In this document: one piece after another, positions 1 to 64,000 of the stretch
Numbering within the stretch: position 1 is the first letter of the stretch
Layout: each line of letters opens with the position of its first letter
Assembly: GCA_964016885.1 (NCBI GenBank)
Contig: OZ024743.1
Coordinates: 185,380,001-185,444,000, forward strand
Length of the DNA stretch: 64,000 nt
Reading direction: 5' to 3'
Source: Eledone cirrhosa
Lineage: Eukaryota
Program-made: the position numbers and the translations under genes
Notes under the pieces: generated by a model
Database searches by the model: none
Seen by the model: the letters and a program-made list of their open reading frames with translations, nothing else
What the model was told of the DNA's origin: nothing

Positions 1-567
1 GATTTTAAGTAAGCAGTAATTGTAAACTTATTCTAATATCTCTCGATGTCTCCAACAGATGCGGTTCGGCATGCCGCCATTGACCTTATCAGTTATGTCC
101 CCTTGAGCTCGCATCAGCGCCGCCACTTGCAAAGTAATTTTCTTCTAATTGACTTAAAACTAATTTTAACTTGTATCTGCTTTAACTTGTCAAATAACTC
201 CATCTAGTATAGCTTTTCACATTTTCCTGAGTTATCATACACTCTTATTCCCACTTATTTTAAATTGACCATGACGTAATGAGATGAGCAAAAAAAAACC
301 AATTCTAATTTAAAGTGGAACTGAATAGCAATACACCTTACTACTACTACTACAAGAGAGAGAGAGAGAGAGAAAAGAAAATGGAATTCTTTGAAAATAA
401 ATTAGACAAATTCAGAACAATAAATGTTCAAACATTGATTGCCTCTGTGCCATAGCAGACAACATTATATTTTTTTTTTATAAAGTGTTTAATGCACAAT
501 CTGTAAAATGAAGCACAAGAAAAGTGATAAGTTAGATAAACATTTGCTTAAAGCAGTGTTTTATAAT

Positions 568-1258
568 CTTCTTCTTCTTCTTCTTCTTCTTGGGAGGGTT
601 GTGGGAGCTCAGTCCTCAAACACTCCTTCCATCAGGTTCTGCCATAAGAAATGGCCTTCAACTGATCTGGCTGGATCCCCAAGTGAGACCAGCCAAGCTC
701 ATGGATGTTATCCAACCATATTGCTCGGGGTCTACTCCTGGGTTTCCTGCCAGTTGGTTTTGCCTGAAAAATCTATCCAGTGATTCTTTTCTGAGACATT
801 TGAAACCACATGCCCATATTATTGGAGCTGTAATCTCTCAATTTGGAGAAGTAGCGGCTCTACCTGGAGTGACTCTCTGATCTCCGAGCTACACACTTTA
901 TCAAGTAACTTTACTCCAAAGAGCCTTCGAACGAACCCCATTTCAGCTGCTTGTATTCATGATTGTATTCTTTTGGTCATTACCCAAGATTCACGACCAT
1001 AAGTGAGATGCTGGCATGAATATCGAATTGAAGATAGCGAGTTTGGCTTTTACACTTACCTCCCTTCTTCTGATTACCGAATGCTGAAGCTGGCGCATTA
1101 TTGCCCCAGCTCCTGCAATTCTTGCACTTAATTCAACCTCCTGCTTTCCATCACTCATGAACATAGCCCCGAGATACTCAAACTTCTCCTGCTTCAGTGG
1201 AACTCCATTCACATGTTGAGTGCACTGTGCAGGCTGCCTTGAGAGGATGAGTGTTTCA
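568..1258 (-). mobile_element. 5'-truncated, degenerate RTE-clade LINE (RT C-terminal part) with (AAG)n 3' tail
   Basis: ORF 991-1212(-) reads FEYLGAMFMSDG..ELSARI..A (RT thumb region). The (CTT)n at 568-590 is the tail on the - strand. Nearly co-linear with 20165-20830. Confidence 0.8.
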
Positions 1259-3179
1259 TAACCTTTTTTGAGAATATATTTTATCAGAGTGCTTAGTTTA
1301 AATTTTATTTAAGCATTTATTGAATAACTAAAGCCAGGGTTCGATTAAGCAAGAAGGTTTTTTTTATTCAAATTTGTCATTCTCCCATAATTATTTTTTT
1401 TGAGCATTCCGACTATGCTCTAAATTAAGCTTTCCGACTATGCTCTAAATTAAGTGCCTCAAAATGATTCAATATGACACTGTCTAAATATTACAATTTT
1501 TACAAGCAAGAGCTCCACACCTCAATTGCACTCAGAGCTGGAGTCGGAGTCTGTGGGAGATTGAAATGTCATTATGGTAGATCCCTTCATCCCACAGGTC
1601 GTTGTGGGTTATCTTGCTGCTTGAATGTCAGACATTACATTTGCCATACCAAGCTGAACTTAATTATCTGGCTTGAATCAATATCCTCTCCATTCTGGAG
1701 CCAGCTGAATTGTTCTGAGTTGATGGGAAGAGGCCAGGTGGTCTTCCTCTTTGCCCCTGGATAAGAGGTAGGTGTGTCATTTGGGGTGCCACAGTTAGCA
1801 ACTCTTTTGTTCCTTTCCACGCCTTTGATGCAGCAGAGGGTCACTGATGAATGGAATACAATTCTAACATACCAGGAAGTATGTGTTGACTTGCCTCAAG
1901 AATTATTAGAGATAATCTCCAGTGTCCTTTGTTGTGGTGTCTGATTGAATGTGTGTCTTTTCTCTACCCTTTTATTTCTTTTTTTAGTACTATCTCTGCA
2001 TAGTCTTATTCATTATATAAATTGTATTGACAATGTATATAAACTACTAATTTGTATTATTAACCCTTTCTTCCCTTACCACTTCATACCTTTCAAAAAG
2101 TCCACCACCACCATTCAGTATCTTCCTGTAATCCTCTTGAGTCTCCCTGCACCCCTACAGGGGCTGTAGTGCTCATTTTCGAAATCACTGTCATAGAGGA
2201 TATGCAGGGGGCTAATTTCAAACAACAAAAATCGTATTAACCCTTTCAGTACTAAACCAACTGAACCATATCTGGGTCATCTATACTAATCAATTTATGA
2301 TAGTGTTTATATTTATCTAAAAAAACCTCAATTAGAATTTTATGTGAGAATCTTTAAGTTATGTTCCAAACACCAGCTTAATAATGAAAAATATTTTACT
2401 AAACCCCTTCAAATTCTTGATTATTTTGAAAATTATTTGAAAATCATAGACAGTGTCTTTCATTGGAAATATGGCAACAAAAGGGTTAAAAGGCATAGGA
2501 GATGCATAGAGGAAAACTGCTCCGTGTGAGTTATGGATTATCACATATATTTTGTGAAGCAACTGAATGGCTTTCATTTGGATGTGGCCCCAGATGTTTG
2601 TGTGTGTAGCAACCTTATTGTCCTACAGCTGCTGCTGAATAAGACAGCCTCTTTTCCTGCTGACCATGGCTTGGTATAGATGTTCCCCTATTCCAATAAC
2701 AGAAAAACAAAAAATTAGGTTCTGTTGAGCTGGCTAGGCTTATATATATGGTCCTTCCTTTTACTGTGAGAAACCATGTTGGTCTAAAAGGAAGCTGATG
2801 ATTCAGATGACACTAAAGTTCTATTTTTCTTGATATTTACTTTCTTCATCCTTTATCCATTATTTTTATTTATTTTTTGCAATTCTCCAAAAGTTCTGCT
2901 CCATCAATCTTATTCTAACTTTTCTCTTCTCTTCTTTCTCTCTATACTCCTCTCACTTCTCATCTCATGCTTTAGACTCTCTTTCTTCCTGTCTCTCCCA
3001 CTCTCCGTTCAATATGTGGTTATATCTTAACCCTACTTTTTACTATACATATAGTATTCAGCTGTTTACAGCTACCCTTCGTGCTGAGAATCCTACAATT
3101 TTATTAAAATTCATATACACTCATTGCTTCAATTCTTTTCAATTAATGTTTACATTTACTGTGAGAAACCATGTTGGTC

Positions 3180-4623
3180 TATAGAGGTATAAAGTTGATG
3201 GACCAGGTCATGAAAGTAACAGAAAGAGTTATAGCACAGCTGATTAGGGACCGGGTGAAAATAGACGAGATGCAATTTGGGTTTGTACGAGGAAGAGGCA
3301 CCACTGATGCCCTCTTCCTTGTGAGGCAATTACAGGAAAAGTACCTAGCTAAAAGTAAGCCACTCTACTTGGCATTTGTCGACCTTGAAAAAGCCTTTGA
3401 CAGAGTTCCACGTGCTGTAATCTGGTGGGCTCTTAGAAAACTAGGAGTAGATGAATGGCTTGTGAAAGCGGTACAAGCCATGTATAGGGGAGCAGCCAGC
3501 AAAGTTAGGATTAGCAATGAGTATAGCGAGGAATTTAGCGTACAGGTTGGGGTCCACCAGGGCTCTGTTCTTAGCCCTCTCCTGTTCATCATAGTCCTGC
3601 AGGCAATAACGGAGGAGTTTAAGACCGGATGCCCATGGGAACTCCTGTATGCTGATGACCTCGCACTCATAGCTGAATCTATGGTAGAACTAGAGAATAA
3701 ATTCCAAACCTGGAAGCAGGGACTAGAAAGAAAGGGTCTCAAAGTCAACATGACAAAGACTAAGGTCCTTGTAAGTAGACGAGAAAACAGAACCCAGATC
3801 CCCTCAGGGAAATGGCCTTGCTCAGTATGTAGGAAAGGTGTAGGTAGGAACTCCATTCTCTTCCCCAAATGCAAACAATGGGTACACAAGAGATGTAGCG
3901 GGATCTCAGGAAGCTTAATTAAGAATGTAGGATTCACATGCAGCAGCTGTGCTGAGACAGCAAACAGCAAACAGCAAACAGCCACAGGAAACAAGTACCA
4001 CCAATCTCTGGGAGGGCCCTGTAGAAAGAGTAGTAGACAGCTTCTGCTACCTAGGTGACCGAATTAGCAGCGGAGGTGGGTGTTCAGAAAGTGCAATAAC
4101 TAGGGTAAGAACGGGATGGAAGAAGTTTAGGGAACTACTACCACTGCTAGCTGCAAAAGGCTTCTCCCTCAGAATGAAAGGCAGACTGTATGATGCGTGT
4201 ATCTGAACAGCGATGTTGCATGGTAGCGAGACCTGGGCGCTGAAGGTGGAAGACTTACGTAGATTAGAGAGAAACGAAGCCTGCATGCTCCGATGGATGT
4301 GTAACAATAATATACGTGAACGACAAAGCATAAATGAATTGAGAGAGAGACTGAGCATAAGAGGAATCAAATTCTGTGTGCAGGAGAGGCGGTTGCGCTG
4401 GTATGGACATGTGATGCGTATGAAGGATGACAGCTGCATAAAAAGGTGCAGAGCACTAGAAGTTGATGGAAACCGCGGAGTGGGGAGACCCAAGATGACC
4501 TGGGATGAGGTGATAAAAGCCGACCTTACCCAATTACACCTCTCAAAGACAATGACACACGACCGTGACTTCTGGCGTCACGCAGTAATACAGAGTACCC
4601 GACCTCCCATGGGTACAAGCTGA
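3180..4623 (+). pseudogene. 5'-truncated RTE-clade LINE RT with frameshift and stop; Cys/His finger inserted within the RT
   Basis: Motifs YRGIKL, QFGF..GRGTTDA, FVDLEKAFD, GVHQGSVLSP, LLYADDL, FCYLG, RLRWYGHVMR and GRPK..W occur across ORFs 3171, 3949 and 4213. Confidence 0.92.
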
Positions 4624-4920
4624 AGCATATAGACAATATGCCCCCCCCCCCCCCACCGCAAGGTGGTCGTGGAGGTGCCACGGCAAAAAAGCACCCAACC
4701 CACACTGTAAAGTGGACGTGTAGGCGCCACGAAAAAGCACCCAGCACTCACTGTAAATGAGGTTGGTGTTAGGAAGGGCATCCAGCTGTAGAAATCAAGC
4801 CAAATCAGTTCCTGTATGAACAAGGCATGGTCAGCCGACCAGACACTGCCCAGAACAGGACAACCCGTCTAACCCATGCTAGCGTGGAAGAACGGACGTA
4901 AAACGGTGATGATGATGATA
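4624..4920 (+). mobile_element. 3' UTR / SINE-like module: C-rich spacer, ~47-bp units, GGAAGGGCATCCAGC core, RTE-type tail ending (GAT)n
   Basis: The same module recurs at 26880-27116(+), 36924-37520(-), 53572-53821(+), 5400-5570(-), 27425-27660(-) and 38046-38215(-). Confidence 0.75.
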
Positions 4921-5399
4921 TATGTATGTATGCTAGCAGAAGTACCCGGTGATGCCCAAGTATTTCATGTAAGTAAGAATATATTTTTACACACATTACA
5001 AAATTTAACAAATATAACACAATTTCTGTGTATTTACTCCTGAAATTAGATGTAATGTGAGTTACCATAGAAGTTCACTGATTAAGGGTTTTACAGCATA
5101 CCGTTTTTGTGAAAAAATGTCTCAAAGTTTAAACTCGTACATATATATCAGTAGATGTATATTGAAATGATGAGTCATTTCACTTTTTTTTAATAGTTTT
5201 TTAAAAATGTGTATTGTTGATAACACACACTTAAAAAAATGACTATTACTACCACTCTTCTGTATTATTTTTCTCAACAGCAACGAAATATATGTCTTAT
5301 GACATGAAGTGATATGCTCTACTTACTTGAAAAACTGTGATATGCATGACATCATATATATATATCACAGTTTTTAGAATAAAAAACTGTGATATGCAT

Positions 5400-5735
5400 C
5401 ATCATTCATCATCATTTCATTTTATGTCCGCTTTTTCCCTGCTTGCAAGGGTGGGATGGGAACTGATGCTGGCTTGATTTCTACAGCTGGATGCCCTTCC
5501 TAACACCAACCTCATTTACAGTGAGTGCTGGGTGCTTTTTTGCCGTGGCACCTCCACAACCACTTTGTAGTGGAATGATATGGACCCCAGTCCCTATCAT
5601 CTCATTTCTACAGCTGAGTAAACTGGAGCAATGTGAAATAAAGTGTCTTGCTCAAGGAAACAACACATCACCCGGTCTGAGGATTGAACTCACAATCTTT
5701 CGATTGTAAGGCCAATGCTCTAACCACTAAGCCAT
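5400..5735 (-). mobile_element. SINE with tRNA-like head and RTE-type tail
   Basis: Reverse complement begins ggcttagtggttagagcattggcc...gagttcaatcc (A/B boxes), then the GGAAGGGCATCC core and a (GAT)n tail. Confidence 0.7.
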
Positions 5736-5809
5736 GACATTATATATAAATATATGTGTGTATATATATATATATTTTAGTTATCATGACTTGTTCTATT
5801 TTATCAATT

Positions 5810-6264
5810 AATAATTTGGTATAGGTGGTGTTGGAAGGAGTAGGTATATTTTTGATAGAATAATCCAATTCATAAACGTCCATGGTGTATGTTGGTTAAT
5901 TTCCTGAAACTGTAGAGTGCTCAACTTATCGGGCTGGAAGGTGCCAATCATATATGTAATATAGAATATGCTTCGATCATTCCCGGTTGGAGCTGTATAA
6001 ATGAAGTATTTCCGTCAGAAAGGTACAGGAAAAAAGAGTGCTCTATATGATTGGCACCTTCCAGCCCGATAAGTTGAGCACTCTACAGTTTCAGGAAATT
6101 AACCAACATACACCATGGACGTTTATGAATTGGATTATTCTATCAAAAATATACCTACTCCTTCCAACACCACCTATACCAAATTATACATAACTAATAA
6201 GCTCTGGTCCTACATAGAGCACTCTTTTTTCTTGTATCTTTCCGACGGAAATACTTCATTTATA
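5810..6264. repeat. Interleaved double inverted repeat in a TA-rich tract (Penelope-like non-coding fragment)
   Basis: 5811-5953 is the reverse complement of 6044-6187. 5996-6046 is the near reverse complement of 6214-6264. Followed by (TA)n. Confidence 0.8.
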
Positions 6265-6632
6265 TATATATATATATATAATATATTTAAATGAAAAGTA
6301 TAGAAATTATTGTGAGCAAGAAGCCAACAATATATATATACACACATATAATGTCATGTATATCACAGTTTTTTATTCTAAAAACTGTGACATGCATGAC
6401 TGACACACACACATATATAAGCAAAAATAAATGGAGGAGAAGGCAATACATTCAAAAACAAAATTTATTCCTTACACTGTGTTTCATTTAGGCAATATCA
6501 ATATAACAGTTCTATACATATATGTGTGTACGCATGCATAAATATTATAAAGAATATTTTCAGAGAAGAAATATTGCTTTTAATGATGTTGCTGGAAGGT
6601 AGTCCAATCTATATAACAGTGAACAAAATATA

Positions 6633-6681
<49 letters not shown>

Positions 6682-6743
6682 AGTGGGGAAAAGCGGACGT
6701 AAAATGATGATGATGATGATAAAATGATGATGATATATATATA

Positions 6744-7410
6744 CTAGCTGAATTACTCGCGCCTTGCTGCGTTTCACACATTTTATTTTTTGTAAGAAAA
6801 TGATGATTGATTTTAAATCAGTGATGTAATTTATGGAGAAAAACTCTGCATTTCAATATTACTCAATGTAAAATGTAATGCATGAAAAATTGGAAAACAT
6901 TATTTTTTGTAATATATCAAATCAAAATTACATTATTAAATCTTATTTTGTTTCTTGTAAATAATTTTTTTCAAAATATCAATTCAAAACTTGATCATTT
7001 CATTTTTGTGTAAAGCATTATTTTCAAATTAGAAATTCAAAGTTCCAATACTCAAGTTATGGGCTTCCAAAATTTTCACTATAGGGGTTTAACCCCCATT
7101 AGGGTGTCTCAATATTACTGAAATTTGCTGAAATTTTGTGAATAGGCATCATATCTTGTCATTTACCTATGGTTTAAATATCATATAAATCAAAGGGAAA
7201 ACATTTTCAGCGGGGGTTTGTGCCCTCGGGGAACCCTTTGATTAAAATGAAATATACTTATCCAAGTACCCTGGGCAATGTAGTTTCAGAATATACATGG
7301 TTATGGGGTCTTTCTCCCAAACCATAGGAGGAATTCGTGAACAAGCAAACAAGCATTTGTACATACACACATATGTACATTTGTAGGTGCATATACACAC
7401 ATTTATACAC
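6744..7410 (-). mobile_element. Putative non-autonomous Helitron
   Basis: The - strand ends in a GC-rich subterminal stretch (gcagcaaggcgcgag) then CTAG|T at 6744. The 5' boundary is uncertain. Confidence 0.5.
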
Positions 7411-7539
7411 ATACCCTTACTATATTTCCTTATTTTATTTTTATATATCTCTTGCATTACTTTTATTTATATATTTTTTTTTGCCCGTTAAACTTTTGCC
7501 TTTCTTGAGGAGATTTTTCAAATATTTCACTATGTTTTA

Positions 7540-7620
7540 AATTACCTTGTCTGACGAACGAATGAGGACGTTTCTTGTATTCGTCTTATTCGGGAAACCT
7601 CTGGTAATGAGGTAATTATA
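7540..7620 (+). ncRNA. Hammerhead ribozyme-like motif (type I, helix I degenerate) in a Penelope-like 3' fragment (~7415-7720)
   Basis: CTGACGA (7551), long stem II (cgaatgaggacg/cgtcttattcg), GAAA, stem III cctc/gagg, GUA triplet. The fragment ends in (TA)n. Confidence 0.55.
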
Positions 7621-7767
7621 TTGTATTGTTTATTATACATTAAATTTAGCTCTGTAACTTTCTTAGAGCACTCTTCACTCCTATGACTTTTTTAATTTTC
7701 AACGGAAACTTCAATACTTATATATATATATATACTATAAATTATGTCCATAGAATTATATATATAT

Positions 7768-7807
7768 ATCGCTTCTCGGCCTTTTAGCTAAGATCAAAGT
7801 GTAGTAT
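7768..7807 (+). pseudogene. RNU2: U2 snRNA 5' fragment (first ~40 nt), retro-pseudogene
   Basis: ATCGCTTCTCGGCCTTTTAGCTAAGATCAAAGTGTAGTAT matches the U2 5' end, including the branch-point recognition sequence GTAGTA. Flanked by TA repeats. Confidence 0.9.
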
Positions 7808-7809
7808 AT

Positions 7810-8022
7810 ATATAATAACAATAAATACAAACACCAAAATCTAGAGGGGTCTCGATAAAGGTTGTATATATAAACCCGTAGAGCAAATATTTTTTATTAA
7901 CACAAATTAAAAGTTAAAGCAATGAATTTCTGCTTTTACCCTAAGCAGGATCAACTGAAACAGTTTCAGATTATCCCACTTAGGGTGAAAGCAGAAATTC
8001 ATTGCTTTAACTTTTAATCTGT
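7810..8022. mobile_element. Penelope-like fold-back fragment with variant hammerhead (family shared with 16978-17372 and 43900-44090)
   Basis: Inverted arms at ~7900-7960 and 7964-8022. 7810-7895 is the diverged reverse complement of 17282-17370. Confidence 0.7.
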
Positions 8023-8544
8023 ACTATACACACATACACACACAACCTCTCTAGTGCTGGTGATACAATAAAATGCACACAATCCACAGTGTGAAGTGGT
8101 TGGTGAGAGTAAGGGCATCTAGCCAAAAAACTTTCTGTTAAAAACGATGACTATTACAACCTACAATGTTAAAAATAATTGCGTAGACAGTGTACACTCT
8201 AATCTAGGTGAGAGCAAAAACACCTCAATCATCAAGTGATTGTGTAATCCATTTCAGGTACAGAGAGCTATTACTAAAAGATGACCTAACCACAAAGAGA
8301 CCCCCCACCCTTCTCTGGGGTAATCCAATGCTAGGTAGAGGAGCTTTCTCTTGCAGTTTTCTCACAGTGAAGAGGGCATTAGTGGTACTTCTAATCGACT
8401 ACAAAATCAAACTCCATCTCGTCTTTTGAACAAATATGAGCACATATTGTGTTAACTGTTTTGTATTATCTGTATAGATACACCATTGTTATTCACACTT
8501 TTGGAAATTCAAGGAACAAGTGATTGACTCGCGGGAAACCTATA

Positions 8545-8750
8545 AATCTTCTTCGCCTACTTATTCCTGAGAGCGGGTCTTGTCAGAAGCAACCGTCTCC
8601 AACTGATCAGACTGGATCCCCAAGCGTAACCAGCCAAGCTCATGGATGTTATCAAATTATCTTGCTCGGCGTCTTGCCCGTAAAATCTGTCCAGCGATTC
8701 TTTTCTGACAGTATCGGAGCCGTGATCTCTTAATTAACGGCGCTATCTTT
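8545..8750 (-). mobile_element. Short, deleted RTE LINE 3' fragment (family of 568-1258)
   Basis: ctggatccccaag..accagccaagctcatggatgttatc is shared with 670-715 and 20255-20295. Confidence 0.7.
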
Positions 8751-9929
8751 TTAAGTGTCTGCATAGTCTTATAAATTGTAATAATAAGTTTAATGATGTA
8801 TAAGTATGTTTACGATGCTATTGTTCACAAAAGGCAATAAAATAAATGCATTAAATAAACAATATTCTTTAAGTGAAATTCGAAACTGCACCAATGTTAT
8901 CATGAAGCAAGTTATCGAAGTAGTTAGTCAGCAACCACAAGTTGAAATAATAGTCTTCTGCTCGGAATGTAGCACTTCACTTTTCAGTAACAATCAACTC
9001 ATGGACAGCTAAAGATATTTCAACAACAAACAGCTGACAAAACTTAGTCGTAAACAACGCATTCAATTTTTAGCGTTTTTTAGTTAATCACGTGAGCTTT
9101 GTTACTTTCACCCGATGCGATTCGATAGAAAAATTGAAAACTGCTTCAGTAAAGTGGAAGAGTCATTTTAACCACACACGCACAAAATCTGTTAACTTTA
9201 CTTTATATATATAATTTATTTCTTGAAATCAAAATGTACGTCGCACTTTCAGCGACACGGTCACTGACAGAGTTCCACCGCAACGACTCTTACATGCAGT
9301 AATTTAGTTTGAACACAGGGTCTCAAATGAAGTCATTTGCCAAACAAGCACAACTGTGGCTAAAATGATTCTTACACAATGTTTCAACACACGGTCTCAG
9401 ATCAAGTCATTTGTCAAACAAGTACAACTCTAAAATGCGCTAGTAGTAATCTCCCCCGCCCGCAATACGCAAAAATAAAAAGTTACTTAAATTCATTTCT
9501 CTCACAAGTATTTTAATCATAAGACGAAGAAATTTATGTTGATTAGGTATACAGGTTTCTAAATCATAATGAAAAAGAATGAAAGGCTGTAATAACAATG
9601 AAAATGATTGTGCACGAGACAGTGCCGGTGGTCGATAGATTTGAAACATCAGCTTTGATATTAGATATAAACGAAGTAAACCACACGACTAAGAACCCAC
9701 ATGTTCGTGTCTTTCCCGAATGTCGTTAGTTGCATAAGTCAAATAAATTTTCTACTGTATTGTATTCATCACTTCGAAAGATAACTTCTTGCTTTTACGT
9801 TAATTGCAATTCATCAAAACCTCTTAACTTCGAGCAACATTCAAAGATTTGATAACGAGGCTAGTATAGCAAGCACATGACATATCTGTGTATAATGGGA
9901 TATACTCTTACTATTCCCCTTCCTGTTAA

Positions 9930-10075
9930 AAATAACGTCACTAAACAACTTGCATAACAACGACGTGCGAACCGTGTTAAGGGGATGTTTGATGAAACGT
10001 ACTCTCACGTGGCACAAGTGACGTAAGGAAAACGTCAGTGACGTCAGCGTCCGTTTCCGTTAAATGCAACGTCCA
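9930..10075 (+). promoter_or_regulatory. Probable promoter of the GMEB-like gene: CpG-rich patch with 8 ACGT cores (CRE TGACGTCA, E-box CACGTG)
   Basis: ACGT at 9935, 9963, 9997, 10007, 10021, 10032, 10041 and 10069, in unique sequence upstream of the first coding exon. Confidence 0.55.
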
Positions 10076-11182
10076 TATTTGTTTCTCTTCGTGAATTGGG
10101 ACAACTTTACCATTTTCATTCTTTATAATTCTTACTATTTTTTCTGGCTTAACATATTTTCTTTTTGGCTTCCCTATCTTGTTCTCTTGTTTTTTCTTTT
10201 TTTTCTTACCATCCTTTTTCGGAGTTATTTTAAAACCTCCACAAAATTTAAGAAAAAGAACGAACAAAAAATACTCACACGCACACACACACAATTTCTT
10301 AAATACTCGATACTAATTACACATTAAATATATTACACATCACTAACAAAATAATAAATATATATATTTTTCTAAATCTCTGAAAAATCTTATGATCAGC
10401 CGAAGTTTTTTGTTATCGATAAGTTCTTTATTGACGATGTAACTTTCCCTCCCCAGCAGTTATTTGATAACACCTCCCCCGTTTTACTGTGAGGATATAT
10501 ATATTATATATATATAATTATCACAACATTCCGCCTTGTGATCATTGTGGAATCAATTAAAACAAAGCTAAAATAGACTATTAACATGAACCATATACAT
10601 GTTTATTCCTGTCTATAGACGCGAACGTCACTTTTTATTTGATATTCCCATTATCAGCAAAACCCACATAAGTTCCGCCACTGTTCAGCTACTTTTTGAC
10701 TGTGATACTATTAAAGGTGGGTAAATACTAAGTTTTTCTTTCCTCATGTTCACACATACACGTCATTACTACTATTATGATTATTTGCTTTACGTTGTTA
10801 TTTATGCATCATATCTTTAATCAAAGATTTTTTTTCTAGCCAAGACCATTCTTTCGTTTTGTATTTCTAGGACTACGTTATCCAATGTGTCCATCCTTTT
10901 CGTATGGGAGAGATTTGGCTGCTTTTTCTAGTAGTCCACGAGCCGGCGTAGGATCCCCGTTGATTCGTTATTTATGTATACGTTCTATATTTTCTAACAC
11001 ATATACTGGATTTTCTTATACCTCATTATAAAACTTTCGACTGGATACTCACCAATGTATATTTATAACAACATTAGTAGTAGCCAAGCACTTGTTACTT
11101 TCGATCCAGTCATGGAATTTTGACAATTTTTCTACTGAGTTATGTTTCCTTCATTTCTACTTCCTCAGAATAATATTAATGG

Positions 11183-11525
11183 TTTCTAATTTAGGCATAA
11201 AACCAATAGGAAAGTCAGTGGGTAGGAAAGTCAGTTATATTAAACCCTGTACGTGATTGGTACTTTATTTTGTCGACCTCGGGAGAATGAATAGCAAAGT
11301 TGACCTTGGCGGGATTTGAGCTCAGAACTTAAACAGCACGAAACATTTTGTCCGACGCTCTATCGAACCTCTTTGTCAAATGACTTTTAATCTAGGCACA
11401 CAGTTAGTAATTTTGGGATGAGGCGATGTTGACAGGTGATTTATTTTATCAATTCAGGAAAGATGAAAGGCAAGGTTGAGTTCAACTGAGTTTGAACGCA
11501 GAACGTAAAGAGACGTAACTAAATC
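11183..11525 (-). mobile_element. Two partial tRNA-type SINE copies (family of 14468-14652)
   Basis: Reverse complements contain gagctcaaatcccgcc/gcgttcaaactc, caactttgc..ttcat and gtcgacaaaataaagtacc. Confidence 0.65.
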
Positions 11526-12339
11526 CCACGTTTTATAAGTGATTTTATTTCTATTTTGATGAATAAATCCATCATTTAAGGTCCGTTCTCTCCGCTAGCA
11601 AAGGTTTTCAGTTCGTTACAGGTCAGGTCAGTACGTAATTTGAGCTACTGACCACTCAGACGGACTGGTGGCCGCATCTCGCTTAAATACGTTACCACAC
11701 TCTATAGTGTCTCGCGTACATTTTTGTGGCAGGACTAGTGATTTTGTTATGTTTCTGACACAATTGAAGAGTCCTCTCAACCCTTTGTTTAACAGATTTT
11801 CTGCGGCTGGATGCCATTCCTATCACCAACCACTTTACAGAGTGTACTAGTTGTGTTTATGATGTCACCAACACTAAGAAGTTTGTCCGCTTGATGCAAT
11901 TGAAAAAGCCTCTCGACACTTTGTTTAGCATGGTTGCTACGTCTGGATACTCTTCCTATCACCAACCACCTTACAGGGTTATACTGGGTGGAGTGTTCGT
12001 GGCACCAACACTAGAGAGGTTGCTGTATCGGGATTGAAGAGTTTTCTCAACTCTTTGGCCTGGTTTCTACAACTCAAAACCTTTCATAACAACAATCATT
12101 TCACAGATTTTACTGGGTGTGTTTTATTGGGGCACTAGGGAGATTGCTAGTTATTGACTCGACTTAACTCCCTCTACCTTATGTTGGGGGAGGGAGTAGG
12201 AACTATGTCATGAGTGAGTGGTAATGAGTGGGGGATAAGTATGATTTCATAGTAGTACGACGGGTGTAGAAGAGGTGAGAAAGTATTTCATGGGCGTATG
12301 ATAGGTGTAGTGGGATTTGACATTATGATGAGAGGGATG

Positions 12340-12870
12340 GGAGTGATGATGCAAACAGTTACTAAGGAGTTATAGCTGGTGCTTTAGGATTTAAAGCTCT
12401 TACAAGATTACAAAGCAGGGTACTCTCAAAGGCCTTTTCTGGATCAACAAATGTTAAGTACAGATGCTTACTCTTAACCAAGTACTTCTGCAGTTGTCTT
12501 ACAAGGAAAGGGCTTTGGTAGTACCACTACCTGGCATAAAACCAAACTGCATCACAACTAATTTGATTTTGTCTCTAATTTTACTATAATTCAGTAACTT
12601 TCATGATCTGGTCTAATCCTCTTGTCTTGATCTAATACTCTCCTTTTACATACAACATATCTGTTGTACGTAAAAGGAGAGTAAGATTTGCTGGCCACTG
12701 CAATCGTGCCACTTCTGAGGCTGTGTCTCCACTAGTGCTTTAGAAACCACAAGCAGTCACTAATAACAGGGGGCACAAGCTCTCCTATCCCGTTGTCATC
12801 TCCAGAGATTCTGGTATTGAAATTCAGGACTTGGCAACAGCAATGAACGACAGACCCACGTGAAGATCAG
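12340..12870 (-). mobile_element. Highly degenerate RTE LINE remnant
   Basis: Reverse complement resembles the 3180 family (…gttttatgccaggtagtggtactacc; cccttt ccttgtaagacaactgcagaagtacttgg = LVRQLQ.KYL). Confidence 0.45.
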
Positions 12871-13626
12871 TTGTTGAGTTGATTTCGCTGAGGCAACTGG
12901 ATGATGGTTGTCTGCAGCTTGAGTATATACAGAGATTATAGTAGCTGTTTTACTACTGCTCAACTAATTATCTTATTACAAACCCTGATTAACTCAATTA
13001 TTTTGTACCCCCATTTTTCATCTAATAGTGTTCCCACATCACTCTCAATGTCACTGCTACCCAATCAGAATTTGTACTTGTGTTCCTGCCTGTGATGAAT
13101 TTGGCAAAGCCCTACCTTCCTCGCTCTCACTTCTTGTACATAGCATATATACACTTATCTCTGCTCTATACCATCTTCACAACCTCACCAGACCTACTCT
13201 TCATTGTGCTGACAATTATAGTAACAATTGATTTTCAATATAGTCAAGATTTTGGAGGGGTTTAGTAAAATATCTATAACTTAATATATATTGGTATTAT
13301 ATTGTTGGCATTAATCAACTGAATTTGAAATTTAGATACAAACTCTTTAGTATGGGATGTCTTAAATAGATTACAACTATTGGTTTAATTGAAGGGTTGT
13401 TTGTAGTGTAATGAATTTTGATTCGATTCAGTATAACTACATTTTACAGAGTGTACTGGGTGCATTTTAATGTGACATCAGCACTAAAGAGGTTATCATG
13501 TTTTTGACATAACTAAAAAGTCTTCTTGGCCCTTTGGATTAAATTATATTCAGTATTTTCAATTTATTGAGTATTTTTATCTTTTAGTTATTAAATATTA
13601 TTTCAAAATCTGATTCCGTCTTGCAG

Positions 13627-13838
13627 ATGACTGAAGACAGTGCAGGGGTGATAACAGTCACCTGTGGAAATTTGGTTGGTAAACTTCACATGGAGAAATT
13701 CATTTGTCCTGGCATTCACCGGGAATGTATAGAATTTGAAGGCCGTTTTATCTCGCCAAAACTTTTTTCTGTCATGGGAGAGAAAGAAAAGTTAAAAGAT
13801 TGGAAAAATGCTGTTCGAATGAATGGTATCCAACTTAG
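13627..13838 (+). CDS. GMEB: GMEB-like SAND-domain transcription factor, coding exon 1 (SAND/KDWK domain)
   Basis: Acceptor ttgcag|ATG; translation ITVTCG..GKL..EKFICPGI..ECI..FISPK.F...GEKEKLKDWKNAVRMNGIQL; donor AG|gtatt (phase 2). Confidence 0.92.
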
Positions 13839-14467
13839 GTATTTCATCTTTTTTTTTTTTTTCCACCAAATGTTTTATAACAGTTTGGAACTGTCAGTAT
13901 AGCAAAAATGCAAAACATTCCACAAAATTTAAAGATATATGATTTGTTAAAATTATGAAGCTTCATTTTTTTTATGTAGGGGGAAGATATTGGAAAATTC
14001 TAGCCTGTTTGTCTATAATTTGTGGTGTTTTATTCTAGAAATTTAATGATACATGCTATACTTAATATACTAAATATCATTGTTATCACTTTGACATTCC
14101 ATGTCAGATGCTAAAAAGTAAGATATTTGTTGTATATTTAGTTGTTCCTGAAAGATTTAGTAATGGCATTGTTGTTTGTTTATTTTTTTCTGAAAAAAAA
14201 AAAGATTTATTAAATGCATATTGGTTGAATAATTAAGTTACTGTACTGTGATTCTTAAGTCATGTTTTAATCAAACTCCACCACAATTATTGTATTGTGT
14301 TCTTGTGTCAAATCCTTTAACTTTTTATGATATCAAATGGATTACATGATATTGAAATAATTAAAATAGTTGCTTGAAAAAACTGACAAGAATTTTTATA
14401 TAACCACTTGGCCTGTTCAATGTAGGAGTTATGTCTCTTTAATAAACTCATTATTTTTTTAAAATAG

Positions 14468-14652
14468 GGCGGTGGATTGGCAGTATCGGTAGAGGGTCGG
14501 ACGCCATGCTTTCCAGCATAGTTACGTCCCTTTACGATCTGAGTTCAAATCCCGCCGAGGTTGACTTTGCCTTTCATCCTTAAGGGTCGATAAAATAAAG
14601 TACCAGTAATGTACTGGATAATTGCTGGCCTTGTGCCTAAAGTAGAAACAAT
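14468..14652 (+). mobile_element. Full-length tRNA-derived SINE
   Basis: A box (tggcagtatcgg), B box (gagttcaaatcc), core gaggttgactttgcctttcatcc..gtcgataaaataaagtaccag, AT-rich tail. Partial copies at 17378-17480, 19405-19505, 29075-29180, 39770-39950(-), 40300-40375(-) and 42520-42665. Confidence 0.8.
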
Positions 14653-16977
14653 TATTTTTTTAAAATTTGGCTTGCATCCATTTGATACCTACCCACATGA
14701 AACTACTCTAAGTTCTATGATATAAAATTGCCCATTTTAAAGTTTTCATACTTATATTAAAACGTTCCAACATCATTTCATGCAAGGAATGTTTAAATAT
14801 TGCTCCAAACATCAACTTACTAATAAAAAATTAATTATTTCATGTTGAAATATCATGTTGTATAGTCCATCCCATATTGTAGAGGCAGCAACACCAATAA
14901 CTAAGATTTTTTTCTCGCTACTAAGTTGATACCACAGTATTTTCAATCGCAATACAGTTAAGCCCTCATTCACTCCACTCCTGATTTAGCTCAGAATATT
15001 GCTTGATCTAACATAATTAAGATAAATGAACACTGTAGACATAAAATACTAATACGATAAGACCATTTAGATGCAACTCTGTAGTTTCCAATGACAGTCA
15101 TCTCAACAAAAGAATAAAATAGCAATGTACTCTAAAGTTTAACTCTGCAGATAAGGTTTACATTGGTGTAATTGTGAACATTCTATCTGGGCACCAGCAT
15201 GAAAAATGTCACTGCACTATCTGCTTACATATGGCAACTTAACCTTTTAGCATTTAAACCGGCTGTATCCGGCCAGAATCCTTTCACCTCTTTCTGTTCA
15301 AACCGGCTGTAACCGGCCACTCATACTGGTGTTAAGGTATTGTTCTCAAAATAACTAATATCAAAATCTCATAGATTCAATATTATGTGAAGTAAAGCCT
15401 TTACCGTGAAAATACAATAGTAAATATAGAGTAATGTAAATGTTAAAGGGTTAAAGAGAGCCAGCAAAAATATCAACTCAGTGGAAGTGCTTAGCAAGAG
15501 CTGTACTGTATATAGGTAACAGAATGCCATGTGATCTCTATATAAGAAGCCATCCAAATTCGTTTTATTTATAGCAGCCTATTAGATAGAAACTCAGAGA
15601 AAGTAACATACAGTTACAAAATATACATTACATCTCTAAATTATAGACCTGTGTTGGATGCTAATGGATAGAGCCCAGATCTAATTAGTACAGCAGTTTG
15701 GTATCAAAATAGACACCAGCCCACAACACACCTGGAACCCCATTTGGGTGGATGAATATACATCATTACCCATCTACTTCAAGAACTAATTATGAGTAAA
15801 AGGGAATATATATATATACATAATCATCGTCATCTGTGAAGGTGTGTGGGTTAGAGTGTTGGCTGCATAATTGTGAGGCTGTAAGTGATTCTTGGACCGG
15901 GCTCTACTTTACTCAGCTGTAGAAATGAGTTGTGACTGGTGCCAAACTGTATCAGCCTTTGCCTTTCCTTTGGACACACAGTGGCATGGAGAGGGGAGAC
16001 TTGTATGCATGGGCGACTGCTGGTCTTCCACAAAACATGTTGTCCAGTCTTCTGCCTCAGAGAGAAACTTCCTAGGTGTGAAACCCATGGTGATTTGTGA
16101 CTGAAGGGGGTCTTTACTCCTTTTTTTATCATCATCATCATCACCATTTAACATCTATTTTCCCTGCCTGCATGGGTCAGACGGGCTGTTATGTTATGAA
16201 GACTGACAAGTCAGTGACCACGTCTTAGTTATATGCTCCGTTTTGGGGGGTTTTTTTTTACGGCTGGATGCTCTTCCTAATGGCAAACACATATAGTGGA
16301 CTGGGTACTTTTTTCATGGACCCAAGTACTACCACCTTATAGTGTAGAGTGATTGATTTTTGTTGTGACCTTTAAAAAAATATTTCTTTATAGATTCATT
16401 AGTTACAAATCAGTATTTCTATATTTTTGCAAAATCTTTTAAATATTAAACATAGCTAAATCATTTATTTATTAATTAACACTAAATCATTAATTAATTA
16501 ATTACCTAATGAGTAATGTGAGTGTGCATGTGTATTTTACAAAATCATTCATAAAAAGAAATAATACAGAACTAGGCCTAAGCCCAATTGGAAATCATTA
16601 ATAGGTAAAATATACTTAATAATTTGGAAGTGTGAGAATCTCAAATGCAGAAAATAACTGTATTAAGTCAATCACTATGGACAATAGCTGAGAAAATCAA
16701 GTAAAATACCCTTAGAGATAGAAAAAATTGGTTAGATGTACTCAACCAAAGTCTATTGAAAGTTTACAAAACGATTTGCCAGGAAACACCCACCAAGTTG
16801 TTTAATGGATTCAGTTGGTAAACCATATACTTCCATCAAGCTTGCAACTCTTCTTTGCTCCAGTGATAATCTGTCACTCATGGGGTGTGTCTATCTGAAA
16901 AAGAAAAATAATCCATTAGTGTTAACATAATAATGATAACATGGTTTTGACTAACCCTGTATATATATATATATATA

Positions 16978-17372
16978 TTTATTAAAATAACAGATTAAAG
17001 TTTAAGCAAAGAATTGCTGCTTTCACCCTTAACGGGATCTTCTGAAACTAAAAAGTCAATCTGTGAACGCAGAAGTAAATATTTCAAAACGATGCAACCG
17101 AAGGAAGACAGGAAGACGATACTTTGGTTCGTGGAAACGTTCCCTGGAAAAGAACGGAACAAAGCGAAGATAATACGTCATAATTTGGTGCTGTGAAAAC
17201 AATTACACGCAAAGACAAAGAAGATCCCGTTAAGGGTGAAAGCAGCGATTCTTTGCTTAAACTTTAATCTGTTATTTTAATAAATATTTGCTCTATGGTT
17301 CTTATATATCTGATATATATTTATCCTTATCAAGCCCTCTTTGGATTTTAGTCTTCAAATTTATTATTATTA
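16978..17372. mobile_element. Penelope-like inverted non-coding element in (TA)n
   Basis: 16978-17042 is the reverse complement of 17221-17287. The left arm carries a full hammerhead fold on the - strand. Confidence 0.75.
16990..17064 (-). ncRNA. Type I hammerhead ribozyme fold with non-canonical CAGAAGA core
   Basis: acagattga-cttttt-agttt CAGAAGA t-ccc-gttaa-ggg-t GAAA gcag..ttgc UU aaact-ttaatctgt. All three helices pair, including distal helix I. Confidence 0.65.
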
Positions 17373-17504
17373 CTATTCGCCGAGGTTGAGTTTGCCTTTC
17401 ATCCTTACGGGGGTCGATAAAATAAAGTACCAGTAATGCACTGGGTTATTGCTGGCCTTGTGCCTAAAGTAGAAACAATCATTATTATTATTATTATATA
17501 TATA

Positions 17505-18020
17505 TAATCAGGAACTGATTATACCGAGCGGTTGCCGGTCCAGCAAAAATTGAAAATTAGAATGGTGTTCTGAAATAGCGATATATATATATATAGTGTA
17601 TCTTGCAATACACTGTATGCTTAATTAAGTGCATTTTGAAGACCTTACGCTATTGTTTTAAATGCAAAATACACTATATATACATTCATATATATATATT
17701 GCTATTTCAGAGCACCAATTCTAATTTTCAATTTTTGCTGGACCGGCAACCACTCTGTATAATCAGTTCCTGATTATTACTGGAATTCTATAAGAATCCA
17801 ACATTCATAATTTTCAGCAAACAGGAGGAGTGGTGAGCTTTGATAAGTACCAACAAGTACGAAACAGAGCTCCGTCAGCTTATCTCCCCTTGTTTGCTGA
17901 AAATTTAAGTAAGTGACATTGTCGCTACTTTAAAACACTAGCGTAAGGTCTTCAAAATGCTTTTAATTAAGCATACAGTGTATTGCAAAATACACTATAT
18001 ATACATTCATATATATATAT
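17505..18020. mobile_element. Permuted/inverted non-coding Penelope-like (retrozyme-like) element in (TA)n
   Basis: 17506-17580 is the reverse complement of 17700-17775, and 17593-17652 of 17939-17998. gcaaaatacactatatatacattcata is directly repeated (17664, 17985). Confidence 0.75.
17809..17905 (+). ncRNA. Minimal type I hammerhead ribozyme, U3-A8 covariant core, palindromic loop III
   Basis: ggtgagct TTGATAA gtac-caacaa-gtac GAAAC agagctcc GTC agcttatc. Helix I is extended by aattttcagcaaacaggaggag / ctccccttgtttgctgaaaatt. Confidence 0.8.
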
Positions 18021-18079
18021 CATCATCATCATTATCATCATCTATATATATATATATATATATCATATATATATATATA

Positions 18080-18652
18080 ATCTATGTAAAAGGTAAACAG
18101 AAATAACAACACAATCGGTACAGTATATGGAAGGAATATATTAGGTTAACGCTTGAAATAGCAGAAAGAGGGTCTTAACGTTTCGGATGCTAGTCTTTCA
18201 TCAGAAGAAAGACTGAGAAATAAAATGGATTGAAGGGATGGGCGGGGTGGAATTGGAAAAAAATGTCTTTAGATAAAAATAACAATATTAAGTCAAAAGT
18301 AGCAGATATATATGTATATATATATAGAGAGAGAGAAAGAACCATATAATCCAGTGAAGACACAGTATATTGTACATATACTAAATACATATTACAGAGA
18401 AGAACATGTATTCAAGATGGAATCAAAAGAGACCTTATGGCGCCATTTCTGTAAAATGGCGCCATAAACTGTAAACTGTGATTTAAAATTGATCTATGTA
18501 AATGGATATCGATCACAAAGTATCGATTAAGATTAAACCATCTTGAATACATGTTCTTCTCTGTAATATTTATTTAGTATATGTACAATACACTGTGTCT
18601 TCTCTGGATATATGGTTCTTTCTCTCTCTATATATATATACATATATCTGCT

Positions 18653-18657
<5 letters not shown>
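18080..18657. mobile_element. Penelope-like fragment with inverted arms and minimal hammerhead on the - strand
   Basis: 18297-18420 is the reverse complement of 18538-18657. The - strand at 18208-18173 reads tctt CTGATGA aagactagcatcc GAAACGTT aaga. TA repeats on both sides. Confidence 0.7.
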
Positions 18658-18697
<40 letters not shown>

Positions 18698-18702
<5 letters not shown>

Positions 18703-18900
18703 AAAAGAGTCAGGACCGCAACCGCTGAGCTTTGGCTGTTTCGACAGCTAGATCCGAACTCGGATCTAGCTGTCGAAATGGCCGGGGCTCAGCCGTCGGG
18801 GTCCTGACTCTTTTCCTATTACCCACACTACTACCCTAAGTATCGAGTACTCTGGTGCATTATGGTCCACCTGGTTTCTTACCACACTTTCTTTGTTATA
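18698..18900. repeat. ~120-bp near-perfect palindrome plus tail between (TA)n tracts
   Basis: ataggaaaagagtcaggacc...tttcgacagctagatccga ac tcggatctagctgtcgaaa...ggtcctgactcttttcctat. Confidence 0.85.
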
Positions 18901-18951
18901 TATATATATGTATTTATAATGTTTATATATATACATCTTTATTCTGTTCAG

Positions 18952-19286
18952 GAAATACATTGAATCTGGACAGTTGGATTTTACTAATCACCAAGAGATG
19001 TGTACTGGTCGCTGTGTATCACGAGCACCATTAAAGACAGTGGTATTTGACGATGGTACTTTGGCCCCAATCTCAACTCTGCTGGCAGGGACTGGGATTA
19101 GCATTAAAGAAAATAGTTACCTATATGAAACTGAACAAAATTCTGTAAAAAATGTAGAACTTTTTGGAAGTCAACATACATATATTAACCAATCTCTACA
19201 CCAAGAAGATCCTGATGTAAAACCAAGTGTGCAAATTCTGCATCGAGCTGTGATGTTTGAAAACACTGAAGAACAACAACCTGATG
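18952..19286 (+). CDS. GMEB: GMEB-like gene coding exon 2
   Basis: Acceptor gttcag|G restores R-KYIESGQLDFTNHQEMCTGRC (the GMEB post-SAND Zn-binding motif); donor G|gtatgt (phase 1). Confidence 0.88.
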
Positions 19287-19509
19287 GTATGTCATGTTTG
19301 ATTTATTACCAGCTAACAACATTTTTCTTCCTTTCCTTAAAAAAATCCACTACAGAACATATTCAATCTTGTTTTTTCTAAGCTCTGCTTTATTTAGGCT
19401 GAAAATTGGCAGAGTTAGATAGATGGATAGAATGCTTTGCAGTATTCATTCCGTCTCTCTGAGTTCAAATCCCACTGAGGTCAACTTTGCCTTCCATCCT
19501 TTCAGTCCA

Positions 19510-20010
19510 GTCTTCTCTCTTGCACACTACTTCTGATTCTTCTTAAACCCAGTTTCTCCATCAGTCCATCCATGCTCTGTTCTTCTCTCACATTAACATT
19601 TCACATCCACTGAAGCATGCTTGCTTGATTTCTTTCCAGCCTACACATATCCTCTGCAATCATTGCTTATGTTTCACTACTGTGCAGTGTCACACTTCCC
19701 ACATAGTCATCATACAGCTGTCCTTTCATTCGTTGGGAGAAACCTTTTGATGTCAACACAGATAGTAACTCTCTAAATTTTTTCCATCCTATCCTTATTC
19801 TCGCTATTATACTCTAGGAGCACCTTCTTCCTCTCTAGTTAGATCACCTAGGTAGCAGACGCTATCAGCCACTTCTGTGAGTCCTTCATGTGATTGAAAA
19901 AGGATTATATCTCTAACCCTCTTATTATTGATTACTCCTCTACATCTATTACATACAAAGTTTTCCTTTCCTGTTAGTCTGCCTGATATCCTACTACATC
20001 TCTTGTGTAC
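19510..20010 (-). mobile_element. Degenerate RTE LINE fragment (family of 3180-4623)
   Basis: Reverse complement has ctgctacctaggtgatctaact (CYLGD) and ggatggaaaaaatttagagag (GWKKFRE). Confidence 0.7.
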
Positions 20011-20164
20011 AAAATTTTTAAAGTTTGCTTTTGTTTTGTTTTAATGTTTTATTCAAATCTTTTATGAATTTTTTAATTTGGTTTGTCATACCATCCTGAG
20101 TGTGATATTTTACTTTTTCTAAATTTTAATACTGTACAAGCATAGCTTCTCTTCTTTTTCACCC

Positions 20165-22690
20165 ACATATTCTTGAGAGGGTTGTTGGGGTAGAGTCCTC
20201 AAACACTCCTTTCAGTGAGTCTTGTCAGAAGTAACCATCTCCAACTGATTCAACTGGATCCCCAAGTGAGACCAGCCAAGTTCATGGATGTTATCCAACC
20301 ATCTTGCTCAGAGTCTGCCCCTGGGTCTTCTGCCTGTTGTTTTCGCCTCTAAAATCTGTCCAGCTATTCTTTCCTGAGACATTCTAACTACATGCCCATT
20401 GTATTAGAGTTGTGATCTCTCAATTCGGAGAAGTAGCGGCTTTACCAGGAGTGACTTTCTGATCTCTAAGCTATGCACTCTATCGAGTAACATTACTCCA
20501 AAGATCCTTCAGAGGAACCCTGTTTTGGCCACTTGTATTTGCATCATTACCCAAAATTCATGACCATAGGTGAGAGGTTGGCACAAATATCAAATTGAAG
20601 ATAGCAAGTTTGGCTTTTATACGCATTACTGCACCAGCTCCAGTAATTCTTGTTCATGAATGATGGAAAGCAGGAGGCTGAATTATTCAGTCTCCTGCTT
20701 TCCATCACTTATGAACATGGCCTCCGAGATACTTGAACTTCTTTACCTGCTTCAGTGCAACACCGTACACATGTAGAGTGTACTACACAGGCTTCCATGT
20801 GATGATGAGTGTCTCAGCTTTTGTAGTACTGATTTTCATTCCTGCCATGCTGCACTCGGCATCAAACCTATCAAGTGTAAGTTGGAGATCATCTTCTGTC
20901 GAGTTAAGTAACAGTATGTCGTCTGCAAACTCCAGCCGACTGATTTTGCATCTGCCAATGGTGATACCACTTCCATCCCGCATGTCAATCCTGTTCATGA
21001 AAATAATGAACAGGAGAGGTGACAGTGCGCACCCATAGCAGAGTCTGACTCCCACATTGAATGGTTTCGATTTTTCACTATTTATCTGAACACAGATACT
21101 CGAGCATTCGTATAGAGACATCAGAGCAACAAGAAACTGACCATTGACCCCATACTCCTGCAGAACCTTCCACAGCAGTGATATGCCTTTTTGAGGTCTA
21201 TAAAGCAAGAATGTACCTCTTTACAATATTCCTACAATTTCTCAAAGAACTGCCGCAGTGTGAATATTTTGTTGGCTGGGTTGCATCTGGAGCAAAAGCC
21301 ACACTGTTCATCAGCTAGCTTGGCCTTAATCTCCGTGCATCTCTTTGACACTTAGCATAGACTTTACTGGGGAGGCTTAACAAAGAGATCCCTCTATAAT
21401 TGAAGCAATCTCTCTTGTCTCTCTTTTGAAAATTGGGATTATCACTCCTGTTTGCCATTGTTTAGGTGCCTTTCCAGAGATCCAGGCCACCCGGCACACA
21501 TGAGTCAGCCAGAGAATACCTTCTCTATTTAAGACTTTCAACATCTCAGGCTGAATTTTATCTTTCCTGGCAGTCTTGCCACATTTGAGCTCTTTAACTG
21601 CTCTTGTGATCTCAGCCCCTCAGAGATTAGTCACTGCTCCCAGATGCACCTCGTGTATATCAGAAGATGCTGTTGTGATCAGGTTTAGAAGATCAGTAAA
21701 ATATTCTCTCCACCTCACGAGGATGCATCTCCCTGAAGAGAGGAGAACCCCTGATGTGTTCCTGATAGCATGTGTGGAGGATGATTTCTTTTTATGAAGA
21801 TGCTGGATGGTCTGCCAAAACACTTTATTTGCTAATCTGAAGTCAGATTCCAGCTTAACCCCAAATTCCTCCCATGTCTTAACTTTGGACACGTTTACTG
21901 TCTCTGCTGCAATTCTTTGTGCCTGCTTGTACCACAAGTGCAAGAAGGAGGACTTATTTGCAAGTCAAGTTTGTAGGCCTCCTTTGTTCAGATAGCATCT
22001 TTGACTTCTTGATTGAACCAATGGATCCGCCTGCCATCCGGCGCCACACCAAACCTCTTTCGATCACAGCATTTAACAGCTGAAGTAGAAACTGCTGAAC
22101 AATCTCCATTCTGTCTCAACATCTGCAGTGTGCTCAGGGAGTTTTCTGAATTTGGATGCAATAGTATCTGCAATACTTCGTCCTGATTTCCTTATCCACC
22201 AACACTTCCCACATTATCCTATAGGTCGGCCTGAACCTGCCAGTTTTGTGGGTTTCTTTGGCTTTAGGTAGTTTCATGTTGTAGATAACTAGATGGTGAT
22301 CAGTTGACAGCTCTGCCCCTCTCTTAACATGAACATCCAGCACAGAATCAAAGAGATCAGAGACAATAACAAAATCAATTATTGATCTCTGTCCCTGATA
22401 CCCCTTATGCCATGTATATTTATGGGTGTCTCTCTGCTGGAAGGTGTTCATAATAGAGAGCCTATTGCTAGAACAGAAGTCTAATAAGGCCTCTCCATTC
22501 ATATTTAGACCAGGGTAGCCTTTCCTTCCAATCACTCTTTTCCATGTTGGGTGGTCAGTGCCAACATGTGCATTGAAGTCTATCATTAGGATACATGACT
22601 CAGTCTTAACTACATCTAACGCTGCAAGGACTTCATCAAGGAAGTATTTGTATTCAGACTCCTTGTTTGGTGCATAAACTTAACGCCAGG
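20165..22690 (-). pseudogene. Degenerate RTE LINE ORF (APE endonuclease + RT)
   Basis: DFNAHVG, IDFVIVS and STDHHLV (APE); RWREYFTDLLN; GCALSPLLF and LEFADD (RT). Multiple stops and frameshifts. Confidence 0.88.
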
Positions 22691-24353
22691 ACCATTTCCC
22701 TATTGCTGGTGCTATGGTAAAATACACTCAGTAAAATGCAGGATCATACATTGGGCCTCCAAGCCCACTTGAAGGTCAGTGGCTCTGCTTGAGTATTGAC
22801 ACATTCAACCCTTGCTCGAAGGGAAAACAGATGATGATGATGATGATTTATTTCATTTTTTCGTGTTTCATACATTTTTTATATGTGTATGAAACATGAT
22901 GCTTTTTTAGCTCTATCTGCTAGAAATGGTAGCCAAATCTTCTTATCACTGTACTAGCTTGAAAAAAAAAAAGGACACAATAAATAATGTATTCCTAGAG
23001 ACACTATGCCTGAAAAAATATAGGCTGGTGAACTTTGTAATGCCTTTGGTAAGACATCTCAATCAGCCTTGATTTGTGGCTAAACAACAACATGATGCCT
23101 TTTATATACAAACTTCTCAATAACGGTAATTCTTTGAATTCCTTACACCTATTAGAAGTCTTAATTTTTTTAGCTATTGCATGTATGATGTAGGGTAAAG
23201 CAATTAGATAAAGGAATGTAATTGCTTCTTGTTGTAAACTCTTGCTTTGTTTTTTAAAATGGCCTGCTATGAAATATATTTTGAACACTTGAAATGAAGA
23301 TACTTGCCATTTCATGTCAAATATATTAAAAATTCTGTACTCTACTGATGTGTTTATCTTTAAAACTCTTTTTATTTTTCCTTTTCAAAGAAGTCTGTTT
23401 TTTTTGCAGTTTTACATCCATTACCCCGTGCTAGTGCTGGTGAGATGGTTTTTGTTGGAGCACAACAAAATGGCTCTGGTAAGGTTTGAGCTGATGACTG
23501 TGATCAGAATTCCAGTAGCTTAACCACATAGCCATTGTACTTCATTCATACAGATAATGATCTGTTCTCATTTCATAAAATACTCATCAAGATATAGTTT
23601 TTCACACTAATAAATGAACTCCTTTGTATCTTGAGAAATTGCTATTGAACATGATCATCATCATCATCATCATCATCATGAACACTACTACCCCCCCCCC
23701 CCCACCACTAACAACAATATTATCATTATCATCAACCACAGCAACAGCAATGATATTTTAATTCCTTTATTTTGTTTTCTATGCTGGTCTATATTCATCA
23801 TCATCATCATTTAATTTCACTTTCCCTGCTAGCAAGAGTTGGATGGGTCTACATAGACTTAGTCAGTACTGAAGCAGGCTGCTGCCCACTCAGACAGGCT
23901 TGCATCCTACTTACGACCGGTCATATGTTCTATAGAACGCAGGGGAGAAGTTGTGTCAAAAGACACAAACTGAAGAGTCCTTCCAACTCCTTGTTTGGCA
24001 GCTTTATATGGCTGGATGCCTTTTCTATTATCAATCACTTTGCAGAATGTACTGTATTATTGGCATTAATTAAGCTGCAGACATCTTTTTGGTATCTGGT
24101 AAATACTTAATTGTGTTAGACATATGATGAACATGCTCAAGGAGAACTATATGACCAAATGTAGTAGGTTATAGGACAGTTAGAATATAAATAGACTGTT
24201 GTAAATCTCAACCCTCTCTTTCCCTGTTCCTTTACTTCTATTATATAAAATATGAGACAAACTACAAAGTGTGGAAGAACTGATCAAGTGAGTTAATGTA
24301 ACAATCATCATAATGTATGAAGTTATGATGTATTCTGATATAAGCTTTTTTTA

Positions 24354-25394
24354 CGGGGGTTGGTTGAAAAGTTCATAGGCTGACCAATATACTCTCATGG
24401 AATGTGACCAAATGAGGTTTATCTTTCAACATAGTCCCCCTTTGTAGTCAACACACTTGTTCCATTGGTGTTGCAGTGCTTGGATCCCATTGGTGAAGAA
24501 ACTTTCAATCTGTTGGTCAAAAAAGTCATCAACAGCAGATATGACGTTATCATCACTGCGATACTGGTTCCCAGCAAAGTGTTTTTTCATGTTGGGGAAT
24601 AGATGGTTGTCAGATGGGGCCAAATCAGGAGAATAGAGAGGGGGATTAACCAGTTCAAAGCTACAGCCACGCGCAGCAGCCATTGAGACCAAGGACTTGT
24701 GTGCTGGAGCATTGCCCTGATGAAACAAGACCCTTTTCGTATGTTTTCCTAGGCATTTGGTCTTGATAGCCTTTCGTATCTGCCTCAGCAAGTTGGCATA
24801 GTGCAGATGAAACAACCTTGGCCTTTGGAGCAGATGAGAAGGAGTTTTTCCACTGTATGAATTTTTTCTTTGTATCTGGCTGAAAGTGATGAACACAACA
24901 CTTATGCTGGGTTAGGAAACATTCAAGTAAACCAGCTGGATCTTCCTCAGATTTTCCTGTAATGTGATCAAACTGGTATGCTTTTGATCAGGTGTCAGAA
25001 GACATGACACCCACTAAGCAGAAATCTTTGTCATGCCAAGATCATTGTGCAGAATATTTTCAACTTTCTCCTGGGATATACTAATAGCATTGGCTATTTG
25101 ATTTATAGTCACTCCCCTGTCATCCATTACCATGTGGTGAACATGATCAATGTTTTCCTCAGTGGTGGCAGTTGCAGTATGTCCAGACCTTGGGTCATCT
25201 TCAAGTCTCTCCTTTCTCCTCCTAAATTCAGCTGCCCACTTTTGCACTTTTGATAAAGCTGGAGCATCATCCCCTAATGTAGCAAGCAACAATGCAGTTT
25301 TTAACAAGATGAGTTGAAATTAAAGCATGCAAGTTTTCACAGCTCTAGCATCACACCAGCATAGTCAGCCTATAAACTTTTCAGTTCACCCTCA
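24354..25394 (-). mobile_element. Mariner DNA transposon relic with TIRs and TA target duplication, internally deleted
   Basis: TIRs ta|cgggggttggttgaaaagttcataggctgac and gtcagcctataaacttttcagttcaccctca|ta. ORF remnants LEDDPRSG, WV..LLTPDQK, HQGNAPAH, YSPDLAPSD, W.KCV...G. Confidence 0.9.
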
Positions 25395-25639
25395 TATAAT
25401 TAGGTATGACTGTGTGCTTAGGAAGTGCACTTTGCAAGTATGAGAATTCAGGTTTGATTGCATTGTGCTACACCTTGGTCAACTGTTCCCTACTGTAGTC
25501 TCAGGTTGACTAAATCCTTTTGAAGGAAATTTGGTAGTTGGAAACTATCCTCTGAATTCTGTCAGGGAGACTAATTTTGTTTTGGAGAGATAAACTTAAT
25601 CTGTCAATCATTTTAGGACCGCCACTTGATCCTTGACTC

Positions 25640-25845
25640 TGTTGTACGTATTTGGGAAAGCTCTCCAGTTGGAATAATTTCCTCCTTTCCTCCTACCAGT
25701 CCTGGAGGTCTTGAAAATGATCATGATCACTGTCATTCTTTTCTGGCCACCAGTTGTGGTGGTCTTGAAAATGGTCATGAGCACTGCCATTCGTTACTGA
25801 CCACCAGTTTTGGAGGTCATGAAAAGGGTCATGAGCACTGCTGTT
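25640..25845. repeat. Short tandem repeat, ~54 bp x ~3
   Basis: accagt..ggaggtcttgaaaatg.tcatga.cactg recurs at ~25696, 25749 and 25803. Confidence 0.6.
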
Positions 25846-25974
25846 TTCTGACAAAGCCATTAAAAAAAGAAAGTCATAGCAATCTATTCTAAATTCTATT
25901 TTTTGTATTTACAAATCAAGCTTTTTACATAATTATTTAGTTTCAATCACTAATGTCATGTTTTTCTCTTGTAG

Positions 25975-26097
25975 AAAGTCAACTATTTTGGAAGGGCATT
26001 ATTGAACTTGGACTTGCTGATGAAATATTTCGAGAAATCAAAACTACTTTGGACAATCTAAAATATAATCTCATTCGAAATCAATGTCCACTTGAAG
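25975..26097 (+). CDS. GMEB: GMEB-like gene coding exon 3 (not in ORF track)
   Basis: ttgtag|AA...GAAG|gtcagt; translation ESQLFWKGIIELGLADEIFREIK resembles the GMEB FWKGIADVGL motif. 123 nt, phase 1-1. Confidence 0.9.
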
Positions 26098-26629
26098 GTC
26101 AGTTTCATTCTGTTTATTATTGATAATGCCGGTGCCATGAAAAATTCACTCGATACACCCTGTAAGGTGTTTGGTGATAGGAAGGGCATCCAGGTGTAGC
26201 ACCCCCCCCCCCCCCCCAAAGGGTTGGAAGGATAGTCCAGTTATGTCAAGGGCACGACAACCTCTCTGGTGTAAGTGGTCTACATGTTAAATGTACCCAA
26301 TACACTCTGTAAAGTGGTTAGTAATCAGAAGTGCATTCAGTTGTAGAAAATCTGCCAAACAAAGGGTCAAGAGGACTCTTTAGCTGTAACAAAGACATGA
26401 CAATCTCTTTATTGCTGGTGCTATGGTAAAATGCACCCAGTAGAGTGCAGGAATGTGTAAATAAGATGCATATCCCATGCTATGTCTGAGAAGTGATTAG
26501 CTCCTCTTGTAGCACTAACTTGTTTATCCGTTGTTAGCAGGGAAAATTGATGTTAAATTATAATGATAATACATATATAAATTATTTCATAAATAATCAT
26601 TCATTTTAGAAGATTTTCAATTAATCTGA

Positions 26630-27116
26630 CTCTACACTCTTTGATGATGTCTGATATAGGACAAAAGCCATGCAGTAATACAGAAGACCCGCCTTGCCTA
26701 TGTACAAAGCGAGACCTACAGTCAGTAGGCACCTCTCAACCAAATATACACCCCAATCCACTACCCCAACTCCATCCTCCCACCAACACCACCCTCTCTC
26801 AGTAAAGTTGGTACCACAACATCCAGTCCAAATAAATGTGATAATGAGATCGAGATTGTGTAGGTGTCATGACAAAAAAAACTCACAGTCCATGCTATAA
26901 TGTGGCCGTGTAGGTAACATGGTAAAAAGTTCCCAGTCCACACTGTAAATATGGTTGGTGTTAGGAAGGGCATCCAGCCATAGAAAACCTGCCAGATAGT
27001 CCTATATGAGCGAGACATGATCACCCGACCAACCTTGCCTCAAATTGGGACAACTCCTGTCTCACCCATGCTAGCGTGGAAGATGGACGTTAAACGATGG
27101 TGATGATGATGATGAT
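26630..27116 (+). mobile_element. RTE LINE 3' end plus SINE-like 3' module with (GAT)n tail
   Basis: catgcagtaatacagaagacccg matches the LINE ORF end at ~4580, then the GGAAGGGCATCCAGC core and tail. Confidence 0.7.
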
Positions 27117-27424
27117 AGTTATAACACAATTTGATAGTTATAATAGAAATAGTAATCTATAGTTTTAGATACCAGAGAAGTTGTGAGACTTGGAGTAGAG
27201 ATAAATATGAAGTATTGCAGTACTTAGCATAAAATACAGATCTAAAAACAAAAAAATCCAAAAATACACCAGAAGTTATGAGCATTAATCCTTTGGTAGT
27301 GAGTTTCACTGAGTAAATATATATATATATAATAGTAATATTAATGAGGGTAAATTTTACTCATTTACCAGGGGTATTTTAGCTCAATGCAATGATAGGA
27401 TCATGCAGAGCCAGTATATATATA

Positions 27425-28290
27425 TCATCATCACCATTTAACGTCCATTTTCCATGCTAGCATGGTTTAGACAAGTTATTCCATTGTGAGATGAGTCAGA
27501 TCAGATGACCATGTGTTTCTCATACAGGACTGTTTCTGGCTTGGTTTCTGTTTGGATGCCCTTCCTAATGCCAACCACATTTATAGTGTGGACTGGGTAC
27601 TTTTTATCGTGGCACCAAAACAACCAAGTTACAGTGTGGATTGGGTGTTTTTTGTCATGGGAAGTTGATAGCTTCTGTTACCTAAGTGATCTAATTAGTA
27701 GTGGAGAAGGCTTCTATGAAAGTATAGTAACTAAAATAAGAATAGAGTAGAAAAAGTTCATGGAGCTATTATCTGTTTGCAATGAAAGGATTCTCTCTCT
27801 GAGTGAATGGTAAATTGTATGATACTTTCATATATAGTGCTATGCTGCGTGGTAGTGAGACTGATTGTCAAGGATATATGAAGACTAGGAAGAAATGAAA
27901 TAGTATGCTCAGATGGATGTGTATTATTAATTTTCATGAACAACGAAGTATAGATGAGATGAAAGAAAAAGTAGATATAAGAGGATCAGATGTAACATAC
28001 AGGAGAGAAGATTGCATTGGCATGAACAGGTAATGCACATGGATGATGGTTGTTAGGTGAAGAAGTGCCAGGAGTTCCAAGTGGAAGGATGCCGTGGAAG
28101 AAGAAGACCAAAAAAGATGTGGGCAGAGGTCTTGAAAGCTGATCTAAGTAATTTGATCCTGATAATGGAGATAACAAAAAAAGAAACTTGTGGAGAAATG
28201 CTGTACTGGAAAAGGTTTGTTTAACCTATACAAGCATGGAAAAAAAGACAAAATGATGATGATAAACAGACATTGATGATGATGATGATG
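27425..28290. mobile_element. SINE-like module (-) joined to a degenerate RTE 3' fragment (+)
   Basis: 27425-27660 is the reversed module. 27661-28260 has VDSFCYL, an RLHWH-like stretch and a (GAT)n tail. Confidence 0.65.
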
Positions 28291-28647
28291 ATATCTGATA
28301 ATTTGCTGTTCTCCAGGTCTGTCCTGACTGAGCAGACTTCTGATCCATCCATGATGTTCCCATGTTTTTAGTGGTGTTGTGCACTATATTAGTCAATGTG
28401 TTCTTGTTTAAAAAGGCAAGATTTGATTTTAGGGAGATTTGGCTGCTATTTCTATAGCCGAGCTATCATATAGTGGAAACCGCAAAGGCTTGATATATTC
28501 AGTTATAAAGAGTTATATTTCAATAGTTTTTCATAAATTAAGCTAATACTAATTTTTTTAATACTCTGATACAAAGTCCAACTTATTGCTGCATACTGAC
28601 TTGAATTATGATAATAAAATTGTAATTTTCCATATTATCAATTTCAG

Positions 28648-28770
28648 AAGTACGGAAGGTTTCCAGAGTTGTCAGTGAACTAGGTTTGACATCAAAACTG
28701 AAGTACAGGTTAGCAGCTCACAAAACTGACATGGAAAGACAGAAAGATAAGCTTGATAAAGAAATGGAAG
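28648..28770 (+). CDS. GMEB: GMEB-like gene coding exon 4 (coiled-coil region)
   Basis: tttcag|AA...GAAG|gtaaag; translation EVRKVSRVVSELGLTSKLKYRLAAHKTDMERQKDKLDKEME. 123 nt, phase 1-1. Confidence 0.88.
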
Positions 28771-30325
28771 GTAAAGTTGTCAATAGTCATTCTTTATATT
28801 TTCTTTTGTATACTTGGTTTGTTGGCATGTGTTTGGTAAGTCTTCAGATTTGGAAGTTTAGGTATGTTGTGTGCCTAAATATTTCAGTTGAGCTATTATT
28901 ACTACTGATAAAAGAATGTTTTAGTCTCTAAACCTCATTTTTCTTTGAAATGTGTTTAACGAAAACAAAAGTGGAGAAGAAGAAAAGATAAAATGTATGT
29001 GTTCTTCAAATAGGTGGTGTGTGCAGATTCAGCTGCTTTTTAAGATTTTGTGACCCTATAGTATGGTGGTCAATTTGGCAGAGTTGTTTGATCGTTGGAT
29101 ATTTGTTTCAGGCTTCTGTAGTCTGGGTTCAAATCCCACCGAGGTCTACTTTGTCTTTCAGGGTTGATAAAATCCCAGCCCAATGCTGGTTCAACTTTCT
29201 CTCTTCCCAGCAGTCATATTCCAGATGTTCAACTGGATCAAAGGAGGGAGTTGAGAGGGTGTCCTTGTCTCCCTGGACACCTAAAACCCTTGGCAAAAGC
29301 ATGCTACAAAGTCATACTTGATTGCAAGTGACAACTATAGTTACTCCATGGTTTTAGTATCTGTTTAACTGTTTGTTATATGAAGATCAATTTGAAGTAT
29401 ATTTGTAATTTTAAATTATTTTACTTGCATGTAATTTCAAGCTTCAGCATCAAACTTCTCTTACATTTATTTTTGTTTTTGTTGCTTTTTTCAAATGCCT
29501 TTTCTAAGCTAACAGAGGTGATATGGGTTTCTTTCACACAATTGTTTTATAGTTGCCTATATTTTCTGCAGCTACTAAAATCCTTTTGTCAGTTGAGCTA
29601 ATTATAGAAAATAGTTTTATGTACTTTGTGTGGGTGTGTGTGTATATATGCATGTTAGCACTAGGGTTGCACCAATTAACTGGCCATTTTGTCAATTTGT
29701 ATTGCTTTTTTGCTATTGATAATCAGCTATTATTGTTTTGGACAAGAAAACTGGATAACAGAGAAATTTGGAAAACACTTTGGATTTAACAAGTAGAAAC
29801 GTTATTTCCTAGGACATACAAATTAATATACAGTGTAATATAACTCTGTTCCTATAATAATAATGAAAATTATTGTGTACAGTGCTTGAACACACTTATC
29901 TACATAACTGGAAGTTACTTGGGATTGCTCAGATGGCATTACTCTTTGTTAGTTAAAGGGTGTCAAAGTAGAAGAGAGAACCTTCAACTCACACAAGAGG
30001 ATATCTTTAATTGATGTTTTAAAAAGGAATTCATTGAAAAATTATAAAGATTCTGATTACATGTTTATTTAAAGGTATTCAAAAATTGTCCAGTAAAACA
30101 AAAATGATCCCTGTTATCGTAACTAACTAAAAACATAAAATTTAACGATCAAATTACATAAATTATAATGTAAAAACTTCAAAATTTTTCCATTCTCAGA
30201 GTATAGCCGATTTCTTGCAGGCTCTTGTATGTTACCTTCTATCGTAAAATCAGCCTAATTTGTTCATCATATGTTCTCAAATAGTAGCTTCATAACTGTG
30301 ACTAATTATGAATTTTTATAATATA

Positions 30326-31193
30326 CTAGCAGTAAAGCCCGGCGTTGCTCGGGGTCGCTCAGTAGCTGTGTTAAAGTTACAATGTTAAGTTTCTTTCTTG
30401 GCTTAAAAACTGTAGTGTCTACTGTGCAGACTTGCATGTGGTGTTTTTGATTAATATTCCCTCAACCAACAATATGCCTTATGAAGTTAAGAAAACATAA
30501 CGATAACCCGAATGTTATAACAAGAGGATGCTGGGGATAGAAACTGCACTGGTTATTTATTAACAAAGATCGAAAATGTAAACACTGCAACGCAGAGAAA
30601 AACATCAGCGTAACCAAATTATCAGTTATGTCTGTCTGCACGCCTATATCACCTCTCTGCACGACTGTCTGTCTGCACGCCTATATCACCTCTCTGCACG
30701 ACTGTCTGTCTGCACGCGTATATCACCTCTCTGCACGACTGTCTGTCTGCACGACTGTCTGTCTGCACGCCTAACGACGAAATATTTGCTTGTTTTACGT
30801 AGTTTTTAAATAGACTTGTTTTCAAGTAAAAATATTGTTTTAAAATGCTTTTAAATGGAAATGAAGCAAAACGGAAGCTTAGTGTTCGAACTGATGAATT
30901 TTGCAGGTCTGTCATTTTAAACGCTGAGAAAGCCAGCGTAATTTTTTACGTAAGACGCTCAATGTAAACAGAACAAAGGGAAATAACTGATAACTTACGC
31001 TAAAAAATCGATACATTATATTCGATTTCGTCACATAGGGTGGGTCAATTTGAAATTTTTTTTTTCCGATGTCTTCGCTAGGGCTCAATGTACAAGTATA
31101 GCAATTTCGGTGCAATTCCGTGAGAGATTCTAAGAGGAGATGTGTGCCAAAAATCGATAGACAGACAGACAACCACAGTTTTATATATATAGA
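30326..31193 (-). mobile_element. Non-autonomous Helitron with internal 37-bp minisatellite
   Basis: - strand: A|TCTATATATATAAAA ... cccgagcaacgccggg hairpin, CTAG|T. Tandem tgtctgtctgcacgcctatatcacctctctgcacgac at 30630-30770. Confidence 0.85.
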
Positions 31194-31617
31194 TTGCTTA
31201 CAATTAATTATAGTATGCATTTTCATATCACAATACATAATTTCATTATAGATAATCGATGGCCGATTAATCAGCATTGGCCAATAAGTCAATGTTGATT
31301 AATTGGTATTCAGCTAATTTGCTTATTGGTACATCCCTAGTTGACAGCACAATCTTGAATTTATTATGATCATGTGATTTCTTTTTCAACACTTTCATTA
31401 TGTAGTTATTGGGAGTCAATTTGTTTTTGTCATTTAGAGAAGAAAACAGTAAAGAAAATCAAATTGAGGCTTTGCTTAGGATTAAAGAAAATTCCCAGTT
31501 TATCAGGTATCAGTAAAGTCTGACATAAAAGATATAGAACTAGCATAGTTCAGTATTAAAAAAAAAAATATTACTAATTTTCCAATTTAGTGAAATTCAT
31601 TTTATATAAAGACAGAA

Positions 31618-32242
31618 TCTCTCTATATAAAACTGAGTATGTGTGTGTGTGTGAATCCCCAAAACTGGAGAAGTATCCAACCGATTTTTTTCAAACTTTA
31701 CATGTGTATTACTTATATTTCAGGGAGTGTTATGCACATAAAATTTAACTTTTTGATCCTCTAGGGCCCGCATTAGGTGAAAAACTGCATAATTTTTCAG
31801 CTTTTTAGGGGTTTTTTGAGGCGTTACGTCTGACCGATTTCCTTGAAATTGTAACTATGTATTAGTCGGTCTCTTCTTCATACCGTGAGCAAAGAAAATC
31901 TAACTTTTTTATGGCCTAGGGCCTGCATTAGATGAAAGATTTCATTTTTTCAGCTTTTTAGGGCTTTTTTGAGGTGTTACGTCTAGCTGATTTTCCTGAA
32001 GTTTCAAGGCATATTATGCACATAAAAAAATTCATTTTCTTGATCCCTAGGGCCCGCATTAGGTGAAAACCTGCATTTTTCCTGCTTCATCGAGGAAAAT
32101 CTTAAAGATTATCCAGCCATCAGAGTATTCGGATTATTTTCTTTACATATTGTCCAGGCATGCAGTTTTTCCACGATTAGGTCTGTTGGTGGCCCGCGTT
32201 CCAAAATACCTTATCCCGTGCAACGCCGGGTACCACTGCTAG
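31618..32242 (+). mobile_element. Non-autonomous Helitron
   Basis: A|TCTCTCTATATAAAA ... cccgtgcaacgccggg hairpin, CTAG|T. Internal ~150-bp duplications (ctagggcccgcattag x3). Confidence 0.85.
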
Positions 32243-32805
32243 TATATTATAAATGGATAGATAATTGCATGGTAGAAAAATTGAGGAGCATTGCAGCTAA
32301 TTGAGACAAAACTGATGGAATTAGAGCCATGTATTTATTCCTTGCTGGTGGGGTTGACTCATGGGGATCACAAATATAATAGTGCCTAGTTCAGCAGCAC
32401 ACTGAAATTCTTCTATGTTTATTACAGAAATGATACCAGGTAAAACATACATTAAATGCAGATCTATCTATCTATATATCTGTCTGTCTGTCTAAGGGGG
32501 TTCCAAATTTCTCTCAAGACTAACATGATAGAAGATATATGCTTAAAGTGTCATGCAATAAGATCGAACCTAGAACTATGTGATTGTGAAATGAGCTTAA
32601 TCACACAGCCATGTTTGCACCCATTTGGAACGAAAAAATTCCTGTTGCTTTTATTTGTTACTTCAGGGTGTGTACATCAAATATAGCCTTATTTGTTTCT
32701 TAATGTGTAGCTGAATCACTAGATAATTATGTAAATGTACTTAGAGAGATATTGTTATACATACTTTATTCATATGAATTTTGTTTTTCTTTTTTTTTTT
32801 GTTAG

Positions 32806-33161
32806 AACTTCGACGGCGAGTTGCAGAAGCTGAACACAAGAAGGAATTACTAAAAAGGAAATCTCAGTGCTTTGACCATTTATTGGAAATTAGTAAATCG
32901 AAACGTCAAAGCCTTCTAGCTGACAGTAGTAGTTTGTATTTGCATTCTACATCTCCTAGTCCCGACAGCAGTCAGCTAACTGACCATGAAAGCATGAACA
33001 CTGTTCATGTAAAAAATCTATGTGCATCATCATCTTCATCTTTGAACTCATCAGGACATTTTACAATGTATCCTGCAATTATAGATGGAAACACTAACAA
33101 CAAATCTATTAGTAGGACTCGGAGCCCGGTTAGTGTAGAAGAGGCTCGTTCAACCTCTTAA
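32806..33161 (+). CDS. GMEB: GMEB-like gene terminal coding exon 5
   Basis: Polypyrimidine tract and ttag|AA; translation ELRRRVAEAEHKKELLKRK...STS*, in phase with exon 4. An AT-rich 3' UTR with several AATAAA follows. Confidence 0.88.
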
Positions 33162-34519
33162 GTTTTATTGGGAAATTATCTTCACAACAGCTTATTTTCT
33201 ATGCGAAGCATTCCCGGGTTGTATTCTTATGTAAATATATATTTTTTAAAGCTTCTTCAAAGTTGCTGATTATTGCAGCAGAAAAAAAAAAATTTATTAG
33301 CACATGGAAGGTGATTTATGTGGTGTAAAAAGGCAGCAACTTGAAAAATGACTAAAAAATAAAACAAATGAAATTCAAATTTGCAAAATCATCTCAAATA
33401 TTGCATATTGATATTTTGGAGGTGTGTCTCCTAGTTGTTTCTAATTTATTGCAGAAGCTGCATTGATTTTGTTTACAGTTGTGGTTGTTCATCAAATGTG
33501 ATGTTCAAGAAAGAGAAAATGCTAAAAACAGCTTACAATACAAGCACCAATACAAGTGTTGTTTCACTGCTTTTGGTATCCACTTTGTAGATTTCCTTTA
33601 TCCAAGATCCCTATTTCATTCATAAATTAGACATGTATTTTTCTATGTTCAAGCTCTCTACTTGATTCATAAATTAGGTTATTTTTGTATTTGTCTCCAA
33701 AAGAAAGAAAAAAATAAGAAAAAATAAAGACAACAAATTTTTCCAGTTGAATCAAAATAAATTAGAACTTTTATTAGAAATTTAAATTTTTATACTATAA
33801 AAAAATTATTTTCAATGTTTTATAAGTATTTACATTAGTTATTTTGAAATCTATGGTATATGTGACAAAATGATCAAAAACAGTGATTTGAAATAAACTA
33901 AATCTATTAAAATTTTCTGTCTAATTGAGCATGAAGTGGGATTATGAGATTAATAAATTGGAGTTTTTAAGTTGATGTGGTTTGAGAATCTTTATTTTTA
34001 TGAGCCAATTCAATTAACAATTTAAGGTGATAAAGGAAACAAATTTATTTCATCATCATCACCACCATTTAATGTCTATTTTCCATGCTTATATAGGTTA
34101 GATGGCTTGTCATGTTCTGAAGCTAGAAGTTCCATTTCTAGCATGGCTTTCACATTGGATGTTCTTCTTAAGTGTATTTAATTCATATTAAGTTATTAGA
34201 TAATTGAGTTACAACTTGCTGATCAATTCACCCAATGCATCAATGAGGATGATGAAGGGATATTTTCTTGGTGTTCTGTGCTTGTTGATAAAGATTAACC
34301 CTTTTGATACCAAACCACCTGAAACTGACTCTGGTTTAATGATATAAAACTATTTATATTAAAGTGTTTAAAAAAACTTTCCATCATAATTTTGTGTAAG
34401 AACCTTTGCTAAATTATGTTCCAAACACCAGCTAAATAATTAGAAAATTAGTTTTATTACTAAGTCCCTCCTAAATCTTGATGTGGTGTCTACGCATATG
34501 TAAATTCCACTTTTAGTGT

Positions 34520-35580
34520 TACCCACCTTTCTCACTTGGATATTAGTAACAGAGGCTTCCAGTTACTTTGACTCAGTTTCCCTCTCTCACTCCTCCAAAT
34601 ATATCTGCCTTTGACACCCTTTGAACTCTTCCAACCAGCAACATCTCTTCTTTCATATCTGTTCTTGCATTGAAGATCTTTATCTCTAATCACTCCTTGC
34701 TGAAATCATTCTCTCTGGCGATTTCAGCATATACAGCTCTTCTTGACATTCACATTCATCCCATATTGATACTGCTGAAACCAATTTTTTGCAATCCTTC
34801 ACTCTTTATGTCAATTTGTCTTACCACTTAATTGTATTTCCAAACACCCATGATCTCTTTTTTATCACCAAACCCATCCCCTATTAAACCATTACAATCT
34901 CTGTACCTATAAGGTAATCTAACCACATTTTTTGGCCACAACCCACCAAATGCAATACAATGCCTTTTCCCAGTGGACTCTATAGAACTCCTAATGAGAT
35001 GACTAGTTTGAGCTTCACCAGCACTATGCTATTCCTGGCAGCACATACTTCATCCCTGAACTACCAGGGACTGAAACAGGGTGACAGAAACCAATCTCTT
35101 AAGCATATTGGATTACCACAGAAGTTGAAGCAAAGAACTCTGTCTACAATGCTTGGAGAAAATCACCTACACACTGGATGCAGTTTTTTTTTTTACTGAG
35201 CACTGCAACTCATATGAGACCATCAGCGATACCATAAAGGATGTCTTCATGCATTGTATAACCTGTAATCCCACTCACCTCCAAACTCCAGGCAATAATT
35301 TAGATACCTTACCAAAAGGATATCTGAAGTTTACAGAATCCTCCTTTTCTCCTCTTCTCAACCATTGATGTGTAAGCAGTACTCCCAAGGAGAAACCCTC
35401 CACTTTTGTTGCTCATTTTGCACCACACTGGACACTTTAAGTAAATATCTTTCAAAACTTCTTTTCTATTCCACCAGGTTCATCAGCATTTACACATACA
35501 TGTTAAATACAAAAATCTGGTTGCTTCAAACCAACATCACCAGTCTTGACAATGTTCTTTCTACTACTTTCAAATAATCT
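34520..35580 (+). mobile_element. Very degenerate non-LTR retrotransposon remnant (APE-like)
   Basis: gaaatcattctctctggcgatttcagcata reads EIILSGDFSI, a GDFN-like motif. Pyrimidine/CA-biased composition. Confidence 0.35.
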
Positions 35581-35584
35581 TCTC

Positions 35585-36830
35585 CACAATTAATCTCTCT
35601 CCTCACCAAAGCACACTTGTCTCCTAGCTTCCCTCCTGGCTACTTGATAGTCTTCTCTACTTCCCCCATCCTGCCATACTTTCCAAGCCTGCTTTTTGGC
35701 CTTGATTGACTCCTCCACCTTACTGTTCCACCACCACGTTACTCTCCTGCCTATAGGTCTGCTCCAGCCACAGATTTCATCTGTCGCCTTCAGCAGGTTA
35801 ATTTTCAGGAATTCCCACTGTTCCTCTATATTGTACAACTCTAATTGCTCTTCCTTACTGTCAAAAGCATCAAGTAATATGCTTTTAAATTTATTACTGG
35901 CTGTGGGGTCCTTTAACTCCCATATTTTTCTCCTGAGGATAGTCCTCCTTTGTTGTTGAGTACGTCTTGTCCTGACTATGAGGTCGCTAACTATGAGTTT
36001 ATGTTGGGATGTGCATTCTTCATGGGGGAGGGATTTAGTGTTTACAACAGACACTCTGTCACGTCTTCTGGTAAGGATATAATCTATCTGACTGGTGTGT
36101 TCCCCTGATCTGTAGGTGATCAAGTGATTGTCTCGTTTTTTGAAGTTAGTGTTACAGATAGGTTATTTGCGTCACAGAATTCCAGGATTCTGGAGCCTTC
36201 CTCATTTCTAGTACCAAACCCATAGCCTCCATGGATTCCGTCATAGCCGTCACAATGTTGTCTAACGTGACCATTTAGGTCACCAGCAATAATTATGTAG
36301 TCACTGTCGGTTATTTGGGAGGTAGTGAGCATTAATGACTCATAGAATCTGTCTTTTAAAATGCCAGGTAGTCCGGATTGGGGTGCGTACGCAGCTATTA
36401 TTGTCACAGTAGTTCTATTGAGGACAAGTCTTATTTTAATTATTCTGTCGTTCACTCTATTTATGTCTATTATCTTATCTGCCCATTTTTCTGCTAGTAT
36501 GATTCCTACTCCACCCACCCCATTGTCATTTCCCACCCAGAAAAGCTTATAGCATCGTTTTTTACCCACAATGAATCTAGCAGACCCACCCCTCCACCTG
36601 GTCTCTTGGATACAGCAAACATCAACCTCCTTACATTCAAGAATTTCTACAACCTCATTAGAGTGACCTTTTAAGGTGCCTACATTCATGGTACCAACTC
36701 TGAAGTTTTGGATTGCGTATAGTGGGTGGGAACGGTGGGGCGCAGGGAGGGGTGAGGGAGATGGGGTTATGTTGGCCATCCGCGGCCGAAATAAAGAGGA
36801 GGAGTCCTTGCATTCTCGTCTGGCAGCATG
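35585..36830 (-). pseudogene. RTE LINE 5' part: APE endonuclease domain, frameshifted, 3'-truncated
   Basis: TMNVGTL, CIQETRW, GVGIIL, AYAPQ, GDLNGHV, QIDYIL, SQHKL and WWWN motifs. Confidence 0.9.
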
Positions 36831-36854
36831 AGGTGAATTTATCTTTATAGGGTG

Positions 36855-36889
<35 letters not shown>

Positions 36890-36923
36890 TTTTGCAAGGG
36901 TGTATGTATATATATATATATAT

Positions 36924-37960
36924 ATCATCAACATCAGCATTTAACGTCCATTTTTCCACACTAGCATGAGTTAGATGAGTTGTCCAGATGTGAGCCAAGC
37001 CAGAGCAGATGACCATGTCCTGCTCATACTGGACCGATTTGGGGTTGGTTTCTATGGCTGGATGCCCTTACTAACACCACCCACATTTACAGTGTGTACT
37101 AGGTGCCTTTCATCATGGCACCAAAACAACCACAATTACAGTGAGGACTGGATGCTTTTTGTCGTGACACCTACATGGCCACTTTATGTGTGGACTGGGT
37201 GCTTTTTTCATGACACCTACACGACCACTTTACAGTGTGGACTGGGTGCTTTTTTCATGACACCTACACGACCACTTTACAGTGTGGACTGGGTGCTTTT
37301 TTCATGACACCTACACGACCACTTTACAGTGTGGACTGGGTGCTTTTTTCATGACACCTACACGACCACTTTACAGTGTAGACTAGGTGATTTTTGTTGT
37401 CACCTACACATTACTTTACAATGTGGAGTGGATGCTTTTTTTCATAACATTTACACAACCACTTAACATTATGGACTGGGTGCTTTTTGTCATGACACCT
37501 ACACAGTCACTTTACAGCGTGAACTAGAGTGGGGGAGGTTCATGAGGATTGGAGAGGTAGATCTAGGGTGGGGCACTTATCAGGTGAGAGTTGGATCAAA
37601 GGTGGGGTTTTAGGGCGTTGGAGTTGTATGGACAGGGAGGTAAGGGCGATTAGTGCACACTAGATGTATGCTTCAGCCTGTGCATATGGGAAGGCGGGTC
37701 TTCTGTATTGCTACATAAAGCCAGAGATCATGACCCTGTGTCATCAGCTTTGAGAGGTGTAATATTGTACAAGGTCTGCTTTTATCTCCTCATCCCAAGT
37801 CATCCTGGGTCTTCCTACTCCATAGCTTCCATCAACTTTGAGTGCCCTGCATCTTTTTATACAGTTGTCATCTGGCATACGCATCATATGTCCATATCAA
37901 TGCAATTTCCCCTCCTGCACACTGCATCTGATCCCTTTTATGCTCAGTTTCTCCCTCATA
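36924..37960 (-). mobile_element. RTE 3' end with SINE-like module containing an expanded 47-bp minisatellite
   Basis: ctttacagtgtggactgggtgcttttttcatgacacctacacgacca tandem (~8 units, 37135-37520). The LINE ORF end is at 37690-37960. Confidence 0.8.
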
Positions 37961-38374
37961 TATATGGAAAGAGGGAGAGAGCAAGAAAGAGAAAGAGACA
38001 TACATATAGATACATATACAAACAAATATATATATATATATAAATATCATCATCATCACTGTTTATCCATTTTTCTATGCTAGCATGATTTAGACGAGTT
38101 GTTGAATTGTGAGACAAGCCAGATCAGATGACCTATGTCTTACTCATATAGAACTATTTCTCACTTGATTTCTACAGCTGGCTGCCCTTCCTAATGCTAA
38201 CCCCATTTACAGCGTGTTCTGGTCTGAACAGTAGTGGTTATTTTAGCAGTAGTGGTTATTCAAGGATTTATATAATGGTTCAAAATACTGTGTAAGAATT
38301 TAGGATGGCTATAGTTAATGATTTGGAGTTATCACATGAGGCTACCAAGGATGCTTACTGTCTCTGATACTCTT

Positions 38375-39225
38375 TGCTTTGGCCATCAACTGGATTCTCA
38401 GAAGGGCAACAGAAGCTCTCAGACCTTGACTTTGCAGATGATATTACAGCCATGGCCAAAAATACATTTGACTTGCAGTATCTGATAGATGAGATAGGGT
38501 CATCAGCTGGCAGCATTGGTCTCCACATCAATGGCATACAGACCAAGAACATGCTAATTAATATTGATCATTGCCAACATACATCTGCATCAATCATGGG
38601 GAGGTGGAGGTCATGGATGGCTTTACCTACCTCGGAAGCCCTATCAACAGAAGTGGGGACATGATGTAAAAAATTTAATTGCAGAATAAGCCAAGCTCTG
38701 GCTGCCTTTAAACAACTCAACAAGATCTGGAGAAGCAAAAAACTTTTGCTTAGTACCAAGATGAGGTTCTACAACAGCAATGTGCTCTCAATGTTCTTGT
38801 GCTGGTGCGAAACGTGGAGTGTGAAGACCTGCCAAGAGAACCAATTAGATGCTTTTGACACCGAATGTCTACACAGAATCCTTGGCATCAGGTGGGATGA
38901 CTTCATCACCAACAAAGATATCTGTCAACGAATCCACCAACAACGTATGTCTAACATCATGTGCAAGCATTGACTTAGCTGGTTGGGACATGTCACATGC
39001 CTCCCAAATGAGAGACATTCTAATCAAGTCCTGTATTGGTATCCCCACAGAAAAAGGCGAAGAGGATGTACAAAGATGAACTAATGGCAGACACTCAAAA
39101 GAGGCCTGAAAGTTCGTCAACAAAAGTTGGAACAATGTATTGATTAGATACAACTGACTGTAATCATTGAAGCACTTTGGCTGCCTCATGCATTTCAATA
39201 TGTGGGAGCTTCTAAGCTAAACTAA
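38375..39225 (+). pseudogene. Degenerate RTE-like RT 3' fragment
   Basis: LSDLDFADDI, FTYLGS, TKMRFYNSNVLS..CETW, LHRILGIRW and L.WLGHV. Confidence 0.82.
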
Positions 39226-41674
39226 GCTTCCTCTTTCACAATGAGTAAGAGGAAGGTGTCATTATGTACTTAATATCTATTGTGTTGTGGGCGTACTTGT
39301 GTTTGGGGTTAATATAAATACAATTACTTCACCACCATTGCCATTACTGTCACTGCTAAAACAACTGCTGCTGCCTCTGCTGCCGCCACTTCTGCCACCA
39401 CTTCTGCTGCTACTACTACTACTACCACCACCACCATATCAAAGATTCAGTGTGATACAGTGACTAGCAAGGCTAATTCTTTGAATTACAGCTACAACTC
39501 ATTTTTGCCAGCTGAGTAGATTGGAGTAACATGAAATAAAGTAACATGCTCAAGGACACAACGCGATGTTGGTAATCAAGCTCTCGACCTTAAAGTTATG
39601 AGCCAAACACACTAATCACTAAACCACACACCTTCACATCTACACTTAGTAAACATCATCCATTTATGTTATACTACCTCAGTCAGTATAATTGTTTCTA
39701 TTTCACATATTGGTCATTAACAATAGATTCCTAATTGCTTTCTCAATTCAATTACATTGTGATATATTGATTTCTAATTTAGGCGCAATGCCAGCAAATT
39801 TGCAGGAAGGGAAAAAATTGATTAAATGAACCTCAGTATTTGACTGGTACTTTATTTTATCGACCCTGAAAAGATGAAAGGCAAAGTTGACCTCAGTCTG
39901 ATTAGAACTCAGAATGTACCACAATGGCATTTTATTCCGTTCTGTCAATCTATATTAAGATATCTTGTGCTACACCTTAAACATTGTGAACATAACACAA
40001 TATTATTTCTTGTACTCCTTATAAGTATAATAAGAAGTAGTATCTGAAAGAAACCATTTAATATGTATAGGGTACAGAGCAAGAGAAACACTTAAGTATT
40101 CTTTAAATATGCATGTTTGTATGGATCCATAAATCTTGATGGAGTTGTGGAGGCTCCATAGTGACATATGGCACGTCTATGGCTTTTTAAACCTGGCGGA
40201 GCCCATCTCCACTCCAGGTTTGAACACAGCCAATTTCTTTCAGAAAAAGAAAAAAGTGAATGGAAGACAGGTAGTGAGAAAGAAATATAAAGGATGAATT
40301 TACCCCACTGCTGGTCTGGTACTTTCTTTTATCTCCCTTGAAAGGATGAAAGGTAAAGTTGACCTTGGCTGGACTTGGGCAAAACAATTGACTTAAAGTC
40401 TTGAAGTATTTAGGTACAGTTCTTTACACATATATTAGAATATCTATGTCTATATTATTCAATGTATGTTTCTTTTTACAATACAGCAGTGGATGAGATG
40501 AAGGGAATTTAGCTGCCATTTCTATCAGAATATCTTTTGTCTTAATTCAACCACAAGTCTGTTGTCTATTTATTTCTATTCAAATATTTTTATGTATTCA
40601 TCCCGGTTTTTCTTGAAAGACACCCATACATTTTCCTGTCCATTCTTTGTTGATATGTATAAACTTCCTTGTTGGCTTACTACTCTTGTTGTTTGTGAAG
40701 TTAATAACTGACATATAGTAGAGTTAGATTGATTGACTACAATCATTTATTATAAATTTGTGGCTGCCATGTGTCAGTGTTTGAAAGAAATATTTTAAAT
40801 CTATAATAGAATGCAGTAATTTTTTTTTTTAATGGTACATCACCATTTGATCCTTCTTTCTTTTTCTCTTTTTTATCTTCTTTTTTCTTCTTTTTTTCTG
40901 TTCCTTTTTGTAGTGTGTTTTATTTTTATGAAATACTGCTCAATTATTTTTATATAATGTCAATGACCGTTCATGACATTGTCAGATTTTGTATATTGAA
41001 TAAATTGTTTTGACTGTCAAGTTGTTTGTGCAGTGTACATCAGTTGAATTGTAATTGAAGAGAAACCAATTAGGAGATGCTTGACGATACAGAAGTAAAT
41101 GCAAATCTATTTTATATATTTTGAAATGACCGATTAAAAATTTTTGGCAACAAAATACTGCCTTAAATTAATGTAATGTTATCCTAAATAAAACATTCTT
41201 AACAAATATTCTTAATTATTAAACAACTAGAATTTCCTCTTTTCTGTTAGATACCCACGTCCTTTATTATCTTTTTTTTACACTACATAAGGTTTTTTTA
41301 ATATCACATTGTCAATACAAAGTATATAATGAATGAGACTATGTAGTTAGATACATGACTGTAGCTTTGAATTAAGATGAAACAGATCAGTTTCATCTTT
41401 CATTAGATATTCATCAAAGATTACTTGTCTAAAGATTGTAGTGTAGAACCACTTATAGAAATGCAAAACACGAGGATAATGATTATGACCATTATTCTAG
41501 AATATAAATGATGAGACAGGGACATTTTATGAATACTAAGAAGTGAACTAAGACAGATGAGCATTAGAGTAATGCCCAGTGGACTGCTGGGCTCACTAAA
41601 AAAATTTTGAAAAAATTTCACAAAAAACTGAAATCATAAATACTGCCTAAAGATTGAAACAGAAATGGAACATA

Positions 41675-42436
41675 TCTTAGCTAAGTAGTGAAAACACATC
41701 TCTGGTCCTCAGCAGTCTGATATTCAGTGTCAACTTAGCTGAGCAGTGAAAACACACCTCCAGCTCTCTGAAGTCTGTTAATCAATGTCACCTTAGCTAA
41801 ATAATGAAAATATACACCTCTGGTACTTTGCAGTTTGTTAGTCAGTATCACCATAGCTGAGTAGCGAAAATACACCTCTGGTCCTCAACAGTTAGTTAGT
41901 CGGAGTCACCTTAGCTGAGCATTGAAAACACACCTCTGGCCCTCACGTAGACTGTTAGTCAATGTCACCTTAGCTAAGCAGTGAAAATATGCATCTCTGG
42001 TACTCTACAGTTTGTTAGTTAATGTCACCTTAGCTGAACAGTGAAAATATACATCTTTATCCCTCAACAGTTTATTAGTCAGTGTCACCTTAGCTGAGCA
42101 GTGAAAATGTACCTCTGGCTCTCAGCAGTCAGCAGTCTGTTAGTGTCACCTTAGCTGAACAGTGAAATCATACCTCTGGCCCTCTGCAATCAGTAGTTTG
42201 TGAGCAATGAAAACAAACATCTTATCCTCATCAGTTTGTTAGTTAGAATCACTCTAGCTGAGCAGTGAAACCAAACATCTGGCTTTCAGGGGTCAGCAGT
42301 CTGTTAATGTCATCTTAGCTGAGTGTTGAAAACATACCTCTGGCTGTCAGGAGTTTGTTAGTCAGTGCAACTTTAACTGAGCAGTGAAAACATATCTCTG
42401 GCTCTCAATAGTCAGCAGTCTGTTTGTCAGTGTCTC
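41675..42436. repeat. Diverged tandem repeat, ~59-bp unit, ~13 copies
   Basis: Consensus approximately agctgagcagtgaaaacacacctctggccctcagcagtctgttagtcagtgtcacctt. Confidence 0.85.
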
Positions 42437-43587
42437 CCTGTTCCCTAGGCTAGTTTAAGACCAAACCCTGCTTCTGTTAATACCTTTTTCTCTTGCCCAT
42501 ATTCCATTAATATTTTGAAGGTGAGATGGTAGAGCACCTGACAAACTGCCAGGTGTTATTTAGTTTCGTCCTTTAGATTTTGAATTAAAATCTTGTTGGT
42601 GTCAACTTTGTGGTGTACTACTCCAAGGGTTAATAACATATGAGCCAGATAAGTACTGGAATCAATATAATTACACACACAATTTAGTATCTTTTGTGAC
42701 ATTTAGCTCTGATTACTATCCATTAAAACTGTAATGTGACTAATCCTAAACACTATAATGTTATTAAGGGCGAAACAATATAAATCTTTGTTTCTTTAAG
42801 GTAAAGAGGAAAGGTAACATCTAAGGCCATAATTCTTTTCAAGGATCTCCACGACAGGTATGAGGAAGTTATCCTAAGTCAGGGAGCTTCTTGGTTGGTA
42901 TGAAGTTATCTTATGTCAGAAATCACTTTGGTTGGTTTGAGGAAGTTATCCTAAGCCCTGAAACCTGATCTGAATGCTTACAATGGAGTGGACAACACTA
43001 CAGGCAGCCAAGAGTCAGATGGTATTGTTATACTGGGCAATACCTGCAATTGTATGAAACTATAGAATAATATCTTACCAAGATCACCTTTATGTATAAA
43101 TTATGAAATAGCTTCAGCCAGAAATCTGATTGGAATTCTGAGTTAGCAATTAAATAATGAAATTAAGGGGAATGGCTGACAGAGTGGCATATTTTATACA
43201 CCTTGTAAGGCAGTATATCTCACCTGCACCCCATGGACAAAATAGCAAAGGCTTTGCCACAGAGAATAGCCAGCATTACCATTGCATCAGCCACTCTACC
43301 TCACGGAGCTTCTCCCTCAGGTGAGATGCACTCCTTTGAATTTTGCAGAGGAGTGAGGATGCCAGAAGTCTCAATGGCAATGGGCATTTGTATATGTTTC
43401 TCCCCTATGCATTACAGACAGCAATACCTCAGATTTGTGACTGACAATTTACCTCACCAAGTACAAATATTAAAATTGCCCATTCCTCTTCCTCCTCCAT
43501 CTGTGATGCATGCACATTGTGTTTGGCATGATTACTTTTACAGTCAACAACAACAACAACAACAACAAATACTTAAAAACAGATATA

Positions 43588-44791
43588 TCTATATATCTAA
43601 AACAGAGAATGTCTGTCTGTCTGTCTCCCTAAAACTCGAGAACCACCCAACCTATTTTTTTCAAACTCTACACATGTAATACTTATGGTCCTGTGAGTGT
43701 TTTGAGCAAAAAATATTTCAAATTTTCAATGCCCTAGGGACCGCATTAGGCGCCGGTTAGCTATCCCTCTGTCTTTCTTAGTCTGTCCTTTTAGATAGAT
43801 ACGTAGATATAACGTCGCGCCCTTATAATATCTGTCTGCATGTCTGGCTGTCGGCATTACGACATTATGACAAATATTGTTCTCATTGCTGACATATTAT
43901 CTTCGCTATTTTCCGTTCATTGCCAGGGAACGTCTTTACAAACCAAAGTATCATCTTCCTGTTTTCTTTCGGTTGCAACGTTTTTCGAAATATTTACTTC
44001 TGCATTTCAGAAGATCCCATTAAGGGTGAAAGCAGCGATTCTTTGCTTAAACTGTTATTAATCTGTTATTAATCTGTTATTTTAATATATATTTTAGAAG
44101 AGTCATATTTTTCACACGGGCAACTATATGTTGGCTACTCAAGAATGGGAAGCAAGACAAATCTCTTTGCATATGCCTGGCACGGAAGAACAAGGAACAT
44201 TGTGTACAAGGAGGTGTTTTAGGTAAACGAGGCAGAAGGGGATATACACGATTGGCTGAAGAAGGACGAGACTGTGTTAGTAGTACGACCAATGGCTGCT
44301 ATCACACCAACAGCAGCAAAAACAACAACAAAAAAGAGAGGGAATGCAATTACATGCTTTTGAAAAATCGTAATGGAAAATTATTTGCCTATTCACCCAA
44401 GGCGACTTCACTTTTTATTAGGGCTTTTGCATCAATTGGTGAACATACGACGAAACATTGAAAGGAGTAAGACAACGCCACTCTCCACCACTGCAATCCC
44501 ACATGCTGTAACTATTGCTTTCATTGTACCATAGCACAACAAATACATGTTCAGTTTGTTGAATGCCTTTTTACTTAACCCTATCGTCTTGGCTTTCGTA
44601 GGTTGAACATTTTACTCTCAGGCACCCAATTAAGTTAAACCCATGGTAATCTAATTTGTTTTATAAACACAAAACGTCGACACCATCCCGAGGTCGAGGT
44701 ATTCCGTACTTCTCTGTACTGTTTCAGAAAGGAGGGATAAACATGCCAATTTATGTTTAGAATCCCAAGCAACACTGGGCCATTCTGCTAG
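43588..44791 (+). mobile_element. Non-autonomous Helitron containing a Penelope-like hammerhead fragment
   Basis: A|TCTATATATCTAAAA start, 5' part similar to the 31618 element, end cccaagcaacactggg..CTAG|T. 43900-44090 matches the reverse complement of 16980-17170. Confidence 0.75.
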
Positions 44792-45349
44792 TTAAAACAA
44801 AAGTGGAAGGTAGAGAAGAAAATAGAGTGATAAGGGGTTTATTATTGTCAAGTTACACACCAAATAGGTCTGCCATGTTTCCTTTGTTTAAAGTGACCAA
44901 CATTAATATCCGTTGTAATATTTACAGATAACTTCTGACCTTGCATGTCTCCCACACAGTGACGTCAAAAACAATCACTAGATTTTTTGATTTTCACCTG
45001 CCAACTTTGTTTATTTTTATCTTTCCTTTTGTCTATTTCTAATTTTCTTGCTTTATTTGTTAATTCTTTCTTCCAATTCTGAAGACGTGATTCTTTTGCT
45101 TTCCTGCCTTCTTTATTAACACAACCTCTTCAATAAATAAACAAATAAGATAATAAATACACAAAACAAATACAGAAGTCGTGCAGGATCGATTAAATAA
45201 ATAAAATAACAATAATTACTGTTGTTTTTTTTAAATTAGTCATTGATTTTTAGAAAACATATTGTGACATTTAGGACTTTCCGAAGAGTAGTAATGAAAT
45301 GTATGTATGTATGTATGTATGTATGTATGTATGTATGTATGTATGTATG

Positions 45350-47955
45350 TTTTCTCTTTCTCTTAATTTCGAGTATATTTTTTTGACCGGCCACCTTCCT
45401 GGTGGCAAGGTTGTAAAAGAAAAGAAATTGTCATCCCTTGAATCGCAAGAATGTTTTGCATATTTTGAAGGTGCCAGCTATCGCAGCCATTTGTAGACTA
45501 TGAATTAGGGAGCTGCGCTTTTTGTCCGCAAATCCAAGTTCGGTCATACTTTGGTCCAAGCGGGTTGGTATATAACCCGTAGCACCAATAATGATGGGTA
45601 TGAAGCTAAAGGTGTATCTTGGATACTGGATTTGTAAGCTCCTCATCAATGGTCCGTAGATGTCCTCCTTCTCCTGTATTTTTCTGACAACGTTTACATC
45701 AAGTGGGCAGCTGATCTCCACAACAGAACACGTTTTCAATGTGTGGTCCCAAACTACAATATCAGGCCGGTTGTGCTTTAATTTGGTGGCAGTTTTTATT
45801 TTCAGGTTCCACCAGTATTCCTTAGTGCCATCTGTCTCAATATATTCTTCCTCGTTTGTTGTTAATTTTGTTTTCCGAAGTGCGTTCCAGATAGTTCTAG
45901 CTATCCCATCGTGTCTCATGGGGAGGTAGTAGCGAGATGACATTCTTTCGCAGCTGGCAACAATGTGGCTTACATCCTCGATCTTTGTTTTACATAGCCT
46001 ACATTTATTGTCAGCTGCTGGCCCTCCTCTTTTGTGCAGCAGATATTTGGTAGGGAGTTCTTGTTCCTGTATTGCATAGAGATATCCCTCAAGGTGTGAT
46101 GTCATAAACTTGTCGGAACTCCATGCCAGGCTTTTTGAGTGGTTTATCCCCTCTATGGTCTGTGTTTTACGCCTCAAGTATCCATGCACAACTTTCTCTG
46201 TAAATTGGTCAATTTTTTTTTCTTGTTTGAACATTGAATAGGATCTTCCGATTTCTCTGGGTGAGAGATTTATATCAGGCTTTATTCCATATCTCTCCTC
46301 CAGATCAGTCGCTATTCTAATGATATTTCTTTTTTCATGCTCATAAACCTGAGCAAGATGGTCGCCAACCTTTTTCCTCTGTTGAAGGTGTTGCTTCAGT
46401 GTTACTATCCGGGTCTCATATGTTGTTAATATTGATTTTAGACCCCGGCCACCTTCCTTGCGTGAGAAGTATAGCCTATCCACATCACCATTGATGTTAA
46501 AGTTCCCAGTAACACTGAGAAGTTTACGAGTTCTAACATCCATCTCACTTAGTTCTTGCAATGACCAGTTCAGTAGGCCAAATGTTGGCGTTATAATTGG
46601 CACAGCATAGGTATTGTGGGCAATGTATTTGTTGTATGCTGACAGTTCTGATGACCATATTTTTTTTACTCTTCTGAGGTATTCAGTTCTGGTTCTCTCC
46701 TTATTTATGGGTCCATCATATCTGACATTCTCATCCTGTCCAAGATATCTGTAGTTGTCACCTGACTGCAGAGGTTGTATTGTCAGGCCGTTCATATCTA
46801 GATTTCTAGAGGAGGGCACAGCTCTTCCACGTTTTACTGCCAAATATGCACACTTGGACTCACCAAATTTCATTTTGATGTCGGTTGAAAATTGTGTAAT
46901 GAGGTCCAATTGTTTCTTGATGTCATTGATATTTGGCCCATACAACTTCAGGTCATCAACAAAGAAAAGATGGGAGATACTTCTGGGCCCACTTCTTTGT
47001 CCACCTTGTTTCCTGAGTAGGTAAGATAGTGGATTCAGTGAGAGAACGAAGAGTAGTACTGACAAGCTATCACCCTGAAAGATGCCCTTCTGGTAATGTA
47101 TCCTATCAGTCTTAACCTGCTCCTTCTCACCTCTAAGGATCAAATTGGTGTACCAGTTCTTGGTCAGGCGTTCAACAGCAGCTACTAATGGTTGTGGGAC
47201 TTTAGCTAACTGTAAAGCCTTAATAATCCACCCATGAGGTACACTATCAAATGCTTTTTGATAGTCCAGCCACACGACAGTCATGTTTCTGCGATTCTTT
47301 GTTGTTTTTTCCTGAATCATTTTGTTAGTTAGTAGGTGATCTATGCAACCCCACACCTCCCTCTTTCCACCAGCTTGCTCAGGTGTTATGATGTTGTTGG
47401 TAGCACAGTGATCCTGTAAGAACAGGTTAAGGCACCCAGTATATAATTTATACATGATGTTTTGGCAGGCAATTGGGCGGTAATTTTTAGCAAGGGTGGT
47501 TTGGCTATTTTTGGGAATGAGGAGAGTAGTGGCAGTTGATAACCATCTGGGCAGTTCTTGTGTGCCCTTAATGGTTTCTGTAAACAGCCGTATGAGATCT
47601 TGCCGATAGAAAGTGAAATTCTTCAACCAGTATCCTGTAATGAGGTCTGGGCCTGGCGATTTCCTATTCGACATTTTCTGTAGAGCTGTTTCCAGTATTG
47701 ACCCATCTATGTCATATTGTTTTGTCTGGACATGTTGGCAGTAGTCCTGTTCCAGTTGTTTTAGCCAATTAGCTTGTCTGTTGAATCCGTCATCCGTTTC
47801 CCATACAGATCTCCAGTAGTTCTCAACCTGTTCTTTTGAAGGGGTGTCGTTTACAGGGATTGAGCTTTTGCCACCGAAGCTGCGATAAACTGATTTAGGA
47901 TCTCTGGCAAACAATCTATTTAGCACTTGTCGTTTATGGGCTGTTGACTTATATT
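45350..47955 (-). mobile_element. 5'-truncated R4/Dong-clade non-LTR retrotransposon flanked by (CATA)n
   Basis: Short 3' UTR at 45350-45430. (TATG)n on both sides (45299-45349, 47956-48026). Confidence 0.85.
45431..47926 (-). CDS. Reverse transcriptase + CCHC knuckle + restriction-like endonuclease (uninterrupted, N-terminally truncated)
   Basis: YRPIAC, WLDYQKAFDSVPH, GIFQGDSLS, HLFFVDDLKLY, GGRGL, CRLC..HIVASC, RHD and RPDIVV..EISCP..KEDIY. Confidence 0.92.
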   Translation of the reverse strand: MLNRLFARDPKSVYRSFGGKSSIPVNDTPSKEQVENYWRSVWETDDGFNRQANWLKQLEQDYCQHVQTKQYDIDGSILETALQKMSNRKSPGPDLITGYWLKNFTFYRQDLIRLFTETIKGTQELPRWLSTATTLLIPKNSQTTLAKNYRPIACQNIMYKLYTGCLNLFLQDHCATNNIITPEQAGGKREVWGCIDHLLTNKMIQEKTTKNRRNMTVVWLDYQKAFDSVPHGWIIKALQLAKVPQPLVAAVERLTKNWYTNLILRGEKEQVKTDRIHYQKGIFQGDSLSVLLFVLSLNPLSYLLRKQGGQRSGPRSISHLFFVDDLKLYGPNINDIKKQLDLITQFSTDIKMKFGESKCAYLAVKRGRAVPSSRNLDMNGLTIQPLQSGDNYRYLGQDENVRYDGPINKERTRTEYLRRVKKIWSSELSAYNKYIAHNTYAVPIITPTFGLLNWSLQELSEMDVRTRKLLSVTGNFNINGDVDRLYFSRKEGGRGLKSILTTYETRIVTLKQHLQQRKKVGDHLAQVYEHEKRNIIRIATDLEERYGIKPDINLSPREIGRSYSMFKQEKKIDQFTEKVVHGYLRRKTQTIEGINHSKSLAWSSDKFMTSHLEGYLYAIQEQELPTKYLLHKRGGPAADNKCRLCKTKIEDVSHIVASCERMSSRYYLPMRHDGIARTIWNALRKTKLTTNEEEYIETDGTKEYWWNLKIKTATKLKHNRPDIVVWDHTLKTCSVVEISCPLDVNVVRKIQEKEDIYGPLMRSLQIQYPRYTFSFIPIIIGATGYIPTRLDQSMTELGFADKKRSSLIHSLQMAAIAGTFKICKTFLRFKG

Positions 47956-48159
47956 TATGTATGTATGTATGTATGTATGTATGTATGTATGTATGTATGT
48001 ATGTATGTATGTATGTATGTATGTATGTGTGTGTGTGTGTGTAAGTTTGTATATTTCTATGTATGCATGTATGTGTGTGTGTATGTATATGTATGCGTGT
48101 GTGTGTGTGTGTTTGAATATATGTATGTGTGTGTATGTATATATGTATGTATGTATGTA

Positions 48160-51100
48160 TGAGTTCTGTCGATGAGGAAAAGGTGTCCTTTTACCATGCC
48201 TTGAAAGGTGTTTTAAGAAATATCCCCCACGCAGACAAAGTCATCGTGCTTGGTGACTTTAATGCTAGAGTGGGTAGGGATTTTAACACATGGAATGTAA
48301 TCGGAAGGCATGGGGTGGGAAAGTGTAACAACAATGGTATGCTCCTGCTGCAGATGTGTGAGGAGCTGGATCTGTGTGTTACCAACACCATGTTCCAACA
48401 AAAGAACAAATTCAAGACCACATGGATGCATCCTGCATCTAAGGAATGGCATCTTTTGGACTACGTCCTAGTCAGGATGCGTGACAGACAGGATGTGCAG
48501 TGTGTTCGTGTTCTTCGTGGAGCTGAGTGCTGGACGGACCACCGCCTGGTACGCGCAAAAGTGAAACTAATCACTAAACGTAAAATCCGGGCTCCTGGTG
48601 TTGCCCTGCCCAAAAGATTGAATGCTGCTCGTCTTAAGGATAAAAATGTGAAGAGGACATTGGAAGAAGAGATGCAGGCTGCAGATCTTGGTGAGGATTG
48701 GCCGACCCTTAAAAAGTCGGTTTATGATGTAGGCAGGCGTGTTCTGGGATTGGCGCAGAGGAAACATCAGGACTGGTTTAATGAGAATGATGTACATATA
48801 GAAGACTTGTTGGCTGATAAGAGGCGTGCTCTGTCACGCTACTTGACGGCAAAACCACAGGAGAGGAATACGTTGCATGAGGAACTCAGGGATGTAAAAT
48901 CACGTGTTAGGCGGAGTCTTTCTCAGATGAAGGATCAGTGGTGGAGTGAGAAGGCTGGTGAGATACAAACTGCGTCTGATTCCAATAACACAAAGCTGTT
49001 GTACAGTCTCTTGCGTGAGGTTTATGGACCGTCTTCTTCTCTGGTGACACCGCTTCGCAGCAAGGATGGCAAAGAACTTCTTCGTGACTCACAAGGAATT
49101 CTACGAAGGTGGCGAGAGCACTTTGATGATCTTTTGAATCAGCCGTCTGTCGTCAGTGAAGATTTCCTCAATCTCATTCCAGAAAGTCCTGTGAAAGTAG
49201 CTCTCGCAGAACCTCCGACGCTTGTGGAGGTTGCAGTGGCTATTTCGAAGCTGAACAGTGGAAGATCTCCAGGTATGGATGGCATACATGCTGAGCTCCT
49301 ACAATATGGTGGTGAGAGACTCCTGCAACATCTTCACTCTTTGTTTGGCAGGATATGGGCTAATGAATCCGTACCTGAGGACTGGAGAGATGCAGTAATG
49401 GTGGTCTTGTACAAGGGAAAGGGTAACAGGAACGATTGTGGGAACTACAGAGGTATATCAATGCTTTCTGTCGTAGGGAAAGTTTTATGTAGGGTGCTTC
49501 TGGACCGTCTGCTGACACACATTGCAGATTGTGTACTTCCTGAAAGTCAATCTGGTTTTCGTGCTGGACGCGGCACTACTGATATGATCTTCTCAGCTAG
49601 ACAGCTCCAGGAGAAGTGCATGGAACAAGGCTTGGATCTGTATCAGGTTTTTGTCGATCTGACAAAAGCTTTCGATACTGTTAACAGAGATGCATTATGG
49701 AAGGTTCTCCAGAAACTTGGTTGCCCTGATAAGTTCCTTGCTTTAGTTAGGTCTTTCCATGACGACATGAAGGCTTGGGTTAATGTCGGGGGTAACATGT
49801 CGGAGCCTATCTCAGTAAAAAATGGAGTGAAACAGGGGGATATTCCAGCACCGACCCTGTTTGCCATATACTTTGCAATGGTTTTCTGTATTGCATTCAG
49901 GAATTGCGAGCATGGTGTTTACATCCGATATCGAACCTCAGGCAGCATATTTAACATCAGGCGCTTTGCTGCGAAGACAAAAGTGTTTACATCAATCATA
50001 AGAGACCTCTTGTATGCAGATGATTGCGATCTTGTAGCGCACACAGAGAGTGATATGCAGCACATTTTGAATGCATTTTCTGACGCTTGCACTGCCCTAG
50101 GTCTGACTGTCAGTCTCAAGAAAACCGTCGTCATGTACCAACCTGCCCCTGGTAAGCAGTACACTGAACCAAACATCTATGTGTATGGCAAACGACTTGG
50201 AGTGGTTGATCAGTTTGTCTACCTGGGAAGCACTGTCAATCGATACAGCAACCTTGACAGTGAAATCTCACTTAGGATTAGGAAAGCAAGTGATGCTTTC
50301 GGAAAGCTAGAAAGGCGACTCTGGGGTCGGCGAGACATATGCAGGAGGACAAAGGTAAAGGTGTACAGGGCATGTGTGCTCTCTTGTCTTCTTTATGCCT
50401 GCGAGACCTGGGTCACATATCGACACCACCTTAAGCAATTGGAGCGTTTCCATCAGATGTGTCTCAGACGGATCCATGGCGTTCACTGGAGGGACCACAT
50501 CAGTGATGTCGAGATTTTGGAAAGCTCTATGTGTGACAGTATAGAAGCTCTTGTGCTTAAGCAACGACTCCGTTGGAGTGGTCACCTTGCCAGGATGAAG
50601 GATTCTAGAATACCAAAACAACTCTTTTATGGAGAGTTGGTTAAAGGAAAACGACCGCCACATAAACCAAAAAAAAGGTATAAGGATTCCTTGAAAGCCT
50701 CTCTGAAAGACGCTAACATGTCTGTTGATACATGGGAGAATATTGCTGCTGATCGTAATAAATGGAGAAAGACTGTATATGAGGGAAAAGTTGCTTTTGA
50801 GGCATCTCGAATCGTATACAAGAAAGTAAAGCGGGATGTGAGGAAGGGCATTGCTGTTGCACTTCCAGACGGCGAGGGTCCTCCTATGGTGCTGACATGC
50901 AGCGTATGTGCGAGACTCTGCCTAAGCAAAGCTGGACTCGAAAGTCATCTTCGCAGTCATAAAGTAAGACCAGTGGTTGACTACCAGGCTGCTGTTGGAG
51001 ATGCTACTCATCATGCTTGCCAAACATGTGGTAGAGAATGTAAATCAGCAGGAGGGCTCAAGCGACATGCAAAAGTACACGAACTCCAACCACAGCCGAC

Positions 51101-51194
51101 TATTCCCAGTGGATGTTTTGGATGCCGACTCTGTGCAAGACATTTTAGATCATTGGCTGGGCTAAAAAGCCACATTCGATCGCAGCGCTGTTAG
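48160..51194 (+). CDS. RTE-clade LINE ORF (partial APE + RT + three C-terminal C2H2 zinc fingers), 5'-truncated but uninterrupted
   Basis: GDFNARVG, LDYVLV, TDHRLV, YRGISMLS, FVDLTKAFD, LLYADD, RLRWSGH; fingers CSVC..GLESHLRSH, CQTC..GLKRHAKVH, CRLC..GLKSHIRSQ. The ORF-track start lies in microsatellite. Confidence 0.93.
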
Positions 51195-51297
51195 TTGTTA
51201 TCGTGTGTGTGTGTGTAGATATGCTTACGTGTGTGCGTATGTGTGTATATATATATGTATATGTATATTATTATTGTTGTTGTCGTTATTATTATTG

Positions 51298-51353
<56 letters not shown>

Positions 51354-51520
51354 GTTATTAATGTATGTGTGTGTGTATATGTGTGTGTGAGTATGTGTGT
51401 GTGTGTATATATATGTATGTATATGTATATATATATATATATATATTTCTTTTATTTATTTTTTTTAATTTTTATTTTTATTTTTTTTTATTTATTTATT
51501 TATTATTATTATTATTATTA

Positions 51521-53234
51521 TTTGCATTTATCTTGCTTTATGTTTATACGAGTTATCACCAAGTCACAACCAGTGACCTCAAGAGACAACAAGGTCCGCC
51601 ATGTTCAAGAAAGAACACACATATTCACACATGCATCCTTAGTGTTTAGACTTGTGATGTACTTATATTGACAGGATCTTCCTTAGTATATGGGCAGTTC
51701 CCATTAGTACTATCTTTTGTATTTCTCCTATACGCGGGTTTCCTGGGATTTGCGATAAGTAGTCGTTAGACCCCTTAGGTATCATTCCCAGAGCGCCTAC
51801 AACCACTGGTATTGTTTTAGTTCTCAATTTCCACATTTTTCCAATTTCTATCTCCAGGTCCTTATACTTGCTCAATTTTTCAAATGTTTTTATAGATACA
51901 TTCTTGTCTATTGGAACAGACATATCAATTAGCAGGCATACCCTCCTTTGAAAGTCCTTCAATATTATATCAGGTCTATTTGCATCTATTTTTCGGTCTG
52001 TTTGGATGCTAAAGTTCCACAAGATTGAGATGTGATCTTTTTCAAGTATGGGAGGTGGTTGATGCTCCCACCAATTCTTTTGATGGGGCAGGTCAAAATG
52101 CTTACACATTATCCAATGTATGTATTGTGCAGCTCTGTCATGCCTGTTTAGGTATTCGGTTGGAGCTATAGGACTGCACATTGAAATTATATGGTCAATG
52201 GTCTCTGGTTGTTTTTTGCATACACGGCATAATGGGCTGCACCCATTTTTTATTATGTTGGCTTGGTAATTTTTTGTTGGCAGACACTGATCTTGTGCGG
52301 ATATAATCAGTCCTTCAGTCTCCGATTTCAGTCCAGAGGATGCCAACCACTGATGGGTTAAAGTTTTGTCAACATCAGGATTGTTAGCTCGCTCTGGGTA
52401 TTTTCCATACAGAGGCTTTTCTTGCCATTTCTTAGCCAGTTTCTGTAGCAGTTCTTTCTTTGCAGTTACTTTTACCTGCTTTGCTTTTTCTGTGTTTTCC
52501 ATTTCAGCAGTAAATGGGACTTCTGAAATTTGTAGTCCATTACTGTATCTTTGTGCATCTTTTGTAATGGAATATGATCTTTTGGTGCTTTCGTGTTTCA
52601 AAACGAGTTTGATCATCCAATCATGTGATTCCCTTAGATATGTGGATAATCCAATTGTTGCAGTTTTCAACGCAATGTCTAACTGGATTAACCCACGTCC
52701 TCCTTCTTTCCTAGGGAGATATATTCTATCTATGTCTGCCTTAGGGTGATGCATTCTGTGCATGGTTAAGAATTTTCGGATTTTTGTATCGAGCCTACGG
52801 ATCTCTGTGCTTGACCAGTTGATGACATTGTAACTGTAGATTACTACTGGTATGGCAAGCGTGTTTATGGCATCGATCCTATTCCTTGCATTCAATTCCG
52901 TTCTTAAGATTGCTCTGACTCTGCGGTAACATTCCTTCCTTATCCTTTCCCTCATTGTCGAGTGCTTGATTCCGTCTCCTTCACAAACACCTAGATATTT
53001 GTAAGTTTGTTCTTGATCAAGCTCTCTTATCACGTTCCCCCGATCAAGATTAATGTCTGAACTCTTCAGCAGCTTTCCTCTGGTGAACGTTGCTTTGGCG
53101 CATTTATCCAGTCCAAACTCCATTTTAATGTCATCACTGAACTGCTTCACAGTGGATAATAGCCCTTGCAATCATCATTTTTTGCAAATAGTTTCAGGTC
53201 ATCCATGTAGAACAGGTGATTAATGGCTTTGTCA

Positions 53235-53236
<2 letters not shown>
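51521..53236 (-). mobile_element. 5'-truncated Dong/R4-clade retrotransposon inserted in (TAA)n
   Basis: HLFYMDDLKLF (frameshift ~53172), then ORF 51663-53171 with GGRGL, CRVC..HIISMC, RHD and RPDIIL..D..K..KY. (TAA)n on both flanks. Confidence 0.9.
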
Positions 53237-53295
<59 letters not shown>

Positions 53296-53309
53296 TTTTC
53301 TTTTCTTTC

Positions 53310-53352
53310 TCCTCGTGCAATGGCCATACTCGATAACGAGGGGGCAGCCATC
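53310..53352 (+). mobile_element. Tiny RTE-type 3' terminal fragment
   Basis: ggccatactcgataacgagggggcagccatc has a ctcg/cgag hairpin like RTE 3' ends and is followed by microsatellite. Confidence 0.4.
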
Positions 53353-53571
53353 ATATATGTATGTATGTATATATGTATGTGTGTATGTATGTGTGTGTGT
53401 AGCAGTGATACCAAACCATAACAAAATTTACAGCTTGAAATTCTGGTTTTTACCTAATAGTATTCTGCTTTAACCCTAATAGTATTACATCTTTCTAGGA
53501 TTTATTCTAACATATATGTATATGCACGCAAATATATATATCATTGTCATTTATACATATCTATATTATGT

Positions 53572-53747
53572 TGGTACCACAAAACATCCAGCACACACTT
53601 TAAATGTGGTTGGGGTTAGAAAGGGCATCCAACTGTTGAAACCAGCCAGAAACAGTCCTATATGAACGAGACATGGTCACCCAACCCAATTTACCACTAA
53701 ATGGGACAAACCCGTATAAGCCATGCTAGATGGAAGATAGACATTAA

Positions 53748-53821
<74 letters not shown>
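53572..53821 (+). mobile_element. RTE-derived SINE-like module with long (GAT)n tail
   Basis: gaaagggcatccaactgt core, ccatgctag..ggaag..gac.ttaaa end, and ~24 GAT units. Confidence 0.75.
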
Positions 53822-54255
53822 ACGAAACAACATGAGCCAACAATTGCTCCCTTACATGCTCTCTCAACCTACGAGAAATAATTACTAATTTTGCCTCAAA
53901 TTACACTCTACCATCTTAGAAGAGAACACACTAAAGTTGTTCTATGTTCTTTGCATGGTGATTTGTAGTTTCACTTTCATTTTCACTTTTGTAGCTTGTT
54001 AGGTTTTTTGATTGGCATGCTTATTGAAAAAATATTTTGAATGTTTATAGTAGTGCAACCTACTCGATGATGAGACAAATTTCATGTTTCCCATCTCTCT
54101 AGCTAGTATCAAAGTGAAAGTGAAGCACTAAACTCAGAGATCGTTCCCCTTGCACATGGGAAAAATGGGATGGCCATGACAGGAATTATTTTGGTCATAT
54201 GCTTGCTCAATCAAGGCTGATCTGGAGCTAATCAGCAACAACAAGAATGACTTAC

Positions 54256-57200
54256 AATGTTGGTGAGTGAGATTCTAGTATGGCATAAACGTTAACAGTG
54301 TTGGTGAGTGAGATTCTAGTATGGCATAAACGTTAACAGTGTTGGTGAGTCAGATTCTAGTATGGCATAAACGTTAACAGTGTTGGTGAGTCAGATTCTA
54401 GCATGGCATAAACGTTAACAGTGTTGTTGAGTGAGATTCTAGCATGGCATAAACGTTAACAGTGTTGTTGAGTGAGATTCTAGTATGGCATAAACGTTAA
54501 CAGTGTTGGTGAGTGAGATTCTAGTATGGCATAAACGTTAACAGTGTTGGTGAGTGAGATTCTAGTATGGCATAAACGTTAACAGTGTTGGTGAGTGAGA
54601 TTCTAGTATGGCATAAACGTTAACAGTGTTGGTGAGTGAGATTCTAGCATGGCATAAACGTTAACAGTGTTGGTGAGTCAGATTCTAGTATGGCATAAAC
54701 GTTAACAGTGTTGGTGAGTGAGATTCTAGTATGGCATAAACGTTAACAGTGTTGGTGAGTGAGATTCTAGTATGGCATAAACGTTAACAGTGTTGTTGAG
54801 TGAGATTCTAGTATGGCATAAACGTTAACAGTGTTGGTGAGTCAGATTCTAGCATGGCATAAACGTTAACAGTGTTGTTGAGTGAGATTCTAGTATGGCA
54901 TAAACGTTAACAGTGTTGGTGAGTGAGATTCTAGCATGGCATAAACGTTAACAGTGTTGGTGAGTGAGATTCTAGCATGACATAAACGTTAACAGTGTTG
55001 GTGAGTGAGATTCTAGTATGGCATAAACGTTAACAGTGTTGGTGAGTGAGATTCTAGTATGGCATAAACGTTAACAGTGTTGGTGAGTCAGATTGTAGCA
55101 TGGCATAAACGTTAACAGTGTTGGTGAGTGAGATTCTAGTATGGCATAAACGTTAACAGTGTTGGTGAGTGAGATTCTAGCATGGCATAAACGTTAACAA
55201 TGTTGTTGAGTCAGATTCTAGTATGGCATAAACGTTAACTGTGTTGGTGAGTGAGATTCTAGTATGGCATAAACGTCAACAGTGTTGGTGAGTCAGATTC
55301 TAGTATGGCATAAACGTTAACAATGTTGTTGAGTCAGATTCTAGTATGGCATAAACGTTAACTGTGTTGGTGAGTGAGATTCAAGTATGGCATAAACGTC
55401 AACAGTGTTGGTGAATCAGATTCTAGTATGGCATAAACGTTAACAGTGTTGGTGAGTCAGATTGTAGCATGGCATAAACGTTAACAGTGTTGGTGAGTGA
55501 GATTCTAGCATGACATAAACGTTAACAGTGTTGGTGAGTGAGATTCTAGTATGGCATAAACGTTAACAGTGTTGGTGAGTCAGATTCTAGCATGGCATAA
55601 ACGTTAACAGTGTTGGTGAGTAAGATTCTAGTATGGCATAAACGTTACCAGTGTTGGTGAGTGAGAATCTAGTATGGCATAAACGTTAACAGTGTTGTTG
55701 AGTGAGATTCTAGCATGGCATACACGTTAACAGTGTTGTTGAGTGACATTCTGGTATGGCATACACGTTAACAGTGTTGTTGAGTGAGATTCTAGTATGG
55801 CATAAACGTTAACAGTGTTGTTGAGTGAGATTCTAGCATGGCATACACGTTAACAGTGTTCGTGAGTGAGATTCTAGTATGGCATAAACGTTAACAGTGT
55901 TGTTGAGTGAGATTCTAGTATGGCATACACGTTAACAGTGTTCGTGAGTGAGATTCTAGTATGGCATAAACGTTAACAGTGTTGGTGAGTGAGATTCTAG
56001 TATGGCATACACGTTAACAGTGTTCGTGAGTGAGATTCTAGTATGGCATAAACGTTAACAGTGTTGGTGAGTGAGATTCTAGTATGGCATAAACGTTAAC
56101 AGTGTTCGTGAGTGAGATTCTAGTATGGCATAAACGTTAACAGTGTTGTTGAGTGAGATTCTAGCATGGCATACACGTTAACAGTGTTGGTGAGTGAGAT
56201 TCTAGCATGGCATAAACGTTAACAGTGTTGTTGAGTGAGATTCTAGTATGGAATAAACGTTAACAGTGTTGATGAGTGAGATTCTAGCATGGCATAAACG
56301 TTAACAGTGTTGGTGAGTGAGATTCTAGTATGGCATAAACGTTAACAGAGTTGGTGAGCGAGATTCTAGTATGGCATAAACGTTAACAGTGTTGTTGAGT
56401 GAGATTCTAGCATGGCATAAACGTTAACAGTGTTGTTGAGTGAGATCCTAGTATGGCATAAACGTTAACAGTGTTGTTGAGTGAGATTCTAGTATGGCAT
56501 AAACGTTAACAGTGTTGGTGAGTGAGATTCTAGTATGGCATAAACGTTAACAGTGTTGTTGAGTGAGATTCTAGTATGGCATAAACGTTAACAGTGTTGG
56601 TGAGTGAGATTCTAGTATGGCATAAACGTTAACAGTGTTGGTGAGTGAGATTCTAGTATGGCATACACATTAACAGTGTTGTTGATTGAGATTCTAGTAT
56701 GGCATACACATTAACAGTGTTGTTGAGTGAGATTCTAGTATGGCATAAACGTTAACAGTGTTGGTGAGTGAGATTCTAGCATGGCATAAACGTTAACAGT
56801 GTTGGTGAGTGAGATTCTAGTATGGCATAAACATTAACAGAGTTGGTGAGTGAGATTCTAGTATGGCATAAACGTTAACAGTGTTGTTGAGTGAGATTCT
56901 AGCATGGCATAAACGTTAACAGTGTTGTTGAGTGAGATCCTAGTATGGCATAAACGTTAACAGTGTTGTTGAGTGAGATTCTAGTATGGCATAAACGTTA
57001 ACAGTGTTGGTGAATGAGATTCTAGCATGGCATAAACGTTAACAGTGTTGGTGAGTGAGATTCTAGTATCGCATAAACGTTAACAGTGTTGGTGAGTAAG
57101 ATTCTAGTATGGCATAAACGTTAACAGTGTTGGTGAGTCAGATTCTAGCATGGCATAAACGTTAACAGTGTTGGTGAGTAAGATTCTAGTATGGCATAAA

Positions 57201-60200
57201 CGTTACCAGTGTTGGTGAGTGAGAATCTAGTATGGCATAAACGTTAACAGTGTTGTTGAGTGAGATTCTAGCATGGCATACACGTTAACAGTGTTGTTGA
57301 GTGAGATTCTAGTATGGCATAAACGTTAACAGTGTTGTTGAGTGAGATTCTAGCATGGCATACACGTTAACAGTGTTCGTGAGTGAGATTCTAGTATGGC
57401 ATAAACGTTAACAGTGTTGTTGAGTGAGATTCTAGTATGGCATAAACGTTAACAGTGTTGGTGAGTGAGATTCTAGTATCGCATAAACGTTAACAGTGTT
57501 GGTGAGTAAGATTCTAGTATGGCATAAACGTTAACAGTGTTGGTGAGTCAGATTCTAGCATGGCATAAACGTTAACAGTGTTGGTGAGTAAGATTCTAGT
57601 ATGGCATAAACGTTACCAGTGTTGGTGAGTGAGAATCTAGTATGGCATAAACGTTAACAGTGTTGTTGAGTGAGATTCTAGCATGGCATACACGTTAACA
57701 GTGTTGTTGAGTGACATTCTGGTATGGCATACACGTTAACAGTGTTGTTGAGTGAGATTCTAGTATGGCATAAACGTTAACAGTGTTGTTGAGTGAGATT
57801 CTAGCATGGCATACACGTTAACAGTGTTCGTGAGTGAGATTCTAGTATGGCATAAACGTTAACAGTGTTGTTGAGTGAGATTCTAGTATGGCATACACGT
57901 TAACAGTGTTCGTGAGTGAGATTCTAGTATGGCATAAACGTTAACAGTTTTGGTGAGTGAGATTCTAGTATGGCATACACGTTAACAGTGTTCGTGAGTG
58001 AGATTCTAGTATGGTATAAACGTTAACAGTGTTGGTGAGTGAGATTCTAGTATGGCATAAACGTTAACAGTGTTCGTGAGTGAGATTCTAGTATGGCATA
58101 AACGTTAACAGTGTTGTTGAGTGAGATTCTAGCATGGCATACACGTTAACAGTGTTGGTGAGTGAGATTCTAGCATGGCATAAACGTTAACAGTGTTGTT
58201 GAGTGAGATTCTAGTATGGAATAAACGTTAACAGTGTTGATGAGTGAGATTCTAGCATGGCATAAACGTTAACAGTGTTGGTGAGTGAGATTCTAGTATG
58301 GCATAAACGTTAACAGAGTTGGTGAGCGAGATTCTAGTATGGCATAAACGTTAACAGTGTTGTTGAGTGAGATTCTAGCATGGCATAAACGTTAACAGTG
58401 TTGTTGAGTGAGATCCTAGTATGGCATAAACGTTAACAGTGTTGTTGAGTGAGATTCTAGTATGGCATAAACGTTAACAGTGTTGGTGAGTGAGATTCTA
58501 GTATGGCATAAACGTTAACAGTGTTGGTGAGTGAGATTCTAGTATGGCATACACATTAACAGTGTTGTTGATTGAGATTCTAGTATGGCATACACATTAA
58601 CAGTGTTGTTGAGTGAGATTCTAGTATGGCATAAACGTTAACAGTGTTGGTGAGTGAGATTCTAGCATGGCATAAACGTTAACAGTGTTGGTGAGTGAGA
58701 TTCTAGTATGGCATAAACATTAACAGAGTTGGTGAGTGAGATTCTAGTATGGCATAAACGTTAACAGTGTTGTTGAGTGAGATTCTAGCATGGCATAAAC
58801 GTTAACAGTGTTGTTGAGTGAGATCCTAGTATGGCATAAACGTTAACAGTGTTGTTGAGTGAGATTCTAGTATGGCATAAACGTTAACAGTGTTCGTGAG
58901 TGAGATTCTAGTATGGCATAAACGTTAACAGTGTTGTTGAGTGAGATTCTAGTATGGCATACACGTTAACAGTGTTCGTGAGTGAGATTCTAGTATGGCA
59001 TAAACGTTAACAGTGTTGGTGAGTGAGATTCTAGTATGGCATACACGTTAACAGTGTTCGTGAGTGAGATTCTAGTATGGCATAAACGTTAACAGTGTTG
59101 GTGAGTGAGATTCTAGTATGGCATAAACGTTAACAGTGTTGATGAGTGAGATTCTAGCATGGCATAAACGTTAACAGTGTTGGTGAGTGAGATTCTAGTA
59201 TGGCATAAACGTTAACAGAGTTGGTGAGCGAGATTCTAGTATGGCATAAACGTTAACAGTGTTGTTGAGTGAGATTCTAGCATGGCATAAACGTTAACAG
59301 TGTTGTTGAGTGAGATCCTAGTATGGCATAAACGTTAACAGTGTTGTTGAGTGAGATTCTAGTATGGCATAAACGTTAACAGTGTTGGTGAGTGAGATTC
59401 TAGTATGGCATAAACGTTAACAGTGTTGTTGAGTGAGATTCTAGTATGGCATAAACGTTAACAGTGTTGGTGAGTGAGATTCTAGTATGGCATAAACGTT
59501 AACAGTGTTGGTGAGTGAGATTCTAGTATGGCATACACATTAACAGTGTTGTTGATTGAGATTCTAGTATGGCATACACATTAACAGTGTTGTTGAGTGA
59601 GATTCTAGTATGGCATAAACGTTAACAGTGTTGGTGAGTGAGATTCTAGCATGGCATAAACGTTAACAGTGTTGGTGAGTGAGATTCTAGTATGGCATAA
59701 ACATTAACAGAGTTGGTGAGTGAGATTCTAGTATGGCATAAACGTTAACAGTGTTGTTGAGTGAGATTCTAGCATGGCATAAACGTTAACAGTGTTGTTG
59801 AGTGAGATCCTAGTATGGCATAAACGTTAACAGTGTTGTTGAGTGAGATTCTAGTATGGCATAAACGTTAACAGTGTTGGTGAATGAGATTCTAGCATGG
59901 CATAAACGTTAACAGTGTTGGTGAGTGAGATTCTAGTATCGCATAAACGTTAACAGTGTTGGTGAGTAAGATTCTAGTATGGCATAAACGTTAACAGTGT
60001 TGGTGAGTCAGATTCTAGCATGGCATAAACGTTAACAGTGTTGGTGAGTAAGATTCTAGTATGGCATAAACGTTACCAGTGTTGGTGAGTGAGAATCTAG
60101 TATGGCATAAACGTTAACAGTGTTGTTGAGTGAGATTCTAGCATGGCATACACGTTAACAGTGTTGTTGAGTGACATTCTGGTATGGCATACACGTTAAC

Positions 60201-63200
60201 AGTGTTGTTGAGTGAGATTCTAGTATGGCATAAACGTTAACAGTGTTGTTGAGTGAGATTCTAGCATGGCATACACGTTAACAGTGTTCGTGAGTGAGAT
60301 TCTAGTATGGCATAAACGTTAACAGTGTTGTTGAGTGAGATTCTAGTATGGCATAAACGTTAACAGTGTTGGTGAGTGAGATTCTAGTATCGCATAAACG
60401 TTAACAGTGTTGGTGAGTCAGATTCTAGCATGGCATAAACGTTAACAGTGTTGGTGAGTAAGATTCTAGTATGGCATAAACGTTACCAGTGTTGGTGAGT
60501 GAGAATCTAGTATGGCATAAACGTTAACAGTGTTGTTGAGTGAGATTCTAGCATGGCATACACGTTAACAGTGTTGTTGAGTGACATTCTGGTATGGCAT
60601 ACACGTTAACAGTGTTGTTGAGTGAGATTCTAGTATGGCATAAACGTTAACAGTGTTGTTGAGTGAGATTCTAGCATGGCATACACGTTAACAGTGTTCG
60701 TGAGTGAGATTCTAGTATGGCATAAACGTTAACAGTGTTGGTGAGTGAGATTCTAGTATGGCATACACGTTAACAGTGTTCGTGAGTGAGATTCTAGTAT
60801 GGTATAAACGTTAACAGTGTTGGTGAGTGAGATTCTAGTATGGCATAAACGTTAACAGTGTTCGTGAGTGAGATTCTAGTATGGCATAAACGTTAACAGT
60901 GTTGTTGAGTGAGATTCTAGCATGGCATACACGTTAAGAGTGTTGGTGAGTGAGATTCTAGCATGGCATAAACGTTAACAGTGTTGTTGAGTGAGATTCT
61001 AGTATGGAATAAACGTTAACAGTGTTGATGAGTGAGATTCTAGCATGGCATAAACGTTAACAGTGTTGGTGAGTGAGATTCTAGTATGGCATAAACGTTA
61101 ACAGAGTTGGTGAGCGAGATTCTAGTATGGCATAAACGTTAACAGTGTTGTTGAGTGAGATTCTAGCATGGCATAAACGTTAACAGTGTTGTTGAGTGAG
61201 ATCCTAGTATGGCGTAAACGTTAACAGTGTTGTTGAGTGAGATTCTAGTATGGCATAAACGTTAACAGTGTTGGTGAGTGAGATTCTAGTATGGCATAAA
61301 CGTTAACAGTGTTGTTGAGTGAGATTCTAGTATGGCATAAACGTTAACAGTGTTGGTGAGTGAGATTCTAGTATGGCATAAACGTTAACAGTGTTGGTGA
61401 GTGAGATTCTAGTATGGCATACACATTAACAGTGTTGTTGATTGAGATTCTAGTATGGCATAAACGTTAACAGTGTTGGTGAGTGAGATTCTAGTATGGC
61501 ATAAACGTTAACAGTGTTGGTGAGTGAGATTCTAGCATGGCATAAACGTTAACAGTGTTGGTGAGTGAGATTCTAGTATGGCATAAACATTAACAGAGTT
61601 GGTGAGTGAGATTCTAGTATGGCATAAACGTTAACAGTGTTGTTGAGTGAGATTCTAGCATGGCATAAACGTTAACAGTGTTGTTGAGTGAGATCCTAGT
61701 ATGGCATAAACGTTAACAGTGTTGTTGAGTGAGATTCTAGTATGGCATAAACGTTAACAGTGTTGGTGAGTGAGATTCTATCATGGCATAAACGTTAACA
61801 GTGTTGGTGAGTGAGATTCTAGTATCGCATAAACGTTAACAGTGTTGGTGAGTAAGATTCTAGTATGGCATAAACGTTAACAGTGTTGGTGAGTGAGATT
61901 CTAGTATGGCATAAACGTTAACAGTGTTGGTGAGTGAGATTCTAGTATGGCATAAACGTTAACAGTGTTGGTGAGTGAGATTCTAGTATGGCATAAACGT
62001 TAACAGTGTTGGTGAGTCAGATTCTAGTATGGCATAAACGTTAACAGTGTTGGTGAGTGAGATTCTAGTATGGCATAAACGTTAACAATGTTGGTGAGTC
62101 AGATTCTAGCATGGCATAAACGTTAACCGTTTTGTTGAGTCAGATTCTAGTATGGCATAAACGTTAACAGTGTTGGTGAGTGAGATTCTAGTATGGCATA
62201 AACGTTAACAGTGTTGTTGAGTGAGATTCTAGTATGGCATAAACGTTAACAGTGTTGGTGAGTGAGATTCTAGTATGGCATAAACGTTAACAGTGTTGGT
62301 GAGTGAGATTCTAGTATGGCATAAACGTTAACAGTGTTGGTGAGTCAGATTCTAGTATGGCATAAACGTTAACAGTGTTGAGTGAGATTCTAGTATGGCA
62401 TAAACGTTAACAGTGTTGGTGAGTCAGATTCTAGTATGGCATAAACGTTAACAGTGTTGGTGAGTCAGATTCTAGTATGGCATAAACGTTAACAGTGTTG
62501 GTGAGTCAGATTCTAGCATGGCATAAACGTTAACAGTGTTGTTGAGTGAGATTCTAGCATGGCATAAACGTTAACAGTGTTGTTGAGTGAGATTCTAGTA
62601 TGGCATAAACGTTAACAGTGTTGGTGAGTGAGATTCTAGTATGGCATAAACGTTAACAGTTTTAGTGAGTGAGATTCTAGTATGGCATAAACGTTAACAG
62701 TGTTGGTGAGTGAGATTCTAGTATGGCATAAACGTTAACAGTGTTGGTGAGTGAGATTCTAGCATGGCATAAACGTTAACAGTGTTGGTGAGTCAGATTC
62801 TAGTATGGCATAAACGTTAACAGTGTTGGTGAGTGAGATTCTAGTATGACATAAACGTTAACAGTGTTGGTGAGTCAGACTCTAGCATGGCATAAACGTT
62901 AACAGTGTTGTTGAGTGAGATTCTAGTATGGCATAAACGTTAAAGGTGTTGGTGAGTCAGATTCTAGCATGGCATAAACGTTAACAGTGTTGTTGAGTGA
63001 GATTCTAGTATGGCATAAACGTTAACAGTGTTGGTGAGTGAGATTCTAGCATGGCATAAACGTTAACACTGTTGGTGAGTGAGATTCTAGTATGGAATAA
63101 ACGTTAACAGTGTTGGTGAGTGAGATTCTAGTATGGCATAAACGTTAACAGTGTTGGTGAGTGAGATTCTAGCATGGCATAAACGTTAACAGTTTTGTTG

Positions 63201-64000
63201 AGTCAGATTCTAGTATGGCATAAACGTTAACAGTGTTGGTGAGTGAGATTCTAGTATGGCATAAACGTTAACAGTGTTGGTGAGTGAGATTCTAGTATGG
63301 CATAAACGTTAACAGTGTTGGTGAGTCAGATTGTAGCATGGCATAAACGTTAACAGTGTTGGTGAGTGAGATTCTAGCATGACATAAACGTTAACAGTGT
63401 TGGTGAGTGAGATTCTAGAATGGCATAAACGTTAACAGTGTTGGTGAGTAAGATTCTAGTATGGCATAAACGTTACCAGTGTTGGTGAGTGAGATTCTAG
63501 TATGGCATAAACGTTAACAGTGTTGTTGAGTGAGATTCTAGCATGGCATACACGTTAACAGTGTTGTTGAGTGACATTCTGGTATGGCATACACGTTAAC
63601 AGTGTTGTTGAGTGAGATTCTAGTATGGCATAAACGTTAACAGTGTTGTTGAGTGAGATTCTAGCATGGCATACACGTTAACAGTGTTGGTGAGTGAGAT
63701 TCTAGTATGGCATAAACGTTAACAGTGTTGTTGAGTGAGATTCTAGTATAGCATACACGTTAACAGTGTTCGTGAGTGAGATTCTAGTATGGCATAAACG
63801 TTAACAGTGTTGGTGAGTGAGATTCTAGTATGGCATAAACGTTAACAGAGTTGGTGAGCGAGATTCTAGTATGGCATAAACGTTAACAGTGTTGTTGAGT
63901 GAGATTCTAGCATGGCATAAACGTTAACAGTGTTGTTGAGTGAGATCCTAGTATGGCATAAACGTTAACAGTGTTGTTGAGTGAGATTCTAGTATGGCAT
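54256..64000. repeat. 41-bp satellite array (>235 monomers, runs off the window end)
   Basis: Consensus GTGTTGGTGAGTGAGATTCTAGTATGGCATAAACGTTAACA, period 41, mostly 0-3 substitutions per unit. Confidence 0.99.

Follow-up and report, generated by a model that had tools for sequence, protein, structure and literature searches.

A type I hammerhead motif with A at core position 4 in a high-copy Penelope-like element of Eledone cirrhosa

In the genome of Eledone cirrhosa, one Penelope-like element (PLE) family carries in its pLTRs a type I hammerhead motif with A in place of the canonical U at position 4 of the core. As an earlier note on this DNA had claimed, A4 is a feature of the family and not decay. 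The pLTR hammerhead is fixed for this change, and we lean slightly towards a slowed ribozyme rather than a fast one; A4 would likely slow self-cutting, leaving the element RNA whole for copying. U4 is regarded as one of the fixed core bases of hammerheads, and searches based on CUGANGA exclude other states. The occurrence of U4A in more than 20,000 copies of a lineage that retains intact ORFs means either that the core is more tolerant than has been assumed or that PLEs keep the fold for a role other than fast cleavage.

The motif and the base at position 4

The motif lies at 16999-17049 on the minus strand of the window, the 64,000-nt stretch of DNA analysed here, as judged from the sequence, a constrained fold and pair counts. 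Read from 17049 to 16999, the core CAGAAGA, the U.U at the base of stem II and the CUU triplet are as the earlier note described them. Proximal helix I has 5 bp, AGTTT (17049-17045) with AAACT (17003-16999), and leads into the core, with C3 at 17044 and A4 at 17043. Stem II has 3 bp (CCC-GTTAA-GGG, with the U.U at its base, then GAAA), and stem III is GCAG/TTGC, with 4 bp plus A15.1-U16.1 and a 7-nt non-palindromic loop. The CUU triplet precedes the predicted scissile bond, which hammerhead numbering would place after U17, at 17003-17004. Across a U-rich bulge, distal helix I adds 8 bp in which CAGATTGA (17056-17063, minus strand) pairs with TTAATCTG (16991-16998, minus strand); this helix is paired in the minimum free energy (MFE) structure, and its 5′ strand is kept in older subfamilies. 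C3, G5, A6, G8, A9, G12, A13, A14, A15.1-U16.1 and H17 all match the hammerhead consensus, which calls for U4 (PMC3088659) where this motif has A.

Three helices with helix I open, the type I layout, can be drawn, and 96% of cells pair across 21 copies. Every named element of the complete hammerhead previously proposed is present, but the arrangement is not the predicted MFE fold: that of 16988-17066 pairs the core with the U-rich bulge (z = -1.18). The full three-helix fold has an ensemble probability of ~1e-3, which says little, since a canonical sister hammerhead scores about alike (6e-4). Rfam searches gave no hammerhead match in the 64-kb window or in a full-length copy of the element (L088). 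A CUGANGA descriptor would indeed miss the motif, as had been suggested, but the Rfam result is not specific to A4, because the canonical U4 sister hammerhead in L342 was missed too.

We searched the 3.0-Gb genome for exact matches to a pattern left open at position 4, with the reversed pattern as a control. The pattern gave 21,082 matches and the control none; A4 was present in 20,851 (98.9%), and the 231 non-A matches were spread over U, G and C as random decay would give, U accounting for 42 of the first 100 listed (hand count). Older subfamilies, which have different loops, had A4 in 90 of the 100 matches listed from a total of 124 (hand count). One older-subfamily copy, a single locus, has its own endonuclease end, with 64-70% amino acid identity to the young family. 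No position-4 variant at a level of at least 5% was seen in the sequencing runs of one study, possibly of the source material itself.

A canonical U4 subfamily was suggested by 1,371 CTGA matches to a looser pattern, and was rejected on inspection. Forty regions taken from the first 100 matches listed gave 45 rows, comprising 39 inversion junctions, one plain truncation and five copies of another PLE family. In the 39 junctions A4 of the opposite arm, read as its complement, supplies the U, and none of the inspected rows retained native upstream sequence; the family consensus is not CUGA. A4 gives an odd palindrome, TTC-A-GAA, that forms the centre of up to ~1,300 inverted junctions. On one of the two strands such junctions give the canonical CTGAAGA, by which descriptor searches could be misled.

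We compared five young with seven older copies at sites not fixed by the search. Core and stem sites showed no majority changes (0/19; 5% of cells) and the upstream flank 40/104 (51%; Fisher p = 3e-4), a contrast that is inflated because all older copies were found through a pattern inside the motif, and some of them may run into flanking DNA upstream. The downstream flank had 4/26 changes, and N7 plus loops 3/13, with two loop-III differences forced by the search pattern. Between subfamilies, C3, G5, A6, G8, A9, G12-A15.1 and the UH triplet are unchanged; N7 and the loops vary. Helix covariation, the absence of which had been set beforehand as counting against a variant ribozyme, was not found within subfamilies A-C: one of 13 pairs covaried, within the range of shuffled alignments. 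Pairing changes are visible only against other Hydra families, of which family D was compared by eye because MAFFT misaligned it and a metagenome relative.

The element and its copies in the window

The motif sits in the pLTR of a Penelope-like element, as previously proposed, and a linked master element with an RT/GIY-YIG-type ORF of 709 aa was located. At loci with paired motifs, the ORF lies between the two; ten copies, picked for a 713-codon open frame from the 150 matches scored, carry it open. The unit is 3.24-3.30 kb long, and the motif closes each pLTR, ~200 nt ahead of the ATG of the next unit, followed by (TA)n. L088 has a 673-bp direct repeat (98% identity). Other PLE hallmarks accompany the pLTRs: partial tandems, inverted truncated copies, a tail and two 3′ ends.

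The protein has YRDD at 346 and VYK..YIG at 584, and from these motifs the endonuclease is probably of GIY-YIG type. It further contains RWR at 37 in L085 (CWR in L084), DKT at 115, a CxCX5C linker (CNCRNRADC) at 564, CDLC (CxxC) at 662 and CKH (CxH) at 690. Neither DKG nor GxKF/Y is present in the 709 aa and, by eye, the C-terminal endonuclease has no CCHH. These match the traits described for the Hydra clade, namely an RWK-type motif, DKT rather than DKG, no GxKF/Y, a CxCX5C linker, and a C-terminal endonuclease without CCHH and with CxxC and CxH (Craig et al. 2021, PMC8557442). Insertion into (TA)n is a further Hydra-clade trait found here; the unit length and the A4 core are not, since Hydra-clade elements generally stay <3 kb and their hammerhead is canonical. 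The protein gave no match in Pfam or in PDB sequence searches, and its AlphaFold model (pLDDT 83) has telomerase RTs (TERT) as top fold matches. We compared the protein by eye with Hydra-1_Obim and aligned it with its relatives, which number at least 500, those listed having 38-56% identity. On this sequence evidence we assign the master as a young, high-copy, 3.3-kb Hydra-clade Penelope-like retrotransposon with an RT/GIY-YIG-type ORF. A separate 848-codon open frame with a non-LTR-type RT adjoins a Hydra copy at L066:4049-1506 (minus strand).

The window motif belongs to an inverted-repeat pair. One arm (16976-17217, minus strand) is the 5′-truncated 3′ end of a pLTR, 89% identical to that of L088, and ends at the first 3′ terminus, ~27 nt beyond the predicted cut. 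The second, inverted arm (17219-17377, plus strand) is 97% identical to L088; it begins at A4 and runs through the 3′ half of the hammerhead as far as the second 3′ terminus, which lies ~117 nt beyond the predicted cut. A (TA)n tract with no strand assigned lies at the insertion site (16960-16977), as at most copy ends. A candidate GIY-YIG C-terminus near 17360 (minus strand) proved to be antisense of the 5′ UTR of the element.

Two further loci had been put forward as copies of the family with CAG in the core, and by sequence CAG is indeed at 44008 and in both arms of 7900-8022. As family members they are less complete: the copy at 43890-44085 (plus strand; C3 at 44008) is decayed and has lost most of helix I's 5′ strand by deletion, and the other is an older-subfamily palindromic insertion at 7813-8022 (arms 7813-7961, minus strand, and 7962-8022, plus strand), whose cores have decayed at A6 and G8 and kept A4. 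The 5′ 39 nt of a U2 snRNA (Rfam 41.5 bits) lie in a TA tract at 7768-7806 (plus strand) and directly abut the inverted tail of this copy; this fragment is possibly a U2 retro-chimera produced by the RT of the element. Separately, the window holds at 7541-7610 (plus strand) a canonical type I hammerhead with CTGACGA and a long stem II, which has relatives in L054 and L066, and a 41-bp satellite of ~235 copies with strong GC skew at 54090-64000. Further long inverted repeats or palindromes at 5811-6187, 17504-18040, 18349-18609, 18698-18819 and 20648-20720 are probably MITEs or inverted PLE ends.

RNA ends recorded in genomic copies, and readings of A4

An anchor 3′ of the cut site gave 28,229 matches, and we mapped 70 loci from the first 100 listed. 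Seventy-one arms were mapped; one, rearranged, was dropped and one was corrected by eye, leaving 70. Twenty-four of these begin between -9 and +4 of C3, and nine begin at -5 (p = 3e-11 against other sites), seven of the nine after an added G; one breaks at +40 to +42. In the window, this 5′-end hot spot corresponds to the A at 17049 (minus strand). A non-T precedes -5 in 3,411 genome matches, and among the first 100 listed we counted 76 breaks by hand, of which 54 follow G, 15 follow A and seven follow C; a script check covered 30 loci. About 19 of the G cases could owe their G to the inverted arm; the remaining G is still enriched. The site reads TTAGTT or TCAGTT, which we take to resemble the Drosophila initiator. 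By analogy with L1 insertions, in which an extra G marks capped 5′ ends (PMC11702581), -5, the first base of helix I, is likely a capped Pol II transcription start. Of nine copies that reach the ORF and have a hammerhead upstream, none starts at G/-5 (eight have a continuous upstream pLTR and one begins near -2), so the capped start may not be that of the main mRNA. No matching added-G hot spot was seen in ~21 arms of family D.

The 3′ ends of copies fall ~27 or ~117 nt beyond the predicted cut site, so the RNA templates were uncut there. Junctions at the cut site itself were sought among 167 matches; ~24 of 30 inspected were junctions, giving ~135 against 50-84 expected before AAA microhomology, no clear excess.

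These ends bear on the slowed ribozyme that we favour. A transcript capped at -5 would start on the first base of helix I, and fast cleavage would remove its cap 46 nt in; at the 3′ pLTR, fast cleavage would cut off the RT start sites. Given that fast cleavage would both decap the transcript and detach the RT starts, a slow or protein-gated ribozyme would fit the anatomy. Selection would keep the fold and the catalytic G8 and G12, with a weaker position 4 tolerated or favoured, and cleavage after CUU would persist in a slow, late or protein-assisted form, as reported for anole PAc: its hammerhead requires the element protein for cleavage, and insertion in vitro can do without the hammerhead (PMC11167929). 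A natural U4C viroid variant is slower in vitro and sufficient in vivo (PMC3088659). The near-uniformity of A4 (98.9% of matches), together with its presence in subfamilies whose endonuclease is 64-70% identical (one locus), is consistent with a slowed ribozyme. Family D, which is also abundant, keeps U4, so A4 is not required. Also against a slowed ribozyme, the fold of the monomer is weak, helix I is almost unpopulated in an RNA starting at -5 (P ~1e-4), and the non-palindromic stem III makes dimer rescue unlikely. The narrower proposal, that an active retrotransposon lineage has tuned down a still-cleaving U4A hammerhead because helix I opens with the very base at which its own capped RNA begins, is one we hold tentatively and consider rather doubtful.

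A ribozyme that is catalytically dead, its three-way junction kept as an RT-binding or start structure and its DNA as an internal promoter, is the main alternative, possible but unlikely. All copies examined run through the cut site, with the single break at +40 to +42 among 70 arms, and a type III hammerhead scan found low activity for every single mutant of the CUGA turn (PMC9901934). The mutagenesis literature predicts reduced activity of the A4 motif and, by comparison with those mutants, U4A may be near dead. Catalytic mutants of PAc still insert (PMC11167929), and in D. virilis an internal promoter of Penelope lies a short way downstream of the start (PMC2377424). Against a dead motif, C3, G5, A6, G8, A9, G12-A15.1 and UH are unchanged between subfamilies, although drift at more than a single position would be expected once a core is dead; this retention of every other core base makes a dead motif less likely. 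Cut-site junctions, perhaps ~2-fold above background before AAA microhomology, may also point away from it. If cleavage is absent, the family would be a clear case of a ribozyme fold kept after catalysis was lost.

We think it improbable that the variant is fully active, with the longer stem III, distal helix I or a tertiary contact of the U-rich bulge offsetting A4. Stem III is longer than in most Hydra hammerheads and would permit folding as a monomer, the distal helix is kept across subfamilies, and Perreault 2011 proposes that tertiary contacts compensate core changes. However, the RNA from which thousands of copies arose was intact at this site, the predicted fold is weak, and known position-4 changes reduce the rate (PMC3088659, PMC9901934).

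Least probable, and in our view very unlikely, is that A4 has nothing to do with a ribozyme and either creates, after a pyrimidine tract, the 3′ splice acceptor TTTCAG or is a neutral founder change of one master lineage: the bulge and core do read like a branch point, tract and CAG, the element does splice, and an intron in D. virilis ends at helix I (PMC4209133), but A4 has persisted while the flanks diverged by ~40%, which one site can survive by chance, and none of six genome matches joins the two known donors to the core CAG. The intron itself, spliceosomal and with two alternative donors, lies in the 3′ UTR of the element (L084:3044-3777, L031, L049), and the genome contains spliced copies, in which the acceptor used by both donors lies 102 nt upstream of the core.

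Other hammerheads, known and in the same genome

PLE hammerheads and natural core variants are already known (PMC4209133). CUGA is found in every one of the 25 published Hydra families, 14 of which also show the U.U at the base of stem II (PMC8557442, File S2), so only A4 is new. Like Hydra-clade PLE hammerheads such as those of Hydra-1_Obim and Hydra-1_Ajap, the motif is of type I and lies close to the 3′ end of an element that targets (TA)n and has a C-terminal endonuclease, and both have a short stem II; unlike them, it has CAGA instead of CUGA, a longer, non-palindromic stem III, and a unit of ~3.3 kb. Metagenome relatives of the element have CUGA. The minimal PLE hammerheads of Cervera and de la Pena (2014, PMC4209133) are likewise found in pLTRs, with thousands of dispersed truncated copies and inverted pairs, but their helix III is tiny and palindromic and they act as dimers. 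The compensated U3-A8 pair, a core variant in the same paper, differs from A4 in that the latter is a single, uncompensated change. The natural U4C viroid hammerhead (Ambros and Flores 1998, as cited in PMC3088659) resembles the A4 motif in a position-4 change within an otherwise intact core; it is a pyrimidine swap in a viroid variant, whereas A4 is a purine fixed in >20,000 genomic copies. PAc, a Poseidon element of Anolis (Frangieh et al. 2024, PMC11167929), shares two internal RT start sites that give a tail, and an uncut RNA template, with no RNA ends seen at the hammerhead site, but belongs to a different clade, and its hammerhead overlaps the start codon and has been shown to cleave with protein; the available portion of that paper mentions no position-4 change.

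No report of U4A or CAGANGA was found in the literature surveyed, including the portions seen of PMC6155905, PMC11014351, PMC6765202, PMC2377424 and bioRxiv 2026.07.22.740005; an earlier notice is possible, including in picture-only supplements (Perreault Figs S6-S7).

Other states of position 4 occur in the same genome. The Hydra-like sister family D has U4 and the same U.U and stem II layout; its helix I (CCGAG/CTCGG) is wholly different from that of the A4 family yet paired, and its high copy count includes a satellite. Among other short-stem-III hammerheads in 1.1 Mb of loci, under scan settings that leave out the A4 family, 40 of 50 had U4 (one of these rows being a C4 copy read a second time) and 10 of 50 had C4. 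C4 is concentrated in families with a CAATTG-type stem III, and its clustering in several families suggests that position 4 is loose in several elements of this genome. U4, C4 and A4 families in one genome would form a natural allelic series at a core position regarded as nearly invariant. What PLE hammerheads are for is described as an open question (PMC8557442), which three core states, together with the genomic record of where RNA templates start and end, make testable with short transcripts; if the tuned-down reading of A4 is true, the series itself tests that role.

Multicopy C4 (CCGANGA) hammerheads with a CAATTG or CGATTG stem III were seen in L225, L279, L304, L346, L372, L005, L097 and L348. 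Two C4 hammerheads adjoin Hydra-like endonuclease ends, some have stem II inserts of 80-96 nt, and in one hammerhead family U4 copies occur alongside C4 copies. For several other Hydra-like families, no downstream hammerhead was recovered. In L151 a different PLE, with a DKG motif, forms a perfect tandem of 4.19 kb that has an additional 474-codon frame upstream and a hammerhead of the canonical U4 type, and L360 (17.83-17.84 Mb) holds a 56-58 bp tandem satellite whose unit extends from at or near the predicted cut site of family D to its first 3′ end.
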